From: a virus
Lineage: Duplodnaviria; Heunggongvirae; Uroviricota; Caudoviricetes
DNA length: 64,000 bases
Direction: 5' to 3' (one strand)
Virus record (IMG/VR): IMGVR_UViG_646311924_000007
Span: 33,898 to 97,897 of that record
Shown here: piece by piece, positions 1 through 64,000 of the stretch
How positions within the stretch are numbered: the stretch's first letter is position 1
How the letters are laid out: each line of letters begins with the position of its first letter
Notes under the pieces: generated by a model
Databases searched by the model: none
Seen by the model: only the letters and a program-made list of their open reading frames with translations
What the model was told of the DNA's origin: nothing
Made by a program: the position numbers and the translations under genes

Positions 1-2986
1 GTGCGCCGAGCTGGTCAAAGTAACTTGAGTTGTTGGCCACCGGACGCGCCTCTTCAACTGGCATCGGGGTATCAACATACACATTGCCAGCTGCTGTTGC
101 GGTCCCCTTCCCTCGTGCACGTTCTTCTAGCGTTCCCTGAACGACTTCCCGACGCATCCCCCGGCCATTCATGAATTTGTTGACCAGATCGTTAACGCCA
201 ACAGCATTGCCGATTTTGTCTACCAAACCGCCTTTCTCAAACGGGCTATCACCAGGGGTAAACGCCAGACCAGTAGACTGATCGATAACGGCGTTATCAG
301 GTAGTGGTTCCCTCACTCCATATTGCGCCCCACCCTGTGCTCCTGCCCCAGGTGTATAGATTTCACCACCTAAATAGCGAGCACGATGAGTATTGACCTT
401 GATCGCGTACTCACGGTTTTCCTTCGATAAGTCACCGGTGCCTTTTTTCCACTTATTAATAGTGCCAAACCCAGCGTTATATGCAGTGATGGCCTCGTTT
501 AAGTCTCCATTGGCTTGCTTCAGATACTTGCTCATGAGAAGAGCCGCAGCTTCTGCCGATTTCACAGGATCAAACGATTCACCTTCAGCTAAGCCAGTCT
601 CTTCACGAGCAATGCCCGTGAACTGAAACATTCCTAGAGCACCAGTTTGTGATTTTGCGTACGGATTACCACCAGATTCAGTTGCAGCAATCGCGTAAAG
701 AGTGCCTTCAGGAAGACCATATTTATTCTCCAGTTCAGCAAAATACGGAGCTAACTTATCGAGATTTGCCTTACCTTCAGCGCCAAGGCTTCCGACTTTT
801 ACATCTAAGTTGCCATTATTGTAGGTATCAGCAGCTTTCTGAATGTCATTCCTGGTGCCGGTGGTATTACGCGACGATGATGACGAGCTATTTTGTCCAA
901 TAGCTGAATCAATTTTCCGCACCGCGCTATTGCCCGTTTCTACGGCATTTGCATTGATAATCTGATTGGCAGTTTCTTTAACTGTTTTATTGCTATCTTT
1001 CGCCGTGTCCAGTGCCGCATTTATCACGCGGGTAGCAATATTAGTCTGTTTAGCATCGGATTCAGTTTTAGAATCAGATGTCTCCTGGTGGCTATTAACC
1101 GGAGCTTTTAACTCTGGAGTGATTTCTTTTGCATTAGCCTCGCCGATCGGATTGGGTATTTTTGATACAATCATTGCCGCAGGGGTATTTTTAACGGCAT
1201 CAACCGCTGCATCTAATGCTTTACCGGGTAAATTTTTAACCCCATCCCAAATATTACCAGCCGCCTCTTTAATGTGTTTTCCTGGGTTCTTAATGAAGTC
1301 AATTGCACTATCAATTGCATCACTGAAAACCTGTTTCAGGTTATCGACAGTAAAGAAGTCTTTTATGGCATCCAGCTTTTCAAGCAACTTATTAGATGTA
1401 TCGCTAAACCATGCTGAAACAGCATCACCAATCTTTGCTGTGTAATCATCGAACTTGGTAGAAATGGTGTCGCCAAGGTTAGAAATATATGTTTCTAAGT
1501 TGGTAACCCCACTATCAATGGCCTGGGCAATACTTTCCGTCGAAAATGATTGCAACATATTGCCGATATCCTCAAATCCAAGTGATTTGAGAACATCACC
1601 AATAGCACTGCTAATACCAGATACCAGTCCCCCCATATCGAGAACATTGGCTAACGTATAAGCGGCTTTTTGCTGGAATGATGGATCTTGTCCTGATTTA
1701 AGCCCAAACGCTCGACGTTGCGCTTCTGTATCATTCCAACCGGTTACCGCATCATAAATACCTCCAGCCACTGTGCCGACTAGGGGAATTGCGCGTAACG
1801 CCCCTTTACCAACTGCCTTTAATCCAAGTTTACCTGCTGCCCGGGCAGCCAAATCTCCGCCTTCATGGGCGAGAGTCTTCTTGCCACCACCGCGTAGCAT
1901 TCCTACAAGTTTCTTTGCCCCCAGAGCGCCAAAAGCGAGTGCTCCAGCTTTTTTCAGCATGCCACGCCCCATTAACAACGACGCGACGCCACCGGCCCCC
2001 TTCCCTAACAGGCTAAATAGTTTGGACAGCAAGCCGCCCTTCTTTTTACCGGTGTTTTTGGCTATCTGATCAAGGGCGCGGAGAATCTTGTCATTGCCCT
2101 CTTTAATTTCGCTGGTCTGCTCCTGAAGTTCCTGAACCGTCCGTTTTTGGGTGTTAACCTGAACGACATCGGCACTATTTTGCGATTTACGCCTAAAAAA
2201 ACCTTTTCTACGGCTGTTATCGTCATTGCCACGAATCACATCGGCAATAGACTTTCTGGCACCATTAAGCGATCCACCAACTTCTTTTGATATCCCGCCA
2301 AGCTCCTTCCCTGCTGCCCACAATGGACCAGCAACGGCATAACCTAACGCATCGACAGCACGAGTCTCTGAAGGGTTGCCTATGCCTTCAGCTACTTTTG
2401 ACAGTTTTTTTAATAAACCTGATTCAGCATTTAGACGCTCATCATCCTCTTTGCGCCTGGCCTTTTCAGCACGTTCAGCACGGGCATCTTCCGCTGCGGC
2501 CTTACTCCCTGACTTTCCAATAAAACGACCACGCGCATCGCGTTGGTTTTGGCTTTTTTGCGCACCGCCTTTTTGACCGAACATTTCGCGAGCGTGTTCG
2601 GCTGCTTCGGTCCGTTGCGCCTTTACATCTTCTGTTATAGCCTTCTTGCGTCGTTTTTTACCCTTTCGCGTAGTTGATTTGGCCTGCGGTTCCTGTAGAG
2701 CAACATCCTCCTGAACTACACGAGAAACGTCCCCTAAATTAAGCCGTTTCATTGCCTCAACAATAGGGTCCACTGATGGCGCATTGGCCACAAAGTCTGG
2801 CCGGGAATTTTCGATTGTGCGATTTAATGCCGACACACTACGAGAGACAGGATCAACTGTAGCAACTCGCCCCCCTTTCAAATCTTCAACGGCTTCCCGA
2901 ATACCTGCAAGCTCTTCCAGCTCTTTTGCGCTGGCGGTTTCAACCGTCCTTATCACATCGTCAATGTTGGCGTTTTTTCTTTCCAT
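1..2986 (-). CDS. sit: Sit-like tail tape-measure / injection protein with lytic transglycosylase domain (partial; 3' end beyond window start)
   Basis: Minus-strand frame open from ATG at 2984-2986 to position 1 with no stop, so absent from the ORF track; translation contains an SLT-type motif (ESGGNPYAKSQTGALGMFQF) encoded around nt 560-700 and Ala/Lys/Gly-rich low-complexity stretches; only short ORFs on the + strand. Confidence 0.7.
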   Translation of the reverse strand, partial: MERKNANIDDVIRTVETASAKELEELAGIREAVEDLKGGRVATVDPVSRSVSALNRTIENSRPDFVANAPSVDPIVEAMKRLNLGDVSRVVQEDVALQEPQAKSTTRKGKKRRKKAITEDVKAQRTEAAEHAREMFGQKGGAQKSQNQRDARGRFIGKSGSKAAAEDARAERAEKARRKEDDERLNAESGLLKKLSKVAEGIGNPSETRAVDALGYAVAGPLWAAGKELGGISKEVGGSLNGARKSIADVIRGNDDNSRRKGFFRRKSQNSADVVQVNTQKRTVQELQEQTSEIKEGNDKILRALDQIAKNTGKKKGGLLSKLFSLLGKGAGGVASLLMGRGMLKKAGALAFGALGAKKLVGMLRGGGKKTLAHEGGDLAARAAGKLGLKAVGKGALRAIPLVGTVAGGIYDAVTGWNDTEAQRRAFGLKSGQDPSFQQKAAYTLANVLDMGGLVSGISSAIGDVLKSLGFEDIGNMLQSFSTESIAQAIDSGVTNLETYISNLGDTISTKFDDYTAKIGDAVSAWFSDTSNKLLEKLDAIKDFFTVDNLKQVFSDAIDSAIDFIKNPGKHIKEAAGNIWDGVKNLPGKALDAAVDAVKNTPAAMIVSKIPNPIGEANAKEITPELKAPVNSHQETSDSKTESDAKQTNIATRVINAALDTAKDSNKTVKETANQIINANAVETGNSAVRKIDSAIGQNSSSSSSRNTTGTRNDIQKAADTYNNGNLDVKVGSLGAEGKANLDKLAPYFAELENKYGLPEGTLYAIAATESGGNPYAKSQTGALGMFQFTGIAREETGLAEGESFDPVKSAEAAALLMSKYLKQANGDLNEAITAYNAGFGTINKWKKGTGDLSKENREYAIKVNTHRARYLGGEIYTPGAGAQGGAQYGVREPLPDNAVIDQSTGLAFTPGDSPFEKGGLVDKIGNAVGVNDLVNKFMNGRGMRREVVQGTLEERARGKGTATAAGNVYVDTPMPVEEARPVANNSSYFDQLGA

Positions 2987-3067
2987 GATCTTATCGCCTA
3001 CCGCTTCGGTTTAAGTTTTTCTTCCAGTTTCTCCAACAGGAAAAACGCATAGGATTCAGTGAGACTT

Positions 3068-3949
3068 TCAGCGTCCTGAATCGGTATACCCCCATACAAA
3101 ACCAGGTTGGACACTAAGGTCTGATAGCTTTTCAATCCCCACCTGTGGAATGAAGTCGGTAGCCCGAAAGGGCACCCACAGACGGGTATACGCACCCTCT
3201 GTGGACTCCTTTGTATCCTGGTTTGGGCATTTGTGCGGCGGGAGACGAAGACGCATTTCGCCTTTATCGATGTAGCACGGTAAACCATGTTCGAGCTTTT
3301 CATGAGCCAGCCGGATGTGTGCCGCCAGCTTCATAAATTCAGTATCAATGGCCATCCGTTTGATCGTTTCATAACGACGCTCAGCCTGCTCTTCACGAGT
3401 ACCGCTAACATCGTTATAAAGTTCACACTGATAAGCGAATTCCCAAAAACGCAAATCAACGATCGCTTCTTTGAATTCCGCGTCGTCTTCAGGTGGCAAT
3501 GCTGCACGGCGCATCTCCAGCATTTCCATTGCCCAACCATCAAGCGGCACGATACGCCATTGATAAGGCACGCCCTCTACAGACACCTCAATATCGTCAA
3601 TGAACGGTTCCACTTCCAGGACCTGGATATCTTCAGCCAGAGCATTCATATCGCAATCGTAATAATGCTCTTTACCGCAATGTTTACAGGTGTAGGTGAA
3701 TGTCTCGACCGGTGTTTCACGGGAGCCAGTAAATATCCACCATAACGCGGTAATCCGGTCCTGCGCCGTCCATGTCAGGGGATCATATTTCGCGGGTTCA
3801 GCCAGCAAGGCTTTTAAATACGCCGTTGTCTGTTGTTCTTGTTCCTCCGGTGTTATCGAGTTGAAACGCATCGCATCAGCAATATTTGGCTGACGGAACT
3901 GGATCAATTCAGTTGGCCGCGATGGTAGCGGGAAAAGAGGTAAAAGCAT
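3068..3949 (-). CDS. hypothetical phage morphogenesis protein (293 aa)
   Basis: ORF co-oriented with and immediately upstream of sit in a tightly packed minus-strand array; contains a CxxC...C cluster (TYTCKHCGKEHYYDC). Confidence 0.5.
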   Translation of the reverse strand: MLLPLFPLPSRPTELIQFRQPNIADAMRFNSITPEEQEQQTTAYLKALLAEPAKYDPLTWTAQDRITALWWIFTGSRETPVETFTYTCKHCGKEHYYDCDMNALAEDIQVLEVEPFIDDIEVSVEGVPYQWRIVPLDGWAMEMLEMRRAALPPEDDAEFKEAIVDLRFWEFAYQCELYNDVSGTREEQAERRYETIKRMAIDTEFMKLAAHIRLAHEKLEHGLPCYIDKGEMRLRLPPHKCPNQDTKESTEGAYTRLWVPFRATDFIPQVGIEKLSDLSVQPGFVWGYTDSGR

Positions 3950-3963
3950 CCTTGCTCCTTAAT

Positions 3964-4575
3964 TCAAAGAGAAAAACTAAAGCCCAGAAGGGAAGCTAAA
4001 GAACTTGAGGATTGGTTAAACGTGCTGTGCAATGCGAAGGTCATTGGGAATGACTTAAATTCCGTAACCTGATCCCGCGCATAGGTGACATCGCCGGTAG
4101 TGACTGGGAATACCGTCATCTCATTTTCCAGTTTGGTTAAACCGGAGGACAGCAACCGATAAATACGCACATTGAGCAAATATTTAGACGGTATATTCCC
4201 GGTACCGTCCGGATTGATCACCCGACCTTTTGCCGTCTTAAACCAGTCCAAAACGAGGCCATCAACGGTATCCCTGACCATCATTGTTATCTGCCCAGGC
4301 GAACGCTCCGTTGGCTGAAGGATATTCCCTCCGCCGATTTTAATCGTTTCATATTCGATGCTGTAATCGTGGTAGGTAATGTCTTTAGCAAAGAAGTCTG
4401 CCCCCTCCAGACCATCAACTTCGACAGAGAACTGCCATCCTTGCGCGAACAGCATTTTGTTCATGATGATTGACGTCAGCTTACCAACTTCCCGCTCACC
4501 AACGCCGGAGCCAAATAATGTCGTCGTTAATGCCGAAGATACATAAGACTTTACTGAAGCAACATTAAGCCCCAT
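3964..4575 (-). CDS. hypothetical phage structural/morphogenesis protein (203 aa)
   Basis: ORF in the same minus-strand operon, 11-14 nt spacing to neighbours. Confidence 0.5.
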   Translation of the reverse strand: MGLNVASVKSYVSSALTTTLFGSGVGEREVGKLTSIIMNKMLFAQGWQFSVEVDGLEGADFFAKDITYHDYSIEYETIKIGGGNILQPTERSPGQITMMVRDTVDGLVLDWFKTAKGRVINPDGTGNIPSKYLLNVRIYRLLSSGLTKLENEMTVFPVTTGDVTYARDQVTEFKSFPMTFALHSTFNQSSSSLASLLGFSFSL

Positions 4576-4585
4576 ATCAGCCCCC

Positions 4586-5176
<591 letters not shown>

Positions 5177-5210
5177 TTAACCGATTCTACGAGTAGTCAT
5201 TTGTGACAGG

Positions 5211-5714
5211 TCATTTTGCGCGCTTCAGGCAGCCATCTTCAGGTGCCGCGTTGAAAAGCTCTGCGGCCTTACGTAGCGTAAATGTTGCGATTTTTTTTCC
5301 GTCTACGTATGCATCGAATGTTTTAACTTCCATATCAGGGGTATCTGACCAAAAACCATACCAGTAACTATCACCCACAGAGGAACCGATAGAACTGATA
5401 GGATATTCATCATCACCAACTTTCAGCGTTATTTGTTCTTTTTTAGCATCAAATGACTCACCACCTGGTTCTGTTTTCATGAGTGTGAGTAGTCGTGTTC
5501 CTACTTGATTGGGATCCGTATTATTAAATCCAACATCGCACTCAAATGTAAGCGTATAATTATCTTTGCTGGAAACAGCATAAGAGCGAACACCATGAGT
5601 CTCGCTGGTGGACCATTTGCTTACATTTGCCATTGACGAAAAAGGAGTAAGCAAAGCAAGAATTAGAAAAAATCGTTTGATGCGCATTAATTTATCTCCT
5701 TTGTATATTAACAA
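5211..5714 (-). CDS. secreted/lipoprotein-like protein (167 aa ORF; probable start at internal Met giving MRIKRFFLILALLTPFSSMA signal peptide)
   Basis: N-terminal hydrophobic signal-peptide-like segment; AT-rich upstream region. Confidence 0.5.
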   Translation of the reverse strand: MLIYKGDKLMRIKRFFLILALLTPFSSMANVSKWSTSETHGVRSYAVSSKDNYTLTFECDVGFNNTDPNQVGTRLLTLMKTEPGGESFDAKKEQITLKVGDDEYPISSIGSSVGDSYWYGFWSDTPDMEVKTFDAYVDGKKIATFTLRKAAELFNAAPEDGCLKRAK

Positions 5715-5751
5715 TTATTATCAATATTTTAATTAATTACCCATCATATAT

Positions 5752-6426
5752 TTACCATTCATAGGGTAAATTAAGCGCTTTTAAACCTTGCTGGAAGGTA
5801 TTAAGTGAGCCGTTCTTTTGTTGTTCCATTTTTTCGCGTGCCGCTTTCTCATACTGCTCCATCCGTTGGTTATACTCTTGCAATTCTTCTGGAGAGAGGT
5901 TTCCCATTGGGGAGTTTGTACCCGGCCCCCTGGCCCGCTCTTCAAGCGTACCCTGAACGTTTTGATAGCGCATTCCTGGGGCATTTCTGATTGAGTCAAT
6001 GCCATTTCTTCCAACATCTTCTTTATTAACGGCATTGCTCGCCACCAGCACCCCCCAGCTAGGGATAGCAAAATCAGGAGCGGTTTCGCATGCCTTTACC
6101 ATATAATCGAAAGAGCTTCGATTGATCTCGTTTGCGTCGGGATTTAATAGGCGAGAATATTGATATTTAGCATTTTCGTTGGTTGCGACTTTATACAGTT
6201 CTTGCTGCACCATCGCTTCAGAAAGTTTAAGGCGTTTCATATCTGACAGTAACTTCTTGCGCATGGATTCGTCTTGACTGACAGCAAAGCCGTAAACGTG
6301 CCCAAGGTATTTCGTATAATCGGTACAAATCTCCTTTACGCTTGATGCTGCATTAACAGTCCCAGCCATAAATAATAACGGTAGTAATAGTTTTCTCATT
6401 ATAACCTCACCTGCCTTATAACCCAT
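5752..6426 (-). CDS. exported protein with signal peptide (224 aa)
   Basis: Start codon checked at 6424-6426; internal Met followed by KLLLPLLFMAGTVNAASS signal-like sequence. Confidence 0.5.
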   Translation of the reverse strand: MGYKAGEVIMRKLLLPLLFMAGTVNAASSVKEICTDYTKYLGHVYGFAVSQDESMRKKLLSDMKRLKLSEAMVQQELYKVATNENAKYQYSRLLNPDANEINRSSFDYMVKACETAPDFAIPSWGVLVASNAVNKEDVGRNGIDSIRNAPGMRYQNVQGTLEERARGPGTNSPMGNLSPEELQEYNQRMEQYEKAAREKMEQQKNGSLNTFQQGLKALNLPYEW

Positions 6427-6495
6427 TTAGGGTACATATTTTCGCCTTTAAAAAAAAGAGGTTATTAGATCCAATTGTGTATTTATTAAGCATAT

Positions 6496-6512
6496 AATGC
6501 TCTAATAAATTT
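6496..6512 (+). promoter_or_regulatory. C1 repressor operator-like 17-mer (AATGCTCTAATAAATTT) upstream of the c4/icd/ant module
   Basis: 16/17 match to the phage P1 C1 operator consensus ATTGCTCTAATAAATTT; positioned like P1 Op51. Confidence 0.6.
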
Positions 6513-6699
6513 GTATTTTTAAGTCGCGAATGCTATCTTTTCGCATCATATTGACCTTTTAATCGTTCAGGCTTATAGTTCCGCCGTCGTAGCAAATTCT
6601 GCGACCGGGTTTAGCAGCCTGAATGATTGTGCGGACAGCCGCAGATATCCGATATTGCGGTATTTTTGTGTCCGTAAAACCGCGTTACGCCCAAATTAT

Positions 6700-6776
6700 G
6701 GTGGGGCGTGATGGGGAGGCTTCGGCCTGCTGGTTTCACAATCGCCAGTCTGCTAACCCCGTCACGTCCTGCCACC
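6700..6776 (+). ncRNA. c4: candidate c4-like antisense regulatory RNA
   Basis: GC-rich segment with self-complementary ends (GGTGGGG...CCTGCCACC) between the operator and icd, in the position of P1 c4; has a 7-nt stretch (CTGCTAA) complementary to the icd leader; boundaries approximate. Confidence 0.3.
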
Positions 6777-6826
6777 TGTTTAGCAGCGGGTAGCAGGTTG
6801 TTAAACCTGATTGTGAGGCCGTAACT

Positions 6827-7048
6827 ATGGTTAATGCCAATCCTTGCGCACGCCAAGAATTCATCTGGCGTTTCTATTCCTGTAAAAAACACCACTATCA
6901 CTTCGTTATCGCAGCAACAGAAGACGAAGCACGCTCTCAATTGCCTGATGGCCCCTGCATTTTTACTGCCCGTTTTTCAACTAACTCGCGCAATTCACTT
7001 AGTTACTGGAACCTCCCCTTCTCTGCCGACGTTCAGGGGGGTTTATGA
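6827..7048 (+). CDS. icd: Icd-like protein (73 aa)
   Basis: 73-aa ORF whose TGA overlaps the ant ATG (ATGA), size and position as in P1 icd. Confidence 0.75.
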   Translation: MVNANPCARQEFIWRFYSCKKHHYHFVIAATEDEARSQLPDGPCIFTARFSTNSRNSLSYWNLPFSADVQGGL

Positions 7049-8082
7049 AAAAACCTCTCGTCACCCGTAATGACATAGCCGAAGCTATCGCCCTGCATAC
7101 TGCCTGTATGCCGACACGGGAGATCCCCGGCGCAATTGCCAACTATTTCATGATAACCAGACGTTTTTATACCCGAACAGATAAGGCTGTGATCAACAAG
7201 CTACTGATAGCCGAGATCAGGGATTATTTGATTGAACAAGGACGTCTACGTTACGCAACAGTGGCAGCAGAAATGAGAAAGGAGGCACATAGAATGACCG
7301 GTAATAATTTGAATGTTGAAAAAACAGCACCTGTTACGTCAGCTACGCCAGCACCAGCCGTGAATATCATCCCCAACACCGGAGACACAATCGACAGCCT
7401 GACACTGTTAAAGATGGTCAATGAAGCGCGTAAGTTATGTGGGGAACCAGAGGTTCGGAACAACAAATTCATAGAAAAAATACTCGATGAGCTTGATGGT
7501 GAGCACTACACAAAAAGTGTAGTGGAAAAAATGAACAAAACATCAATGCTTGTCATAACCATGACCTACAAACAAGCCCTGCGAGTCGCCGCACGCGAAT
7601 CAAAAGCCGTCCGCCGTTCGCTGATCGACAAACTGGAAGAATTGCAGCAGGCAAACTCCCCTACCCCATCGATCCCCCAAACATTACCAGAAGCTCTACG
7701 CCTGGCTGCCGAGTTGGCAGAACAGAAAATGCAGTTGGAACAACAGCTGGTGGCCGCAGCCCCTAAAGTCGATTTTGCCGACCGGGTATCAGCGGCTAAT
7801 GGAATCCTGATCGGGAACTTTGCAAAGGTCGTTGGACTTAAGCAAAACGCCCTTTTCTCATGGTTGCGCCAGAACGGCATTCTCATGGCTTTTGGTGCGC
7901 GCAAAAACGTACCGCGCCAACAGTACATCAACGCCGGATATTTCACGGTGAAAGAAGTGGTGCTGGATGATGAAGATGGCTACCAGATACGGCTGACGCC
8001 CCAATTAACGGGTAAAGGCCAGCAGTGGTTAACTCGCAAGCTACTTGATGCTGGTTTGTTAAAACCAGTAGCAATAGGTTAA
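7045..8082 (+). CDS. ant: antirepressor Ant (ORF6N + KilA-C-type domains)
   Basis: 345-aa ORF directly downstream of icd; C-terminal PKVDFADRVS...YFTVKE...TGKGQQWL motif shared with KilA and the second Ant copy. Confidence 0.8.
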   Translation: MKKPLVTRNDIAEAIALHTACMPTREIPGAIANYFMITRRFYTRTDKAVINKLLIAEIRDYLIEQGRLRYATVAAEMRKEAHRMTGNNLNVEKTAPVTSATPAPAVNIIPNTGDTIDSLTLLKMVNEARKLCGEPEVRNNKFIEKILDELDGEHYTKSVVEKMNKTSMLVITMTYKQALRVAARESKAVRRSLIDKLEELQQANSPTPSIPQTLPEALRLAAELAEQKMQLEQQLVAAAPKVDFADRVSAANGILIGNFAKVVGLKQNALFSWLRQNGILMAFGARKNVPRQQYINAGYFTVKEVVLDDEDGYQIRLTPQLTGKGQQWLTRKLLDAGLLKPVAIG

Positions 8083-8095
8083 CAAAAGAAAAAAA

Positions 8096-8120
8096 CCTGC
8101 CAGCAAACTGGCAGGTTTCT
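8096..8120 (+). terminator. rho-independent terminator after ant
   Basis: Hairpin CCTGCCAGC-AA-ACTGGCAGG followed by TTTCT, 14 nt after the ant stop. Confidence 0.6.
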
Positions 8121-8160
8121 GAGCAGATCGACCAACCCGATCTGGATCGAGTCAGAAAAA

Positions 8161-8177
8161 TTTGCTCTAATAAATTT
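8161..8177 (+). promoter_or_regulatory. C1 operator-like 17-mer (TTTGCTCTAATAAATTT) upstream of kilA-repL
   Basis: 16/17 match to C1 operator consensus, 86 nt upstream of kilA ATG; positioned like P1 Op53. Confidence 0.6.
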
Positions 8178-8246
8178 CGTTTTCTAAGTGCAAAGAATCA
8201 CCATTTCGAGCTGGTGATTGAAGGTTGATGCAAATTTGGAGAAAAA

Positions 8247-9047
8247 ATGCAACAAACATTCAATGCGGATATGAATATATCAAACCTTCATCAAAATGTC
8301 GATCCTTCAACCACTCTGCCCGTTATTTGTGGTGTTGAAATTACGACCGACCGCGCTGGCCGTTACAACCTTAATGCTCTACACAGAGCGAGCGGACTCG
8401 GTGCCCATAAAGCGCCAGCTCAATGGCTAAGAACGCTGTCAGCTAAACAGCTCATCGAAGAGCTTGAAAAAGAAACTATGCAGAATTGCATAGTTTCGTT
8501 CGAAGGCCGTGGCGGCGGCACTTTTGCCCATGAATTGCTCGCAGTGGAGTACGCTGGTTGGATTTCTCCCGCGTTTCGGCTGAAGGTAAACCAGACATTT
8601 ATCGACTATCGAGCTGGAAGATTACAACCTGCTATTCCGAAGAGCCTCCCAGAAGCTCTCCGTTTGGCTGCCGACCTGGCAGAGCAAAAGCAACGGCTGG
8701 AGCAAAAAATGCTGATGGATGCACCTAAAGTCGAATTCGCCGAACGCGTTGCTACCGCCAGCGGGGTTCTAATCGGCAACTATGCCAAAGTGCTCGGCCT
8801 GGGCCAAAACTATCTCTTCACCTGGTTGCGTGATAACGGAATTCTGATCGCAACCGGTGAACGCAGGAACGTCCCCAAACAAGAATACATATCCCGTGGG
8901 TATTTCACCCTTAAAGAAACCGTGATCGATACAAGCAATGGAAGCAGGATTTCTTTCACGACTCGTATAACCGGCAAAGGTCAGCAGTGGCTGATGAAGC
9001 GATTGCTTGATGCTGGTGTGCTGGTACCTGTCGCGGCAGCGCGCTAA
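8247..9047 (+). CDS. kilA: KilA (KilA-N + KilA-C domain protein, 266 aa)
   Basis: 266 aa as in P1 KilA; N-terminal RYNLNALH segment; C-terminal KilA-C motif (PKVEFAERVA...YFTLKE...TGKGQQWL). Confidence 0.8.
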   Translation: MQQTFNADMNISNLHQNVDPSTTLPVICGVEITTDRAGRYNLNALHRASGLGAHKAPAQWLRTLSAKQLIEELEKETMQNCIVSFEGRGGGTFAHELLAVEYAGWISPAFRLKVNQTFIDYRAGRLQPAIPKSLPEALRLAADLAEQKQRLEQKMLMDAPKVEFAERVATASGVLIGNYAKVLGLGQNYLFTWLRDNGILIATGERRNVPKQEYISRGYFTLKETVIDTSNGSRISFTTRITGKGQQWLMKRLLDAGVLVPVAAAR

Positions 9048-9076
9048 CAGACGTAGTAAGAACCACCAGCATTGTA

Positions 9077-9922
9077 ATGCTGGCTAAAGTCACTTTCCTG
9101 AGCTGTATAACGATGAGCGATTTTACTTTTTCTGGCTATGAATTGGCCTGCTTTGTAACACACTCCGGTCTATCCCGTAGCGCCGGGCATATCCTGTCGC
9201 AATGTGCAAATCTCGCGGCAACAACCAGTGAATACTTCATTCACAAGCCTCACCGCCTGATCGCGGCAGAAACTGGTTATAGCCAATCAACCGTCGTTCG
9301 TGCATTCCGTGAAGCTGTAAACAAAGGAATCCTGTCAGTAGAGATTGTTATCGGCGATCACCGTGAACGTCGCGCTAACCTGTACCGGTTTACACCATCC
9401 TTTTTGGCCTTCGCACAACAAGCAAAAAATGCGCTGATTGAAAGCAAATTAAAGATCTCTTCAGCGGCAACCAAGGTTAAAGCTGTTCTCGCTAAGACAT
9501 TGGCTTTATTTAATTTTTTATCCACACCCCCATGTCAAAATGATACCCCCTCCCCCTGTCAGGATGACGTGGCAATAAAGAATAAGAAGTCACAATTTAA
9601 AAAAACAAAAAGATCAGTTTCCGGCGCTGCCGGAACGACCAAACTCAAAAAATTGACTTCATGGATCGCTGAGGCAAAAGCAAAGGCTGACAATCTGCGG
9701 TTATCCAAAAAACGCGCTCAAAAACATGAGTTCAAGCAGAAAGTAGAGGCGGCAGCGCGGAAATATGCTTACCTGAAGAACAAGCGTTCTCCTGATATTG
9801 GCGGGGTATCAAACTTCGATAATCTGCCGCATTGCATGACGGTAAACGAAGCTCTTAATGCGGTTTTAGCCAAAAATAAAGATAACGAACAATGGGGTAT
9901 ACCGGCAGGATTCAGAGGGTGA
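9077..9922 (+). CDS. repL: RepL-like lytic replication protein (281 aa)
   Basis: 281-aa ORF immediately downstream of kilA, same size and position as P1 repL; Lys-rich C-terminal half. Confidence 0.7.
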   Translation: MLAKVTFLSCITMSDFTFSGYELACFVTHSGLSRSAGHILSQCANLAATTSEYFIHKPHRLIAAETGYSQSTVVRAFREAVNKGILSVEIVIGDHRERRANLYRFTPSFLAFAQQAKNALIESKLKISSAATKVKAVLAKTLALFNFLSTPPCQNDTPSPCQDDVAIKNKKSQFKKTKRSVSGAAGTTKLKKLTSWIAEAKAKADNLRLSKKRAQKHEFKQKVEAAARKYAYLKNKRSPDIGGVSNFDNLPHCMTVNEALNAVLAKNKDNEQWGIPAGFRG

Positions 9923-10218
9923 TAGATTGCTCTAATCTGGAGTCACCTGGCGTTTTCAGTTTGAGGTCGGAGATGCAATCTGATTTTTTACAGTTAGCGA
10001 TCGCTTTTGCAGGATATGTTTGTATTGGCTTCTGTGTATACATGATCAGCCGAAAAATGCTTGTCGATATCGACCGCAAAGAACAAGCAGAGGAGATCTT
10101 AGTATGGATTTTCTTTGGCGCGGTCTGGCCATTAGGGATCATGTTTGCTGCAACATTTCTTCTGATGTGGATATTCACCCTTCCAGGTGATTTCTATAGA
10201 AAAAAAGCCAGACATTGA
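9892..10218 (+). CDS. small membrane protein (108 aa)
   Basis: Two predicted TM helices (YVCIGFCVYMI, FFGAVWPLGIMFAATFLLMWIF); overlaps the repL 3' end. Confidence 0.4.
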   Translation: MGYTGRIQRVIDCSNLESPGVFSLRSEMQSDFLQLAIAFAGYVCIGFCVYMISRKMLVDIDRKEQAEEILVWIFFGAVWPLGIMFAATFLLMWIFTLPGDFYRKKARH

Positions 10219-10625
10219 TACAATCGTTGCGGGTGCTTGAGGCTATCTGCTTCAGGCATTACCCGAAAAGCAGATAGAAGAAAGCCCCAGATAACATTAC
10301 GCGTCCTGCAAGACGCTTAACATTAATCTGAGGCCACATCTATGCTTAGCATACGTAGATTAGCCTCTTACCGACCAAAAGGTCAAGGAGAAGCAGGCTA
10401 TGAAGCAGCAAAAAGCGATGTTAATCGCTCTGATCGTCATCTGTTTAACCGTCATTGTGACGGCACTGGTAACGAGGAAAGACCTCTGCGAGGTACGAAT
10501 CCGAACCGGCCAGACGGAGGTCACTGTCTTCACAGCCTACGAATCTGAAAGGTAAGAGACCTGGCGGGGAGAGATCCCCGCCACTCTTCGTGTGTCAGGT
10601 ATCCTCAATGCACCCTTTCCTCTCC

Positions 10626-10650
10626 AAATAAAAAAGCTCCCGAAGGAGCT
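10626..10650. terminator. bidirectional intrinsic terminator
   Basis: Hairpin AGCTCCCGAAGGAGCT flanked by an A-run upstream and T-rich sequence downstream, between convergent transcription units; position +/-1. Confidence 0.5.
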
Positions 10651-10671
10651 TTAAAATACAAGGGATTACTA

Positions 10672-11181
10672 TTAATCCCACTCAATCCAGTTGTAGACGA
10701 TACGAAGTGACGGGCGCACAGCGGCAGTCACATCTTCGGTACTAAAGTCGATTGCATCACTGTAGATTTTGCAGTCCAACATTTCAATTGTTGTAGCAGC
10801 TTTTGTCACAGCGTTAACCCCGGAAGATTTGGATTCAGGGGTAGCAGCCATCGTGATATCAACATAGTCCTTCGCCGCAATGCGATCCTTGATGAACTGA
10901 AGAATATCGCCTTCGATAGTCTCCACGCACTGGACCTGGATTTCCCCAGAGTTTCGAATTGGTCCGTGCTGGTTGAACTTCACACCATTCGGACCATAGT
11001 CCTCCACATCCTCGCGGGTCATTTCAGGAATTTGCGACGTGCGAACCAGTACGCTGATATCTTCATGGCCTGCAACAGTGAGCTGGAATTCAGAAGATAC
11101 CAGTCGTTCGCCTTTGGCCGCGTTGGCAGTATAGCGGCCCTTAATAAATTTACGGTTTCCCTTAGTGTTATTGTGCCCCAT
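10672..11181 (-). CDS. virion structural protein (169 aa)
   Basis: ORF at the distal end of the minus-strand structural operon; start codon checked. Confidence 0.5.
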   Translation of the reverse strand: MGHNNTKGNRKFIKGRYTANAAKGERLVSSEFQLTVAGHEDISVLVRTSQIPEMTREDVEDYGPNGVKFNQHGPIRNSGEIQVQCVETIEGDILQFIKDRIAAKDYVDITMAATPESKSSGVNAVTKAATTIEMLDCKIYSDAIDFSTEDVTAAVRPSLRIVYNWIEWD

Positions 11182-11192
11182 ATAAAATCCTT

Positions 11193-11774
11193 TTACTGGA
11201 ACGCCCGAACAATATCGGAGCTGTTATATATCGAAGAACCGGTCAACTGGAGGTTGACGGTGTTTTTCAGGAAATGCCCATTGCTGTCCCTGGGCGCATC
11301 GAGATCGAAACTTATGTCCTGGATAGCGACATCAATGATGTTGATCTGGCGACCAATGTTTAGCGTCACACGCTCCGGGATTCGACCACCAATACTGGCA
11401 TCTTTAAGTTCCGGGCTAATCATCGCTGACAATGCGGCGATAGCTCCTGAAACCTCCGTGAATGGATCAAACAAAGCGATGAAAGTTACTGGCAGCGTGA
11501 AAGTTGGCGGTGTTCCCCCCTCCCAAACCATTAAGCTGTTCCAACGGGCCACCGACGTTGTTTCAGTACCAACCTGCGCAAAACCACTGAAGGCACCAGC
11601 AACAGACCCCATGGACATACCGGTAAACGGCGCTTCCCAATTCTGGGCCATGTTCATTGCTGCCCCCTGGCTGATATATCCGGTAACCTGGTACTGAGAG
11701 TTCGTTAAAGTAACTTTCAGAAATGGCGATACACCGTCAGCCTGGCTGTAAACCCCATAAGGTATAGGTGCCAT
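11193..11774 (-). CDS. virion structural protein, possible tail tube (193 aa)
   Basis: About 21 kDa ORF downstream of the candidate sheath gene; assignment rests on size and order only. Confidence 0.35.
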   Translation of the reverse strand: MAPIPYGVYSQADGVSPFLKVTLTNSQYQVTGYISQGAAMNMAQNWEAPFTGMSMGSVAGAFSGFAQVGTETTSVARWNSLMVWEGGTPPTFTLPVTFIALFDPFTEVSGAIAALSAMISPELKDASIGGRIPERVTLNIGRQINIIDVAIQDISFDLDAPRDSNGHFLKNTVNLQLTGSSIYNSSDIVRAFQ

Positions 11775-11809
11775 TCAAGTTAAAGGCCGGAGTTCTCCGG
11801 CCTCCTCCT

Positions 11810-12625
11810 TTAGCCAAGGCGCTTACGGCGCAGTTTCATTGACTTTTTGCGGGCAAGTTTTGCCGCACCCGTCTGGGCTTTTCGACGCGCTTTTTTCAGC
11901 GCCGATTTTTGAGCCGCAGTCAGACGTTTTTTACGCAGGCGTTTACGGATGAGTTTGATCTCACCGTTACGAACAACCTTCTTAAATGCTTCAGTCAGCA
12001 TTTCATCAGAAGTGCCAGCAACAACAAACGCCGCTTCCAGTTCGTCACGGTCGTCGCTATCTAAACCAGCGATAGAGGCACCAACATCAGCAGCTGCGTC
12101 GTCGTCTTCATCGTCAGCCAGTGCTTCGATCAGGTCATCATCTACACCGCATGCTGCGAGGAAGTCAGCAACATTTGCCCATGCTTCGTTATAGGCATCG
12201 TCCTGTTCTTCTGTAACTTCGGAGTCGTCGTCATCAGAGATACCAGCGATAGCCTGAACGAAACCATCAAGGGAGTCGAAAGTCAGATCACCGCTATCAG
12301 CCCAGGCGAAAACGGCGTCGGCCGCATCACTCAACGCATTCTGCATAGCACTTCTATTTGCAGCTTCCAGAATCATCTGGTGCGCCTGTTCGACGGTCCA
12401 TTCTTTACCGTCTTTCCCTTCCAGGATTTGCTCAGGAGCCGGGGCAGATGGAACGTTATCGTTAGTCTGTGCCGCCGGTTCCGGATTATTATTAATAACC
12501 GGATCTGTTGGCTGTTCGGCGCTTGCTCGGGCAGACTCCATCAGCTGCACAGGATCAGAGTTCAAAGCGAAACGAGACAGTCCATTCCCCAAAAATGCCC
12601 CGGATTGAAAAAAGTTTTTGCTCAT
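11810..12625 (-). CDS. acidic protein with highly basic C-terminal tail (271 aa)
   Basis: Asp/Glu-rich body, Lys/Arg-rich C-terminus (KKRLTAAQKSALKKARRKAQ...). Confidence 0.45.
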   Translation of the reverse strand: MSKNFFQSGAFLGNGLSRFALNSDPVQLMESARASAEQPTDPVINNNPEPAAQTNDNVPSAPAPEQILEGKDGKEWTVEQAHQMILEAANRSAMQNALSDAADAVFAWADSGDLTFDSLDGFVQAIAGISDDDDSEVTEEQDDAYNEAWANVADFLAACGVDDDLIEALADDEDDDAAADVGASIAGLDSDDRDELEAAFVVAGTSDEMLTEAFKKVVRNGEIKLIRKRLRKKRLTAAQKSALKKARRKAQTGAAKLARKKSMKLRRKRLG

Positions 12626-12634
12626 TGTATTCCC

Positions 12635-14224
12635 TTACTTAATAAGCAGCGGTACGCCCTGGATACGACGGGCTACGCCAGTCGGGCAGCAGGCCCAGAC
12701 TACTTCCCATTTATCGAATTCCGCCTGCGTAACTTTCAGCACATACGGTTCTGTACCGTCAGCATCAGGATCACGAGGAGCCACCAGAGCGCCGGAGGCG
12801 ACAAAGCGATCTAAAAGTTTGGTCATCCCTTTAGTCAGGCCAGCCGCAGTAATACCGTCCGGGCTATGCTTCATCTGTCGGGCTAACTGGACAAAGAAAC
12901 GGCTGATTGCATTCATCAGGGATGGGACGTGCTGGAAGTGCAGATAGTTATCCTGCGTGCAGCAAGTTAAAGCATCGTCGATGATCATCTGGCCAGAGGT
13001 GCCAACAGATACTTTATTGAGACGGCCCTTGACCATTGCTTCTTCGTCCGGGGTATCTTCCGGATACAGCGGTTGAATTGACGCACGAGCAATGACGGCA
13101 CGTTCTTCACCAGCCGGTGAGTAATGCCAACCGCCGACATCAGAGTTTTTCTTGACGCCACGAGCTTTCGCCGCATACGCCACGCCAGACAGACCAAAGA
13201 CCACACGGGATTGGGTCCATTTGTCTTTGCAGGAGAACGGGTAGTGATAGACAGCACAGCTTACATAATCGGTACCAAGTAAACCGGTATCTTCAACAGC
13301 AGAGAGCGCTTCCGTATACGTCAATGTCGGTTTGACATCAAAGAAGCCATCAATCAGGCGATCAGAACAGATATTACCTAACGCGGTGATCGCCGCATTG
13401 TCATAGCAACCCAGGCCGAGAACAGCGGTGTACATGTACGGCGCATTGTTCAGCACCTTAACCGCACGCAGGTACGCAGCGGTTGAGATTTTCGACTGAT
13501 CACCGTTGGTACCACCAGTGAACGCCAGCGATTTTTTATTTGTTACTTTCGCCGTCGAAATCAGCTCTTCATTAACAACCGCGCGCAGATATTTAGAACG
13601 GGCTTCCAGAGCCGTAGGCAGATAACACAAGCGGCCCATGTCATCTTTCGCTTCTTCCGCCAAAGACACAGTGTGTGTCTCCAGGGTCGTTACCACGCCG
13701 AGCGAAGTCGTCTGGGTCAGTTTTAAGAGGAAGCGTTCATTACCCGCGCTGTCCGCTGTTGCCGTTTCGATGGTTAACTCACGGGTAGGTGAAATACACG
13801 GATCACCATCATCAACGTAGATAGCAAAGGCTTCGCCACTATCAAGTTCAATTTCAGAACCGTATGGCAACGCACTGTAAGCCGGTTCGCCTGATTCATC
13901 GAACATAATAATCGGGAACTTCGCATCATCCGGAACAGCACGAACAACATAACCTGACGTTTGCTGAATAGCTTCGTATACATGGCGAATTGGTTCGAAC
14001 TGTGAGCCGGAAGACGGCTTCAGCGGTTCGCCGAGAACATCTTTGTAATTGGACTCAGTAACCGCAAGAACAGTAAACGGCTTGCCACGCGCAAATACGC
14101 CAATACCAGCCCACAAGCTGCTATTTAATGCAACACCGGTAGATAACGTCGCATCGGCATTGATCGGGCTAACCGCGACGCCGGATGCATTACCTAATGA
14201 CTGTTGAATTGAATATTGAGACAT
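12635..14224 (-). CDS. large virion protein, possibly contractile tail sheath (529 aa)
   Basis: 529-aa ORF in structural operon; size and position comparable to P1 gene 22; no motif-level confirmation. Confidence 0.4.
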   Translation of the reverse strand: MSQYSIQQSLGNASGVAVSPINADATLSTGVALNSSLWAGIGVFARGKPFTVLAVTESNYKDVLGEPLKPSSGSQFEPIRHVYEAIQQTSGYVVRAVPDDAKFPIIMFDESGEPAYSALPYGSEIELDSGEAFAIYVDDGDPCISPTRELTIETATADSAGNERFLLKLTQTTSLGVVTTLETHTVSLAEEAKDDMGRLCYLPTALEARSKYLRAVVNEELISTAKVTNKKSLAFTGGTNGDQSKISTAAYLRAVKVLNNAPYMYTAVLGLGCYDNAAITALGNICSDRLIDGFFDVKPTLTYTEALSAVEDTGLLGTDYVSCAVYHYPFSCKDKWTQSRVVFGLSGVAYAAKARGVKKNSDVGGWHYSPAGEERAVIARASIQPLYPEDTPDEEAMVKGRLNKVSVGTSGQMIIDDALTCCTQDNYLHFQHVPSLMNAISRFFVQLARQMKHSPDGITAAGLTKGMTKLLDRFVASGALVAPRDPDADGTEPYVLKVTQAEFDKWEVVWACCPTGVARRIQGVPLLIK

Positions 14225-14284
14225 AACTTTCCCTGTTATGCGCCCCGCACGGGGGCGCTATGTTAAACGGAGAACTTCCCCTGA

Positions 14285-16012
14285 TTACTCAGAGTCACCG
14301 GCATCAATCGTGTCGCCGCTTATGAAGTTAAGCCCGCCTTTTTTGGCCATTGTCAGCGTTACACGAGTGAAGTAATCAGCGCCGTTGCGTGGGTGCATAT
14401 CGTTGATAGCCGAACCCCACAGTGTGGTACGGTTGACCAGCGCCGGAGTGGTCGGATGCTGGAACGGGATAGCCGGGACAGCATCACCAGTCACGAAGCC
14501 TGCTTTACCCGGATTTTCATCACGGACGTAGCACAGCACATCCATCGAGCTGAACTGAATGTTCTCTGTCGTTAAGTTCTTACAAATACCAGCAGGTACT
14601 TCGTACACTTTCACGTTACCGAACAGGGTACCGATGTAGTGAACATACGGAGTCTGGATATAGTCTTCGGCTGGCTGGAAGAAATCCTTCGGCAACTGTT
14701 TGAAGAAAGATGCTGCATCAGCACCAGCAAACATCCCCATCGCACCAGAAGATTTAACGCGCTCAATAATGTCGCGATATACAGTCTGGAATTTGCCACG
14801 AATGATGGTTGCCCATACATTAAAGGACTGGTTAACCGGCAGAGCGATGTCAAAGGTGTCGGTCGCAAGAGTACGCCAGATCATGATGCGAAGACGCAGC
14901 ATATCCTGTTCATGAGACAGGTATTCCTTCAGGGTGCGGAACTGTAGGGAACCCAGGTCCAGACCAAATTCACGCTGTGCTTCATACGCCGCCTGTACCG
15001 TGTGCTCAGCCGCGATAACGAACTGACTTGGGAACAGGGTGTATTTCTTCATTTCGTGGTTGATCAGCGGGATCAGCTCAGGTGCGGCTTCAATATTGAT
15101 TTCCGTCTCAATTGCGATCTCAGTGCCTTTATCCGGCGCTTTGGAGAACGACAGGGCAATCTGACCAATGTTGTAGTTCAGAGAGCAGGTAACAGTGATT
15201 TGCTCACCAGCAGCATTAGTAAACGAGTGAAGTAGGCTGCCGGAACCGTTATCAACAACAGACTTAATACGGTTAACGTAGATGTTAGTGCGACCTTTTC
15301 GGATTGGTACATTCTGGCCTTCGAAGTCTTCCATCTTGAAGGTTGCGGTTTTGCTGGTGCCATCGGAGCTTGCCACCAGCACATAGCGGCGACGTAACTG
15401 GCTGTACACACCAACGGATTGCATGTCCAGAACATCACCAGCAGCATAAGAACCAAAAGAGGAACCTGCCACGTTAAAGACTTCATAGATGTCGGACTGG
15501 TCACGCGTAACCGGAATGAAGGTACACGCATCAGCGGTAGCTGCCCCCAACTGAACAGGCAGGATCATCGCGAGGAATAAAGGCAGACGCATAACACCGT
15601 CAGAAACGCTCATCATCTCTGCTGCGACGGATTCCAGCATCGCTTTATTAGTGGCATCCATGCTATTGCGGGTGGACTCAATCAGGCAGTTTTCCAGCGT
15701 CTGGTGGCAGGAGGCCAGAATTTCCGGACGCGGCATAGATTTATGTGCTGCGGCGTAGTCAGCCAGTGCACTTGCCCACGCTGTAGCGATTTGAGCGGTG
15801 GCATTATCAGAGATACCCGCAAAAACCGGGTCTTTACGTGCAGCTTCAAGGATAGATGCGGCACGCGCGGCATCATCTTTAATGAATTGGTTATCAGTAC
15901 CGAACTGCGCAGTGCTTGCCCAGCCAAGCACAGCTTTAGAGCGTTTTGCGATATCTGCAATACGATTCTGGTATTCGCGTAAGTTACTCAATTTACTCTT
16001 CCTTAAACACAA
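14285..16012 (-). CDS. large virion protein, possibly major capsid protein precursor (575 aa)
   Basis: 575-aa ORF adjacent to parS, the position of P1 gene 23; size and position only. Confidence 0.4.
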   Translation of the reverse strand: MCLRKSKLSNLREYQNRIADIAKRSKAVLGWASTAQFGTDNQFIKDDAARAASILEAARKDPVFAGISDNATAQIATAWASALADYAAAHKSMPRPEILASCHQTLENCLIESTRNSMDATNKAMLESVAAEMMSVSDGVMRLPLFLAMILPVQLGAATADACTFIPVTRDQSDIYEVFNVAGSSFGSYAAGDVLDMQSVGVYSQLRRRYVLVASSDGTSKTATFKMEDFEGQNVPIRKGRTNIYVNRIKSVVDNGSGSLLHSFTNAAGEQITVTCSLNYNIGQIALSFSKAPDKGTEIAIETEINIEAAPELIPLINHEMKKYTLFPSQFVIAAEHTVQAAYEAQREFGLDLGSLQFRTLKEYLSHEQDMLRLRIMIWRTLATDTFDIALPVNQSFNVWATIIRGKFQTVYRDIIERVKSSGAMGMFAGADAASFFKQLPKDFFQPAEDYIQTPYVHYIGTLFGNVKVYEVPAGICKNLTTENIQFSSMDVLCYVRDENPGKAGFVTGDAVPAIPFQHPTTPALVNRTTLWGSAINDMHPRNGADYFTRVTLTMAKKGGLNFISGDTIDAGDSE

Positions 16013-16124
16013 GGCACTTGTGTGAATCCCTTTTCGGAAGAGATTTTATTGAAAGTCACTTGTTGACTTTCTCGTGACAAGCAATTTTTTTATTTTTTCG
16101 GGAGTAGGGGAGGAAGGTAAAATC

Positions 16125-16214
16125 CAAGGTGAAATCGTGGCGATTTCACCTTGAAATTTTAGATGGATTTACTTTAAAAACAGTAGGTTAATAGTGAAAT
16201 TTGAATGGCGAAAG
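16125..16214 (-). other. parS: parS partition site (P1 type)
   Basis: Reverse complement reads ATTTCAAGGTGAAATCGCCACGATTTCACCTTGG with ATTTCAC heptamers and TCGCCA hexamers plus an AT-rich IHF-like spacer, directly downstream of parB. Confidence 0.75.
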
Positions 16215-16215
16215 T

Positions 16216-17217
16216 TTAAGGCTTCGGCTTTTTATCGAGGCTCTTTCTAAGGATATGCCCAATCATCCTGTCGAGTTCTTCCTGTAGCTCTTTTGAAAGT
16301 CGATTAAACTCATAAGAAAATGCACGGCCTTTCACGCGCTTCCTTGCAAAGCGATCCTTGTCCTCAAATTTCCATAATTCAGTAACTACGGACTTATCTT
16401 TAGAACCTTTATCCGTGAGTAGTGAGGCTTCCTTTGTTATCAAGCGCAGGATTTTATTTTTAACTTCATCTTCGGCCATTTCTTCAATGGATAAGATGTC
16501 GTTTATTTCCGGGGATATGTTTTGAATAAGCTGATCAAACTCTAAATTCTTGTTCCCCATTTCGTCGCCAACAGCACAAAGCGTTTTGTAGTCCGAAAAG
16601 GTTAATTCCGACTGCACAGGGAAAAGGGCGACTAATTCTTCCGGAGCACTCGCTGCCTGGAGAGCACGCGTGACCTTAGCCTGAGACAGCCCTTCTTTGG
16701 CTGCAATATCCTTCTGACTCATCCCATCATTTTTCATTCGCATCAAACGCAGACCTATTTCTCGAATGCTGTGCTGCAATGCTGTCTGAACGTCTTTCGC
16801 TAAATTTTGCGCTTCCTGAACGCTGATCTCCTGGTCCGTGACTAAAACCCGCAACCCTACGTTCTCTAAGATGGCAGAAGCTCGACGCCGGGAACCATCC
16901 AAAATTTCAATTTTCCCTGTACCCCGTCTAACACCTATTGCAGGGTAAAATTGCTGATGCTTAATAGTGCTTCGGATACTTTTTAATGATTTTGGCGTAA
17001 GAGATGCCTGGTCACGCCCGTTGTTATGCTGATCAACAAAGGTATCGCTTTCTACCTGGTTCGGAGGTATTACCTCTTCAATAAATGTGGCCTGGCGACC
17101 AGTTGATAACTTGAATACCTGCTCGACTCGATCGCCAGAGGCTGAAGAACTATCAAATCCGCTTAATATTGAAGGATTAAGGGTTCGCCCAATTGTTGGT
17201 CTGTTTTTCTTTGACAT
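16216..17217 (-). CDS. parB: ParB partition protein (333 aa)
   Basis: 333 aa as in P1 ParB; HTH region (MSQKDIAAKEGLSQAKVTRALQ); downstream of parA and followed by parS. Confidence 0.85.
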   Translation of the reverse strand: MSKKNRPTIGRTLNPSILSGFDSSSASGDRVEQVFKLSTGRQATFIEEVIPPNQVESDTFVDQHNNGRDQASLTPKSLKSIRSTIKHQQFYPAIGVRRGTGKIEILDGSRRRASAILENVGLRVLVTDQEISVQEAQNLAKDVQTALQHSIREIGLRLMRMKNDGMSQKDIAAKEGLSQAKVTRALQAASAPEELVALFPVQSELTFSDYKTLCAVGDEMGNKNLEFDQLIQNISPEINDILSIEEMAEDEVKNKILRLITKEASLLTDKGSKDKSVVTELWKFEDKDRFARKRVKGRAFSYEFNRLSKELQEELDRMIGHILRKSLDKKPKP

Positions 17218-17233
17218 GGGGGTTTCTTACTCC

Positions 17234-18430
17234 TCAGTTAGATCTGATAAATTCAATACGGTCAAAAACTGCTTTAGCAAAATCTTCCGCGGCAATTCGC
17301 GCGTTCTTCAATGCATCAGCACTACCAACATACGTTGCCGGGTTAGCTGAAATAACAGTGTCAAAAGACTCGCCGCAACGTTCAAAACCGTCAAGGCGAG
17401 GGAGGACGACATCGAGCATATCCCCACCGAACACTTCTTTAGCCAGGCTATGGCAATACTTATGATCTGCCTTGTTACTCAACTTGGACATAAAACCAAT
17501 GTTAGTCGCAAGCTGGCACTCGCAGCCTTCATCCGAAATGAGTTTCACCAACTCAGGAAGGCGGGCAACGTATTTAAGCGATGAGTGGAAATCGACAGTT
17601 GCTGGCGGCAGAGGTGTAAACAGTATATTGGCCGAGGCCAAAGCATTTTTCAGGAAGGCGTCAAGGTGAGGACCACTATCAACGAGGATAAAGTCATAAT
17701 CGCTCTTCAGCTTATCAATCACATTTTCTTTCAGGACAGCATGGATGTTCTGACCCGGTAGATGCTCATTGCACAGCTCTCTCCAATCGGATGCAATAAA
17801 GGCATCGTCAATCGACGCAGGCATAACGTCAACCCCAGGTACAACAGAAGGAACAATAAACTCCTCTAACAGCTCTTCACGGCTTACATTCTGCAACATA
17901 GCCTGTGCAGATGTTGCGTTTACGATACCAATAGAGTGTTTATGGCTTAAAAACATCGTTGCTGAAGATTGCGGATCAAGGTCAATAACCAGAATCCTTA
18001 AATCTTCCATCAGAAGATGAGGGTGAGCACGCATTGCATGCGCCAGAGAAACCGTCGATACAGTTTTTGACACACCGCCTTTAAGATTGGAGATGAAAAT
18101 CACATACGCTTCGCTGTAGCGATCCCGGTATTTTGGCACTCCGCGATGTTCATATATGTCAATGATGTTCTGAATTGACATCGCATATTTCATTGAAGAG
18201 CCAGCAGGGCGTTTATCGAAAACATAACCCTTTTCTTCCATTTCACTTACGGCATAGTCAACGTTCGCTCGAGTCAGTAGAGGCAATTTTGCCAGTGCCG
18301 CTTTCGCATAGACCTGGTAAAACTCGTTCGCGTGTAGCTCATCCTTTTGCAACTGTACTTGTTCAGTCAGAACATTGAGCATTCTGTTTGCTCTTTGAGC
18401 AACCTTGTGAAGCTGGCTGGAATCACTCAT
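17234..18430 (-). CDS. parA: ParA partition ATPase (398 aa, long N-terminal type)
   Basis: Deviant Walker A (ISNLKGGVSKT) after an N-terminal regulatory extension; 398 aa as in P1 ParA. Confidence 0.9.
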   Translation of the reverse strand: MSDSSQLHKVAQRANRMLNVLTEQVQLQKDELHANEFYQVYAKAALAKLPLLTRANVDYAVSEMEEKGYVFDKRPAGSSMKYAMSIQNIIDIYEHRGVPKYRDRYSEAYVIFISNLKGGVSKTVSTVSLAHAMRAHPHLLMEDLRILVIDLDPQSSATMFLSHKHSIGIVNATSAQAMLQNVSREELLEEFIVPSVVPGVDVMPASIDDAFIASDWRELCNEHLPGQNIHAVLKENVIDKLKSDYDFILVDSGPHLDAFLKNALASANILFTPLPPATVDFHSSLKYVARLPELVKLISDEGCECQLATNIGFMSKLSNKADHKYCHSLAKEVFGGDMLDVVLPRLDGFERCGESFDTVISANPATYVGSADALKNARIAAEDFAKAVFDRIEFIRSN

Positions 18431-18570
18431 CGAAAGTCATCCTTTATGCTGTATTTTTGAATTTAATTAAAAATGCTGCATAAAATAATAATGTATGCGT
18501 AGATGCTTGTACATGGCATTCTCTGCATGTTTTGTTCATTTTGCACGATTGAGAGTTACAAGAAAGGCAC

Positions 18571-18591
18571 AAAAAAGCCCCGTTCAGGGGC
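18571..18591 (-). terminator. rho-independent terminator (minus strand)
   Basis: On the minus strand GCCCCTGAACGGGGC hairpin followed by TTTTTT, 8 nt after the stop of the 134-aa ORF and just upstream of the par promoter region. Confidence 0.6.
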
Positions 18592-18598
18592 ATCAGTG

Positions 18599-19003
18599 TT
18601 ATTTGCTAAGAGCAGCGAATAATCGTTCGAAATCGATAGTATCTATAGCACGCGTAAGCGCCGGAAGTTCAGCCTCAAAGTACCCGTGTCGATCGTAAAA
18701 GAAGGGACCGAAGAGCGAGGCATGTTGGATTCTACTTCGCCCCAGCCCGGACACACAGTTAAGCCCATTACCGGCTAAAAGGCTAAAAAACTTCTCTGGA
18801 TTATCGTGGTAAAGCTGAGAATCAATGGTGGCGGTTAACTCTTCCATAGGGAAGCACACCCGCCCTGTCTCCCAGGGATATTTAGTCCGAAGCATAAACA
18901 TTGCTTTCAGCAATTCACATTGAGCGCGGATCGCGTCCGGTTCATAGCCAGATATGGAGACATAAGCCACGTCCCTCATTCCTGCGTCATCTTTGAAAGT
19001 CAC
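18599..19003 (-). CDS. hypothetical protein (134 aa), partner of the T5orf172-like gene
   Basis: ORF co-oriented with and 70 nt downstream of the 111-aa gene, followed by its own terminator; no recognisable motif. Confidence 0.5.
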   Translation of the reverse strand: MTFKDDAGMRDVAYVSISGYEPDAIRAQCELLKAMFMLRTKYPWETGRVCFPMEELTATIDSQLYHDNPEKFFSLLAGNGLNCVSGLGRSRIQHASLFGPFFYDRHGYFEAELPALTRAIDTIDFERLFAALSK

Positions 19004-19072
19004 GATAGAAGTAACATCCAGTTCTTTTTCGAAAGAGCGAGCAGCATCTACTGGACGCTGAAGTAAATCATT

Positions 19073-19408
19073 CTACTTAATGCGCTCGAGAATCCCTCCC
19101 CACATATCATTTAGATATTCGATATGAGCCAAAACCTTATCAAGACACTCTCGTGTAAACCATTCAGTATGCCCGCCACCGGCGCTTTTCTCCCACGGCG
19201 CATTCCAGGGGAAAAAGGTTGCGTGTAAAGCCCGCTCAAGATTAACCATTGCCAAACGCGTACCACGATAGACCCGTGAAAGCGCAAAATCGGGACTCAC
19301 TTGTAGCCCTTTAAACCGTGCCAATGGACCACATGAAATGCCGATTTTAAAAGTATCTCCGTTCTCCGGCACCAGAACGTAGAGGTAGTGTTGTTTCTCT
19401 TCTTGCAT
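19073..19408 (-). CDS. T5orf172-type (GIY-YIG-like) domain protein (111 aa)
   Basis: Motifs matching the T5orf172/GIY-YIG-like pattern: YLYVL...GDTFKIGIS...LERALH...GGGHTEWF; start codon checked at 19406-19408. Confidence 0.55.
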   Translation of the reverse strand: MQEEKQHYLYVLVPENGDTFKIGISCGPLARFKGLQVSPDFALSRVYRGTRLAMVNLERALHATFFPWNAPWEKSAGGGHTEWFTRECLDKVLAHIEYLNDMWGGILERIK

Positions 19409-19442
19409 ATCAATACCACTGCTTGATGAGAACCGCGCAAAT

Positions 19443-19699
19443 GTTGACTATGCGCGAAAGTTAATGTGAATAGTTGACTATGCGCGATGTGACTACAGTC
19501 AAAAGTTGACTGTAGTCGATTTAACTCCACCAAAGATCGACTATGTAAGATATTGTCGGGAGAAACGTTGACTATACGCGATGAAATGACCCTAAAAGCC
19601 ATCTCAATAGCGACTTGCAGAATATTGACGCCAGCAAAAATCCACCAGCGTCAACGAATGTCGCCTATAGTCAACTTCTCGCTATCGCATATAGTCAAT
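19443..19699. repeat. incA: incA-like iteron array downstream of repA
   Basis: At least 7 copies of the 15-bp repeat GTTGACTATGCGCGA and variants, in both orientations. Confidence 0.7.
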
Positions 19700-19700
19700 A

Positions 19701-20642
19701 TTATGGATTGCGCTTATGGATCTGAAAGCCGATTTTCCTGCCGTTTTTTATCTCTGAAAATTTAAGATATTCAATAGCTTCCAAATCTTTCATGGCTTTT
19801 CTGATAACGCTATTTTGCACGCTAACGGATGATTTGAGATTAAGCCTTGCTCTAAGGCGCTCAATGCTGACAGGTGCCGGGTTGGCGGGTAGAGCCTCAA
19901 AGAATGTATACAGTACCTTGGCCGTCTCTTTGCGCCCGAGCTTATCCAGCATCTTCAGCTTCAGGATTCGCTTATAGTCAACATAGTAAAGTTCAGATAG
20001 CTGTTTCTGCGGCTGGATCTCGATAACATCAAGCTCGGTATTCAGGCTGCTATATGCCAACAAGTTGACGTTAATGTTATTGAGATGACCTTTTGCCGCC
20101 GGGAAGCGGAATTTGACAACTGTCTGCTGAATGCGTGTCAGAGAGTCATCAATACTTTTACGGAACGCCTTTGAAAGGCGCTTACGTGGATAGCCGCATC
20201 GATCGGCAAACTCGGAGAATGGCAGGGTGATTATGCCGTCATCATCAGGTGCGTAGTCAAACAACGCGGAGGTTATGCCCACCCACACCTTAAAATCAGT
20301 ATCCATATCCAGGCGTGGACCATGAATTTCAATTCCCTCATAGCCTTCCTGCTCAACAATTTTGAGGCTTGATAGTTCTTCGGTTGCGTTCGTTGTGTTT
20401 GTAGTAACTGACGATCCGCGACGTAGTGCCACATTGGTAGATTTTAAGGTTGGCACAAACACACCTAAGCGCAACAAAGCAATGGGTTGTATAGTGCTAT
20501 TGTTATTGGGTTTCAGGCTGTGGATTTCTCCTGTATTTCCTGCAACTTCTTCAACGCTAAGGAAGCCTTTATTTTCTTCCAGCATCGTGGTTTCTCCATA
20601 TGTGGCGCGGCCTGGCGTCATCTGGATTGCAGTTATCAACAA
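19701..20642 (-). CDS. repA: RepA plasmid replication initiator
   Basis: Conserved GPRLDMDTDFK core of P1/RepFIB-type initiators; flanked by iteron arrays; ORF starts with TTG in the track, so the true start is probably an internal ATG. Confidence 0.8.
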   Translation of the reverse strand: MLITAIQMTPGRATYGETTMLEENKGFLSVEEVAGNTGEIHSLKPNNNSTIQPIALLRLGVFVPTLKSTNVALRRGSSVTTNTTNATEELSSLKIVEQEGYEGIEIHGPRLDMDTDFKVWVGITSALFDYAPDDDGIITLPFSEFADRCGYPRKRLSKAFRKSIDDSLTRIQQTVVKFRFPAAKGHLNNINVNLLAYSSLNTELDVIEIQPQKQLSELYYVDYKRILKLKMLDKLGRKETAKVLYTFFEALPANPAPVSIERLRARLNLKSSVSVQNSVIRKAMKDLEAIEYLKFSEIKNGRKIGFQIHKRNP

Positions 20643-20665
20643 CTGTGAATAGTCAGGCTCTAAAA

Positions 20666-20765
20666 TCGCGTACAGTCAATGTTTCTGTCGCATATAGTCA
20701 ACAATAAATCGCGTGCAGTCAACAATAAATCGTGCACAGTCAACATAAAATCGCGTATAGTCAAT
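20666..20765. repeat. incC/oriR iterons (5 direct repeats, 21-22 bp spacing)
   Basis: TCGCGTACAGTCAA, TCGCATATAGTCAAC, TCGCGTGCAGTCAAC, TCGTGCACAGTCAAC, TCGCGTATAGTCAAT immediately upstream of repA. Confidence 0.75.
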
Positions 20766-20767
20766 GT

Positions 20768-20876
20768 TGATCCCATTTCAGGCCAGAAATGGCGCGGCTT
20801 ACAGCGATCCGGGATCTTCTTTGGATCTTCCTGGGTTCTCTTTAGGATCTGTTTATTGGATCTATGCTGTGGATAA
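20768..20876. other. oriR accessory region: GATC cluster and DnaA box
   Basis: Seven GATC sites within about 95 bp followed by TGTGGATAA (DnaA box, reverse orientation); architecture matches P1 oriR. Confidence 0.55.
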
Positions 20877-20918
20877 GTTGAATAAACCGGCCAACATAGC
20901 CGGTTGGAAGGAAGGGTA

Positions 20919-21311
20919 TTATTCTACGCTTTCGATAAGAAGACCATGTTCATAACATTTAAGCTCATCGCCTTCGTACAGGAATTGGTATCCAATACCA
21001 CCATTTTCATGGACATTAGGGAATAACTCATAACTCACTGAAGAGCAAATCACACCAATGCAGCGATCAACGCCTTCTCGTTCTTCAGTGCTGAAAAAAT
21101 CCTCTTCGGTAAGAACATGAGTACATTGCTCATCAGCATAGGTCGGAAATACATGCTCGATGCAATCCGGGTGTTTTAAACCAAGCTGATCGGCAAGCTC
21201 GAAAGCATGACGGTATTGTTCAGATCCTGGCTTGCCAACAGTGATGTGCTCAATTTTGTAGATTGAAGTCGCTTTGTTGATAGTTTGCTTTACTGTTACT
21301 TTATCAGACAT
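20919..21311 (-). CDS. hypothetical protein (130 aa)
   Basis: ORF; Cys/His-containing acidic protein; no clear motif. Confidence 0.45.
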   Translation of the reverse strand: MSDKVTVKQTINKATSIYKIEHITVGKPGSEQYRHAFELADQLGLKHPDCIEHVFPTYADEQCTHVLTEEDFFSTEEREGVDRCIGVICSSVSYELFPNVHENGGIGYQFLYEGDELKCYEHGLLIESVE

Positions 21312-21322
21312 AAAAATCCCTT

Positions 21323-21655
21323 TTAGTTACCGCTGATAGCGCGGTTGTAATCATTAACGTTGCGATTCTTCCTGTTAATCCCCATCAGCATCGTTTCTGT
21401 ATCGAGGATATACGCTGGCAGATCATCAAAATATTCACTGCTAAACTCTGGCATCCTGCACATAAACGCACTTTTGGGGGCAGGGTGGTTAACCTTTGTC
21501 GGCGTCGGCGTTAAATTCGCTGATCGACTCCCGGAGCAACCGCTGAGTGTCAGCAGGAATGCGCTGGCGAACATTACCCGCCGCAACCAGTTGTTTCTGA
21601 ACTTCAGCTTTTCGTTCCATTTGCCTGTCAGCATATTTGGCTTGTTCTGATTCAT
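21323..21655 (-). CDS. lipoprotein, o-spanin-like (probable start at internal Met, lipobox LTLSGC)
   Basis: Lipobox L-S-G-C followed by Pro-rich mature sequence; reading frame overlaps the 3' end of the upstream i-spanin-like gene. Confidence 0.45.
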   Translation of the reverse strand: MNQNKPNMLTGKWNEKLKFRNNWLRRVMFASAFLLTLSGCSGSRSANLTPTPTKVNHPAPKSAFMCRMPEFSSEYFDDLPAYILDTETMLMGINRKNRNVNDYNRAISGN

Positions 21656-21938
21656 TTTTCACTTCCTGGCTGTGAAAATGTTGCTCTGCTTTGTTCATCG
21701 TCTCAATGGTCTGGTTAAGATCCATTATTGACTTATCACGTTCCTTAACAGCCTGATCAAGACTGCCAATTTTCTCCATGGCTTGCTTTAGCTGATGACG
21801 TTCCCATGCAAACCCAGCACCAACAAGTGCGCAAATCAGAACAAGAACACCAGTAGCAGCAAGTTTCTCCTTCAAAGACAAAGCTGTTTTTAACGTAGAA
21901 AAGAATGACATGTCTTCCTCCTGAAGAAAAATTATCAA
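21489..21938 (-). CDS. i-spanin-like protein (N-terminal TM helix + coiled coil)
   Basis: TM segment LAATGVLVLICALVGAGFAW then charged coiled-coil region; overlapped by the lipoprotein ORF in another frame. Confidence 0.45.
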   Translation of the reverse strand: MIIFLQEEDMSFFSTLKTALSLKEKLAATGVLVLICALVGAGFAWERHQLKQAMEKIGSLDQAVKERDKSIMDLNQTIETMNKAEQHFHSQEVKNESEQAKYADRQMERKAEVQKQLVAAGNVRQRIPADTQRLLRESISEFNADADKG

Positions 21939-21950
21939 TGAAGTCCTTTG

Positions 21951-22796
21951 TTACCGTGCCGCTTTGTTTAATTCATCAAGAACAGAATCAGGAACCAAAG
22001 CGGCGACTGCGCTGGCTGTGCTGGCCTTATTTGCTGATGCTTCCGCAAGCGCGGTACCGATAGCATGGTTATAAGCAGTTATGGCTACGTTGGCGCTTTC
22101 ATTCGCTCGTTCATACTGCTGTTGTAACGCAGTTGTGGGTGCTGTTGTCTGGTTGAAAACAACCCCAAACTGTTCAGTTGCTACTTTCAGAGATTCAATT
22201 TGCTCTTCTGTTAGTGCTGGTGGGGGAGTGGCAGTGCCGCCGCCTGAACCAGAGCCTGACGAGCTTTCTGAGCCAGTGTTAAGGGCCTGGTTAATCTCCC
22301 CCATTGCAGCGACTAAACTTGATGTATTAAGCGCGTTAACAGCGTCCTCAAGCGATTTAGTAATATTCACATCACCAATGGCAATAGAGATCGGCAGTTC
22401 TGAAACTTCTCGCTCATTAGCACGGCAGTAAACATCCCAACCAATATCGAGTTGAAGCAGCATTGACAGATCTGCATAACCAGCCAACAGGTCCGCGTGC
22501 TTAGTTGCCAGTTCTCCAATGTTCGTTAAGCCGGTTGTGGTTGTTCTGATCGTTGAAACATAGCTGGTAATAGTGTCGGGATAGACAATTGTATCCAGAA
22601 TTAATCCGGTCAATTCTTCTGCAAGCAGTTTTGCTGTGTTAGCACTGTTTCGTGCCGATGTTATGGCACCAGGTGTTTTCATCCCACCGGCGGCGGCCAA
22701 TTTTTTATATGCGGATAACTGGTAGTCTTTTTCCAGCATGATATCTCCTAACTTACCTGAACCAGGCCGTCTCCGGACGCTACGGTAGATCCGCAT
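21951..22796 (-). CDS. hypothetical protein with Gly/Ser-rich linker (281 aa)
   Basis: ORF; SSGSGSGGG linker between two domains. Confidence 0.4.
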   Translation of the reverse strand: MRIYRSVRRRPGSGKLGDIMLEKDYQLSAYKKLAAAGGMKTPGAITSARNSANTAKLLAEELTGLILDTIVYPDTITSYVSTIRTTTTGLTNIGELATKHADLLAGYADLSMLLQLDIGWDVYCRANEREVSELPISIAIGDVNITKSLEDAVNALNTSSLVAAMGEINQALNTGSESSSGSGSGGGTATPPPALTEEQIESLKVATEQFGVVFNQTTAPTTALQQQYERANESANVAITAYNHAIGTALAEASANKASTASAVAALVPDSVLDELNKAAR

Positions 22797-23032
22797 GAAA
22801 CAGGGTCACCAACGCATACGATCCCTTTACCATTGACGGTAAACCATGCCCTGGTTGATATAGCTTGCCCACCGTGCGTACTGTTTCCATCGGTATGCTG
22901 TGCATATTGCTTACCATCAACTAACACTTCGACTCCGTTGACTTTAAGTAGTGGTTCACTCTCTACAGGAGGCCTGGATGGGAATCCTCCGTGCCCCGAA
23001 CAAATGCTGTCTTTTGTTGCAATGCTTGCCAC
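22748..23032 (-). CDS. small Gly/Cys-rich protein, possibly PAAR-like (94 aa)
   Basis: Repeated G-rich motifs (CSGHGG, THGG, GDPVSCGSTVASGDG); assignment tentative. Confidence 0.3.
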   Translation of the reverse strand: MASIATKDSICSGHGGFPSRPPVESEPLLKVNGVEVLVDGKQYAQHTDGNSTHGGQAISTRAWFTVNGKGIVCVGDPVSCGSTVASGDGLVQVS

Positions 23033-23113
23033 GCCATCACCAATTATTTGCTCTGATTTTCGTTATTTTAACTTAGGTTATTTGTGGTCTGTATGGCGTT
23101 TACTTATCGCAAA

Positions 23114-23130
23114 ATTGCTCTAATAAATAT
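23114..23130 (+). promoter_or_regulatory. C1 operator-like 17-mer (ATTGCTCTAATAAATAT) at the start of the uhr-hrdC-dmt operon
   Basis: 16/17 match to consensus; its last base is the first base of the uhr start codon. Confidence 0.6.
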
Positions 23131-23486
23131 TGTTTTTTATGTCGTATTTTCGGTACCATTCAGCCATCGCCCTTCAATGGGCATTTGTTTGGAGTCGTCA
23201 GATGCAGATGGAGCTAATAAGCCGCAAAGAGTTCGATAGCCGTGTAACCAGCGGTGAACTCGACAACTTGCAGGCTATCAAGGTGAAAGAAGGCTTTTGC
23301 CTCATTGGGAATCAGAGCGGAATAAATCGCGTTTTTATGCTTCGCCGTACGGATTTGAAGCCATTTGTCTGGAAGAACGAAATTGGTCCCAGCTCATACG
23401 CTCAAACGAGGGGGTGCCACAACCTGGCCTTTTTCTACAAAGACGAGCTTTCTGTGGTTGATATTCAAGGGTTACAACATGTTTAA
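23130..23486 (+). CDS. hypothetical protein upstream of hrdC (118 aa ORF)
   Basis: ORF overlapping the hrdC start by 8 nt. Confidence 0.45.
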
Positions 23487-24384
23487 GCACTGGAAAAACA
23501 TTACTATTTATAAACTTTCTCGTGAGGCGGATCTGACCGACTTAGAAGATAAAAAGAAAATGATCCTTTTCACGCCATGCGGTAGTCAGGATATGGCCAA
23601 GTTCGGTTTTGTATCGCCATTTGGTGATAATTCTGAAGTTATCGCTATGCATGGAAATGGTTTTATCCTTGTTGAAGCAAAGCGCGAAACAAAAATTCTT
23701 CCCCCGCCGGTTATCCAGCGAGCTATTCAAGAAAAAATTGAAAAACTTGAGCAAGAACAAGCGCGTAAACTGAAGAAAACAGAGAAGGACTCCCTGAAAG
23801 ACGAAGTTCTGCATTCTCTTCTGCCACGGGCTTTTTCAAAGTTTTCTGTTATCCAGGCGATCTACGACGGTTCAACTAAACGTATCTATATCAATGCCAG
23901 CGCGCGGCAGGCAGAGGATATGCTCGCGCTTATGCGTAAGTCTCTGGGTTCTCTTCCTGCTGTTCCCCTGAGTGTTGAAAATCCCATTGAATTAACGCTG
24001 ACCGACTGGGTACGTGATGGTAGTGCTCCACAGGGATTTCAAATGGGGGATGCGGCAGAACTTAAGGCAGTGCTTGAGGATGGCGGTATTGCCCGAGTGA
24101 AAAAGCAGGATTTGGGAAGCGATGAAATTTCCACACACCTGGAAGCTGGCAAGCTCGTCACTAAGTTGGCACTCGACTGGCAGAACCGCATTAAATTTAC
24201 ACTGGACCATAACTTCAGCCTTACCAGCGTCAAATTTGCGGATGAATTGCTTGAGCAGAACTCTGATATTGATAGTGAAGATGTTGCGCAGCGACTGGAC
24301 GCAGATTTCTTCCTGTTGACCAGTGAAATTTCGTGCCTGGTTGATGCTCTGGTAAATGCCCTTGGCGGAGAGGCTAAGCAGTGA
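23479..24384 (+). CDS. hrdC: RdgC-like recombination-associated protein (HrdC)
   Basis: Strong similarity to E. coli RdgC as I recall it ([13 protein letters not shown]..., [34 protein letters not shown]); ATG at 23479 chosen over the longer track ORF starting 23365. Confidence 0.8.
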
Positions 24385-27300
24385 AAGAGCTGTGCTATGG
24401 ATCTGTTTGCAGTGGAATTGAAGCCGCGAGTATTGCCTGGGAACCGTTGGGTATGCGTCCGGCGTGGTTTGCTGAAATCGAGCCTTTTCCATCGGCCGTT
24501 CTTGCGCTCCGCTGGCCCCATGTTGCCAACCTTGGCGACATGAAAAAACTTGCCAAAAAAGTCTTGGCTGGGGAAATCGAATCCCCTGACGTGCTCGTCG
24601 GGGGAACACCATGTTTTACCGCGGGGCATATGGTTCTTTGTAAAAATGGCTATAAACCAATAGAAAATGTTTGCCCTGGTGATTACGTAGTCAGTCATCT
24701 CGGGCGGTTACAACAAGTAAAAAGAGTTGGTTCAAAAATAGCTAATACGGGGTTACTTAATGCCGTTGGGCAGCCTTTAGGTATAAGAACAACCAATGAC
24801 CATCCCTTCCTGGCTGTTCGGTGGAAAGCCCAAAACACCCGGAAAAATGGCACATATTTTAAGAGAGAGTTGTTGTCTGAACCGGAATGGCGAGCAGCAT
24901 GTGATATGCCGGGATATCAATGGTGCGCTCTAACTAATTTCAATATTGCATTTCCAGATATTTGTTCTCGGTTCTTGTCTGAAGAACAGGCTATGTATCT
25001 TGCGGGCGCTTATGTTGGCGATGGATATATTAGGAGATGGAGAGGTAAATCTAAGAAGGCGGTTGTTTTTGGCATAAATTGCCAGAAATTGAGAAAGTTT
25101 CATTGCCGCATACCAGAAAACATATTTTCCGTGGCAAGCGAAATCCGAGGGAGCATCAAAGTAACCTTGAATGATACGTGTTATGCCAATTGGCTTAATG
25201 AACATTTTGGCGAGTTAAGCCATGCTAAGCGTATCCCTGCATGGGTGATGTCGCATCCATTGCGTCATGTGTTTTTACAAGGCTATCTTGATACTGATGG
25301 GACACCAAGTGGTAAAGCGGGATTTAGAATTAATAGTGTTAGTTCTGCGCTTGCTTGGGGCGTTGCGGGGTTGTCACAGACTTGTGGTTATGTTTCTTCG
25401 GTCAGCTTTATTGAAGTTGAGCCCAAAAAAGTGATCGAGGATCGCGTGGTAAATCAACGGAATTATTATCAGGTAACAATCTGCCCGCAGAAATTGTCAC
25501 GTAAATCAAGATTGGCTCATGGAATGCTTTTACGAACAGTCAAAGAGTTTAAATCGGTAGGCCTAGATACTGTATACAACATAGAAGTCGAAGGTGATCA
25601 TTCCTATATCCTCAATGGTGCGGTGGTCCATAACTGTCAGGCATTCAGTATCGCGGGATTACGTGGTGGGCTTGATGATGAGCGTGGCGCGCTAACTTTA
25701 AAGTATGTGGAGCTTGCAAATGCAATTGACGACAAACGGGCTGAGTCATTTCTCAAACCAGCCGTTATCGTCTGGGAAAATGTCCCAGGAGTCTTGTCAT
25801 CGGCAGATAACGCCTTCGGATGTTTCCTTGCCGGATTGGCTGGAGAAGATGTGCCATTTGAACCAGGTGATCGACCTGAATCAGGAAAAAGCAACGCGTT
25901 CTGGCGGTGGGATGGCAAAACCGGTTGCCATGTTCCAAAGTGGCCGCAGTGTGGTTGTATTTATGGACCGCAGCGAAAAGTGGCCTGGAGAATCCTTGAT
26001 GCCCAATACTTCGGAGTGGCACAACGACGCCGACGCGTGTTTGTTGTCGCAAGTGCTCGAACAGATCTCGATCCCGCAACGGTACTTTTTGAGTTCGAAG
26101 GCGTGCGCCGGAATATTGCGCCGAGCAGAGGCGAGGGGAAGGAAACTACCAGATATACTTCAAACATCGCTATCAGAACTTGCGATGATACAAACATAAT
26201 TGCCATGGCACATGGGCAAGGAGGGGCTGAGATAAAAACCGATAATTCGGCACCAACTTTGACATGTAACCATGAAGCACCAATTGTATTGCTCGGCGAC
26301 GGTAGAATGCGCCGTCTTACCCCTGTCGAATGTGAAAGGCTGCAAGGTTTTCCTGATTGGCATACGTTGATCCCTACGGAAAAGCGTAAAAAAGTTAATT
26401 CAGATGAACTGGCATATCTGCACAATCACTATCCAGATTTAAGCGAAGAAGAGGCCGCAATGCTTGCAGCTGACGGACCGCGTTACAAAGCGATCGGCAA
26501 TAGTATGGCAATACCAGTAATGCGCTGGATTGGCGATCGGATTACTAAGGCCGTATGTCGGCAGAAAGAAGGAAGTGAAACAAAAGAGCGAAAAGTTAAA
26601 CCAGCGGCAGAATTCGAACGGTCCATATTCAAATGGGCTGGTGGAAAATTTGGTGTTCTGGAACAAATCTTTCGCTATTTGCCAGAAGGGAAGCGCCTGA
26701 TTGAACCTTTCGTTGGTGGCGGAGCTGTCTTCATGAATGCCGGATACCAGGAAAATCTGCTAAATGATGTGAATGCTGACCTGATTAACTTTTACAAGAC
26801 TCTGCAACGCGAGGCGCATTCACTTATCACTCTGGCACATCGTTTCTTCCAGGACTACAACACACAGGAAGGATACCTGGCAGTACGGAATGCGTTTAAC
26901 AAACAAGTCTATGATGATTTACATCGCGCAGCGGCGTTTTTGTTCCTGAACCGACATTGTTTTAACGGATTGACGCGTTACAACCAGGCCGGTGAGTTCA
27001 ATGTCGGTTATGGGAAGTATAAAACTCCGTATTTCCCATTACAGGAGATGGAAGCCTTCCTCGGTGCGGAAGGGCGGTCTGAGTTTGTATGCGGTGATTT
27101 TGCAGCGGTGATTGAAGCTGCCGGAGAAGGAGATGTCATCTTTTGCGATCCGCCGTATGAACCGCTTCCAAATACAGAGGGATTCACGAACTATTCCGGT
27201 CATGACTTTAAGTTTGAAGAGCAAAAACGCCTGGTGTCTCTGTTGACGGATGCTCATCGTCGAGGTGCAAAGGTTCTCATTACTAACAGTGGCGCGCCAA

Positions 27301-27422
27301 ACATCAGAGAGCTTTATCATGACAGTGGCTTCAGAGTGGAACCTCTTTTTGCCAGACGTTCTGTGTCTTGTAAGGGGGACACTCGAGGTGTAGCTCATGA
27401 CGTTTTGGGTATATTGCTCTAA
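24381..27422 (+). CDS. dmt: bifunctional DNA methyltransferase Dmt (N-terminal C5-cytosine MTase interrupted by an intein; C-terminal Dam-like N6-adenine MTase)
   Basis: C5-MTase motifs I ([13 protein letters not shown]), IV ([12 protein letters not shown] split by insert), VI (ENV), VIII (QRRRRVF), X (GNSMAIPV); C-terminal FVGGGAV and DPPY motifs of Dam-type MTases; GTG start at 24381. Confidence 0.85.
24612..25634 (+). mobile_element. intein with LAGLIDADG homing-endonuclease domain (341 aa; Dmt residues 78-418)
   Basis: Begins with Cys (CFTAGHMVL, block A), block B TTNDHPF, two LAGLIDADG-like motifs ([21 protein letters not shown]), ends VVHN followed by the extein Cys of the PCQ motif. 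Confidence 0.8.
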
Positions 27423-27429
27423 TAAATTT
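27413..27429 (+). promoter_or_regulatory. C1 operator 17-mer (perfect ATTGCTCTAATAAATTT) overlapping the dmt stop codon
   Basis: Exact consensus; a degenerate inverted copy follows (TTTATTAGTGTAAT). Confidence 0.7.
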
Positions 27430-27603
27430 ATTAGTGTAATATCACCTCAATGAATCGTGATTTATAGAGCGATTTAGCTGTTAGCCGCGACAGGCGCGGC
27501 GGTAAGCATGGCTGGGCCTAGTCCTCCCAGACAAACCACCGAGTTGCCAGGTTGACCATGCGCCTAAGTGGCAACGCCGAAGTGCGTTACGAGCGTCCAG
27601 TTT

Positions 27604-27629
27604 GCCCATCTTCGGGTGGGCGTTTTTTT
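27604..27629 (+). terminator. rho-independent terminator-like hairpin
   Basis: GCCCATCTTCGGGTGGGC followed by GTTTTTTT, about 190 nt downstream of the operator. Confidence 0.5.
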
Positions 27630-28094
27630 CAGGGTTTTCGTCATGGTTAGCGACTTTGCGGCGGTTTAGAAACTGACCATTAAAGTAAATGCAAACGATG
27701 ATCTGATGATGGTAGCGGCCTAAGAAGCCAGATGCCATGGGGTATGAGTCGTCCCCCGTCAAAAAATCGACCGCAGAGTGTCCCCGTCTGTGTATTAGGG
27801 AACGGGGAGGCACAACAGGTAAGGGCGCTGGTGTGATTAACCAGATGAACGAGAAGGGGCCATCTGTTGGTCAGCGTCCTTTCCTGTTGCGTTTTCTTTT
27901 CAGCGTAACAGCGGTGCTTAACAGCACTTTGGGTACAGTTCCACGAATTTACGGGTATATCCCGTCATGCTGAAGGCGCTAATCACGCTGGAAGCCAGGG
28001 TTATGCATCCCCTGTTACCGAATTGCAGCCAGGGCGCGGTGCGCCGAAAAGCATACGGAGGTGGAAGCCCTCGCCGGAGACGTACCCGGCAAGT

Positions 28095-28169
28095 GATGGT
28101 GTAGCTCAGCGGTAGAGCAGTTGGCTGTTAACCAACTGGTCGGTAGTTCGAATCCACCCACCATCGCCA
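28095..28169 (+). tRNA. tRNA-Asn (anticodon GUU)
   Basis: Hand-folded cloverleaf: 7-bp acceptor GATGGTG/CACCATC, D-arm GCTCAGCGGTAGAGC, anticodon loop CUGUUAA, T-loop TTCGAAT, 3' CCA encoded; coordinates anchored to overlapping track ORFs. Confidence 0.8.
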
Positions 28170-28174
28170 CTTTA

Positions 28175-28261
28175 GGGGAGTTAGTCCGTAGGGGTAGCGG
28201 GGTAGACTGTAAATCTACTGTCATTGCGACTCGGGTGGTTCGACTCCATCACTCCCCACCA
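28175..28261 (+). tRNA. tRNA-like gene, class II, anticodon GUA (Tyr-like)
   Basis: Acceptor GGGGAGT/ACTCCCC, anticodon stem-loop GTAGA-CUGUAAA-TCTAC, 15-nt variable arm, T-arm GGTGG-TTCGACT-CCATC, CCA encoded; D-arm geometry irregular by 1 nt. Confidence 0.45.
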
Positions 28262-28265
28262 CATT

Positions 28266-28341
28266 GCCGATTTAGCTCAGTTGGTAGAGCAGTCGCTTTG
28301 TAAGCGAATGGTCAGCGGTTCGATCCCGTTAATCGGCACCA
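28266..28341 (+). tRNA. tRNA-Thr (anticodon UGU)
   Basis: Acceptor GCCGATT/AATCGGC, D-arm GCTCAGTTGGTAGAGC, anticodon loop UUUGUAA, T-loop TTCGATC, CCA encoded. Confidence 0.8.
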
Positions 28342-28345
28342 ACAT

Positions 28346-29076
28346 AACAGGTAAGAGCATTCTCCCTTATGGGGCCTGGCTTAAATGCATCGAGTGCTCT
28401 TACCGTTGTGATGAAGTGCAGATCTTAGAAGCAACCAGAAGATAAGCATCTGGCTTCACAACATAAACCGCAGGAACGACCAATAAACGGTAGTCCGTAT
28501 GGAGAACACCCCGTTGAGGAAGAGGCCTGGCCGGAACCGTAACCGGCGACTGGTAATGTGTGTAAATGGAGCGAAATATGTGGGCGTTTAACGGGATACG
28601 GGTTGTAACAGCGATTATTAACGGCGAACTTAAGTATTCACGTTTCGAGACAAATGAACGTGATGGGAAATGTATTGGTGTGCGGTTAGTAAGAGAATAC
28701 GCATAACAACTACAACGTTGAGAACACTGGCGTAACGGGGTCATATCCCAATCTACGAATAAATGTTGCGTTGCCGCGTGACAACCAGTGTTCTCAACAT
28801 TGTGGTGAATGCACAGGCTGATGTGCCGCAACTACAGTAGTGCGCGCTTTGCGGGGCTTGCTACAACCCTGTGTCGGAGTTCAGCACCGACCATCACAGT
28901 TTGATTCTCTGGCATGAGCATAACGCTGAAATAAGTCCAGTCTGGTGCGGTCTGATCACCCGCCGTTAGCTCCACGAAACGGAGCACGTAACAGGTAAGA
29001 GCATTCTCCTGTAACGGGTTCATATCCCAATCTACAGGTCCACCAAGAATGCTCTTTCCGTTGCGGTGAATGCGGC
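28346..29076 (+). repeat. ORF-free tract with three repeated hairpin units (candidate structured RNAs)
   Basis: Repeated blocks ACAGGTAAGAGCATTCTCC (x2), GTAACGGGKTCATATCCCAATCTAC (x2) and TTGYGRTGAAKGC (x3), each embedded in 10-18 bp inverted repeats; only implausible ORFs across it; coordinates +/-1. Confidence 0.45.
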
Positions 29077-29214
29077 TAAGCGCACGCGGGGAAATGGTTA
29101 TATCTGTCCATTATTTCTCCTTGTTTCCACGTCCACGGTGGATAACCAGCCAAAGGACACCGGGAGGAACCCGGCACCGCAGCTTTTTTATTCGTTAAAT
29201 AATGGAGTGAGAGG

Positions 29215-29451
29215 ATGCAGAACAATCCGAACAAATGTCGAACGCTATGGGTGCGGTTATATATTTATGCCGTCCTCTGTTTGATTGTGTCACTGGTTCT
29301 GTATGTTTGGCTTTTGCCAAATATGATCTCATCTAACAGCACAATACTTGTATTGTTGGGAGTCCTTCTCGCGCTCATTTACCCGGCTTTCGCAGTAGTC
29401 TTTTTTCGTGAAAAAACCAGGAAATTAATTAATGAAAAAAACGTTGATTAG
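29215..29451 (+). CDS. small integral membrane protein (78 aa)
   Basis: Two TM helices; overlaps the start of the downstream lipoprotein gene. Confidence 0.45.
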   Translation: MQNNPNKCRTLWVRLYIYAVLCLIVSLVLYVWLLPNMISSNSTILVLLGVLLALIYPAFAVVFFREKTRKLINEKNVD

Positions 29452-42269: not shown

Positions 42270-42812
42270 GTTCACAGATAAAACACTCTCCAGGAAACCC
42301 GGGGCGGTTCAGACCGGATATAACCGATGATCTGTTCTATCTGGATTTGGACACGGTTATTGCCGGTGATATACGCCCAATCCTTGAGAATCCACCAACC
42401 TGCTTCACCATGCTTAGGGATTTTTACCATCCACAATATCGTGGTAGCGGTGCCCTGTGGATACCAAATAGTGTAAAAGCACATATCTGGAGTTCATTCT
42501 GGCAAGATCCGGAAGGTTGGATTGCTCGTTGTGTCACTACTGAGTGCTGGGGTGATCAGGGGTTCTTACGGAAGGTTATGGGCGATGATACACCAGCATT
42601 TCAGGATCTGTATCCAGGATGGTTTGTAAGTTACAAGGCCGATGTTGTGGAACCTGGTTCAAAATATGCGAGCGCGCGTTACTCCAGGGGGAATGGGGCA
42701 TTACCAAAGGACTGCCGAATAATCTTTTTCCACGGCAAACCGCGGCCTCGCGAAGTGTCAGAGGATTGGCTTCCCCTCATTAGCTCGTTTTTTGAGCGAG
42801 AATCAGAATAAT

Positions 42813-42829
42813 ATTGCTCTAATAATTCC
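42813..42829 (+). promoter_or_regulatory. C1 operator-like 17-mer (ATTGCTCTAATAATTCC)
   Basis: 14/17 consensus match immediately after the stop of the interrupted gene. Confidence 0.55.
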
Positions 42830-42861
42830 ATATTTTTAAAACGTGATGTACACTCATCACG

Positions 42862-42878
42862 TTTTTTATTAGAGCAAT
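42862..42878 (-). promoter_or_regulatory. C1 operator-like 17-mer, inverted (ATTGCTCTAATAAAAAA)
   Basis: Inverted partner of the 42813 site; the two flank the palindrome ACGTGATGTACACTCATCACGT. Confidence 0.55.
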
Positions 42879-42892
42879 CTATAAGGTGCACT

Positions 42893-43111
42893 ATGTGGCC
42901 ATTCCGACGGAAATATCACTACTGGCTGATCGCCTTTGTTACGCCGACCGGCGGTATCAGGCATGTCATCACCAGGTATCGCAACAAGAGACTCACCTTA
43001 GCCAGAATTTTACAGGCTGCCATAGGTGAGGGACTGGATACAAATTGCGTAGTCCTTCCACCTTCATACTTAGGAAAAATGACCGAAGCACAAGCTAATA
43101 CGGAACTTTGA
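42893..43111 (+). CDS. small hypothetical protein (72 aa)
   Basis: ORF downstream of the twin operators. Confidence 0.3.
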   Translation: MWPFRRKYHYWLIAFVTPTGGIRHVITRYRNKRLTLARILQAAIGEGLDTNCVVLPPSYLGKMTEAQANTEL

Positions 43112-43112
43112 A

Positions 43113-44375
43113 ATGAGCACTTCAGCACAAAACCAATCAATCGAAAATGTTTCTATCCCTGATGTCCTGAATGCCGGTATCCCGGCCATTATCCAGAACA
43201 TCCGAGCCGCGCAACGCCGCGTTAGTTGTGATGACCTCACAGCGCGTTTTTTTGATAATGCGGTTCAGTCAGCGGAGATGCTTCACGCACAGCTTATTGA
43301 TGTTTATAACGCAGAAGCTGATAGCCATAACTCCCTGGTAGATGCAGCTGAAAATATGCAGTTGGATCTCGGTCTGAAGGGTAAAGAAATTGAAGAGCTT
43401 CAGCTGGAAATTGAACATTTGAAACGCCAGCAACAGGACGCGATCGAAGATGCGACGCATGACGCCAACCAGCGTGCTGATAATGCCGAACGTATAAGCA
43501 TTGAGCTGGAAACAAAACTCAATGAAATGACCGCGATGGTTGTGCTGCGGAACTCACAGATTTCAACTCTAAAATCTCAATATAAAGAGATCATGAAACT
43601 TGATCCTTTTAACCTTGAGAAACGCTATAACAAAGCCAAAAGCGAGCGACAGGAACTGCGTAAGCAGATTGTCGACCTTAACCAACAGCTCAAAAAGGCT
43701 ATTAAAGATGCAAGCGAGGCGCGCGTGGCATTTGCTAATAAAAAAGCAGAGGTTACCGAGCTGGTTAATGAAAACGCCAAATTTGCGACGCTCAAGAAGG
43801 AAATGTATGGCATTACTGAGCGCCGTTTCCCTGCAAGCAAACTCCATCCGACGTTAGGGCAAATCTCATTCTTCCCGCGCCTCCTGGCTTATGGGATCTC
43901 ATCGCCTAAAGAGTTCAATAACGAGCGTCCTTATATCGTTTCTAAGCTGGACTTTGCTTATCAGTTCTGCTGCGACATGGGCTATGCCATTGATATACGT
44001 ATCAACGAATGGTTGATGCCAAACTTCCAGCCGTTGGCCATTTTCCGCGAGTTCCAGCCGGAAGGTTGGGTAGAGTTCTTCCATGAAATGATCTGTAAAG
44101 AGATGGAAAGCCGCCGCCCGGAACTGGTCCGCCGTGTCGAGTGGGCGCAAGAGGTTATGTTGGCAGATGCAGAGCTACCGTTCGAACCGGAATTCATTGA
44201 TGAACTGGCCAATAAAGGGCTGCATACCCTGTTTGATGTGGTTACCCGCCGTCATGAGCAGTTGGTTGTCGAATTGGGTTTAGAGGAAACAGCGGCAAGA
44301 AGACTTCTCGATGTTTGCTATGCACGTAGCGATGCATGGGAAAAAGAGAACGGCGGCACTATTTACGTTCGCTGA
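43113..44375 (+). CDS. coiled-coil protein (420 aa)
   Basis: Long heptad-rich central region (EELQLEIEHLKRQQQ...); terminator follows. Confidence 0.5.
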   Translation: MSTSAQNQSIENVSIPDVLNAGIPAIIQNIRAAQRRVSCDDLTARFFDNAVQSAEMLHAQLIDVYNAEADSHNSLVDAAENMQLDLGLKGKEIEELQLEIEHLKRQQQDAIEDATHDANQRADNAERISIELETKLNEMTAMVVLRNSQISTLKSQYKEIMKLDPFNLEKRYNKAKSERQELRKQIVDLNQQLKKAIKDASEARVAFANKKAEVTELVNENAKFATLKKEMYGITERRFPASKLHPTLGQISFFPRLLAYGISSPKEFNNERPYIVSKLDFAYQFCCDMGYAIDIRINEWLMPNFQPLAIFREFQPEGWVEFFHEMICKEMESRRPELVRRVEWAQEVMLADAELPFEPEFIDELANKGLHTLFDVVTRRHEQLVVELGLEETAARRLLDVCYARSDAWEKENGGTIYVR

Positions 44376-44397
44376 TAGTTACAGTGTCACTTTTAAT

Positions 44398-44429
44398 GCT
44401 GGTGGAGTGCGTCCCACCAGCATTTTTTT
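44398..44429 (+). terminator. rho-independent terminator
   Basis: GCTGGTGG-AGTGCGT-CCCACCAGC hairpin followed by TTTTTTT. Confidence 0.6.
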
Positions 44430-44448
44430 CGTCCAATGAGGAGGGCAT

Positions 44449-44955
44449 TTGAGTATTTTCAATAAACACGCACACCAGGAACGTCCGTATATCGTCATAG
44501 TCGATATTGATGGGACGATATCAGAGGCAACGGAAGACAGGCTGCATTTGCTTCCACCACCTGGCAAAGGTGCATTAACAGAGCACTGGAACGAGTTTAA
44601 CCTTGCCTGTGACACTGATGCTCCCATCACTCCAGTTATTGATATGGTGCGCCAGTTATTTAACGTTTACACGGTCTGGTTTGTAACCGGGCGCTGTGAG
44701 ATAGCCAGGGATAAAACACGAGCCTGGTTGCGTAAGCACGTAACAAACGGGGCTGAGCCTTTGCTATCTATGCGTCCTGCCACCGATGACAGAAATGACG
44801 GCCCAGCAAAGATTGCTCTCCTTAAGAAAATTGGTCTAAGTAAAATCGCGTTCGCGCTGGAAGATAAGATTGAAGTGGCGCGTGTTTTCAGGAGTCACGG
44901 CGTACTTACGTTAATGGTCAGGGAGTATGAAAACGCGCTTCTCCATCAACAGTAA
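44449..44955 (+). CDS. HAD-superfamily phosphatase-like protein (168 aa)
   Basis: N-terminal DxDGT motif (IVDIDGTI). Confidence 0.5.
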   Translation: MSIFNKHAHQERPYIVIVDIDGTISEATEDRLHLLPPPGKGALTEHWNEFNLACDTDAPITPVIDMVRQLFNVYTVWFVTGRCEIARDKTRAWLRKHVTNGAEPLLSMRPATDDRNDGPAKIALLKKIGLSKIAFALEDKIEVARVFRSHGVLTLMVREYENALLHQQ

Positions 44956-44971
44956 TTGCTCTAATAAATCT
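44955..44971 (+). promoter_or_regulatory. C1 operator-like 17-mer (ATTGCTCTAATAAATCT)
   Basis: 16/17 consensus; overlaps the stop codon of the HAD-like gene. Confidence 0.6.
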
Positions 44972-45149
44972 TGATTTTTAAAACAGAGAAAGTGAAAATA
45001 AAAACATGCCGCAAGGCGCGGCATGTATCCAATCAATCACAGGAGCTGAAAATATGAACACGGCATTCAAAATCATTATGGCCGCGATCTATTTCTGGCT
45101 GTTCTCTATCACTTTTGGCGGCATCGTCGCGCATGGGTAAGGGGGATGC

Positions 45150-45878
45150 ATGAAAGGCGAAGTGAAAGAGCGCGGCATGATTTTCAACGATGAGATGGTC
45201 CGAGCCATCCTCGAAGGAAGGAAAACGCAGACGCGGCGGATAATGAAAAATCAGCCTGCGGAAGTTGGTCCAGAAGCACCAGTGATGGTTAGGGAAATTG
45301 GTGCAGGTTTTCAGTGGTACGGGGCTGATGGTGTAAGCAGTGTTTTCAATTGCCCCTTTGGTATCGTCGGCGATCGAATTTGGGTTCGTGAAACATGGGC
45401 GATATTAGGCAATGAAGATGGTTGCAGTGTGGACTGGAACGACAACCTTTGTCGTGGCGATGAGAAGAACGCAGCAAGGATTTATCGGGCCAGTTGTGAG
45501 CAAAAGCCTGGTGATTACGGTTTATGGTCGATACCCGATGATGCCGACTGGAAACCTCACACTGTGAATGAAAAGTTTGATGGTGGGTGGCGTCCATCAA
45601 TTCACATGCCGCGATGGGCATCACGCATCCTGTTGGAAATTACCAACGTGCGCGTTGAGCGGTTGAACAATATCAGCGAATGCGATGCAAGGGATGAGGG
45701 CGTTCCGCCTGCTGGAAGTTTGCTTCCTGATCACCCGGGAACATTCCTTACTCCCAAGGGGGATTTCGCAATGGCCAAGGTTGCGTTCCAGCGCCTGTGG
45801 GAATCCATCTATGGTGAAGAAAGCTGGAACGCTAATCCCTTGGTGTGGGTAATCGAGTTTAAGCGCATTCAGGAATAA
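45150..45878 (+). CDS. ASCH-like domain protein (242 aa)
   Basis: N-terminal IFNDEMVRAILEGRKTQTRR resembles the ASCH/PUA-like motif. Confidence 0.4.
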   Translation: MKGEVKERGMIFNDEMVRAILEGRKTQTRRIMKNQPAEVGPEAPVMVREIGAGFQWYGADGVSSVFNCPFGIVGDRIWVRETWAILGNEDGCSVDWNDNLCRGDEKNAARIYRASCEQKPGDYGLWSIPDDADWKPHTVNEKFDGGWRPSIHMPRWASRILLEITNVRVERLNNISECDARDEGVPPAGSLLPDHPGTFLTPKGDFAMAKVAFQRLWESIYGEESWNANPLVWVIEFKRIQE

Positions 45879-45961
45879 ACCGTGAGTATGCATCAAATCG
45901 TCAGTTTTTCAGGTGGACGAGCATCGGCCTGTCTCGTTCATCTGTTCGAAGAGGTAGTGGC

Positions 45962-46165
45962 ATGACAATCGTAAAAACCCATACCGGCACCGTGATCACC
46001 AAAGACGGGCCGCAGGTAAAAAAACTGCACCAAACAGAGCGGATGTGGGTCGTCGGCAAAAATGAGTTTTACCACAAAGATACCGGACGCCGCCACTTTG
46101 CAGAAAATACGCGCCGTCGACTGCTGTTAGACACCATCAAGCCTATCGAGGTGAAGCATGTTTAA
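45962..46165 (+). CDS. small hypothetical protein (67 aa)
   Basis: ORF in co-oriented compact early-gene array. Confidence 0.3.
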   Translation: MTIVKTHTGTVITKDGPQVKKLHQTERMWVVGKNEFYHKDTGRRHFAENTRRRLLLDTIKPIEVKHV

Positions 46166-46397
46166 ACAGAACGAAAAAGCTATCGCTCAAATTGCTGATT
46201 ATATCCCGCGTGCGTGCCGGGGTATGCAGTTGCAGGAAGCCAAAGCGCGCCTGGAGAAAAAAATTGCGCTCTATATTGATGACGGCTGTGATGCTGCCGT
46301 TCTTAACGCGGCGTTCGCACCAGCTCTTAACAGTCATACTCGGGAGTCTTTTTTTTCGTGCATCGAAGCGCAACTCCGCAAAGGAGGCAGCCAGTGA
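46158..46397 (+). CDS. small hypothetical protein (79 aa)
   Basis: ORF with start overlapping the previous stop. Confidence 0.3.
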   Translation: MFKQNEKAIAQIADYIPRACRGMQLQEAKARLEKKIALYIDDGCDAAVLNAAFAPALNSHTRESFFSCIEAQLRKGGSQ

Positions 46398-47095
46398 GCG
46401 AAATTAATTACCGGGCACTGCGTGAGATAGCAAAACAGGCAACACAGGGCGAATGGGTCGCATTTATTTCGCCGGGTACTGGTACGTATGCGGTGCACAC
46501 GCCCGGTGATGAACGATGTGAAGACGTTATCAAATGGACCGGCTTTGATGGACAGAAAAATGCAGAGAACAACGCTCGTCATGTTGCCGCGTTCAACCCA
46601 AAGGTTGCACTGGAGCTGCTTGGTGAAATTAAGTGCTTGGAGGACACAAATATTGATGCCACGTGCCGAATTTCAGAGCTTGAGACTAATCTCGCGGCGC
46701 TGGTGGCAGAGAACGCCGGGCTGAAACACGCAATGGCCGTAACTCTTGAGCATGTGTCGGTCACGGATGCAGGGCAGGCTGGTGTTGCTGCAATGATTAT
46801 CAACGATGCCCTACACCACAGCGAAACTCCAGCTACCGATGCTTTTCTGGCTGAAATTCGTGCGGAAGCACGCAACGAGGGGATTAACTATACCGCCAGC
46901 CGTCTTGCTGCTGCGTTCAATCACGGATTTATCAATAAGTCTTTGCGTGAAGTTTTCGACGTTACACGCATGATTTTGTCAGCGAAAGAAGAGTTGGCTA
47001 ATGAAGCGCATCCGATTGATGGCCTGTCTGGTGAATATGCGGAGAAATCCCTTGAAGAATGGGCGGAACAGATTCGCAAAGGAAGCAGCCAGTGA
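46358..47095 (+). CDS. hypothetical protein, paralogue family A (245 aa)
   Basis: Shares coiled-coil and TPATDAFLAEIRAEAR block with ORF 47379..48071. Confidence 0.4.
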   Translation: MHRSATPQRRQPVSEINYRALREIAKQATQGEWVAFISPGTGTYAVHTPGDERCEDVIKWTGFDGQKNAENNARHVAAFNPKVALELLGEIKCLEDTNIDATCRISELETNLAALVAENAGLKHAMAVTLEHVSVTDAGQAGVAAMIINDALHHSETPATDAFLAEIRAEARNEGINYTASRLAAAFNHGFINKSLREVFDVTRMILSAKEELANEAHPIDGLSGEYAEKSLEEWAEQIRKGSSQ

Positions 47096-47382
47096 ATATC
47101 GACACGACAATAACGATCGATACGCTCCTAAATACCGGTCTGGCACTTCTCGGTTGGCTTTACATCATGTCCCGTACATGGCGATGGCTGGGTTCCATTT
47201 TCCTAAAACAGTGGAAAAAACGGCGCAAACAGGAACTACGCCAGAAGGCATTAGAAGCGTTCTATGACGCATTTGAGCTTAGCCGCATTGAACCAGGTAC
47301 AACAGCCAGGATAGCGACAAAAGGCGACCTGATGATAGTGATGTTCCGACAGGAGAGAGCAGAGAAAGGGGAATCAGCATGA
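47059..47382 (+). CDS. small membrane-associated protein (107 aa)
   Basis: ORF with one hydrophobic segment; overlaps neighbours. Confidence 0.3.
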   Translation: MGGTDSQRKQPVNIDTTITIDTLLNTGLALLGWLYIMSRTWRWLGSIFLKQWKKRRKQELRQKALEAFYDAFELSRIEPGTTARIATKGDLMIVMFRQERAEKGESA

Positions 47383-48071
47383 AATTTTCCAAATTTTCTG
47401 AGTTGGTGAATCGTATTTTGTCCAACAACCACAGCCATCGTCGCGATATGGATGTAACGATCGTTGTTCATTCGCCTGGCAGCATTGGTTCAACACCTTC
47501 AGTTGAGGTTCAGTCAATTCACGCTGGTTTTGATTGGGATTCCGGGAAAGTGCTTATTTTCCCATCACAGCCACTGACCACGCTAACACCAGAACAGATT
47601 ACTGATATCACTGATAGTGTGCGCAAAGGTCAGTCTTGGCACGCATATCAGGAATACAAGAAGCATCAAGAGCAGTTGGAAAAATTGTCGATTGAACTGG
47701 ATGCCGCAAAACAGCGCATTGCAGAGCTGGATGGTAATCGCACGGCGCTGGCAGTGGAGAATGCCTCAATGAAGCTGTTTATCAGGGGCTGTTGCTACGT
47801 GTTTGATGGCCAGCAGGATGAAATATCTGATGCGTATATCTGCGCAACAGACGGAGGGATGCCGCAAATTCCAGCCACCGACGCTTTCCTGGCTGAAGCT
47901 CGGGCGCAGGGGGTAGAGATGATGCGCGAACACCCATCAATCAAACTTTGCTCTTTGACGCACATATGTGATGAGTTAGCCGCCCAGCTTCGAAAAGGAG
48001 AGCTGCATATGATGTTTGACGCTGGCATTCACATCAAAGGAGAAGAGCATGGAAATAAAACCAGAAGATGA
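47379..48071 (+). CDS. hypothetical protein, paralogue family A (230 aa)
   Basis: IPATDAFLAEARAQG block and coiled-coil shared with ORF 46358..47095. Confidence 0.4.
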   Translation: MKFSKFSELVNRILSNNHSHRRDMDVTIVVHSPGSIGSTPSVEVQSIHAGFDWDSGKVLIFPSQPLTTLTPEQITDITDSVRKGQSWHAYQEYKKHQEQLEKLSIELDAAKQRIAELDGNRTALAVENASMKLFIRGCCYVFDGQQDEISDAYICATDGGMPQIPATDAFLAEARAQGVEMMREHPSIKLCSLTHICDELAAQLRKGELHMMFDAGIHIKGEEHGNKTRR

Positions 48072-48408
48072 GTTAAGTAATATTGTTTTATTTCCGGTAA
48101 AAGAGGATGACCCACGTAATCAGGTTAATTTTCTTTATGAACCATCGGAAAGACCATATTGCCATCATGCCTCTGTCCGGGTTGATGAAAAAGAGCGTCA
48201 GGTCCGCTGTAAAATCTGCGGTGCAGTTGTGGAGCCATTTGACTGGATGCTCTCTGTTGCGAAAAGAGAAACCAGGCTGGCAGATGATGTAAAACTATTG
48301 CGCCAGGAGGAACAGGAAAGGCGAAAAAATATAGAAAAGCTAATTCAGATTGAGCGTAACGCGAAAGCGCGGATACGCAGAGCGACAAAATCCAGAACTG
48401 AATATTAA
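48016..48408 (+). CDS. zinc-ribbon protein (130 aa ORF; likely start at internal Met)
   Basis: CHHASVRVDEKERQVRCKICG pattern; basic C-terminus. Confidence 0.35.
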   Translation: MTLAFTSKEKSMEIKPEDELSNIVLFPVKEDDPRNQVNFLYEPSERPYCHHASVRVDEKERQVRCKICGAVVEPFDWMLSVAKRETRLADDVKLLRQEEQERRKNIEKLIQIERNAKARIRRATKSRTEY

Positions 48409-48453
48409 ATCAGCACTGTAAATAAAATTTAATCCTTAACCGGAGGTATATCT

Positions 48454-48666
48454 ATGTTAAATACACAGAAAACCATTAACGCGGAAAAATATAACGAGTG
48501 GGTAAAAAAATTCTCTGAGCAGATTTTTAAAATTACTGCTGACGAGAATGTAGCAAAAAATGAATTAGAGCCGTGGACACCTGAAGGAACCGACCCAAAT
48601 TATTGCTGGTGGGAGGTTGATCCGGTTGATGCTGCAAATGAAGCCATGAGTTACCACAACGATTAA
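48454..48666 (+). CDS. small hypothetical protein (70 aa)
   Basis: ORF with good GGAGG spacing upstream. Confidence 0.35.
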   Translation: MLNTQKTINAEKYNEWVKKFSEQIFKITADENVAKNELEPWTPEGTDPNYCWWEVDPVDAANEAMSYHND

Positions 48667-48813
48667 TGTCGGGATGCCGCCCGAAAGGGCGGTAATAAAA
48701 ATGGCTGAACTAATCGGAGAACAAAACGATGAAAAACCGTAAAGCTAAGATGCTTATCTCCCGTGTATACAGATTTTGCTACCCCAGCCAGTGGTTGAGA
48801 GTTAGCAATCGCC

Positions 48814-49131
48814 GTGTGGTGTTGTTTTCATTTTCTGGAATTGCCAGAGAGGGAGGCCGAGATAAGCGCAGCGCGGCGCAAAACCGCTGGAAAAACCACT
48901 TGCGCACTAAAGGAGAGTGATATGGCTATTGCTGCAAGTTACACCATGCATCTCTATTGTGATTGCCTCCAGTGTACAGATGGCAAATATAAGTCGCCAG
49001 ACTTCGGTGAGTATATAGGTACGTCATGGGCTGGCTGTGCAAAAGAGGCGCGCAAGGATGGCTGGCGAATAAGCAAAGACAAAACGCGTGCTTTTGCGCC
49101 CGGGCATAAAGTTTTGAGGATTAACAAATGA
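48814..49131 (+). CDS. small Cys-rich protein (105 aa ORF)
   Basis: CDCLQCTDGKY...C cluster; probable start at internal Met. Confidence 0.3.
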   Translation: MWCCFHFLELPEREAEISAARRKTAGKTTCALKESDMAIAASYTMHLYCDCLQCTDGKYKSPDFGEYIGTSWAGCAKEARKDGWRISKDKTRAFAPGHKVLRINK

Positions 49132-49970
49132 CCACTATTACCAAAGAGCGACTGCTGACAATCAAGCAGTGGCGCGAAACATACGGACCTGGTAGCAACG
49201 TTGTACTGCCAGCAGAAGAAGCGGAAGAACTGGCACGGATTGCTCTGGCAGCGCTGGAAGCTGAACCTGTTCTGTATCAGTCCTGCACTCGCCCCACTTG
49301 GAATAGCGGTGTTCCGTGGACGGAATGGAAAGAACGTAGTCGTGAGGGCTACGAAAACGATTTGCGCTTTACAGACACGCCTGACCATGCCGGTTGGATA
49401 AACAAATGCCGAAAACTATATACCACTCCGCCAGTTCCGGTAATACAGGCTGATGTCGCGCAAGCAATTGAAAACCTCAAGCAGAAGTTAGTGGAATGCA
49501 ATCGCTATAACTACTGCGCAGATGCAGTTAAAGGCGTAGAGGATGCCTGCCGTGCTGTTAGCTATAGCCAAGCCGACAATCAACCAGCATCTGGCAACCA
49601 GGCTGCCGAATCCAATCGCGGTAATGAGTGGACTGGCAATCCTGATATTGATAACGCCATCATCATGCTCGACCGCATAGATACGCTGGAAAATTGCGAT
49701 GATGACCGTATTGAGGCTGTTAAGGCTGTTTTGCGTAGACTGGCTGGCAACTCTCCGGTAACTCCGGATAGTTGGATAAGCTGTAGTGAGCGAATGCCGG
49801 AAGAAACGGGTGACATTATTGTTGTTTCTGATGGCATTGTAATGTCAGGGATTTCTTATTCTCGTCGTGACGGGTTCTATATAGCCGCATTGGAGTACGA
49901 CGACGATGAGCCAATTGGCGGTGTAACCCACTGGATGCCGTTACCAGAACCGCCGCAGGAGGCAAAATGA
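49128..49970 (+). CDS. DUF551-like C-terminal domain protein (280 aa)
   Basis: C-terminal THWMPLPEPP motif typical of DUF551 prophage proteins. Confidence 0.45.
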   Translation: MTTITKERLLTIKQWRETYGPGSNVVLPAEEAEELARIALAALEAEPVLYQSCTRPTWNSGVPWTEWKERSREGYENDLRFTDTPDHAGWINKCRKLYTTPPVPVIQADVAQAIENLKQKLVECNRYNYCADAVKGVEDACRAVSYSQADNQPASGNQAAESNRGNEWTGNPDIDNAIIMLDRIDTLENCDDDRIEAVKAVLRRLAGNSPVTPDSWISCSERMPEETGDIIVVSDGIVMSGISYSRRDGFYIAALEYDDDEPIGGVTHWMPLPEPPQEAK

Positions 49971-50227
49971 TGGATGTAAAAGAGAAGGTTTTGCAGGTGA
50001 TGCGTTCCCGTGCTGCCCTGCAAGAGAAAGCTCTCGGCGGGGAATATCCATTCAGGATGGCAACCTGGAATTTGCGGTTGGCAATGGAGAAGGAATTTCC
50101 TGATGAAGAATGGCGTTCGGCAGATTTGCGCAAAATTCTTATGGAGCTGGCTAAAGACGGAGCAGTATCCAAAGATACCTATGCCAGCCGGATTGGTCAG
50201 GCGGTATGGAGACTGGAGGTGCGGTAA
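49967..50227 (+). CDS. small hypothetical protein (86 aa)
   Basis: ORF, start overlaps previous stop. Confidence 0.3.
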   Translation: MMDVKEKVLQVMRSRAALQEKALGGEYPFRMATWNLRLAMEKEFPDEEWRSADLRKILMELAKDGAVSKDTYASRIGQAVWRLEVR

Positions 50228-50508
50228 TGGCTAACCTGCAACTTGCCGTTAAAGGTGAATACTTCGATGCCATGATTCGCGGGGAGAAAACGGAAGAGTA
50301 TCGCCTGTGTAATGACTACTGGAATAAGCGCCTCGTTAACTGTAAGTATGACCGCCTGATTATCACAAAGGGATATCCGAAGCGCGAAGACTTCAGTCGC
50401 AGAATTGACGTCCCGTATAACGGATATGAAATAAAAACAATCACACATCCACACTTCGGTGATAAACCGGTAAAGGTGTTCGCGATAAAAGTGAAGATTA
50501 ATAGCTAA
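50206..50508 (+). CDS. ASCH/DUF3850-like small protein
   Basis: GEYFDAMIRGEKTEEYR motif. Confidence 0.35.
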   Translation: METGGAVMANLQLAVKGEYFDAMIRGEKTEEYRLCNDYWNKRLVNCKYDRLIITKGYPKREDFSRRIDVPYNGYEIKTITHPHFGDKPVKVFAIKVKINS

Positions 50509-50531
50509 ATTTCAATTAACACGGAGTAATT

Positions 50532-50825
50532 ATGTGGCGCGGTAATAATCATGGCGGAAGTCAGATGATACTTACCGAATATACGTTCGACCACAAAACC
50601 AATAAATCACGTTCAGTATATTTGCTTCGGCACAATAGCCGCGTAAGAAATACCGTTCTGGAGCAAAATCTGACCGTTGAAATGGATAATTTGGGAAACT
50701 TCAAGCCAACAATATCGCTTGATGATTTTCCGTGTGGTTTAAGCGAAAGAGAAGCAATGCTGAAATTAGCAGAATGGCTACAAAGATTAAGCATTGCTAT
50801 TGAAGATAACTGGCCTGAACCTTAA
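50532..50825 (+). CDS. small hypothetical protein (97 aa)
   Basis: ORF in the early-gene array. Confidence 0.3.
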   Translation: MWRGNNHGGSQMILTEYTFDHKTNKSRSVYLLRHNSRVRNTVLEQNLTVEMDNLGNFKPTISLDDFPCGLSEREAMLKLAEWLQRLSIAIEDNWPEP

Positions 50826-50831
50826 ATTAAT

Positions 50832-51206
50832 ATGATGACACTAAAACATTTTCTTGACCGCCCATTATGGGCGGCAGCCGCAGGCTATGACTTTAATTAT
50901 ATGGATTGCATGTCTTATACTGCCAATGCATACGACCATTCGTTCAGCCTGCTGTTTAATTCTTTAAGAATATTGCCGGAAACAGAAGTTGGAGAGCTTC
51001 ATTTATGGATATTGGGCTTTATCGCGGCTGGAGTTGGTATTGCCGTATGGCCTTTTATTTTCTGGCTGGTGGCTGTTGTAGTGTGGTTTAAGTGCAAGAC
51101 GTACCGGAAAAAGTATTTCTTAGGTGATGGAATGACTGATATTGCCAAAATGAACATTGAAAAATGGACTAAGGAATGTGAAAAGAAATGGCGCAAAAAG
51201 AAATGA
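50832..51206 (+). CDS. membrane protein (124 aa)
   Basis: Two TM helices (LWILGFIAAGVGIAVWPFIFWLVAVVVWF). Confidence 0.35.
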   Translation: MMTLKHFLDRPLWAAAAGYDFNYMDCMSYTANAYDHSFSLLFNSLRILPETEVGELHLWILGFIAAGVGIAVWPFIFWLVAVVVWFKCKTYRKKYFLGDGMTDIAKMNIEKWTKECEKKWRKKK

Positions 51207-51877
51207 CTACTCTAACGACAGCATACTTACAGCAATTGGTATTTTTTGCAGGCGAGGCTACTTGTCATCCTGACGCAAACTATTTATTGGAATTTGAGAG
51301 GTTAGCGTCACCCGGTATCGTTCTGGAACTGGCCCAACAGGTGCTGGCCTTGAGACAAAAAGAGCAACATGAAAGTAATACGTGTAGATTGAATTTTGAG
51401 CAGTGGCTGGAACAGCAACGCGGAAAAATCGATGTGGACTGTGGTTGTGTGTCCACTGAAACATTCATGCACTGGCTGCGGGTAGCTTACGAGGCTGGCA
51501 ACTATCCGGATATTCCGGATATTCCGGATAGTTCGGTGCCAGCGCCAGGAAAGGGCGTCACAGGTGAGCGTATCCGCATTAAGCCGCATGTTTATCGCGA
51601 ACTGGTTAACCGTCTCCACGATACAGCGATCAAGTGTGCAGGCACCCAGCAATTACGAGAAAGAATTAGCCGTGTTTTGGGCGACGTTATTACGCCAGAC
51701 CATCATAAACAAGCCGAGAAAAGTGACCTGGAAAGGTGTCACCTTGAGGCGGCATTAAACATTAAGCCGGGGCATACGCTTGGCATTATCGATGCTCTGT
51801 TGGTTCATAAGATGGCCAGGGCTTTATTGCCGCTGGTGGCTGAAAAGCATGAGGCGGACCATGCCAACGAAAGCTGA
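51188..51877 (+). CDS. hypothetical protein (229 aa)
   Basis: ORF; PDIPDIPD repeat. Confidence 0.35.
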   Translation: MAQKEMTTLTTAYLQQLVFFAGEATCHPDANYLLEFERLASPGIVLELAQQVLALRQKEQHESNTCRLNFEQWLEQQRGKIDVDCGCVSTETFMHWLRVAYEAGNYPDIPDIPDSSVPAPGKGVTGERIRIKPHVYRELVNRLHDTAIKCAGTQQLRERISRVLGDVITPDHHKQAEKSDLERCHLEAALNIKPGHTLGIIDALLVHKMARALLPLVAEKHEADHANES

Positions 51878-52145
51878 GTTACAGGCGCGCATAGATATTC
51901 TTGAAAAAGAGAATGCGAGTCTAAAAGGAATGCTGGCGCGGGCGGAAAGGGAATTATCAGGCAAATTATTGCCAGAAGAGCTGCCACCAGCAGATATACC
52001 TGATCGAGTGTCCTGGTGGATGAAGTATTTCCGTGCACCGTGGGAGGCGTTTTGGTGCTACGACCATCGCAGATGGTGTGATGAGCTTGATAGCAGTTTC
52101 CCCTATTTTGCGGAAGGGAACTCTTGCCCTGAATGTAGGAGTTAA
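51780..52145 (+). CDS. coiled-coil/Cys-motif small protein, paralogue family B (121 aa ORF)
   Basis: C-terminal W..F.C.DH..W.DELD.SFPYF.E..CP.CR motif shared with ORF 52145..52450. Confidence 0.4.
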   Translation: MALSMLCWFIRWPGLYCRWWLKSMRRTMPTKAELQARIDILEKENASLKGMLARAERELSGKLLPEELPPADIPDRVSWWMKYFRAPWEAFWCYDHRRWCDELDSSFPYFAEGNSCPECRS

Positions 52146-52450
52146 TGATGACCGGCGAGCTTTATTTTAAAATGGCACGGGAGCGGCGTGTGCATCTGGA
52201 TCGGATATTTCATCTCCAGAAGAGAGTAGAAGAACTGGAACGTCGTCTGAACTGTTATCCTGTTGATATGGTGTCTGCAATACCGCCGATTCCAATAGAA
52301 ATGCAGATCCGCCTATGGATGGAAGAATATGGAATGCCGTGGGAGATATTTTTCTGCTTCGACCATAAACAGTGGGTAGATGAGCTGGATAATAGTTTCC
52401 CATATTTCACAGAGAACACATGCCCAGTATGCAGGAAGAACGGAATATGA
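52145..52450 (+). CDS. coiled-coil/Cys-motif small protein, paralogue family B (101 aa)
   Basis: Same C-terminal motif (MPWEIFFCFDHKQWVDELDNSFPYFTENTCPVCR). Confidence 0.4.
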   Translation: MMTGELYFKMARERRVHLDRIFHLQKRVEELERRLNCYPVDMVSAIPPIPIEMQIRLWMEEYGMPWEIFFCFDHKQWVDELDNSFPYFTENTCPVCRKNGI

Positions 52451-52971
52451 CAAAATTTGGAAAGCTGGAAGCTCATTTGCTAACTCGTAACTACCGCCAT
52501 GATATACACCCATATAGACAGTGGATCGATGAAAGTGAAGGAGTAGTTACATTCCCTCTATACAGGTTTGATGGGATGTTGGCTGGGTATCAGACATATA
52601 GACCAGGTGCTCCTAAGCAGCATAGCAATCCGAAGATGGCCCGGTATTTCACGCGATCACATGGCAGACAGTTACTTTGGGGAACCTATCTTCCTTTAAA
52701 AGATGGCCCAATATGGATAACTGAGTCTATTTTTAAGAGCGCAGCTGTACACAACGCGGGCGGCAATTCGTGGGCGCTGTTAGGTTCGACTTTCTCCGCA
52801 GGATTACGCCGTCAACTTGCGATGCTGCCGTATGACTTTCGTGTAATAGGTGACAATGATGCGGCTGGTGAATTACTTGTGAAGTCTTTCGGAAAAGGTT
52901 TTGTGGCCCCGGATCTTGACGAGCTACAACCACATGAAGTGTCTCATTTGATTTTTAGCCATAGCCAATAA
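52420..52971 (+). CDS. small Toprim-like domain protein (183 aa)
   Basis: Conserved Glu (PIWITESIF) and DxD (RVIGDNDAAG) in Toprim-like spacing. Confidence 0.4.
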   Translation: MPSMQEERNMTKFGKLEAHLLTRNYRHDIHPYRQWIDESEGVVTFPLYRFDGMLAGYQTYRPGAPKQHSNPKMARYFTRSHGRQLLWGTYLPLKDGPIWITESIFKSAAVHNAGGNSWALLGSTFSAGLRRQLAMLPYDFRVIGDNDAAGELLVKSFGKGFVAPDLDELQPHEVSHLIFSHSQ

Positions 52972-53031
52972 GCATCTCTCCCCTTTGAGGCCACAATTAG
53001 TGGCCTTAAACAATGTGTTTTCTACCTCGAT

Positions 53032-53247
53032 TTAGCCTCTATTATCGTTTTGCATTTCTCTAATCCGGTTCAGAACTACTTCATGCTGGGCTTGGATAGC
53101 GGCTTTTTCGTTTTCAAGTCGGGCAATAGACATCTCTAATTCTTTGCTGTACCAGGCGAGTTGGGCCAGGTTCATCCGGTTGTGGTCGAGAGTTGGAGAC
53201 ACTTCGACGCGATCCCTTTCTTCCTGCTTTAATGAGAAGAGATTCAT
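53032..53247 (-). CDS. small coiled-coil protein (71 aa)
   Basis: ORF on opposite strand to the early array. Confidence 0.35.
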   Translation of the reverse strand: MNLFSLKQEERDRVEVSPTLDHNRMNLAQLAWYSKELEMSIARLENEKAAIQAQHEVVLNRIREMQNDNRG

Positions 53248-53277
53248 CTCATCCCTTGAGGAAAATTCAGCAACAAT

Positions 53278-53613
53278 TTATTGTTGATGATCCGGTCGCT
53301 GCGGCATCCTCGCCAGTATAAATGGCGGTTCTTTTGAAAACATGAATGTCGGTTCAGACCGTGTTTTTACCCAGCTTGCCTGCTGTCTTTCGGCAAGTTC
53401 ACAGGCTTCATCATAGTTATTTGCCAAACCAAGCACGGATGGACGGTCCCACGCGCCACCATTCAGACAATAAACAACAATTTTCCCGTCATGTTCTGTA
53501 ACCCCATAGGGATGGTCCCACCAGGCGTCCAGCTGAGCTTTAGAGCGTTTCTCGTTAGGAGTGCAGTCAAAATTTTTGGGCAATACAGGATCGAGAGGAA
53601 TGCGATTAGGCAT
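53278..53613 (-). CDS. hypothetical protein (111 aa)
   Basis: ORF; Trp-rich. Confidence 0.35.
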   Translation of the reverse strand: MPNRIPLDPVLPKNFDCTPNEKRSKAQLDAWWDHPYGVTEHDGKIVVYCLNGGAWDRPSVLGLANNYDEACELAERQQASWVKTRSEPTFMFSKEPPFILARMPQRPDHQQ

Positions 53614-53787
53614 AGCTAATTCCTTATTAACTGATTGGCAACGAGGTTACGCTGATCCCGCGGTGATGAATAGTAGCAAAGCGCACAAAAATCATCAGCG
53701 GTGGTTGATGTACATAACGCGTTTGCACCAAAGGTGCTTCTTTAATGTATACTGTACAGATAAACAGTATTTTTGAGGTAAAACGCT

Positions 53788-54177
53788 ATGGGTTTCCCTT
53801 CTCCTGCGGCGGATTATGTTGAAAGCCGAATTTCTCTTGATCAGCAGATAATTAGACATCCATCAGCAACCTACTTCATGCGGGCAGCTGATAGCCATCA
53901 CCGTGAGGGAATATTGCAGGGTGCTTTGCTGGTGGTTGATTCCTCGCTTACTCCGGTTGATGGTTCTCTGCTTGTGTGCGCTATGGAGGGTGAATATCGC
54001 ATAAAGAGATACAGGAAGTATCCGCGCCAGCACCTGGAGGATTTAAGCACCGGGAAGAAAGAGGCGTTACCAGTAGATGACGATGGTTACACGGGTAGTA
54101 ATGCTGTTTTTGGTGTGATCACTCATGTCATCAATGATGCCCGAAGTGGGGAATTTGATGATTGTCCGGTGATTTAA
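53788..54177 (+). CDS. humD: UmuD'-like protein HumD
   Basis: GFPSPAADYVESRISLDQQIIRHPSATYF closely matches the UmuD N-core; C-terminal VFGVITHVIN. Confidence 0.8.
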   Translation: MGFPSPAADYVESRISLDQQIIRHPSATYFMRAADSHHREGILQGALLVVDSSLTPVDGSLLVCAMEGEYRIKRYRKYPRQHLEDLSTGKKEALPVDDDGYTGSNAVFGVITHVINDARSGEFDDCPVI

Positions 54178-54249
54178 GCTGCAAAGTGCTGGTGCTTTAT
54201 GCCTGTGAAGTTTATAATTGTGTACACATAACGAGTACACGAGGTGTTT

Positions 54250-54471
54250 ATGCAATCCATTAACTTCCGTACCGCGCGTGGCAACCTTTCTGAAGTGCTC
54301 AACAATGTTGAAGCCGGGGAAGAGGTTGAAATCACCCGCAGAGGCCGTGAGCCAGCAGTAATTGTCAGCAAGGCTACTTTCGAAGCCTACAAAAAAGCGG
54401 CGCTGGATGCTGAATTTGCATCCCTGTTTGACACCCTGGACTCCACCAACAAGGAACTGGTTAACCGATAA
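54250..54471 (+). CDS. phd: Phd antitoxin (73 aa)
   Basis: Sequence [40 protein letters not shown]... is P1 Phd as I recall it; stop overlaps doc start (TAATG). Confidence 0.9.
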
Positions 54472-54851
54472 TGAGGCATATATCACCGGAAGAACTTATT
54501 GCGCTTCATGATGCGAATATAAACCGCTACGGCGGCCTGCCGGGAATGTCAGATCCGGGTAGGGCAGAGGCCATTATCGGGAGAGTTCAGGCCAGAGTTG
54601 CCTACGAAGAGATCACCGACCTTTTCGAAGTCTCCGCCACCTACCTGGTGGCTACAGCGAGAGGGCATATATTCAATGATGCCAATAAGCGTACCGCGCT
54701 AAACAGTGCGCTGTTATTTCTACGCCGTAACGGGGTGCAGGTATTTGATTCACCTGAACTGGCAGACCTTACCGTAGGGGCTGCGACCGGAGAGATATCT
54801 GTATCTTCTGTCGCCGACACGTTACGTAGATTGTATGGTTCCGCGGAGTAG
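54471..54851 (+). CDS. doc: Doc toxin (Fic-fold kinase, 126 aa)
   Basis: 126 aa, HxFx(D/N)(A/G)NKR-type motif ([11 protein letters not shown]). Confidence 0.9.
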
Positions 54852-55035
54852 ATTAATGGCACGTAAATACAACAAATTGTCCCGTGAAGCGTTAAAGATG
54901 CTTCTTGATGGCGTGAGTCGCCGCGAGGTAAAGCAATACCTGGTTGGTAAGCAAATTGGTGCCAGGACCGCTATTGCTGTGTTATGCCGTCAGGAAATGG
55001 TAGTGCTTAAACAGAGAATGCCGGGCAGCAGATAA
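54835..55035 (+). CDS. small basic protein downstream of doc (66 aa)
   Basis: ORF overlapping doc 3' end. Confidence 0.4.
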
Positions 55036-55062
55036 AGCCCAATCAGTGATTAAAGGTGTGAT

Positions 55063-56106
55063 GTGAAAGCCGTAATTACTCCCTTTGTACAGAAAGAGCT
55101 TGGCCTCGCCACGTTCAAAGTGGATCAGGAGGTCAGAAAGCTGGTGGAGGCTGGCCGTAAATTTATTATGGAGCCGGTGCCGCGTGAGTTAATCGAGCAC
55201 ATGGAAGACGGCCTCGTTGTTACCGAGCAAACCATGGCAACAAATGAGGCGTTGCAGCCGTTTTTTAACAGCGATGAACTGTTTCGCCGTATTGGTGGAA
55301 TTGACGCGCTGGTGGCGTGGTTGCGCAGGAAAGAGGGGCAATGCCAGGCCGCAGATCGTAGCTGGTGTGACAACCATATTGTCCACGCAGAACGAGACAA
55401 TAGCGCGGTGTTGTTGTGCTGGCATCACGATAACCATTACCGGATGCGTGGTTTTAATGAGCTGAAAGAAACGCTGCATAATAATCGCGTTAACTGGATA
55501 CTGGATGTCGCCCGTCAGGAAATGGGGCTTTCAGATGGCCATGATTTAAGTATTCAGGAACTGTGCTGGTGGGCTTTCATGCGCAACATGATGCACCTGA
55601 TGCCGGAAGAAGTTTGCCGTATATCAATAAATAAGATGAAAGCCGCAACGCAGGATAGCGGACCTCTGAAAGAGGCGGATATTCGCCCGTATGACGATCG
55701 CGCTACAGCATATGTTCAGATGATGGAAGAACGCGCCGCGCCGATGCGTGCAAAAGTATGCCCTGTGGATGTTGACTCCGACCCAGGTATGGCGCATTTC
55801 AAGATACCAAAACTTCAATCGCTAAAATTACCTGAGTACATGGACTTTGTTGCTTCCCGTCCATGCTGTGGGTGTGGAGCGGCGGGAGCTGGCGCTCACA
55901 TTACGCCTTATATCGTTCGTCATAGTCGATTATGCGCGCATGACATTTACGCAATTCCTCTGTGCCAGTCATGCCAGCGTGATATTGAGCGTGACCGCGA
56001 TAATTGGGAGAAGACGCACGGTAGGCTGGCGATGCATCAACGATTGTTCTTTGATTACGCGCTTGGAGTCGGCGCTATCACAAGTCACTCGTCGAGCGTT
56101 AGATAA
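55063..56106 (+). CDS. hypothetical protein with Cys/His clusters (347 aa)
   Basis: ORF; multiple CxxC/HxxH-like clusters; followed by an operator-like site. Confidence 0.45.
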
Positions 56107-56107
56107 A

Positions 56108-56124
56108 ATTGCTCTAATGTATTG
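56108..56124 (+). promoter_or_regulatory. C1 operator-like 17-mer (ATTGCTCTAATGTATTG) upstream of lpa
   Basis: 13/17 match to consensus, 2 nt after the preceding stop. Confidence 0.5.
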
Positions 56125-56194
56125 CTATTTCTTTAATAGAGGGTATTATATTCCACGTTGATTAGTTGACATGGGCTAATCAGTAGGTGACAGG

Positions 56195-56647
56195 ATGTTA
56201 CTTAACTGGCAGGGACGCCACTTCATGGAAATAAATCACTCACGAATAACATCGTATGAGATTGCGGATTACATGATCCGCACTAAGTCTTTTCTATCAG
56301 CGAAAGAACTCGCAGCAATCCTTGAAAAGGAATACCCGCATCTGGATGTCGATAAGCGCGATGTTTATCTGCGCTTAAAGGCTATCGCTGTGTCTAAGTA
56401 TTCGTCTGTTTTGATTGATGACAGTACACGCCCACGTAGATTTCAGATCCACTCTCTGAATCCTGAATTCTTTCGCCGTAGCCGCGCTCCGCGCCGGTTT
56501 GATGAAAAACTCCAGAACGAACTCTATATGACGCAGGACGAAAAGGAACGCCGGGAGCACCAGCCTTGGGTAATGGCGCGTCAACTTTTCAATAAGGTGG
56601 CCCGTCAGCACCGTCATTACGGTAATGCCACATCCGCACGTATCTGA
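56195..56647 (+). CDS. lpa: late promoter activator Lpa-like protein (150 aa ORF)
   Basis: Position (C1-operator-controlled gene immediately upstream of pacA) and size as P1 lpa. Confidence 0.55.
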   Translation: MLLNWQGRHFMEINHSRITSYEIADYMIRTKSFLSAKELAAILEKEYPHLDVDKRDVYLRLKAIAVSKYSSVLIDDSTRPRRFQIHSLNPEFFRRSRAPRRFDEKLQNELYMTQDEKERREHQPWVMARQLFNKVARQHRHYGNATSARI

Positions 56648-56732
56648 TTGATTGCTTGCCCGTTCCGGGCCTTTTGACATGTGACTTTCGTTACCCTCGC
56701 GTCAAAAAGAGTTTTTACGAAAGGAAGCATAA

Positions 56733-57926
56733 GTGACCTGGGACGATCACAAGAAGAATTTTGCTCGCCTGGCGCGAGATGGTGGTTACACCATCGCACA
56801 GTATGCCGCCGAGTTTAATCTTAACCCTAATACCGCACGTCGTTATCTCCGTGCCTTCAAAGAAGACTCCAGGACTGCGGACAGCCGCAAGCCAAATAAG
56901 CCAGTCAGGAAGCCACTAAAAAGCATGATCATTGATCACTCTAATGATCAACATGCAGGTGATCATATTGCGGCTGAAATAGCGGAAAAACAGAGAGTTA
57001 ATGCCGTTATCAGTGCCGCAGTCGAGAATGCGAAGCGCCAAAATAAGCGCATAAATGATCGTTCAGATGATCATGACGTGATCACCCGCGCCCACCGGAC
57101 CTTACGTGATCGCCTGGAACGCGACACCCTGGATGATGATGGTGAACGCTTTGAATTCGAAGCTGGCGATTACCTGATAGATAACGTTGAAGCGCGGAAG
57201 GCCGCGCGCGCTATGTTGCGTCGGTCCGGGGCCGATGTTCTGGAAACCACTCTTCTTGAAAAGTCTCTTTCTCATCTCCTTATGCTGGAGAACGCCAGGG
57301 ATACGTGTATTCGCCTGGTGCAGGAAATGCGCGATCAGCAAAAAGACGATGATGAAGGTACTCCGCCTGAATACCGTATCGCGAGCATGCTAAACAGCTG
57401 TTCCGCGCAGATAAGCAGTCTGATCAACACCATTTACAGCATCCGGAATAACTATCGAAAAGAAAGCCGGGAGGCGGAAAAGCACGCTTTATCTATGGGG
57501 CAAGCTGGCATTGTTAAGCTGGCATACGAACGAAAGCGTGAAAATAACTGGTCAGTGCTGGAAGCAGCTGAATTCATCGAGGCGCATGGTGGGAAAGTTC
57601 CGCCCCTGATGCTGGAGCAAATCAAAGCCGATCTGCGTGCTCCTAAGACCAATACCGATGATGAGGAAAGGCAAACAGCCGTCGGTGGCCCTTCTCTTGA
57701 AGATCTGGACAAAGTTGCGCGAGAACGGGCCGCCAGCCGCCGCGCTGATGCCGCATTGTGGATTGAGCATCGTAGAGAAGAAATTGCCGATATCGTCGAT
57801 ACAGGTGGTTATGGTGATGTCGATGCGGAAGGCATATCAAACGAAGCATGGCTTGAACAGGATCTGGACGAAAACGAGGAGGAAGACGAAGAAGTTACCC
57901 GCAAACTGTACGGGGATGATGATTAA
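56733..57926 (+). CDS. pacA: terminase small subunit PacA (397 aa)
   Basis: 397 aa as in P1 PacA; contains the pac GATC-hexamer cluster near its 5' end; acidic C-terminus. Confidence 0.8.
56925..57085 (+). other. pac: pac packaging site (4 + 3 TGATC(A/G/C) hexamers)
   Basis: GATC at 56927, 56934, 56946, 56961 and 57057, 57069, 57080 separated by about 90 bp. Confidence 0.75.
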
Positions 57927-59410
57927 TGGCCAGAAGTTGCGTAACGGACCCACGTTGGCGCGAGCTGGTGGCGCTATATCGTTATGACTGGATTGCGGCC
58001 GCTGATGTGTTGTTTGGGAAGACACCAACCTGGCAGCAGGATGAGATCATTGAGTCCACGCAGCAGGACGGCAGTTGGACAAGTGTGACCTCCGGCCATG
58101 GTACTGGTAAGTCGGATATGACGAGTATCATTGCAATACTCTTCATCATGTTTTTCCCCGGCGCTCGCGTTATTCTGGTCGCTAACAAAAGACAGCAAGT
58201 CCTTGATGGTATTTTCAAATACATAAAGAGCAATTGGGCTACTGCTGTTAGCAGATTCCCGTGGTTGTCGAAGTATTTCATTCTTACAGAAACGTCTTTT
58301 TTTGAGGTGACTGGCAAGGGTGTTTGGACAATATTGATAAAGTCCTGTCGCTCCGGAAATGAGGAGGCGTTGGCTGGTGAACACGCCGATCATCTCTTGT
58401 ATATCATCGACGAAGCGTCGGGTGTGAGTGATAAAGCATTCAGTGTGATAACAGGTGCGCTGACCGGTAAGGATAACCGTATTCTGCTTCTTTCCCAGCC
58501 TACGCGACCTTCAGGCTATTTCTACGATTCACACCACAGACTAGCTATTCGCCCGGGAAATCCTGATGGATTGTTTACTGCGATAATACTGAATAGTGAA
58601 GAATCTCCGCTTGTAGATGCAAAATTTATACGAGCAAAACTTGCGGAGTATGGCGGTCGTGATAACCCCATGTACATGATCAAAGTACGTGGTGAATTTC
58701 CCAAATCTCAAGATGGCTTTCTTCTTGGTCGTGATGAGGTTGAGCGGGCGACGCGGCGAAAGGTCAAGATTGCCAAAGGATGGGGCTGGGTTGCATGTGT
58801 TGACGTTGCTGGTGGCACAGGACGAGATAAGTCCGTTATTAATATCATGATGGTGTCCGGCCAGCGAAATAAACGCCGTGTAATCAACTATCGTATGCTG
58901 GAATACACAGACGTTACAGAAACGCAGTTAGCCGCCAAGATTTTCGCAGAATGTAACCCAGAACGGTTCCCGAACATAACCATAGCTATTGATGGCGATG
59001 GCTTGGGGAAATCGACGGCTGATCTGATGTACGAACGCTATGGTATTACCGTCCAGCGTATCCGCTGGGGTAAAAAGATGCACAGCCGTGAAGATAAAAG
59101 CCTTTATTTCGATATGCGCGCTTTCGCGAATATTCAGGCGGCAGAAGCTGTAAAATCAGGGCGTATGCGGCTTGATAAGGGGGCTGCGACTATAGAGGAA
59201 GCATCAAAGATACCGGTAGGGATAAATTCCGCAGGTCAATGGAAGGTGATGTCAAAGGAAGATATGAAGAAAAAACTCAACCTGCACTCACCGGACCATT
59301 GGGATACATATTGTTTCGCTATGTTGGCGAACTATGTTCCCCAAGATGAAGTGCTTAGCGTCGAAGACGAAGCGCAGGTTGATGAAGCTCTGGCATGGCT
59401 TAATGAATGA
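57926..59410 (+). CDS. pacB: terminase large subunit PacB (494 aa)
   Basis: 494 aa; translationally coupled to pacA (ATGA overlap); ATPase-like GTGKSD motif. Confidence 0.8.
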
Positions 59411-59413
59411 ATA

Positions 59414-59430
59414 TTTGCTCTAATAAATTG
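59414..59430 (+). promoter_or_regulatory. C1 operator-like 17-mer (TTTGCTCTAATAAATTG)
   Basis: 15/17 consensus, 4 nt after the pacB stop. Confidence 0.6.
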
Positions 59431-59612
59431 TGTTTTTTAACTACCGATGTTACATTGAGCCTGACCTCTTGCGCCTTGAGGCATTTTCGGTTTATGCTTA
59501 TCAGGCACCTCATTAAAACGGGTGCCGGGATTGGCCTCCCGCTTAAGTCTAAGGCGATACAGACGCCGCTCGCGTCTTTTTTTGTATCGGCGTACACGCA
59601 CACCTCTACAAT

Positions 59613-59691
59613 GGTGGGCTGTATGGGGCTACCTTCGGGTAGGCTGGTTACCTTGGACGCCAGTAAGGCCAACTCCGTACAGTCCACCGCC
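59613..59691 (+). ncRNA. candidate second c4-like antisense RNA
   Basis: Begins GGTGGGC and ends CCACCGCC like the module-1 candidate; contains CCTTGGACG, 8/9 complementary to the icd-2 RBS region; boundaries approximate. Confidence 0.3.
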
Positions 59692-59748
59692 AGCAAGATT
59701 GGTCTCTTCTGCGGTGGTTACATACCAACGTCTAAGGAGGCTGCCAAT

Positions 59749-59970
59749 ATGGCTACTATCCCTACCCCAACTCATCCTGAATTTATCTGGCGCTTTTACT
59801 CCTGCCAAAAACGTCACTATCACTTCGTTATTGCACCAACAGAAGATGAGGCTCGCTCTCAGCTTCCTGACGCCCCATGTATTTTCTCTGCCCGTTTTTC
59901 CACTGATTCACGCAATTCTCTCAGTTACTGGTGCCTCCCTGTTAACGCTTCTGCTCAGGAGGGACTATGA
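59749..59970 (+). CDS. Icd-like protein, second copy (73 aa)
   Basis: MATIPTPTHPEFIWRFYSCQKRHYHFVIAPTEDEARSQLPDAPCIF... is a clear paralogue of Icd; stop overlaps the original ATG of the downstream ant-like gene. Confidence 0.7.
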   Translation: MATIPTPTHPEFIWRFYSCQKRHYHFVIAPTEDEARSQLPDAPCIFSARFSTDSRNSLSYWCLPVNASAQEGL

Positions 59971-60015
59971 GAATGAACCGCCCCGGGTTTCCTGGAGAGT
60001 GTTTTATCTGTGAAC

Positions 60016-60906
60016 TCAGGCTGCCAGATCATCGTTTCCGATGGAAGCATAATAAGCTTTTTCTGCTTCTGCCGGAGGAGTATGGCCCAGCCTTCCCAGC
60101 AATCGTCGATTGTTATACCAGTCCACCCACGTTAGTGTGGCCAGTTCCACTTCTGCACGGTTTTTCCAGCTCTTACGGTGTATTACCTCCGCTTTGTAAA
60201 GACCATTGATGCTCTCAGCCATCGCGTTGTCATACGAGTCGCCTGTACTCCCTGTTGATGCCAGTAATCCGGCTTCTTTTAGTCGCTCCGTATAGGCCAG
60301 TGACACATACTGAGAGCCTTTATCGCTGTGATGGATGGTGCCAGACGGACGACGGGCCCACAACGCCTGCTCCAGCGCATCCAGCACGAATGTCGTTTCC
60401 ATAGACGATGAGACCCGCCACCCCACGATGTATCCGGCAAACACATCAATGATAAACGCCACATAGACGAAGCCCTGCCATGTGCTGACGTAAGTAAAAT
60501 CAGCCACCCACAGCTGGTCAGGTCGTTCTGCCACGAACTGACGGTTTACGCGGTCGCCTGCGGCAACGGCTTTCCGGCTGATGGTCGTACGGACCTTTTT
60601 ACCCCGGAGAACACCGGCAAGTCCCATAACCGCCATGAGACGTGCCACTGTACATCTGGCCACCCTGATTCCTTCCCGTAACAACTGACGCCAGACTTTA
60701 CGCACACCGTACACCTGATGATTTTCATCGTATACGCGCTGTATCTCTCTCTTCAGCCAGTCGTCGTGCTGCGCACGGGCACTGCGTTTATCCGGATGAT
60801 GTCGCTGTTGCTGACAATGGTAATACGTTGACGGGGCAATATGCAGTTCGCTGCATACCGGTCCGACCCCGTACTGCTCACGCAGCTTATCCAGCAGTGG
60901 CATCAT
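60016..60906 (-). CDS. IS3-family transposase OrfB
   Basis: Protein identical to 41379..42269. Confidence 0.85.
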
Positions 60907-61229
60907 TTTTTCCAGAGGCGGTCGAACTCCGCCTTCGCAAAATAAGCGGAAGCCTGGCGAAGGATATCGTTACTGCGGCGCAGTTCACGATTTTCACGTT
61001 CCAGCTCTTTCAGACGCTGACGTTCAGCGCTGGTGAGCCCACCATCACCGCCCCCGGTATCCCGCTCATGCTGGCGAACCCAGACACGCAGAGTCTCCGG
61101 CGTACAGCCAATCTTTGGGGCAATGGAACAAATTGCCGCCCACTGTGAGTCATATTCATCCTGACTTTCCAGAACCATACGAATCGCCCGCTGACGGACT
61201 TCGGGGGAAAAACGAGTATTTTTAGTCAT
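60903..61229 (-). CDS. IS3-family transposase OrfA
   Basis: Protein identical to 41056..41382. Confidence 0.85.
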
Positions 61230-61309
61230 CCTGTTTACCTCTTTCTCAGGGAGTTTAGTCTCCAGGATTTCCGGGGCGGTTCAGAACGTCATTAGTCACC
61301 CGTGAAGAG

Positions 61310-62398
61310 ATGATCGAGGCAATTGAACAGCACACAATCTGTATCAGCACCAGGGATATACCTGGCGTTATTGCCAACTACTTCATGATCACCAAACAAC
61401 TTTACCGGAGAAAGGACAAGAACGCGGTTCACCGTATCCTGTTGTCTGATATCCGCGAATACCTGCTCGAACAGGGTCATCTGAATTACGCAACCGTCGC
61501 AGCCGAAGCACGCAAGGAGGCACACAGAATGAAAGCAAATAACGTTAAATTAGAAAAAATTCATGCACCTTCAGTTCAGGAATCGGAGCTGGTGGTTGTT
61601 CAGAATCAGTCTGATGAAATTCCCGTTCTGGAATGGCAGGGAGTGCGTGTAGTGACAACCGAGACTCTTGCGAGAGGGTATGGGACAGAAACAATCCGTA
61701 TTCGCCAAAATCATCATGAGAACAAAGTACGCTTTGTTGAAGGGAAGCACTTTTTCAAAGTTGAAGGAGAATCATTGCGCGAGTTGAAGCACAGAGTAGC
61801 TTTAAACTACTCTGTAAAAATTGCTCGCAATGTTCGCTCACTCACCCTCTGGACAGAACGCGGCGCAGCCCGCCACGCTAAAATGCTCGAAACCGATCAG
61901 GCATGGGCATTCTTTGAAAAACTGGAAGACAGCTACTTCCGACAAAAAGAACAGCAACCGATCGCAATCCCCCAGACGCTTCCTGAAGTCCTACGCCTGG
62001 CTGCCGAACTGGCTGAACAAAAGCAACTTCTGGAACAGAAAGCCCACCAGCTAAATCAGCAGCTGGTGGCCGCCGCTCCTAAAGTCGATTTTGCCGACCG
62101 GGTATCAGTAGCTAAAGGGATCCTGATTGGGAATTTTGCAAAGGTTGTTGGACTTAAGCAAAACGCGCTGTTTGTCTGGTTACGGGAGAACGGCATCCTG
62201 ATAGCGTCCGGTGGACGTAAAAATGTGCCGTTCCAGCAGTACATCAACGCGGGGTATTTCACGGTGAAAGAAGTGGTGCTGGATGATGAAGATGGCTACC
62301 AGATACGGTTGACGCCTCAATTAACGGGTAAAGGCCAGCAGTGGTTGACGCGTAAACTGCTCGATGCTGGCTTGTTAAAACCGGTGGCGGCTGAATAA
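61310..62398 (+). CDS. antirepressor Ant paralogue (ORF6N + KilA-C-type), 5' end displaced by the IS insertion
   Basis: 362-aa ORF; C-terminal 150 aa about 85-90% identical to Ant; original start ATG lies at 59967 on the other side of the IS. Confidence 0.65.
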   Translation: MIEAIEQHTICISTRDIPGVIANYFMITKQLYRRKDKNAVHRILLSDIREYLLEQGHLNYATVAAEARKEAHRMKANNVKLEKIHAPSVQESELVVVQNQSDEIPVLEWQGVRVVTTETLARGYGTETIRIRQNHHENKVRFVEGKHFFKVEGESLRELKHRVALNYSVKIARNVRSLTLWTERGAARHAKMLETDQAWAFFEKLEDSYFRQKEQQPIAIPQTLPEVLRLAAELAEQKQLLEQKAHQLNQQLVAAAPKVDFADRVSVAKGILIGNFAKVVGLKQNALFVWLRENGILIASGGRKNVPFQQYINAGYFTVKEVVLDDEDGYQIRLTPQLTGKGQQWLTRKLLDAGLLKPVAAE

Positions 62399-62430
62399 TG
62401 GAAGAATGCCCGGTTGATGCCGGGCATAAT

Positions 62431-63282
62431 TTATTGCGCGCTTTCGGGGTTGTCGTTTACTGGCTGCCCCTTCTTGGTTTTACGGCTGCGCGCAACTGAT
62501 GCGGCTGACTTAACCTTTTTCTCTTCGCGAGTGATGGCAATTTGTTTTTTTACATTTTCAATATCTGCCAGGCGATATATTTTTGCCTGCGGCCAGCGGT
62601 CGCAGATGATCGGTTCTATAGAGTCATAAAGGCTAAATTTTGCTTTCTCGAATTCACCGTTGATGATGATTCCATCACGGAGAGTTTCATCGCAGATAAA
62701 CACACCACACAGCGGCACATGGTAACTAACTGATTTACCATCATTGTAGTTAGGGCTACTGGAAATGTAATGGACGCGCAGCATTGTTTCGCTAAAGCCG
62801 TGTACACGCATACGGAATTTTTCATCCTCCGGGTACTGCTTCATTAGCTCTTTTGTTGCTTCCAGGTTCTCTATGTATTTCGCACTGTGCTCATTGATCC
62901 CCGCGCTTTTCTGGATGCGAATGTCCTTATCAATCAGATGAATAATGCGGCCAGCGGTCATGTTGACGCTGTTCACAGCTTCTGTCTGATAAGTTGTAAC
63001 CTTACGCACACCGCGAAGGATGTTAGGCACTGGATATAAAATAGTCTTTGGGATATTGAGGTCTGGGTACTGTTCCAGTTCCCGCGCCATTAAAGTCCAT
63101 TTATCAATTTCAGCCTGAATGCTGTCCGTTTCTTTGAACGGCAGAACGACAACCGGGCGTACAGGACGACCGTCGCTGGCGGCATCAACGTGTTGGGCGC
63201 GTGCAACAGCTTTTTTTAGAAAGAGATCCCTGAAGCTGACGAACTCCTGGTACAGTTGTTCGCCGTAGACATAATTTATCAT
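62431..63282 (-). CDS. c1: C1 repressor of lysogeny (283 aa)
   Basis: 283 aa; MINYVYGEQLYQEFVSFRDLFLKKAVARAQ... is P1 C1 as I recall it; operators upstream. Confidence 0.9.
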   Translation of the reverse strand: MINYVYGEQLYQEFVSFRDLFLKKAVARAQHVDAASDGRPVRPVVVLPFKETDSIQAEIDKWTLMARELEQYPDLNIPKTILYPVPNILRGVRKVTTYQTEAVNSVNMTAGRIIHLIDKDIRIQKSAGINEHSAKYIENLEATKELMKQYPEDEKFRMRVHGFSETMLRVHYISSSPNYNDGKSVSYHVPLCGVFICDETLRDGIIINGEFEKAKFSLYDSIEPIICDRWPQAKIYRLADIENVKKQIAITREEKKVKSAASVARSRKTKKGQPVNDNPESAQ

Positions 63283-63375
63283 TGATCCTCCTCCAGAATT
63301 GACATGGCCAACAACTCACAGCGGATTACACTGGGAGTTGTTGGCCACCATTATAGAAGGATCCAACGAAAATAA

Positions 63376-63392
63376 TAGATTTATTAGTGCAT
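63376..63392 (-). promoter_or_regulatory. C1 operator-like 17-mer between coi and c1 (ATGCACTAATAAATCT core)
   Basis: Operator-like site abutting the coi stop codon, upstream of c1. Confidence 0.5.
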
Positions 63393-63602
63393 TTATTGTG
63401 AGTCTGGCTGGTTAGTGGCCATGAGATATTCGATTGTGTCAGTGAGATCATCCAGGTCGTCTTGGGTGATGCGGTACTCCTGATTGGATATCTTTGAGTA
63501 GTGTTCAGCAATGGCGCGGGCAGCGTCGGTTTCGGCAGGGTCTACAGATAAAGCGTTAGAGCAATGTCTAACGTCGTCGATGGTTGGTTGAATGAAAGCC
63601 AT
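63393..63602 (-). CDS. coi: Coi, C1 inactivator (69 aa)
   Basis: 69 aa as P1 Coi; located upstream of c1 on the same strand. Confidence 0.85.
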   Translation of the reverse strand: MAFIQPTIDDVRHCSNALSVDPAETDAARAIAEHYSKISNQEYRITQDDLDDLTDTIEYLMATNQPDSQ

Positions 63603-63840
63603 AATTATGCCTCACTGTATTGACAACACAGAGCCTGAAGCTCTGACCTACTGTTTCACCCATGATCCATGCTGGGGTAATCTAACAACATTGCGCTGTG
63701 TGTAAGATGAGCAATGCATAGCTGTAATGCCGTTGTATAAGGTTTCCCTGTTTGCTCATTTCCTTCTGAGCCGCTCTACAACGCTGAAGACACATTAAAT
63801 AGTGAATCCAAAGTCGTATTACGTAACGGCGGCAAAACTA

Positions 63841-63857
63841 TAATTTATTAGAGCAAT
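63841..63857 (-). promoter_or_regulatory. C1 operator 17-mer (inverted; ATTGCTCTAATAAATTA)
   Basis: 16/17 consensus match in the immC control region. Confidence 0.6.
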
Positions 63858-63923
63858 TGTCAAACAACTATGAAAAACAATCCAGTTTTTGGCTGGTGGA
63901 GTGGGATTTTTCTCTCAAAATTT

Positions 63924-63940
63924 ATTGCTCTAATAATTCT
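63924..63940 (+). promoter_or_regulatory. C1 operator-like 17-mer (ATTGCTCTAATAATTCT)
   Basis: 14/17 consensus; divergent pair with the 63841 site. Confidence 0.6.
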
Positions 63941-63983
63941 TGATTTTTATGCGTAGCTGGACGTAAACTCCTCTTCGGACCTA

Positions 63984-64000
63984 ATAACTTCGTATAGCAT
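63984..64000 (+). other. loxP: loxP recombination site, first 17 of 34 bp (window edge)
   Basis: ATAACTTCGTATA + GCAT matches the left arm and start of the spacer of loxP; anchored to the window end. Confidence 0.8.

Follow-up and report, generated by a model that had tools for sequence, protein, structure and literature searches.

The four hairpin units in the leader of the ban operon of a P1-like phage-plasmid, here termed U0-U3, are members of a widespread family of phage RNA hairpins, in which a conserved scaffold helix of about 20 bp carries an exchangeable head. Our analysis of the window, i.e. the whole stretch of 64,000 nucleotides studied here, demonstrates the structure of these units, selection on that structure at the RNA level and their membership in this family. 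On balance, comparative analysis suggests that they act in cis as hairpins, putatively cut by the host RNase III, which punctuate a polycistronic tRNA/sRNA leader.

Organization of the ban leader

The tract lies in the long, mostly untranslated leader of the C1-repressed ban operon, and in the annotation of P1 and P7 it falls within the Pban/C1-operator operon. The order of elements is Pban, a dicF-like module, U0, three tRNAs, U1, modules, U2, modules, U3, an STnc100-like sRNA, two ORFs, tRNA-Ile and ban. The features of the tract are:

27411-27442, no strand assigned: C1 operator pair (Op72/Oban-like inverted repeat ATTGCTCTAATAAA/TTTATTAG..., inverted repeat I4) with the Pban promoter region
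27485-27630, + strand: "dicF-like" leader module (P1 annotation "dicF-like region") with an intrinsic terminator at its end (27603-27630, terminator scan)
27811-27891, + strand: U0, bulge-free scaffold hairpin CACAACAGGUAAGGGCGCUG...CAGCGUCCUUUCCUGUUGCG upstream of the tRNA cluster (repeats D6 and I3)
28095-28341, + strand: tRNA-Asn(GTT), tRNA-Tyr(GTA) and tRNA-Thr(TGT) cluster (ARAGORN and Rfam tRNA matches)
28343-28414, + strand: U1, scaffold CAUAAC-A-GGUAAGAGCAUUC...GAGUGCUCUUACC-GUUGUG with tail AUGAAGUGC and a head with a UCCC-UUAU-GGGG hairpin
28427-28547, + strand: small hairpin (28430-28459) and 83-nt module (28465-28547), common to unrelated phages
28548-28708, + strand: 161-nt insertion relative to P1 (breakpoints of the P1/window alignment)
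28709-28812, + strand: U2, 22-bp scaffold of different sequence (ACUACAAC·GUUGAGAACACUGG / CCAGUGUUCUCAAC·AUUGUGGU) with tail GAAUGC (repeats I1 and D1)
28827-28985, + strand: inter-unit modules, with hairpin GUCGGAGUUCAGCACCGAC at 28873-28891 and a module with a terminal hairpin at 28911-28985
28987-29073, + strand: U3, scaffold CGUAAC-A-GGUAAGAGCAUUCU...AGAAUGCUCUUUCC-GUUGCG with tail GUGAAUGC
29062-29192, + strand: STnc100/PasD-like small-RNA module with a terminator-like hairpin and U-run at its end (Rfam RF02076)

The region at 27411-27442 corresponds, with 98% identity, to the part of P1 that carries the annotation Obanab/P1ban/P2ban, and the operon with the units starts here. Within the dicF-like module, where Rfam gave no match to DicF over 27485-27630, the segment 27485-27579 is 77.6% identical to a Qin segment that lies between the Qin unit and dicF. 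The tRNA-Tyr of the cluster is missing in P1. As U0 is situated upstream of the tRNA cluster, U0 and U1 together bracket the tRNAs. For twenty years the P1 tract has been annotated with two minus-strand genes, plp and upl; the evidence says that it is instead a plus-strand RNA-processing region.

Structure of the four units

Inverted repeats are present in U1 (28350-28362/28392-28404, 13 nt), U2 (28709-28730/28785-28806, 22 nt, with 54 nt separating the arms) and U3 (28994-29007/29046-29059, 14 nt), bearing out the three hairpin units that the first-pass annotation had placed in this tract; the count of three itself has to be raised to four with U0. The stems, which it had put at 10-18 bp, extend to about 20-22 bp when the 6-7 bp base (CAUAAC/GUUGUG) under a bulged A or mismatch is counted. 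Of the shared sequence blocks, AACAGGTAAGRGC occurs in three copies and GTAACGGGKTCATATCCCAATCTAC in two across the 64 kb (0.00 expected for each), and exact copies of TTGYGRTGAAKGC are found only in U2 and U3 (2 against 0.06 expected in 64 kb), U1 having TTGTGATGAAGTGC, a variant with one extra base. U0, the wide distribution of the family and a tRNA-like sub-hairpin contained in the 25-nt block shared by U2 and U3 had all escaped it.

When folded on the + strand, none of 200 shuffles of any unit was as good as the native sequence (z -5.2 to -7.0), and the reverse complements fold worse. The predicted folds have -46.3 kcal/mol and z -7.0 for U2 and -40.4 kcal/mol and z -5.2 for U0, with z values of -5.5 for U1 and -6.3 for U3. 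A covariance model, R1, scores U1 at 53.4 and U3 at 52.8 bits, values that are high by construction because both sequences are in its training set. It misses U0 and U2, which represent divergent subtypes, though both pass the pairing scan (11/12 and 12/12, respectively). The head of U2 contains a hairpin resembling the anticodon arm of initiator tRNA (CGGGGUCAUAUCCC, 28736-28749) plus a second hairpin, and a further small hairpin, GCACAGGCUGAUGUGC, follows directly after the unit (28811-28826). The head of U3, CCUGUA-AC-GGG-UUCAUAU-CCC-AAUC-UACAGG, is likewise anticodon-arm-like (29015-29028). Neither ARAGORN nor Rfam RF00005 detects a cloverleaf in 28342-29200, in agreement with the earlier statement that the units are not tRNAs.

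U0 is kept in P1, P7 and RCS47, and U2 in every P1-like phage examined; U1 is 91.5% identical to the tRNA-adjoining unit of the unrelated Klebsiella phage MK54, and U3 recurs in 427 of the 5426 E. coli genomes (identity no less than 98%, coverage no less than 80% of the unit), its copies being almost exclusively plasmid-borne. The U3 sub-hairpin has been lost from one close relative, and what SJ46 carries is a broken chimera of U2 and U3, indicating that individual units are dispensable.

A widespread family with selection on RNA pairing

The scaffold consensus, YRYAAC-(A)-GGUAAGAGCAUUG...CAGUGCUCUUWCC-GUUGYGG-UGAAUGC, has a nearly invariant central core, AGAGCA/UGCUCU. Model R1 describes it as a YRYAAC/GUUGYG base, a bulge or mismatch, 13-14 bp between a purine-rich 5' arm and a pyrimidine-rich 3' arm, and a variable head. 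In 81 distinct arm pairs drawn from many phages we counted 1353 Watson-Crick and 145 G·U pairs, as against only 18 A·C combinations and 104 further non-pairs. In the scaffold alignment (A1) 92.3% of the cells are paired and both sides have changed at 9 of the 20 pairs, values that no shuffle out of 500 reaches, with slid controls being 34-66% paired. The preponderance of G·U over A·C, together with the compensatory changes at nine pairs, establishes selection for pairing in the transcribed strand. A tRNA lies within 1.5 kb of 22 units, every one of which points in the same direction as that tRNA, and upstream ORFs share the orientation of the unit in 93 of 112 cases.

Of 5426 complete E. coli genomes, at least 1136 (21%) contain the family, and it is present in lambdoid, P1-like, T1-like, 9NA-like, N4-like and 160-kb phages and in about 40 Enterobacterales species; in the K-12 prophage DLP12 no unit was found. 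None of the records examined annotates the hairpins, and a description of the family was not found in literature on P1/ban non-coding RNA, the P1 transcriptome, tRNA mimics and decoys, or prophage RNase III hairpins, nor did the literal sequence words lead to any relevant paper. The anti-sRNAs AgvB and AsxR were discarded as an identity for the units, as they are short pR'-tR' transcripts upstream of the units in late leaders. CRISPR-repeat mimics (RNA anti-CRISPRs), retron msr/msd, type III toxin-antitoxin repeats and TIGR arrays, considered by description, showed no match in sequence or architecture and no partner genes.

The first-pass annotation had proposed an Rfam covariance-model scan and a search for conservation and covariation in related elements. 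With Rfam 15 no family covers U0-U3, in the permissive E-value mode on the window, or the units of 18 related loci, in gathering mode; matches to mir-142 and mir-465 were dismissed as hairpin noise. The comparative search found the units conserved across phages with covarying stems. The earlier description of "structured RNA genes or protein-binding sites" survives as regards structured RNA, given the strand-specific pairing, compensatory changes, co-orientation and occurrence in many phages. Since they sit inside the Pban transcript and have no promoters of their own here, the units are better viewed as cis-acting processing hairpins, probably recognised as RNA by a host protein (RNase III), than as independent RNA genes.

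Modules between and after the units

Several of the intervening modules are common to other phages. E. coli phage PJ16 has a counterpart of 28393-28468 (87% identity) and Citrobacter phage phiNP one of 28465-28547 (89%), the latter module standing directly 5' of a unit in both phiNP and P1. The insertion at 28548-28708 carries a 42-aa ORF (28578-28706) with a GGAG Shine-Dalgarno motif, which shows a full-length match to phrog_8025 (E 6.8e-25) and is annotated as "hypothetical protein" in phage Ro157c2YLVW; hence the tract is not strictly free of ORFs, contrary to what had earlier been supposed. The module at 28911-28985 ends in the hairpin GCUCC-ACGAAAC-GGAGC (28969-28985), and Klebsiella prophages contain the stretch 28911-29005 at 85% identity, again directly 5' of a unit. 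Hairpin GUCGGAGUUCAGCACCGAC recurs in a late leader of a UTI89 prophage and in a further locus (L010).

Downstream of U3, positions 29062-29181 score 38 bits against Rfam RF02076 (E 5e-6), below the gathering score of 47, the Qin counterpart scoring 34.4 bits, and this STnc100-like module is 93% identical over 28 nt to the module after dicF in Qin. The sequence GUUGCGGUG is the 5' strand of its terminator-like hairpin and also the base of U3. The units themselves have no Rfam match to STnc100 (RF02076).

Probable processing by RNase III

The dicBF operon of the K-12 prophage Qin contains a member of the family outside the training set of R1 (L131 19174-19261; 28.7 bits, E 8.7e-5). An arm-pairing scan at a stringent threshold found this unit alone in the 24-kb Qin stretch, against 0.07 per shuffle. 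According to a preprint (bioRxiv 10.1101/2023.04.14.536235, citing Faubladier 1990), the 190-nt DicF species is RNase III-dependent and primer extension places its 5' end between positions 813 and 814. Subtracting 190 nt from the dicF 3' end (L131 19435) leads to about 19246, and adding 813 to the likely dicBp start (about 18439/40) leads to about 19252. Both estimates, which are our own conversions of published lengths and numbering and good to about ±7 nt, fall inside the 3' arm of the Qin unit (19238-19258). This location at the published RNase III-dependent 5' end of the DicF precursor makes RNase III processing sites the best explanation for the units. The Qin member is divergent within the family, and flanking modules are common to the window and Qin. 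In vivo, RNase III acts on intramolecular helices that span two turns, about 20 bp or longer, and have a centre paired by G-C pairs (PMC6212723), and the predicted unit helices of 20-22 bp with central G-C pairs fit these rules.

Cleavage within the scaffold comes from the literature for one member, that of Qin; for the phage of the window we infer it, along with its consequences. Upon derepression the transcript would fold and host RNase III would cut both strands of every scaffold helix, whereby the tRNA cluster would be excised between the cuts in U0 and U1, the heads would be freed as small capped hairpins and the cut in U3 would set the 5' end of the downstream STnc100-like RNA. With the 5' arm of U3 gone, GUUGCGGUG would become free to pair with CACCGCAGC at the terminator, and the cuts may leave 5'-monophosphate ends open to RNase E processing or decay. 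Since RNase III would probably cut any RNA helix of 20 bp, cleavage could be incidental to another function. Pairing alone also does not call for the degree of conservation seen in the scaffold, where one U-A is invariant, 59 of 81 arm pairs have a U·G wobble, and both the AAC/GUU base and the GGUGAAU tail are kept; this counts against a plain RNase III reading, and simple punctuation further leaves unexplained the conserved, covarying motifs that the heads themselves possess.

Alternative explanations

If the units served processive antitermination, each would resemble a nut or rrn leader site, enabling RNA polymerase to pass terminators and Rho in long untranslated operons. The 3' arm indeed has a boxA-like stretch (UGCUCUUU/UGCUCUUAC) with GU-rich sequence after it and, in many cases, a small GCGC hairpin, one of the GCGCAGGCUGAUGCGC type lying just downstream in 35 of 99 contexts; the arm of U1 includes GCUCUUAC, which we take to be the boxA core of λ nutR, and units occur in terminator-containing leaders (27603-27630 and about 29160-29192 in the window, and also in L010). 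However, the boxA-like letters are paired inside a stable helix and change where the stem covaries (UGUUCUCAAC in U2, GUACCCUUACC in the U1 of P1, UUGGUUUAUC in locus L036, CGUCCUUUCC in U0). As they vary along with compensatory partners, it is the pairing that is kept and not the boxA sequence, and a boxA/nut-type site proper, with a single-stranded GCUCUUUA-like boxA kept as sequence, usually with a boxB, is not seen in the units. Moreover, in late operons the unit comes after tR', with antitermination by Q already in place, and HK022, the model for RNA-only antitermination, is without a unit: neither the pairing scan nor R1 finds one in its positions 20000-40751, so that the units do not correspond to put RNA, which would be present there downstream of PL/PR. 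We consider a role in antitermination to be very improbable.

We give no more credence to a DNA-level element, such as a miniature inverted-repeat mobile element or an attC-like recombination site, in which the likeness of the terminal inverted repeats to an RNA stem is fortuitous. Units and neighbouring modules are gained, lost and swapped like cassettes among related and unrelated phages, the AAC...GUU ends with an extra-helical base are reminiscent of attC geometry, and a deletion in SJ46 was mediated by the 25-nt direct repeat. Yet the excess of G·U over A·C (145 versus 18), with a 5' base that varies only through pair-preserving transitions, points to selection on one transcribed strand and against such an element, as does the strict co-orientation with tRNAs (22 to 0). 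The contexts examined showed neither a transposase nor an integron integrase, and the single insertion examined had no target-site duplication; as for attC/MITE identity, with GTTRRRY and RYYYAAC as test cores, GUUGYGG misfits the attC core GTTRRRY. Decay of tRNA and sRNA genes in a recombination-prone "junk" leader, leaving remnants with no function of their own, would be consistent with the tRNA-like fragments in heads, the lost or broken units of some relatives and the partial dispensability of the tract, which has different content in P7 and D6. Such decay is nonetheless unlikely, for scaffold covariation and conservation span unrelated phage types and many Enterobacterales genera, and of tRNA-fMet the anticodon arm alone was copied, always within one covarying frame, which random decay of a tRNA gene would not produce.

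Possible roles of the heads

RNase III processing, our preferred reading of the scaffold, is compatible with a further possibility, doubtful in our estimate, wherein the scaffold is a processing or stabilising chassis and the heads are small effector RNAs, some mimicking tRNA parts (the initiator anticodon stem-loop, T-arm/D-arm elbows). In lytic growth such heads would work in trans, serving as decoys or sponges for tRNA-binding host factors, among them the 30S P site/IF3, MetRS, and defence or toxin nucleases that cleave tRNA. The head motif [stem]-AC-GGG-YUCAUAW-CCC-AAYC-[stem] is seen in about 29 distinct contexts and on two scaffold subtypes, with covarying closing stems (CCGGGCG/CACCCGG, CCGGGUG/CACCCGG, CCAGGCG/CACCUGG, GCGUG/CACGC, CCUGAUG/CAUCAGG and CCUGUA/UACAGG). 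When the loop is left free, 29 of 30 matches have CAU in the anticodon position, and the commonest form equals positions 29-42 of E. coli metZ (14/14), the rest of metZ being absent from the loci. A T-arm-like hairpin (4-bp stem and UUCRANN loop) is found in 12 of 81 heads against 0.07 in shuffles, and the first unit of P1 combines a D-arm-like element and a T-arm with an acceptor-like stem. Close relatives swap heads as cassettes while keeping the scaffolds, and the contexts examined lie behind lytic-cycle control, namely the repressed Pban, early-left leaders near CI-like repressors and Q-dependent late leaders. Against this, about three quarters of the heads have no tRNA-like feature, the anticodon-arm-like motifs of U2 and U3 have diverged (12/14, loops GUCAUAU and UUCAUAU), the U3 sub-hairpin is entirely missing in the closest relative, and the Rfam tRNA and YrlA models give no match.

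A bolder proposal, to which we attach still less confidence, is that of a modular RNA display system, in which the RNase III-processed scaffold would free interchangeable small RNAs in lytic growth, with mimics of the initiator anticodon stem-loop (three G-C pairs and a CAU loop) and of elbows inhibiting host tRNA-binding machinery or serving as decoys for it. Among their targets might be VapC-type toxins that cleave initiator tRNA, further defences directed at tRNA, or the 30S P site; if true, such heads would be a new kind of RNA-based counter-defence or host take-over. The heads offer a directly testable set of candidate tRNA-mimic RNAs. Once recognised, the family can serve annotators to mark phage non-coding "RNA operons"; it also predicts how the ends of phage tRNAs and of DicF- and STnc100/PasD-type prophage sRNAs arise, and accounts for mosaic exchange in these leader regions.

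Comparison with known systems

The closest counterpart is the RNase III site upstream of dicF in Qin, which has the same scaffold and lies in an untranslated part of a repressor-controlled prophage operon. Its neighbours are alike as well, namely a segment of 98 nt with homology to positions 27485-27579 of the window and a module resembling STnc100. It differs in its divergent scaffold (CGAAAGCGCAUGG/CCGUGCGCUUCCG) without the GGUGAAU tail, and was described as a single processing site rather than as part of a repeated, phage-wide family with exchangeable heads. Prophage sRNAs of the STnc100/PasD type are terminator-ended, base-pairing RNAs encoded in non-coding islands near Q antiterminators, and the Pas terminator is likely to bind Hfq (bioRxiv 10.64898/2026.05.13.724894). 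The units occupy the same islands, and the module directly 3' of U3 resembles STnc100, having 9 nt in common with the base of U3.

Classical RNase III sites include the T7 early and late R sites, the λ N-leader and sib hairpins, and the metY-nusA site downstream of a tRNA. By description these too are helices, imperfect and about 20 bp long, in transcripts that are polycistronic phage RNAs or include a tRNA, at which RNase III separates RNAs and sets their stability; unlike the units they are single-copy and phage-specific, with no shared scaffold or modular heads, and no relationship in sequence to the units came to light. YrlA, the tRNA-like domain of tmRNA and the thrS operator similarly combine a long helix with T-arm/D-arm-like or anticodon-arm-like hairpins, and in this comparison some heads copy the anticodon arm of a specific tRNA exactly. 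The topology of the units differs from that of YrlA, and they have no Ro/Rsr partner; YrlA gave no match in the window up to E 10, nor in the 18 loci at its gathering score, and the sole tmRNA matches are far below threshold and outside the units (27593-27761). Palindromes of the ERIC/IRU type are comparable as repeated, imperfect palindromes of transcribed intergenic regions that at times have internal insertions. Their sequence, however, is unrelated, and the units described here are confined to phages and prophages, keep one orientation relative to transcription and have a scaffold that covaries as RNA.

Hairpin units in the ban-operon leader

The window derives from a P1-like (Punavirus) phage-plasmid, whose nearest relative, Escherichia phage vB_EcoM-Ro157c2YLVW, is 98.6% identical across the tract studied here. 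The whole stretch from the C1 operator/Pban region, where C1 and Pban are the repressor and promoter of the ban operon, to ban constitutes the leader of this operon and contains the following features:

27422: 3' end of dmt
27411-27442: C1 operator pair and Pban region
27485-27630 (+): 'dicF-like' module, with an intrinsic hairpin terminator of its own at 27603-27630
27811-27891: U0, a hairpin unit upstream of the tRNAs
28095-28341: tRNA-Asn, tRNA-Tyr and tRNA-Thr
28343-28414 (+): U1, long hairpin
28709-28812 (+): U2, long hairpin
28987-29073 (+): U3, long hairpin
29062-29192 (+): STnc100/PasD-like small-RNA module with a terminator-like end (38 bits, below the Rfam gathering threshold)
3' of the tract: ORFs of 78 aa and 275 aa, then tRNA-Ile(CAU)
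30637: start of ban

The first-pass annotation had described three repeated hairpin units in an ORF-free tract beside the tRNA cluster. These units, U1-U3, are indeed found there, fold as long hairpins on the + strand (z -5.5 to -7.0; the reverse complements fold worse) and share sequence blocks far above chance expectation. The stems are likewise present, but the proposed 10-18 bp is too short: the predicted helices measure ~20-22 bp, comprising a base of 6-7 bp (CAUAAC/GUUGUG), a bulged A or mismatch, and 13-14 more pairs. A fourth unit beyond the tRNAs, U0, had been missed; the tRNA cluster is bracketed by U0 on its 5' side and by U1, which starts 2 nt past the CCA of tRNA-Thr, on its 3' side. 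The tract mostly lacks coding frames, as had been claimed, except for a 42-aa ORF (28578-28706, +) of PHROG family phrog_8025 (E 6.8e-25), which lies inside a 161-nt insertion relative to P1 (28548-28708, between an 83-nt module and U2). The 3' end of this insertion reads CATAACA, like the 5' base of a unit. In P1 two minus-strand genes, plp and upl, are annotated over the tract (2513-3082 of the P1 locus; window 28313-29040). Both are probably annotation artefacts, because the P7 tract carries no such annotation, the insertion falls inside 'plp' in the window with a length not divisible by three, and entire tract segments are exchanged between P1-like relatives; the plp/upl reading frames are not kept among these phages.

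Several neighboring features also differ from P1. The genes for the 78-aa membrane protein (phrog_1130) and the 275-aa lipoprotein (phrog_200) at 29215-30259 (+) replace tciA/B/C, as they do in RCS47. Between tRNA-Asn and tRNA-Thr lies an additional tRNA-Tyr(GTA) whose variable arm is long (28175-28261, +); it is present in Ro157c2YLVW and absent from P1, P7, D6 and RCS47. The Dmt methyltransferase ORF (24381-27422, +) encodes 1013 aa, with an intein-like insertion (Hint_2 and LAGLIDADG_3 Pfam matches) interrupting the C5-cytosine methylase motif GGTPC...CQAFS, while the P1 Dmt CDS has 2265 nt (754 aa), ~260 aa less. Weak Rfam matches to permuted and beta tmRNA at 27593-27761 (+; 24 and 12 bits) were taken as noise, their scores being far below threshold.

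Selection on pairing at the RNA level

Each unit consists of a conserved ~20-bp helix, the scaffold, bearing an exchangeable tip, the head. A scan for such pairing over all loci retrieved returned 259 matches, as against 7 in shuffled sequence. The stem cells of 81 distinct arm pairs comprise 1353 Watson-Crick, 145 G·U, 18 A·C and 104 other combinations, and pair-preserving transitions are the sole change at variable letters of the 5' base. In the scaffold alignment 92.3% of cells are paired and nine pairs are altered on both sides; none of 500 shuffles matched the observed values, and slid controls gave 34-66% pairing. A tRNA lies within 1.5 kb of 18% of units, against 5.8% of random positions in the same loci, and all 22 units so placed share its orientation. 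The G·U bias, the pairs changed on both sides and the co-orientation with tRNAs indicate that selection acts on a structure of the transcribed strand and not on a DNA palindrome; they thus favor the structured-RNA reading offered at first pass.

The same observations bear on other explanations. The wobble bias, specific to one strand, and the strict orientation of the units contradict a DNA transposon or an attC-like site. A boxA/nut-type antitermination site is suggested by boxA-like letters, but is unlikely, as these letters are paired and change together with their partners; HK022 put RNA proved unrelated to the units. Plain decay of tRNA genes, for its part, leaves unexplained why the scaffold is conserved and covaries in many genera.

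Distribution and contexts of the family

Pieces of the tract are 84-92% identical to unrelated phages, and the same hairpin framework can be read in four of those loci: a T1-like Klebsiella phage (adjoining two tRNAs), Citrobacter phage phiNP, a 9NA-like E. coli phage and a Klebsiella prophage (3' of tRNA-Gly). An exact-pattern scan of viral contigs recovered more than 120 stretches among the matches listed. By BLAST, the 3' arm and tail occur in at least 1136 of 5426 complete E. coli genomes, with matches too in lambdoid, T1-like, N4-like and 160-kb phages. Of 55 pattern matches in a collection with one genome per species, 40 contain the full hairpin, nearly all in Enterobacterales; the remaining 15 are about what chance alone would give when 18 bases are specified and 596 Gb searched. 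We found no annotation of the element in database records, no Rfam 15 family and no description in the literature. The units belong to a family of hairpins in phage RNA that is widespread and unannotated, more general than the window alone could reveal.

Units typically occupy operon leaders that are not translated: between the Q antiterminator and holin, directly past a tR'-type terminator; downstream of a CI-like repressor and PL-like promoter; in the P1 ban leader; and in small tRNA operons with a promoter of their own. The transcripts carrying them belong to the lytic cycle. Their neighbors are small modules recurring in varied order between phages, including DicF-like RNAs, STnc100/PasD-like RNAs and short hairpins. 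A 52-nt leader segment (27650-27701, +), a further non-coding module of this shared kind, is 85% identical to pre-unit segments of Klebsiella phage MK54 and E. coli phage PJ16.

Exchangeable heads and tRNA-like parts

Heads are ~25-170 nt long and are swapped as cassettes. After tRNA-Thr, P1, D6 and SJ46 have a D-arm-like hairpin plus a T-arm (AGGG-UUCGAAU-CCCU), while the window, Ro157c2YLVW and P7 have a different head, and RCS47 has both units in tandem; the third unit of P7 and D6 bears yet another. T-arm-like hairpins occur in 12 of 81 distinct heads, with 0.07 expected. The 25-nt block common to U2 and U3 is part of a head motif, [stem]-AC-GGG-YUCAUAW-CCC-AAYC-[stem], seen in ~29 distinct contexts with covarying closing stems and an invariant CAU at the anticodon position. 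In its commonest form the motif reproduces 14 nt of the E. coli initiator tRNA anticodon arm (metZ 29-42) without a mismatch; the rest of metZ was not found in the loci compared, and the diverged window copies keep 12 of the 14 positions. The motif is thus selected across phages yet dispensable in single genomes: Ro157c2YLVW (3188-3253 of its locus) has precisely lost the 13-nt GGG-loop-CCC sub-hairpin from U3, and SJ46 (1770-1845 of its locus) carries a U2/U3 chimera that arose by deletion between the two 25-nt direct repeats and has lost the pairing of its arms. The heads may serve as decoys or mimics.

Probable link to RNase III processing

A covariance model of the scaffold identified a member from outside its training set in Qin, the E. 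coli K-12 prophage with the dicBF operon, between ydfC and dicF (19174-19261 of the Qin locus; 28.7 bits, E 8.7e-5); a simpler pairing scan of the same 24-kb stretch at a stringent threshold returned only this site (0.07 per shuffle). The model also finds a second Qin member (11163-11224, -; 28.0 bits, E 1.3e-4), which is flanked by cspB and the holin gene essQ and has the orientation of the Qin late operon. Immediately 3' of the first Qin unit lies a segment that corresponds to window 27485-27579 (77.6% identity), and immediately 3' of dicF a module that corresponds to 29062-29089. The P1 'dicF-like region' is a homolog of the Qin precursor sequence that precedes dicF, and the Rfam DicF model has no match in window 27485-27630. 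The STnc100/PasD-like module likewise recurs after dicF in Qin.

In its account of DicF, a preprint (bioRxiv 10.1101/2023.04.14.536235) reports the 190-nt species to be RNase III-dependent, confirming Faubladier 1990, and places its 5' end, mapped with primer extension, 'between positions 813 and 814'. In Qin-locus numbering this 5' end falls at ~19246 if 190 nt are subtracted from the annotated 3' end of dicF, and at ~19252 if +813 is taken from the probable dicBp start (placed after TTGACC as -35, a 17-nt spacer and TAATCT as -10); both positions, our own conversions, accurate to a few nt and the sole experimental anchor of the RNase III link, lie in the 3' arm of the Qin helix (19238-19258). 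Helix length and G-C-rich center agree with in vivo RNase III substrate rules (PMC6212723).

In this phage, lifting of C1 repression would allow transcription of the leader from Pban, whereupon RNase III would cut each scaffold. Cuts at U0 and U1 would excise the tRNA cluster, and through the scaffold cuts the heads would come free as capped hairpins. In U3, cleavage of the 3' arm would create the 5' end of the STnc100-like RNA, whose freed strand GUUGCGGUG could then pair with CACCGCAGC right before the U-run; the new 5'-monophosphate ends would draw RNase E, as in DicF maturation. Such processing does not account for the tRNA-mimicking heads. The scaffold itself most likely serves RNase III processing of non-coding, tRNA and sRNA operon leaders, a known kind of mechanism in a new modular, repeated form.

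Follow-up and report, generated by a model that had tools for sequence, protein, structure and literature searches.

A stand-alone DnaG-type primase core and two paralogous zinc-motif proteins in the mosaic cargo of a P1-like phage-plasmid

Genes and features of the locus

The window, i.e., the whole stretch of 64,000 nt that was analysed, is part of a P1-like phage-plasmid. It carries the identity markers humD, phd, doc, pdcB, pap and pmgS as well as 15 matches to the C1 operator (0.35 expected). The features relevant to the three ORFs studied here are the following.

44955..44971, + strand: C1 repressor operator, ATTGCTCTAATAAATCT, one mismatch to consensus, directly 3' of the pap-like gene
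51188..51877, + strand: upstream neighbour, 229 aa, phrog_21459, overlapping ORF1 by 17 nt (context only)
51861..52145, + strand: ORF1, 94 aa, coiled-coil helix and C-terminal CxxH...CxxC zinc-binding domain, phrog_3797
52145..52450, + strand: ORF2, 101 aa, paralogue of ORF1 with the same C-terminal zinc motif (C71, H74, C93, C96)
52447..52971, + strand: ORF3, 174 aa, stand-alone DnaG/T7 gp4-type primase RNA-polymerase core, T5p074 / phrog_849 family
52984..53010, no strand assigned: GC-rich hairpin with an 11-bp stem, TTTGAGGCCAC-AATTA-GTGGCCTTAAA, between the convergent ORF3 and lxr
53032..53613, - strand: lxr homologue (LexA-regulated function), right-hand boundary of the variable segment
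54244-54471: phd, true copy

All three ORFs pointed out by a preceding sequence-only reading are real and lie on the + strand, but two of their starts, those of ORF1 (51780 in that reading) and ORF3, are corrected here. ORF1 most likely begins at ATG 51861, since both the PHROG profile and 94-aa homologues start with MPTKAEL and a GAGG is found 7 nt upstream. For ORF3, ATG 52447 is the most likely start because homologues and the PhiR41_1 CDS are 174 aa long. The three genes are packed tightly, with TAATG and ATGA overlaps at their junctions.

The genes lie in hypervariable region 8 (pmgT...hot-lxr), a known region and one of the eight hypervariable regions of P1-like phage-plasmids (PMC9603915). 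P1 itself has upfM-upfN-upfO-hot at the corresponding locus, and its genes pmgT/U/V, upfN/O, hot and lxr from the same place are non-essential by CRISPRi (PMC10695390). On the left, the C-terminal part of the 51188-51877 product matches the pmgT/pmgU region of P1 (window 51487-51842, 93%). The P1 match ends at 51842, i.e., inside this ORF, and only the first 8 codons (MPTKAELQ) of an ORF1-type gene remain in the P1 reference. On the right, the lxr homologue is interrupted at codon 112 by an in-frame stop in place of the Glu of P1, and is thereby prematurely ended.

With regard to expression, the end of the pap-like ORF (44449-44955) coincides with the C1 operator at 44955..44971. The same arrangement is found in P1, where pap ends at 84293 and OpmgT spans 84293-84309, such that the window operator is positionally equivalent to P1 OpmgT/Op88. 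From this position we infer that the operator starts an accessory operon of ~8 kb with ORF1-ORF3 at its end. The operon would be C1-repressed and therefore expressed early. At the other end, the hairpin at 52984..53010 is likely a bidirectional terminator. It moves together with ORF3 in a mobile cassette, whose matches reach ~53023-53085 in other contexts.

ORF1 and ORF2 are paralogous zinc-motif proteins

ORF1 and ORF2 are 52% identical over their C-terminal 54 residues (BLASTP, E 1e-21), and the phrog_3797 profile matches both of them (E 1.7e-57 for ORF1, 1.6e-36 for ORF2). Profile positions 1-94 of 94 are covered, by residues 28-121 of ORF1 (counted from the first-called start) and residues 18-98 of ORF2. 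These shared matches put the paralogy far above chance and thus confirm the initial proposal of two related proteins with a common C-terminal Cys motif. The N-terminal helix proposed along with it is found in the AlphaFold2 model of ORF2 (pLDDT 86), in which a long helix (residues 2-37) is followed by a small domain. ORF2 belongs to a subfamily distinct from that of ORF1, with the N-terminus ELYFKMARERR.

An alignment of 40 family sequences has no exception at P65, W66, E67, C71 and W77; C93, C96 and the ELD..SFPY motif are each retained by at least 90% of the sequences. All four putative ligand positions (C71, H74, C93, C96) are invariant among 13 aligned close relatives. One subfamily replaces H74 by Cys (CPxC...CVC-KC), as is expected of a zinc ligand.

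Relatives of phrog_3797 are 94-115 aa long and occur in Escherichia, Salmonella, Pantoea, Erwinia, Sodalis and Citrobacter. Elsewhere they are found in enterobacterial prophages, annotated as hypothetical or as 'antitoxin PHD'. Both ORF1 and ORF2 are full-length members and, in contrast to other phrog_3797 loci, the window has two subfamily members in tandem. We rejected two identities for these proteins. First, PF02604 (PhdYeFM_antitox) is not matched at E<=1, and the antitoxin name given by NCBI to some ORF1 homologues has probably spread from neighbouring genes. Second, ORF1 is not P1 PmgV, as the translation of P1 gp097 (MRVADHIK...KLNANES) is unrelated to it; the resemblance to the KLNANES end of PmgV is found in the upstream neighbour, whose product ends in ...ADHANES.

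No Pfam family exists for ORF1/2, which makes them a second uncharacterised zinc-binding family without a Pfam entry. The two proteins would probably be dimeric, i.e., coiled-coil proteins bearing a small zinc-binding domain, and would most likely bind some macromolecule of the host or the phage, or act as its adaptor.

ORF3 is a primase-type catalytic core

ORF3 spans the complete catalytic core (motifs II-VI) of primases of the DnaG/T7 gp4 type, with E93, D136, D138 and D156 as key residues. The searches that were informative for ORF1-ORF3 are those with PHROG, the family profile and the fold, since Pfam, NCBIfam and PADLOC gave no significant match for any of the three ORFs and a single-sequence PDB search with ORF3 returned no match. 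The PHROG profile phrog_849 ('DNA primase') matches ORF3 with E 3.5e-53. The ORF3-family profile matches the catalytic cores of DnaG in the PDB, aligning to motifs II-V, and an HMM alignment to S. aureus and E. coli DnaG reveals motifs II and III of the basic ridge (FPL..G...GY and PK..N.P..RYF...WG).

The predicted fold is in accordance with this. For the AlphaFold2 model of ORF3 (pLDDT 90), the best 38 Foldseek matches in the PDB are all primase domains of DnaG, T7 gp4 or T4 gp61. They cover both the N-terminal subdomain and the Toprim domain (160-240 columns; TM to query 0.4-0.68) and reach a probability of 1.00 for DnaG, gp4 and gp61. The Toprim-like assignment of the sequence-only reading is thereby borne out and sharpened to a primase-type core. 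RNase M5 and small Toprim proteins (PDB 6Z2B, 2FCJ) resemble ORF3 in size, in being stand-alone and in their DnaG-like Toprim domain. However, they match the Toprim half only (~100 residues; ranks 39-49, E 1e-2 to 1e-1), with RNase M5 aligned over 97-106 columns (E 1.4e-2 to 3.6e-2) below the 38 primase matches. That is, ORF3 carries the N-terminal subdomain of primases, whereas RNase M5 has a C-terminal RNA-binding domain instead.

DnaG, T7 gp4 and T4 gp61 (PDB 1DDE, 1EQN, 4E2K, 1NUI, 8DVF) share with ORF3 the two-subdomain fold, motifs II-VI, the catalytic Glu, the DxD and the motif VI Asp. In contrast to them, ORF3 has no zinc-binding, helicase-binding or helicase domain and a size near the minimal T7 core; the sequence identity is 14-21%, and Lys replaces the motif IV Asp, a change compensated by an Asp in motif VI. 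Motif II starts from about residue 33 of ORF3 with no Cys/His motif in the protein, which stops ~15 residues past motif VI and thus lacks a helicase-interaction domain or fused helicase. Within the window, no helicase gene adjoins ORF3. The zinc-binding domain is absent family-wide; Cys motifs are found in 1/13 N-terminally extended members and are unrelated.

The active site appears to be under constraint. The conserved Glu and DxD noticed initially are E93, D136 and D138, which are invariant in 12/12 ORF3 homologues. Among 160 family representatives, the respective counts are 159 for E93, 146 for D136, 144 for D138, 145 for D156, 141 for K57 and 160 for Y67. In addition, the exchange of Asp to Lys in motif IV co-varies with Gly to Asp in motif VI (41/42 vs. 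9/118), and this K97/D158 pair points to a maintained active site.

Judged by these residues, ORF3 is catalytically intact, and its activity would most likely be a divalent-metal-dependent nucleotidyl transfer by which short RNAs are made on a single-stranded nucleic acid. The synthesis would run without sequence-specific template recognition, which is normally a property of the zinc-binding domain. T7 gp4 without its zinc motif loses template-directed primer synthesis, such that real priming by ORF3 alone is uncertain. We would expect ORF3 to be a dispensable accessory factor in lytic development and not the replicative primase.

The three genes do not form a conserved module

We evaluated whether the three genes travel together based on 19 near-identical ORF3 loci and 60 distant loci with ORF3 homologues. 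Among the former, 11/19 have both ORF1 and ORF2, 2/19 have one ORF1/2-type gene and 6/19 have neither. At the distant loci an ORF1/2-type gene is never found (0/60) and, vice versa, no ORF3 homologue follows the ORF2-type genes of other prophages. In RCS47 and D6, the match to the window breaks off at the end of ORF1. Furthermore, other left flanks, which lack ORF1 and ORF2, are followed by the cassette of ORF3 and terminator at 93-98% identity; there the cassette begins 1 nt before the ATG of ORF3. The identical block is present in 22/5,426 complete E. coli genomes.

The distribution of ORF1, ORF2 and ORF3 is thus mosaic and independent, and the genes are not a conserved module. The sequence-only reading had taken them for a nucleic-acid-targeting module that should co-occur across relatives; given the 0/60 distant loci with ORF1/2-type genes and the 6/19 close loci without them, this idea is unsupported. 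An interaction restricted to particular lineages is still conceivable, because 11/19 loci keep all three genes with translational coupling.

For the window, the result is mostly a clarification: ORF1-ORF3 belong to the usual mosaic cargo that P1-like elements carry in an already known hypervariable region, and identical copies of ORF3 already carry the RefSeq label 'toprim domain-containing protein'. The reading as a whole, i.e., independent mosaic cargo in which ORF3 is an accessory primase core and ORF1/ORF2 are zinc adaptors, has in our view about an even chance of being correct.

The ORF3 family and a possible role on RNA

ORF3 belongs to a very large family of stand-alone primase cores without zinc finger. 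The family of T5p074 has 1638 representatives at E<=1e-3, and an exhaustive search with the ORF3-family profile yields 180 representatives at E<=1e-30, mostly of 160-190 aa. No more than 210 aa are found in 136/160 aligned representatives, and in at least 1600 representative clusters, stand-alone proteins of 165-190 aa are the rule. Members are spread over T5-like, Guernseyvirinae, jumbo and temperate phages, mainly virulent ones, and are annotated as "DNA primase-like" or "toprim domain-containing protein". A literature search found no published biochemical or genetic study of any T5p074-family or phrog_3797 member.

T5p074 itself is 43% identical to ORF3 over residues 6-169 (94% of ORF3; tblastn, E 4e-24). 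Both proteins are stand-alone, of the same length (172-174 aa) and share the variant active-site signature E[GS]xFK...DxDE. They differ in their surroundings: T5p074 lies in the tRNA array of a virulent phage with its own replicative primase, whereas ORF3 is the last gene of a presumably early accessory operon in a temperate phage-plasmid.

These surroundings suggest an alternative in which tRNA or another RNA is the substrate of the T5p074-family core, e.g., for 3'-trailer processing, repair or extension in concert with a CCA-adding enzyme or RtcB. T5p074 is located 24 nt upstream of tRNA-Ser, an arrangement within the tRNA array that ~25 T5-like loci share, and four more contigs (L030, L079, L088, L089) have tRNAs 38-702 nt from the family gene, where these numbers are raw loci uncorrected for phylogeny. 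The family gene overlaps that of a tRNA nucleotidyltransferase in Vibrio phage F89 and adjoins RtcB in Erwinia phage Deimos-Minion. Two metagenomic proteins (P0138, P0084) are putative fusions in which PolyA_pol/CCA-type domains precede or follow the core, and a further one is a putative fusion of the core to a HAD phosphatase. Moreover, both phages checked (2/2) carry another annotated primase in addition to the family member, namely pri T5.121 beside a DnaB-like helicase in T5 and the helicase-primase gp55 in a Kagunavirus. RNase M5 and small Toprim proteins provide a precedent for a Toprim protein acting on RNA. ORF3 would bring such an activity to a P1-like phage with four tRNA genes of its own (28095-30362, 22 kb from ORF3).

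The links to tRNA arrays, CCA-adding enzymes and RtcB in several lineages fit an RNA-directed role better. On the other hand, the 5 kb around the family gene are free of tRNAs at most T5p074-family loci, among them every P1-like, Kagunavirus, pf16, DLP_6 and Cronobacter locus. In pEa_SNUABM_30, DLP_6, pf16 and Cronobacter 009, no recurrent partner is found, as the neighbours are hypothetical only. In large phages, tRNA arrays host accessory genes in general, the long fusions may be read-throughs of gene calling, and the N-terminal subdomain retains the motif II/III residues of DnaG. On balance, we consider action on RNA possible but rather unlikely. The more general claim that the whole family is not a DNA primase, i.e., that a zinc-finger-less DnaG core was repurposed for RNA such as tRNA 3' ends, would explain both the extra primase in the two phages and the company of tRNA arrays and CCA enzymes, and appears more doubtful still.

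The wider point lies in the recurrence of this family near tRNA and RNA-repair genes and in its redundancy with another annotated primase in T5 and a Kagunavirus. As a family member in a P1-like prophage that is open to genetics in E. coli K-12-type hosts, ORF3 would be a convenient handle on what these proteins do.

Further readings of the locus

ORF3 could also be a Toprim nuclease engaged in conflict, i.e., an OLD/Gabija/PARIS-like defence or a prophage anti-defence nuclease, which we rate as very unlikely. Its place in a hypervariable accessory region near phd-doc and SOS genes would suit such a role, as would the putative fusions of some family members to ADP-ribosyltransferase-like, GNAT and Mom domains. 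However, PADLOC gives no match at E<=1, no ATPase partner adjoins ORF3, and the family is found chiefly in virulent phages. Both fold and sequence are specifically primase-type, including the N-terminal RPD subdomain, whereas RNase M5 and small Toprim proteins match the Toprim half only, at E 1e-2 or weaker. The OLD family, which the sequence-only reading had listed among its candidates, does not appear in the 50 listed fold matches either. We therefore reject the OLD/defence nuclease based on PADLOC and Foldseek.

In a split primase, the CxxH...CxxC domain of ORF1/ORF2 would serve ORF3 in trans as template reader, with the coiled coils mediating oligomerisation. The zinc fingers of DnaG have a CHC2 ligand pattern, and this CxxH...CxxC pattern of primase-type zinc ribbons is present in ORF1 and ORF2. 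The zinc domains of T7 primase and DnaG can act in trans, and ORF1-ORF2-ORF3 are translationally coupled. Jumbo phages provide a precedent, as they are reported to combine DnaG-like Toprim primases with stand-alone zinc ribbons of the primase type (Iyer et al. 2021, PMC7824862). The window resembles them in that a zinc-finger-less DnaG-type protein is encoded beside small Cys/His zinc proteins. In contrast to the jumbo-phage systems, ORF1 and ORF2 show no similarity to primase zinc ribbons (zf-CHC2 / Prim_Zn_Ribbon), neither by profile nor by predicted fold, and the pairing is not conserved. A split primase is thus largely rejected on co-occurrence, profiles and predicted fold, and we regard it as highly improbable.

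Finally, that ORF3 is a functionless, decaying fragment of a full-length primase is scarcely credible: two of the three canonical domains of a primase are missing from it, one locus (L001) has a truncated copy and the neighbouring lxr is disrupted, but the stand-alone form of 165-190 aa is the norm of the family, the catalytic residues are 90-99% conserved and accompanied by the compensatory K97/D158 pair, and the ORF3 gene is 93-100% conserved across different contexts.

Genomic context

We assign the window to the P1-like phage-plasmids because of its neighbouring genes (pmgS and pap on the upstream side of ORF1-3; humD, phd, doc and pdcB downstream), its megablast matches (P1-like phages only, among them P1, P7, D6, RCS47 and SJ46) and its excess of the P1 C1-operator consensus (15 occurrences vs. 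0.35 expected). ORF1-3 are placed between pmgT/U/V-like genes and lxr, i.e., in region 8 (pmgT...hot, lxr, humD); eight such hypervariable regions are recognised in P1-like phage-plasmids (PMC9603915). CRISPRi has shown the P1 genes of this locus to be non-essential (PMC10695390).

Features of the locus (window coordinates)
44955-44971: C1 operator (consensus scan), adjoins the stop of the pap-like gene
51861-52145, + strand: ORF1 (most likely start)
52145-52450, + strand: ORF2
52447-52971, + strand: ORF3 (most likely start)
~52918-52920: ORF3 residue 158 (motif VI Gly-to-Asp)
52984-53010: hairpin 3' of ORF3, 11-bp stem
53032-53613, - strand: lxr homologue, in-frame premature stop at codon 112
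53788-54177: humD, downstream of ORF3
54244-54471: phd, downstream of ORF3
54471-54851: doc, downstream of ORF3
55063-56106: pdcB, downstream of ORF3

The C1 operator is placed exactly as OpmgT of P1, directly after the pap stop. From here, an unbroken run of ~17 same-strand ORFs, including EaA/DUF551-like and other mosaic 'ea'-type genes, extends to ORF3 and its hairpin, with overlaps of 1 nt (ORF1/ORF2) and 4 nt (ORF2/ORF3). Expression of ORF1-3 would thus be expected upon lifting of C1 repression. While the pmgT-U-V/upfMNO/hot stretch of P1 covers ~2.5 kb, the window shows ~8 kb (44955-53010) in its place, where proteins of phrog_60, 625, 1258 and 2638 are among the small ORFs and hot (Pol III theta homologue) is absent. 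The lxr homologue reads ...PDHQQ*IVAEF compared to ...PDHQQEIVAEF in P1 and is split into two ORFs (111 and 71 aa) that match the two halves of phrog_6164.

The window also carries four tRNA genes (28095-28341 and 30287-30362), i.e., Asn-GTT, Tyr-GTA, Thr-TGT and one of Met/Ile2 type with CAT anticodon. Relative to the P1 reference, which encodes three tRNAs (Asn, Thr, Ile), the tRNA-Tyr would be extra.

ORF3 is a primase core

The most likely start of ORF3 is ATG 52447, since the resulting 174 aa equal the length of both the 99%-identical homologue P0001 and the PhiR41_1 CDS. Pfam, NCBIfam and PADLOC searches gave no significant match; PHROGs relates ORF3 to 'DNA primase' families (phrog_849, E 3.5e-53, profile positions 145-333 of 435). 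For its confident AF2 model (pLDDT 90), each of the best 38 PDB matches is a DnaG, T7 gp4 or T4 gp61 catalytic domain, with coverage of the N-terminal subdomain and Toprim alike. RNase M5 and small Toprim proteins rank below and cover the Toprim half only. The alignment of the family profile with DnaG comprises motifs II-V, and the key residues are conserved among 160 family representatives: E93 (159/160), D136 (146/160) and D138 (144/160) as well as motif VI D156 (145/160), K57 (141/160) and Y67 (160/160). The Toprim-like protein with Glu and DxD proposed by the sequence-only reading is thus borne out, and both profile and structure searches specify it as primase-type. ORF3 contains no Cys/His motif and ends ~15 residues beyond motif VI. 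It thus comprises the complete RNA-polymerase core of a primase but neither a zinc-binding nor a helicase-binding domain.

Within motif IV (EGxxD), ORF3 and 42/160 representatives have Lys in place of Asp (residue 97, window ~52735-52737). This Lys is accompanied by the Gly-to-Asp exchange in motif VI in 41/42 cases vs. 9/118 (Fisher 4e-28, ignoring phylogeny), such that the residue 97/158 pair divides the aligned family into two active-site subtypes. Because both positions co-vary, the active site of ORF3 looks compensated and maintained. The Lys/Asp variant is common to the homologues of T5, one Kagunavirus, pf16 and Cronobacter phage 009.

Family of ORF3 and possible roles

ORF3 adds a new member to a family that is known but uncharacterised; our literature searches found no functional study of this family. 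An exhaustive profile search yields 1,638 representative clusters at E<=1e-3 (180 at E<=1e-30), and 136/160 aligned sequences have at most 210 aa (median 179 aa). Using tblastn, homologues are found in 490 GenBank phage records, covering T5-like, Guernseyvirinae, Erwinia and Serratia jumbo, Vibrio, Proteus, Pseudomonas and Stenotrophomonas phages. T5 encodes, beside its homologue T5p074 (annotated 'DNA primase-like protein'; AY734508, locus L009, 3989-4507), an annotated replicative primase, T5.121, next to DnaB-like helicase and polymerase. In one Kagunavirus, the gene is part of the replication module, where it comes after an SF2 helicase; this phage additionally has the helicase-primase gp55.

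The best-supported reading treats ORF1, ORF2 and ORF3 as three independent accessory genes. ORF3 would provide an intact metal-dependent nucleotidyl-transferase core and act as a dispensable helper, not as replicative primase; it would be unable to read specific template sites because it has no zinc domain. P1 itself depends on host DnaG together with Ban.

The main rival is an RNA/tRNA-directed role of the entire ORF3 family, which we consider a serious though rather improbable alternative. It draws on links to a tRNA array (T5p074 is found within that of T5, 24 nt upstream of tRNA-Ser), to CCA-enzyme (in Vibrio phage F89, the ORF3-type gene overlaps a tRNA nucleotidyltransferase gene; L010, 2631-4465) and to RtcB, encoded downstream in Erwinia phage Deimos-Minion (L091, 3908-5767). 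Putative metagenomic fusions join the core with PolyA_pol/CCA-type domains in both orders (proteins P0084, P0138); others involve HAD phosphatase, Arr-like ADP-ribosyltransferase, GNAT and Mom domains. Other annotated contexts show hypothetical neighbours only. Annotation splits the Deimos-Minion homologue into two CDSs, and it also matches in two pieces, so that it may be interrupted. While the interest of the ORF1-3 locus itself is modest, the function of zinc-finger-less accessory primase cores across so many phages is a family-level question worth pursuing.

ORF1 and ORF2 are paralogous zinc-motif proteins

For ORF1, the most likely start is ATG 51861 (94 aa, beginning MPTKAEL): this is where the profile and every 94-aa homologue begin, and GAGG precedes the ATG. 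ORF1 and ORF2 share 52% identity across their C-terminal 54 residues (BLASTP, E 1e-21) and each matches phrog_3797 over its full length, which identifies them as true paralogues, as had been suggested. In 13 close relatives, C71, H74, C93 and C96 (ORF2 numbering) are invariant, as are W58, PWE, W77, ELD and S.PY. A 40-member family alignment retains P65, W66, E67, C71 and W77 without exception, and C93 and C96 in at least 90%. One subfamily has Cys for H74 (CPxC...CVC-KC), an exchange typical of zinc ligands, and we place both proteins in an uncurated zinc-binding family. The AF2 model of ORF2 (pLDDT 86) shows a helix (residues 2-37) followed by a small, mostly helical domain, in which a short hairpin carries CxxH and CxxC marks the N-terminal end of a helix. 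Both are probably dimeric coiled-coil zinc proteins, which would bind a macromolecule of the host or phage.

P0033 and P0034 are natural chimeras of an ORF1-type N-terminus and an ORF2-type C-terminus (...PWEIFFCFDH...), as expected when tandem paralogues recombine and the stretch between them is lost.

PGAP sometimes names ORF1 'antitoxin PHD' in E. coli genomes. This is unsupported, as a Pfam search found no Phd domain in ORF1 or ORF2. The name recurs in NCBI records for family proteins without Phd domain. In at least one prophage (L095, 4001-4988), a gene of this type immediately precedes a real PhdYeFM/Fic pair, and the wrong name may stem from such adjacency.

Association of the three genes

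We studied co-occurrence in 79 IMG/VR loci, 19 with ORF3 at 97-100% protein identity and 60 distant. Among the near-identical loci, 11/19 show ORF1 and ORF2 upstream of ORF3 as in the window, 2/19 just one ORF1/2-type gene, separated from ORF3 by another gene, and 6/19 none. No such gene is found at the distant loci (0/60), nor in the Logan/ENA contexts of the homologues P0004, P0007, P0009 and P0017. According to blastn, ORF3 and its hairpin form a discrete cassette, whose left end lies 1 or 15 nt upstream of the ATG and whose right end lies at ~53023-53085; it retains 93-98% identity behind differing left flanks, e.g., EaA-like genes in PhiR41_1. In RCS47 and D6, the match to the window stops at the end of ORF1. 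ORF2-type genes of integrase-bearing prophages adjoin phd/Fic, hot-like or umuC genes, and no primase core was found nearby in those examined. The supposed three-gene nucleic-acid-targeting module is therefore a juxtaposition specific to this lineage, at a hot spot of recombination. What had been seen in the sequence stands; its interpretation is supported for the Toprim reading of ORF3 but not for the module.

A split primase, with ORF1/2 as trans zinc module for ORF3, has precedent in jumbo phages (PMC7824862), but profile, predicted-fold and co-occurrence tests all failed for this combination, which makes it very improbable. Reading ORF3 as an OLD-like defence nuclease or as a decaying fragment is unlikely beside its primase fold and co-varying active site.

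In P1, the slot holds upfM-upfN-upfO-hot, and of the ORF1-type gene only the first 8 codons (MPTKAELQ) remain. This remnant lies just past pmgV (NC_005856, locus L002, ~3216-3266), followed by divergence, and is the scar of the replacement at a recombination junction. The closest P1 relative in GenBank (MH422554) has only a truncated ORF3 remnant (locus L001, 4441-4668; window 52759-53023 at 90% identity) and neither ORF1 nor ORF2. The exact ORF1-3 block is present in 22/5,426 complete E. coli genomes, where PGAP labels ORF3 'toprim domain-containing protein'; among the matches listed, its carriers are plasmids of ~92-100 kb.

Follow-up and report, generated by a model that had tools for sequence, protein, structure and literature searches.

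The window, the whole stretch of 64,000 nucleotides analysed here, very probably combines canonical pac and oriR sites with a methylase, Dmt, that carries a selfish intein in motif IV of its cytosine (C5) methylase, this intein not being a regulator of methylation. Judging from near-identity to P1, P7 and their relatives, we assign the window to a P1/P7-family phage-plasmid: the lpa-pacA-pacB region shares 98% identity with phages P7 and P1, and the origin region matches phage vB_EcoM-Ro157c2YLVW at 100% and SJ46, JL22 and RCS47 at 95–97% identity. Table 1 gives the coordinates of the features discussed below.

Table 1 Features of the replication, dmt and pac regions (positions are those of the window)
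Feature	Position	Strand	Basis or remark
repA (iteron-binding initiator; Rep3 winged-helix domains)	19701..20642	-	relatives annotate RepA
Five RepA iterons (incC-equivalent), 21-22 bp spacing	20666..20768	-	
oriR GATC-rich core, six GATC	20769..20862	-	comparison with P1 oriR
DnaA box, TGTGGATAA on + strand as written	20868..20876	-	P1 DnaA site annotation
C1 repressor operator Odmt/Op68, ATTGCTCTAATAAATAT	23114..23130	+	P1 annotation; overlaps Pdmt -35
Pdmt promoter	-35 at 23130-23135, -10 at 23154-23159	+	P1 annotation
hrdC (RdgC family), same operon, upstream of dmt	23479..24384	+	stop overlaps dmt start
dmt, precursor of 1013 aa (C5-MTase + intein + Dam module)	24381..27422	+	
Intein, aa 78-418 (Cys1 ... 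His-Asn, +1 Cys), with LAGLIDADG homing-endonuclease domain	24612..25634	+	
Possible internal start AGAGG-N5-ATG, Met694, 320-aa Dam-only product (speculative)	26450..26462	+	sequence
D12-class Dam-type adenine methylase module, aa 752-984	26634..27332	+	Pfam PF02086, 192 bits
Late promoter LPpac, ATGTGACTT ... TACCCT	56679..56697	+	P1 annotation and sequence; identical to P1
pacA (terminase/pacase subunit A), contains pac	56733..57926	+	ORF list; 98% identity to P1/P7 region
pac left arm, four TGATCA, one Dam GATC site each	56926..56965		identical to P1
IHF-site equivalent, AAACAGAGAGTTA	56988..57000	+	P1 annotation transferred with offset 55499
P1 primary pac cleavage-site equivalents	57008..57017		P1 annotation
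pac right arm, three hexamers (TGATCG, TGATCA, TGATCA)	57056..57084		
pacB (pacase subunit B)	57926..59410	+	ORF list; P1 annotation

GATC clusters at pac and oriR

The first of two GATC clusters consists of seven TGATCA/G hexamers spread 4 + 3 over ~160 bp (56926-57084), with TGATCA at 56926, 56933, 56945 and 56960, TGATCG at 57056, and TGATCA again at 57068 and 57079. These positions, together with the list of open reading frames, bear out what a sequence-only reading of this DNA had proposed, namely a pac site of 4 + 3 GATC-containing hexamers inside pacA, and they place the site in the 5' part of that gene, downstream of lpa and LPpac. Compared with P1, 218 of 221 bases are identical and none of the three substitutions falls inside a hexamer; when seven phages were aligned over 165 bp of pac, the hexamers and the left arm were invariant and 13 other columns varied. 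In the P1 record, an IHF site and the positions of primary cleavage lie between the two hexamer arms, and homology to P1 predicts the same arrangement here. The IHF-site equivalent has 12 of its 13 bases as in P1, the single change (A>G at 56993) being found in P7 too, and the cleavage zone carries a G>A at 57009 that is specific to the window among the seven aligned phages and changes PacA V to I. We identify this stretch as the canonical P1 pac site (AF234172; Sternberg & Coulby), which it matches in its position in pacA, its 4 + 3 hexamers, its LPpac promoter and the location of IHF site and cleavage zone between the arms, and from which it differs by three spacer substitutions, including those in the IHF site and in PacA. 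An eighth hexamer, TGATCG at 57107, lies just beyond canonical pac and is as conserved as the seven.

The second cluster had been read as an oriR with seven GATC sites in about 95 bp. The cluster is real, but a direct count gives six sites in 94 bp rather than seven (20769, 20806, 20813, 20824, 20846 and 20859), the next one following only at 21065. By comparison with P1, we identify it as the GATC-rich core of the plasmid origin oriR. The order of elements is that of P1, with five iterons 21–22 bp apart beside the adjoining repA, then the GATC-heptamer core and, at the outer end, the DnaA box. Four of the five annotated Dam sites of P1 are conserved (sites 1, 2, 3 and 5); site 4 has been lost, reading GGTTC here, and two additional ones have been gained, which gives six GATC in the window against five annotated Dam sites in P1. 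A single consensus DnaA box is present here, whereas P1 has two in tandem. The iterons are unlike those of P1 in sequence and, like RepA, are of the SJ46/RCS47/Ro157c2YLVW type; we therefore read the origin as a replicon variant common to SJ46, JL22, RCS47 and Ro157c2YLVW.

Sequence composition could in principle produce such clusters by chance, and the overall count in the window (243 GATC observed against ~252 expected) indeed reveals no general enrichment. We nevertheless give this explanation practically no credence. The pac and oriR clusters are the two densest of the 64 kb; the seven GATC per 160 bp of pac compare with 0.61 expected, and a cluster of that density arose anywhere in the window in 1 of 300 dinucleotide-preserving shuffles, as did the oriR density of six per 100 bp. 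Moreover, both clusters coincide with the experimentally mapped pac and oriR of P1 and both are conserved among relatives. On the strength of the shuffles and the conservation, chance clustering was rejected.

The adenine-methylation sensitivity of the two P1 sites, which the sequence-only reading had treated as established, is on record in the literature, for pac in the review PMC12707154, which cites Sternberg & Coulby 1990, and for oriR in the titles of Abeles & Austin 1987 and Abeles et al. 1993. PacA/PacB would cut pac only once its GATC adenines carry methylation, and oriR would need Dam methylation, which host Dam would supply while the element is a plasmid; SeqA would be expected to sequester the origin when its DNA is hemimethylated. 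Both sites are textbook P1 biology and add nothing new to it.

An intein at motif IV of the Dmt cytosine methylase

Pfam matches on the single dmt open reading frame fall in the order of an N-terminal, split C5 DNA_methylase domain, then Hint_2, LAGLIDADG_3 and Intein_splicing (aa 77-418), and finally D12 (aa 752-984), which confirms the earlier description of a Dam-like domain located downstream of an intein-interrupted C5-methylase domain. The opposite arrangement, with the Dam domain N-terminal in P1 Dmt, was rejected on the basis of Pfam and alignments. P1 Dmt (754 aa) and P7 Dam (672 aa) share with the window protein the C5-MTase + Dam fusion, the uhr-hrdC-dmt operon under Odmt and 91–97% identity outside the insert, but these reference alleles have no intein. 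Relative to both, the insert is exactly 341 aa long, located between GGTP and CQAFS, and at the DNA level exactly 1023 bp; the intein-less insertion site reads GGTACGCCTTGTCAGGCATTC. It separates the Pro from the catalytic Cys of C5-methylase motif IV, so that GGTP|CQAFS is contiguous only with the intein removed. The C5 domain otherwise scores 104.9 bits against PF00145 and has the ENV, QRRRR and GNS motifs, and in its variable (target-recognition) region it follows the short P7 type instead of the longer type seen in P1.

The insert starts with CFTAGHMV, contains a block B TNDH and two LAGLIDADG motifs, and ends with VVHN, the splicing residues being C78, T138..H141, H417-N418 and the +1 residue C419, which is also the C5 catalytic Cys. 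Pfam places LAGLIDADG_3 above its cut-off, Hint_2 0.2 bits below and Intein_splicing just below the gathering cut-off; with the Hint and Intein_splicing scores under their thresholds, Pfam was rejected as sole proof of an intein. Given these marginal Hint scores, the insert was modelled and its fold searched. A search of PDB sequences with the insert had returned marginal matches only, whereas the AlphaFold2 (AF2) model was confident (pLDDT 92.1, pTM 0.89) and its top 16 Foldseek matches in the PDB were all bifunctional LAGLIDADG inteins (E 1e-16 to 4e-10), PI-SceI, TliVMA, PhoVMA, PI-PfuI and PI-PkoII among the top ones. The assignment is settled by the indel alignment together with the homologues and the fold search, and by all sequence and fold criteria we classify the insert as a canonical class-1 LAGLIDADG intein, which presumably splices.

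Like PI-SceI, TliVMA, PI-PfuI and PI-PkoII, the predicted structure combines the HINT splicing fold with a LAGLIDADG endonuclease inserted into it, and PI-SceI-type inteins also share the Cys1, the block-B T..H, the His-Asn end, the +1 Cys and the insertion into an active-site motif. It differs from them in sequence (11–16% identity), in its host protein, a C5 DNA methylase, in a +1 nucleophile that is the catalytic Cys of that methylase, and in a native proline at position −1. Inteins in phage methylases have already been described for actinophages (Gosselin et al. 2023, PMC9957025); those are likewise LAGLIDADG inteins of patchy occurrence, inserted in a conserved region of an orphan phage methylase and bearing signs of transfer between divergent alleles. 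The intein of the window belongs instead to phage-plasmids of Enterobacteriaceae and to another methylase family and context, fused to Dam.

Distribution, relatives and the proline at position −1

In the phage collection, the intein was found in three distinct phages (five records), namely Ro157c2YLVW, RCS47 and OP279344, and was absent from reference P1, P7, SJ46, JL22 and others. OP279344 is a laboratory P1vir stock, which is intein-plus and plaques normally. Intein DNA was present in 128 PLSDB records, against 470 P1-like plasmids counted there by the Dam part of dmt (~27%), and in 151 of 5426 complete E. coli genomes, with 147 places on plasmids and 5 on chromosomes. Roughly one P1-like phage-plasmid in four and some 3% of complete E. 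coli genomes thus carry the intein, as does at least one laboratory P1vir stock; E. coli is, to our knowledge, usually regarded as a host without inteins.

The C5 variable region is of either the long P1 type or the short P7 type, and all four combinations with presence and absence of the intein exist. Three extein codons 5' of the insert are GGA ACA CCA in intein-plus and GGT ACG CCT in intein-less alleles; these synonymous flanking differences are the kind of footprint that would be expected from co-conversion. From such alleles the intein looks optional and appears mobile. A literature search found no prior description of an intein in P1-like elements; one review containing both terms uses 'intein' with an unrelated meaning. 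Under automated annotation these proteins mostly appear as cytosine methyltransferases or Dam-family methyltransferases; the labels 'Hint domain-containing' and 'LAGLIDADG family homing endonuclease' turn up occasionally. The intein is thus genuine and apparently undescribed in P1-like elements, and P1 in E. coli offers a tractable system for intein homing between co-resident plasmids.

When one genome per species was considered, we found 58 full-length relatives of the intein, from hosts among the Proteobacteria, Firmicutes, Chloroflexota, Bacteroidota, Spirochaetes and candidate phyla and from one archaeon. At least 25 of the 58 (about 30 if PC-T variants are included) sit at the Pro/Cys of C5-methylase motif IV, in stand-alone C5-methylases without a Dam fusion, and the rest occupy other host proteins. 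Since relatives at the same site recur across many phyla, the intein family appears to follow the C5-methylase active site rather than Dam, pac or oriR. Our preferred interpretation of the intein is a selfish homing element directed at motif IV of C5-methylases, which presumably homes.

A set of relatives with 28–55% identity, located at this site in other C5-methylases, shows no variation in Cys1, in the T..H of block B, in either LAGLIDADG motif, in the terminal Asn or in the +1 Cys, and extein position −1 is an invariant proline. With proline at that position, inteins both natural and engineered are reported to fail or perform poorly (PMC6486613), and given that model inteins are blocked or slowed by this residue, efficient splicing cannot be assumed here: the family is either naturally proline-tolerant or slow to splice. 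If it does splice, it is a candidate source of proline-tolerant inteins.

One could also suppose that the intein has decayed or splices poorly, which would leave the C5-methylase crippled, and the Dam module perhaps affected, as a tolerated lesion in a dispensable gene. Consistent with this are the non-essentiality of dmt, the unfavourable effect of a −1 proline in model systems, the many short or partial database copies of the protein, and one relative with a fragmented dmt. We consider such decay unlikely all the same, given that the insert has kept every catalytic splicing residue and its two LAGLIDADG motifs, that relatives down to 28% identity keep these same features together with the −1 Pro, that the 1013-codon frame is open in independent isolates of 95–100% DNA identity, and that the insert yields a confident model.

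Splicing and Dam methylation

The sequence-only reading had further proposed that, with the Dam-like domain translated downstream of the interrupted C5-methylase domain, the timing of self-methylation could depend on intein splicing. Alignment pairs the Dam module with residues 4-266 of the 278-aa E. coli Dam (E 3e-58), and the module contains both the FxGxG motif (PFVGGGAV) and the DPPY motif (CDPPY). It lies ~330 aa past the splice junction, behind a hydrophilic linker, and is near-identical between intein-plus and intein-minus alleles. We take it to be a complete, E. coli-Dam-like, separately folding enzyme, and the P1 record annotates Dmt, in its P1 allele, as methylating GATC. The precursor, the spliced protein and any N- or C-cleavage by-product would all contain this module, which, arguing from modularity alone, would be active before splicing. 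The C5-methylase, on the other hand, must by its sequence depend on splicing: the intein splits its motif IV, and the +1 nucleophile is the methylase's own catalytic Cys.

A second route to Dam activity would be a Dam-only product made from Met694, possibly from an internal promoter, which would uncouple adenine methylation from the intein. A good Shine-Dalgarno sequence with suitable spacing precedes the ATG at 26460, automated gene calling in vB_EcoM-673R5 starts a 320-aa adenine methylase at the corresponding ATG, and in the P7 record an internal late promoter, LPdam2, is predicted a short way upstream. LPdam2, however, is a weak consensus prediction with two positions that differ in the window, and the conservation of the Shine-Dalgarno-like sequence is confounded by coding constraint, so that we regard such a product as doubtful.

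Timing of dmt expression was taken from the records, which give an experimentally named Op68 for P1 and a predicted late promoter for P7. According to the P1 record, dmt is the last gene of uhr-hrdC-dmt and is transcribed from a sigma-70 promoter, Pdmt, under the C1 operator Odmt/Op68; this leaves the view of dmt as a late gene with an Lpa-dependent promoter unsupported. Operator and promoter are conserved in the window (23114-23159), and with a C1 operator preserved in front of it, dmt should be silent while the element is a plasmid prophage, a state in which oriR would be expected to be methylated by host Dam. In a Dam+ host, dmt was non-essential in a P1 CRISPRi screen (PMC10695390), and the review PMC12707154 describes it as needed only in Dam- hosts, for packaging.

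These observations bear directly on the idea that pac (and oriR) methylation waits for splicing, the Dam module being located downstream in one polypeptide. A single open reading frame without a stop does run from the intein to the Dam module, pac cleavage is described in PMC12707154 as requiring methylation, and the invariant −1 proline could slow splicing, this last being the sole point in favour of the timing as such. Slow or conditional splicing beside this proline would time Dmt post-translationally, certainly as regards its cytosine methylase and, if the precursor were unstable or hindered, also as regards the methylation of pac by Dam at times of rapid lytic replication when the host enzyme is in short supply, a scenario to which we assign a very low probability. 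The dependence of Dam methylation on splicing is likewise unsupported and, on balance, very unlikely. Apart from the presence of a complete Dam module in every processing product, the intein is optional, with ~73% of P1-like plasmids lacking it and yet having the same pac hexamers, and its motif IV relatives reside in C5-methylases that lack a Dam fusion. Host Dam methylates GATC anyway, with dmt dispensable in Dam+ hosts, the C1-repressed dmt would be irrelevant to oriR in the plasmid state, and the intein-plus P1vir shows normal growth.

Nor did the GATC layout of pac and oriR co-vary with intein status among the seven phages compared. The pac hexamers are identical in three intein-plus and four intein-minus phages, and the six-GATC origin occurs in the intein-plus Ro157c2YLVW and RCS47 as well as in the intein-minus SJ46, JL22 and MH422554. 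The intein is thus best read as not being a regulator of pac or oriR methylation. The C1-repressed uhr-hrdC-dmt operon would yield Dmt as a precursor of 1013 aa, splicing would rebuild the cytosine methylase, and the C-terminal Dam module would be present whatever the processing state. For methylome studies of P1-like elements, it is accordingly the cytosine-methylase activity, and not that of Dam, that should be expected to need splicing.

The intein and its flanking exteins

Throughout the intein family (the window and relatives L021-L055), the extein residue at the -1 position was invariantly proline. Because a proline at this position is reported to block or slow splicing in model inteins (PMC6486613), this intein family may be where proline-tolerant inteins can be found in nature. 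More distant intein relatives (L035, L038, L044 and L056-L080; 22-29% identity) were found inserted in other host proteins, with a recurrent insertion context of ...SPD/C.../C[TK]HFSKAKGG in bacteria and another, ...QQLSA/C.../CFVLPV, in archaea (slashes denote junctions).

We also found that the extein codons on both sides of the dmt intein differed from those of intein-less alleles, which carry GGT ACG CCT on the 5' side and GGC/GAA/CGC on the 3' side, with all of these differences being synonymous. Such silent changes would be consistent with co-conversion of the flanks during homing or, alternatively, with a homing site that has been made immune to the endonuclease.

Coordinates and details of the features discussed
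Feature	Genome	Position	Detail
Replicon	window	20666-20876	
5' extein codons	window	24603-24611	GGA ACA CCA
Upstream splice junction	window	24609-24614	Pro77/Cys78
3' extein codons	window	25635-25700	GGA/GAG/CGT
C5-methylase variable region	window	~26120-26300	Dmt aa ~583-640
tRNA-Tyr (GTA)	window	28175-28261	87 nt
Substitution relative to P1	window	56993	A>G
Substitution unique to the window	window	57009	G>A
Eighth hexamer	window	57107-57112	TGATCG
dmt	OP279344	682-3723	
ORFs in place of dmt	vB_EcoM-673R5	282-2544	

Variation at the dmt locus

The variable (target-recognition) region of the C5-methylase occurred in two unrelated versions among dmt alleles: the window carries the short P7 type, and the long P1 type has 82 additional aa. 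All four combinations of variable-region type and intein presence were found, which argues for frequent recombination within dmt and for a cytosine specificity that probably varies from lineage to lineage. One laboratory P1vir stock (OP279344) carried an intein-plus, P7-type allele, unlike that of the reference P1 c1-100 sequence, and the dmt locus thus varies among laboratory P1 lineages. In phage vB_EcoM-673R5, three separate ORFs are annotated in place of dmt, one of them encoding a 320-aa adenine methylase whose first residue corresponds to Met694 of the window's Dmt. The split may stem from genuine frameshifts or from errors in the sequencing.

The pac site, replicon and tRNA genes

Judging from an alignment of seven phages, one pac substitution (57009) was unique to the window; it changes a PacA Val to Ile, and its P1 equivalent falls among the annotated primary pac cleavage sites. 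P7 has the same substitution at 56993, which falls inside the IHF site annotated for P1. An eighth hexamer, which the canonical 4 + 3 description of pac excludes, lies 23 bp past the right arm and was kept in all seven of the phages compared.

The window replicon was not of the P1 reference type, differing in iteron sequence, in its DnaA boxes (one consensus box, compared to two in tandem in P1) and in its Dam sites (one lost and two gained relative to the P1 origin). These differences imply an incompatibility specificity that would be distinct from that of P1. The same replicon type is common to SJ46, JL22, RCS47 and Ro157c2YLVW.

Separately, the window carries an additional tRNA-Tyr gene flanked by tRNA-Asn and tRNA-Thr, whereas in the P1 reference these two neighbours are separated by a gap of 2 nt with no tRNA-Tyr between them.

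Follow-up and report, generated by a model that had tools for sequence, protein, structure and literature searches.

The interval between pacB and c1 of pO111_2, a P1-like phage-plasmid of E. coli O111:H- strain 11128, carries a second C4-controlled antirepressor cassette, adjoining the gene of the main repressor; it is a real and largely ordinary feature. We consider it probable that this region represents a second immunity-I (immI)-type operon, hetero-immune to the first, in which the antirepressor gene (ant-2) has been cut off by a recent insertion of IS629. What is new here is the existence, among related loci, of five specificity classes that are held together by three-way compensatory changes. 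The window (the whole 64,000-nucleotide stretch of DNA that was analysed) belongs to the finished plasmid sequence AP010962.1. Within it the canonical immI site, between sim and kilA/repL (6496-8082), is occupied by a first cassette (module 1), and the cassette described here (module 2) lies elsewhere.

A first-pass annotation had listed a C1 operator-like site, a structured segment, an Icd paralogue, an insertion sequence and an Ant paralogue in this interval, and all five are found where it placed them. Its reading of the region as a second immI-like cassette agrees with our own analysis, which located an operator, two promoter-like sites, a C4 RNA, paired targets and an icd-ant ATGA overlap. 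In its intact state the cassette would read, in order, C1 operator with two promoters, terminated IsrK-like leader, processed C4-2, a2 and b2, icd-2 and ant-2.

Table 1. Features of module 2 and its flanks (window coordinates)
Feature	Position	Strand	Basis or remark
C1-operator-like site TTTGCTCTAATAAATTG, 3 nt past pacB stop	59414-59430	+	2 mismatches to P1 consensus ATTGCTCTAATAAATTT
Putative C1-controlled promoter (P2c4/P51a-like): -35 TTGTGT 59428-59433, TG 59448-59449, -10 TACATT 59451-59456	59428-59456	+	position
Putative second promoter (P1c4/P51b-like): -35 TTGCGC, 18-nt spacer, -10 TATGCT	59469-59498	+	position
IsrK-like leader RNA, intrinsic terminator 59561-59583	59505-59583	+	Rfam RF01394
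Decoy site a1 UUGGCCU in leader	59531-59537	+	pairs with a'
Decoy site b1 GUCUAAGG in leader	59547-59554	+	pairs with b'
C4-type antisense RNA (C4-2)	59607-59694	+	Rfam RF01695, full length, 75.9 bits (gathering 45)
C4-2 recognition element b' (loop) CCUUGGACG	59651-59659	+	
C4-2 recognition element a' AGGCCAA	59666-59672	+	
C4 target a2 UUGGUCU in icd-2 mRNA	59699-59705	+	
C4 target b2 CGUCUAAGG	59729-59737	+	overlaps icd-2 Shine-Dalgarno AAGGAGG 59734-59740
icd-2, Icd-like cell-division inhibitor paralogue, 73 aa, intact	59749-59970	+	NF033153
ant-2 5' remnant ATG AGA A, including left GAA copy	59967-59973	+	ATG overlaps icd-2 stop
IS629 (IS3 family), complete, 1310 bp	59974-61283	-	0 mismatches to second window copy
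IS629 orfB	60906-60016	-	ORF
IS629 frameshift pseudoknot (ALIL, RF01497)	60948-60832	-	121.5 bits
IS629 orfA	61229-60903	-	ORF
ant-2 3' part: right GAA copy 61284-61286, then codon 3 on	61284-62398	+	
GC-rich hairpin, 9-pair stem ATGCCCGGTTGATGCCGGGCAT, between convergent ant-2 and c1; likely terminator	62406-62427	.	
c1 repressor gene, 283 aa, right-hand neighbour of module 2	62431-63282	-	ORF; named C1 in relatives and P1

The operator-like site that follows pacB matches the consensus at 15 of 17 positions. It is one of 15 such sites in the window (versus 0.35 expected by chance) and is also kept in phage RCS47 and in NZ_CP027443. The -35 element of the putative P2c4-like promoter overlaps the 3' end of this site at an offset equal to that in P1: its two elements lie at +14/+37 from the operator, compared with +14/+38 for the annotated P2c4 of P1, and those of the P1c4-like promoter at +55/+79, compared with +55/+78 in P1. 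The geometry of both putative promoters thus agrees with the P1 annotation to 1 nt. A consensus promoter scan of positions 59350-62450 reported no plus-strand promoter before the leader or before ant-2 (both putative promoters scored below its threshold), and the module 2 promoters are therefore placed by positional homology to P1 only. Transcription from the second of them would begin close to where the isrK match starts.

That match (RF01394; 59505-59582) covers the entire model (positions 1-77 of 77) at 60.8 bits, above the gathering threshold of 50, and the terminator at its end consists of a 6-pair stem and a tail of 7 T. Ending in this canonical intrinsic terminator, the leader belongs to the IsrK or P4-satellite type and is no copy of the a1b1 leader of P1. 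The GC-rich structured segment that follows, which the first-pass annotation had likened to c4, proved to be a full-length C4 RNA scoring above the gathering threshold of its family (Table 1), with a minimum free energy of -41.6 kcal/mol (z = -3.5). In the minimum free energy fold of the read-through RNA, a1 and b1 pair in cis with a' and b'. By analogy with P1 immI and with the isrK locus of Gifsy-1, C4-2 would pair with a2 and b2 and block translation of icd-2, and thereby expression of ant-2, with the leader sites a1 and b1 competing for C4-2; in the intact cassette, translation of ant-2 would be coupled to that of icd-2 through the ATGA overlap.

Across 22 distinct sequence variants, 98.3% of cells are paired, as compared with 27-50% when the partners are slid, and 16 pairs are altered on both sides. 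The internal pairs of C4 are retained without exception (27 of 27, nine of them with two-sided changes). Helices 4 and 5, formed by a'/a2 and b'/b2, are 92% and 100% paired, with two-sided changes at seven pairs, and the pairing of a1 and b1 to a' and b' is found in 100% of cells, with compensatory changes in 7 of 15 pairs; all four trans pairings (a'/a2, b'/b2, a'/a1 and b'/b1) survive two-sided changes. The 64 related loci can be sorted into five specificity classes, no case being imperfect, and a change of class is compensated in three places: the C4 loops, the decoy sites upstream and the sites downstream that cover the icd ribosome-binding site. We count at least five classes for the leader type found between pacB and c1, and about seven for the immI (module 1) type, the latter an approximate figure read by eye from the alignment.

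The recognition elements of C4-2 (AGGCCAA and CCUUGGACG) are unrelated to those of the module 1 RNA, C4-1 (CUGCUAA and CACAAUC). Predicted duplexes have energies of -8.5 to -14.5 kcal/mol for cognate and -0.7 to -7.1 kcal/mol for non-cognate partners, and between the two modules the cognate duplexes are the more stable by 2 to 10 kcal/mol. The two C4 RNAs of the window are therefore predicted to be orthogonal and, since their recognition sequences differ, regulation of either cassette should be independent of the other, as had been proposed when module 2 was first described as probably hetero-immune.

Both proteins are paralogues of their module 1 counterparts, in keeping with the first-pass annotation. 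Icd-2 is 81% identical to Icd-1 and matches NF033153 (49.8 bits; cut-off 25), whereas a Pfam search of the 73-residue Icd proteins gave no match; in relatives it is annotated as WP_000201261.1. Its TGA overlaps the ATG at 59967 (ATGA, 59967-59970), an arrangement present in all related loci with a readable junction. Only with the IS removed in silico does ant-2 read as one continuous frame (372 aa), whose product is then identical to WP_001260629.1 of NZ_CP027443; in the window the frame is cut after 7 nt, and the longest remaining ORF (61310-62398) encodes 362 aa. Ant-2 is 55% identical to Ant-1 and contains ORF6N and KilAC (PF03374, E = 4.7e-31) domains.

Ant-2 would probably act on C1. A C1 operator-like site precedes the cassette, approximately 90 N-terminal and 140 C-terminal residues of the protein closely match P1 Ant1 (the last ∼80 being near-identical), and Ant proteins of the same type (beginning 'MRTSLV') sit at the canonical immI position of further P1-like elements, which indicates that either Ant type can take the place of the other. 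The central domain of Ant-2, however, is ORF6N, unlike the middle region of P1 Ant1; chromosomal integrase-primase islands share the leader and C4 scaffold at 85-89% identity, with unrelated genes behind it; and antirepressors with a KilAC domain have varied targets, an example being AnrP of Gifsy-1. Ant-2 might on these grounds not be a C1 antirepressor at all, but act as a weapon or sensor against other repressors (for instance those of lambdoid prophages or satellites residing in the same cell) or mainly serve to deliver Icd-2, in which case the description as a second immI would fit the regulation of the cassette and not its target. We regard this as unlikely, and retain C1 as the probable target.

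The insertion was described in the first-pass annotation as lying 7 nt past the ATG and as severing ant-2 from its control region. IS629 indeed begins at 59974 and is flanked by a GAA target duplication (59971-59973 and 61284-61286), and it separates ant-2 from the operator, promoters, C4 RNA, icd coupling and its first 2 1/3 codons. With the element at this point, ant-2 is deprived of its start, of translational coupling to icd-2 and of a direct connection to the promoters; translation coupled to icd-2 now enters an 80-aa fusion ORF (59967-60209) within IS629. The operator, leader, C4-2 and icd-2 stay intact, an allele that may confer C4-2 immunity to incoming cassettes of the same specificity without a usable Ant-2. 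Silencing of ant-2, with persistence of C4-2 and icd-2, is most likely.

The loss of codons is confined to the full-length (Ant1-type) product, and the internal Ant2-type frame is untouched: its ATG at 61529 (Met84 of Ant-2, aligned with the P1 ant2 start at codon 84) and its Shine-Dalgarno sequence AAGGAGG (61514-61520) are intact downstream of the IS. Conservation of this start, homologous to that of P1 ant2, would suit a cassette that is still partly functional, in which the short Ant2-type or the 362-aa product is made by read-through or from a cryptic promoter and the insertion alters regulation rather than abolishing antirepression. The IS contains one weak plus-strand terminator-like hairpin (59983-59995, 5 pairs) and no other, which points the same way, and ant-2 shows no decay, so that the sequence by itself is no proof of lost function. 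Set against this, approximately 1.1 kb of untranslated RNA would separate position 60209 from ant-2, and the IS, read on the plus strand, is rich in C (30.5%, with 24.3% G), a composition that would suit Rho loading; both features would favour Rho-dependent polarity. Such polarity operates in P1, where icd has to be translated for ant to be expressed. The consensus scan found no sigma-70-like promoter on the plus strand between the IS and ant-2, nor any promoter-like site directed at ant-2, and the outward -35 element of the IS3 family lies in the right end, which here faces icd-2 and not ant-2. The P1 record describes a complex of Ant1, Ant2 and C1, so that the short product alone may be insufficient. 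We accordingly assign residual antirepression a low probability, and silencing of ant-2 with retention of C4-2 and icd-2 remains our preferred reading.

The transposition itself appears to have been simple and very recent. The element has terminal inverted repeats (TGAACCGCCCCGG...CCGGGGCGGTTCA), shows 100% matches to annotated IS629 in Stx phage records and is identical to a second copy in the window (41002-42311); many further copies are present in the host. When the IS and one GAA are removed, 0 of 1707 positions differ from the intact module of plasmid NZ_CP027443.1 from strain 2013C-3252, and the splice by which the first-pass annotation had reconstructed the start of ant-2 matches exactly the ATGAGAACGTCATTAGTCACCCGTGAAGAGATG that intact relatives read across the insertion site. 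Two identical copies in one plasmid, and many more in the host, are repeats of a kind that can be collapsed or misplaced, but an assembly artefact concealing an intact ant-2 is highly improbable given two exact junctions, a full-length element of 1310 bp, a 3-bp direct target duplication, recovery of the relative's sequence base for base and the finished state of AP010962.1. No record with the IS629/icd-2 junction turned up in PLSDB, in the phage collection or among 5,426 complete E. coli genomes (collections that do not include the window's own record), none of the records compared has IS629 in ant-2, and the exact truncated Ant-2 protein occurs on a single contig, AP010962.1. Two further candidates were rejected: the IS629 beside 'ant' in Stx phage VT2phi_272, considered as a shared hot spot, adjoins a different ant that belongs to a lysis cassette lacking both c4 and icd, and IMG/VR contig 2698536372_000019 (three icd matches), considered as a carrier of the IS, is an N-joined draft scaffold without one.

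The first-pass suggestion that P1 lacks this module is borne out by comparison with P1, P7 and other P1-like genomes. Only 24 nt separate pacB from c1 in P1, and P7, where only the flanking pacB and c1 parts of the query find a match (coverage 31%), is also without it, whereas about half of the P1-like plasmids in PLSDB, as well as phage RCS47, carry the module at this position. An ant insertion between pacB and c1 was already noted by Venturini et al. (2019). Given this distribution, and its presence in annotation and literature, the module is not unusual. Among relatives with a complete ORF, nearly all encode an intact Ant of 370-372 aa or a variant of 340-364 aa, with the ATGA overlap, and four are truncated. 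ISSen4 and frameshift alleles of ant were seen in other plasmids.

P1 serves as the reference for a large group of resistance-spreading phage-plasmids, whose immunity circuit is usually told from P1 and P7 alone; with an extra antirepressor cassette, linked to C1 and gated by antisense RNA, in about half of the sequenced relatives, the textbook circuit is incomplete for these. The cassette should affect superinfection immunity, cross-induction of co-resident elements and prophage stability, and its natural compensatory variation offers ready-made orthogonal RNA-target pairs. The IS629 allele itself says little beyond the dispensability of ant-2 for plasmid maintenance in one EHEC lineage. More tentatively, and as a possibility that we would not yet favour, P1-like phage-plasmids may possess a pair of RNA-coded immunity cassettes that assort independently of each other, each in several orthogonal classes assembled from a and b determinants that can be interchanged. 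Some of these determinants are shared with P4-like satellites. The two cassettes would together give a combinatorial code for mutual induction or exclusion of elements that co-infect or reside in the same cell, and the IS629, ISSen4 and frameshift alleles would be 'defence-only' forms that keep the antisense RNA and discard the antirepressor.

One close counterpart is the ant insertion that RCS47, pTZ20_1P and many E. coli plasmids carry between pacB and c1, with the same locus and genes (annotated 'ant' in RCS47) and, for NZ_CP027443, 100% identity once the IS is removed. In the records and literature compared, its annotation covers the proteins only, with no RNA genes, operator or specificity classes.

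The immI operon of P1 and P7 (Oc4/Op51, c4, icd, ant1/ant2) resembles module 2 in its operator, promoter offsets and C4 family, in the recognition by a' and b' of a1 and b1 upstream and a2 and b2 downstream (b2 lying over the icd ribosome-binding site), and in its ATGA overlap, KilAC antirepressor and in-frame internal Ant2 start. Module 2 differs in lying between pacB and c1 rather than between sim and kilA, in its unrelated recognition sequences, in the ORF6N central domain, in a leader that matches isrK with an intrinsic terminator (module 1 matches c4-a1b1) and, here, in an ant-2 split by IS629.

The isrK-orf45-anrP locus of Gifsy-1 in Salmonella (Hershko-Shalev et al. 2016, PMC4825925) has a terminated isrK leader, a read-through mRNA, a processed C4/CI-like RNA (STnc1160) and a small ORF coupled to an antirepressor-like protein; in that locus the short leader RNA acts in trans to switch on translation of the read-through mRNA. 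Module 2 likewise has a terminated IsrK-like leader before a small ORF and an antirepressor, but its upstream ORF is a 73-aa Icd homologue, not orf45, and a P1 C1 operator-like site stands ahead; isrJ, located downstream of the antirepressor in Gifsy-1, has no match anywhere in the window at the gathering threshold.

P4-type satellite immunity (CI RNA, seqA/seqC) shares the leader and C4 scaffold over 244 nt, at the 85-89% identity given above. The P4-type integrase-primase islands have the same a determinant as module 2 (UUGGCCU/AGGCCAA), but are chromosomal, carry other b determinants and continue into an Ash/Icd-like gene and then a primase, where module 2 continues into ant.

The window is the final 64 kb of AP010962.1 (pO111_2, 97,897 bp, from E. 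coli O111:H- strain 11128), matching that record base for base across 58310-64000; an exact-protein look-up of the truncated Ant-2 returned it as the sole contig. pO111_2 is a P1-like phage-plasmid. The first-pass annotation had proposed that the pacB-c1 interval holds a second c4/icd/ant antirepressor module (module 2, with C4-2, icd-2 and ant-2) severed by IS629. All of its listed elements, including an operator-like site and Icd and Ant paralogues, are present, and its GC-rich c4 candidate is a full-length Rfam C4, scoring higher than the canonical C4 (6694-6779; 69.6 bits). Its interpretation is supported, and the finding is real.

Features of module 2 and its surroundings (window positions)
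Feature	Position	Strand	Remarks
Canonical immI operon	~6496-9922		operator, c4, icd, ant1, then kilA, repL
pacA + pacB	end at 59410		left of module 2
C1-operator-like 17-mer	59414-59430		3 nt past pacB stop; 2 mismatches vs consensus
Putative first promoter			TTGTGT at +14, TG-n-TACATT at +37 from operator start; placed by position only
Putative second promoter			TTGCGC at +55, TATGCT at +79 from operator start; placed by position only
isrK match	59505-59582		full length; Rfam 60.8 bits, gathering 50
a1	59531-59537		UUGGCCU; leader
b1	59547-59554		GUCUAAGG; leader
GC-rich hairpin	59561-59583		6 pairs, then run of 7 T; end of leader
C4-2 antisense RNA	59607-59694		full length; Rfam 75.9 bits, gathering 45
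b' loop	59651-59659		CCUUGGACG; in C4-2
a'	59666-59672		AGGCCAA; single-stranded, in C4-2
a2	59699-59705		UUGGUCU; before icd-2
b2	59729-59737		CGUCUAAGG; overlaps AAGGAGG of icd-2
icd-2	59749-59970		81% identical to Icd-1; passes NCBIfam NF033153
IS629, complete	59974-61283	minus	1310 bp; GAA duplicated at both ends; 7 bases past ant-2 ATG at 59967
c1	62431-63282	minus	right of module 2, with coi and half a lox site also beyond the module

C1-operator-like sites number 15 in the window (0.35 expected), and both putative module-2 promoters fall below the consensus threshold of the promoter scan. The TGA of icd-2 overlaps the ant-2 ATG. The source record calls a 187-aa ORF (Pfam Phage_ASH) at 59407-59970, spanning the operator, leader and C4 RNA, and RefSeq relatives label this stretch ‘ash family protein’; the supported gene within it is the 73-aa icd-2, and the longer call thus conceals RNA genes. 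Elsewhere in the window, Rfam matches include a hok/sok-type sok antitoxin RNA and four tRNA genes (10231-10405; 28095-30359).

The Icd-2 protein retrieved 79 loci from IMG/VR, and 22 distinct module-2-type leaders were aligned to examine the pairing of C4 (recognition elements a' and b') with upstream decoy sites (a1, b1) and with target sites before icd (a2, b2). Positions of the C4 fold, a'/a2 and b'/b2 held standard pairs in 98.3% of 946 cells, as compared with 27-50% when partners were slid by 1-3 columns, and 16 of these 43 pairs had changed in both partners. All shuffles gave lower covariation scores than the real alignment, though this control overstates significance because the 22 leaders are related. 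The a'/a1 and b'/b1 pairs were 100% paired, with 7 of 15 changed on both sides. Sixty-four loci fell into five specificity classes (of nine possible a/b combinations) built from three a variants (UUGGCCU, UUGAGAC, UUGGAAC) and three b variants (GUCUAAGG, GCAAAAGG, GUCAAAGG), and none of the 64 had an imperfect three-way match. The a and b determinants assort independently, each altered in three places at once, a pattern that, despite the relatedness of the sequences, is hard to explain without selection for RNA-RNA pairing.

Module-1-type leaders (those of the canonical immI type) behave alike with different determinants; about seven a/b combinations were counted by eye in their alignment. The recognition elements of the window's two C4 RNAs are unrelated (CUGCUAA and CACAAUC in C4-1; AGGCCAA and CCUUGGACG in C4-2), and predicted duplexes have energies of -8.5 to -14.5 kcal/mol for cognate and -0.7 to -7.1 for non-cognate partners. 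At the level of prediction, this supports the earlier proposal that the two cassettes are hetero-immune. The immI cassette of this plasmid (6573-6830; a = UUAGCAG, b = GAUUGUG) also differs in predicted specificity from that of P1 (locus L083, 262-466; UUGACAG, GUUAGUG).

Removing IS629 and one GAA copy, as the first-pass annotation had suggested, restores a 372-aa Ant-2 ORF and a module with 0 mismatches over 1707 nt to plasmid NZ_CP027443.1 of strain 2013C-3252, which lists this gene as ‘phage antirepressor Ant’. The insertion thus arose by simple transposition, and very recently. A second IS629 copy (41002-42311, plus strand; GAC target duplication), which splits an ORF, has 0 mismatches to it. 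Restored Ant-2 contains ORF6N (116-202) and KilAC (260-361) domains, and Ant-1 only KilAC; the two are 55% identical overall, with the first ~90 residues similar, the last ~140 near-identical and the middle unrelated.

In P1, ant expression requires icd translation. The IS629 transposase genes point towards icd-2, and ribosomes coupled from icd-2 would run into a fusion ORF of 80 aa that stops at 60209, beyond which lies ~1.1 kb of untranslated C-rich RNA (30.5% C, 24.3% G). A consensus scan found no promoter-like site facing ant-2, and ATG 61310 is without a usable ribosome-binding site; an Ant2-type internal start (ATG 61529, AAGGAGG at 61514-61520), which aligns with the P1 ant2 start, lies downstream of IS629. 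We infer that full-length Ant-2 cannot be made from this allele, and that transcription of the short Ant2-type product is unlikely. Because IS629 leaves the operator, leader, C4-2 and icd-2 intact, the plasmid should still make the immunity RNA. Among phage records, PLSDB and 5,426 complete E. coli genomes, no other case of this disruption was found, and in biological terms it is unremarkable. IS629 also lies, in the same relative orientation, directly upstream of a different ‘Ant’ gene within the lysis cassette of Stx2 phage VT2phi_272 (HQ424691.1, 1801-3111); that locus is without c4 or icd, and the likeness is probably coincidental.

In nearly all related loci with complete ORFs, the Ant is 370-372 aa long (340-364 aa in length variants) and the ATGA overlap is preserved, indicating that ant-2 is normally maintained. 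Four other P1-like plasmids carry independent ant-2 knock-outs: ISSen4 (IS3-family; minus orientation, as IS629 here) at codon 36 in L084 (NZ_CP060066.1, 1376-2598), a single indel leaving 55 aa in L085 (pO26_10153_1, NZ_AP027192.1), and truncations to 60 aa (L054) and 254 aa (L056). All four still carry the leader, C4 and icd.

Module 2 is absent from P1, as anticipated (24 nt separate the pacB and c1 stops), and from P7 and phiW39, which match only its flanks; it is present in RCS47, JL22 and vB_EcoM-673R5. Among PLSDB records, 592 match pacB and 433 the module leader (294 at >=80% identity), so roughly half of P1-like plasmids carry it between pacB and c1. At the immI site of two IMG/VR loci (L029, L039), a module-2-type leader and C4 lie ~330 nt upstream of icd, with kilA and repL following, and loci L066-L082 have a ‘MRTSLV’ ORF6N-type Ant behind module-1-type leaders. 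These swaps indicate that leader, icd and ant recombine as separate pieces and that the cassettes are mosaic. An ant insertion at the pacB-c1 site, with RCS47, was already mentioned by Venturini et al. 2019. The cassette is a further C4/IsrK-Icd-Ant member, annotated and published as an ant insertion; we found no description of its RNA genes or specificity in the literature (some key subscription papers being outside our reach), and as far as we found its RNA components and specificity classes appear previously undescribed. Should a combinatorial immunity code built from the two cassettes prove to operate among phage-plasmids and satellites, their interest would be greater than modest.

The P1 immunity circuit is summarised in PMC8198154 and PMC8546580, and the P1 immI record annotates Oc4, P2c4, P1c4, a1, b1, c4, a2, b2 (beside the icd start), icd, ant1 and ant2, the last starting at codon 84. 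Measured from the operator start, the -35 and -10 elements lie at +14 and +38 for P1 P2c4 (+14 and +37 in module 2) and at +55 and +78 for P1c4 (+55 and +79). The module-1 leader matches Rfam c4-a1b1 and shows no more than a weaker hairpin with a U tract, unflagged by the terminator scan, whereas the module-2 leader matches isrK. The Gifsy-1 isrK locus shares the leader-plus-C4 arrangement of module 2; there, the leader sRNA is terminated, the RNA downstream of it is processed, and together with a small upstream ORF they control an antirepressor-like protein through translational coupling. The authors of that work noted structural similarity to P4 seqA and CI (PMC4825925). The module-2 leader and C4 have 134 chromosomal matches in 5,426 complete E. 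coli genomes, in agreement with that P4 likeness; identity is 85-89% in the five chromosomal entries whose listed coverage is 94-99%. The matches in both entries examined (NZ_CP029747.1, 3995-4260; NZ_CP034808.1, 3990-4255) lie in P4-satellite-like chromosomal integrase-primase islands, which share the a determinant of module 2 but have other b determinants.
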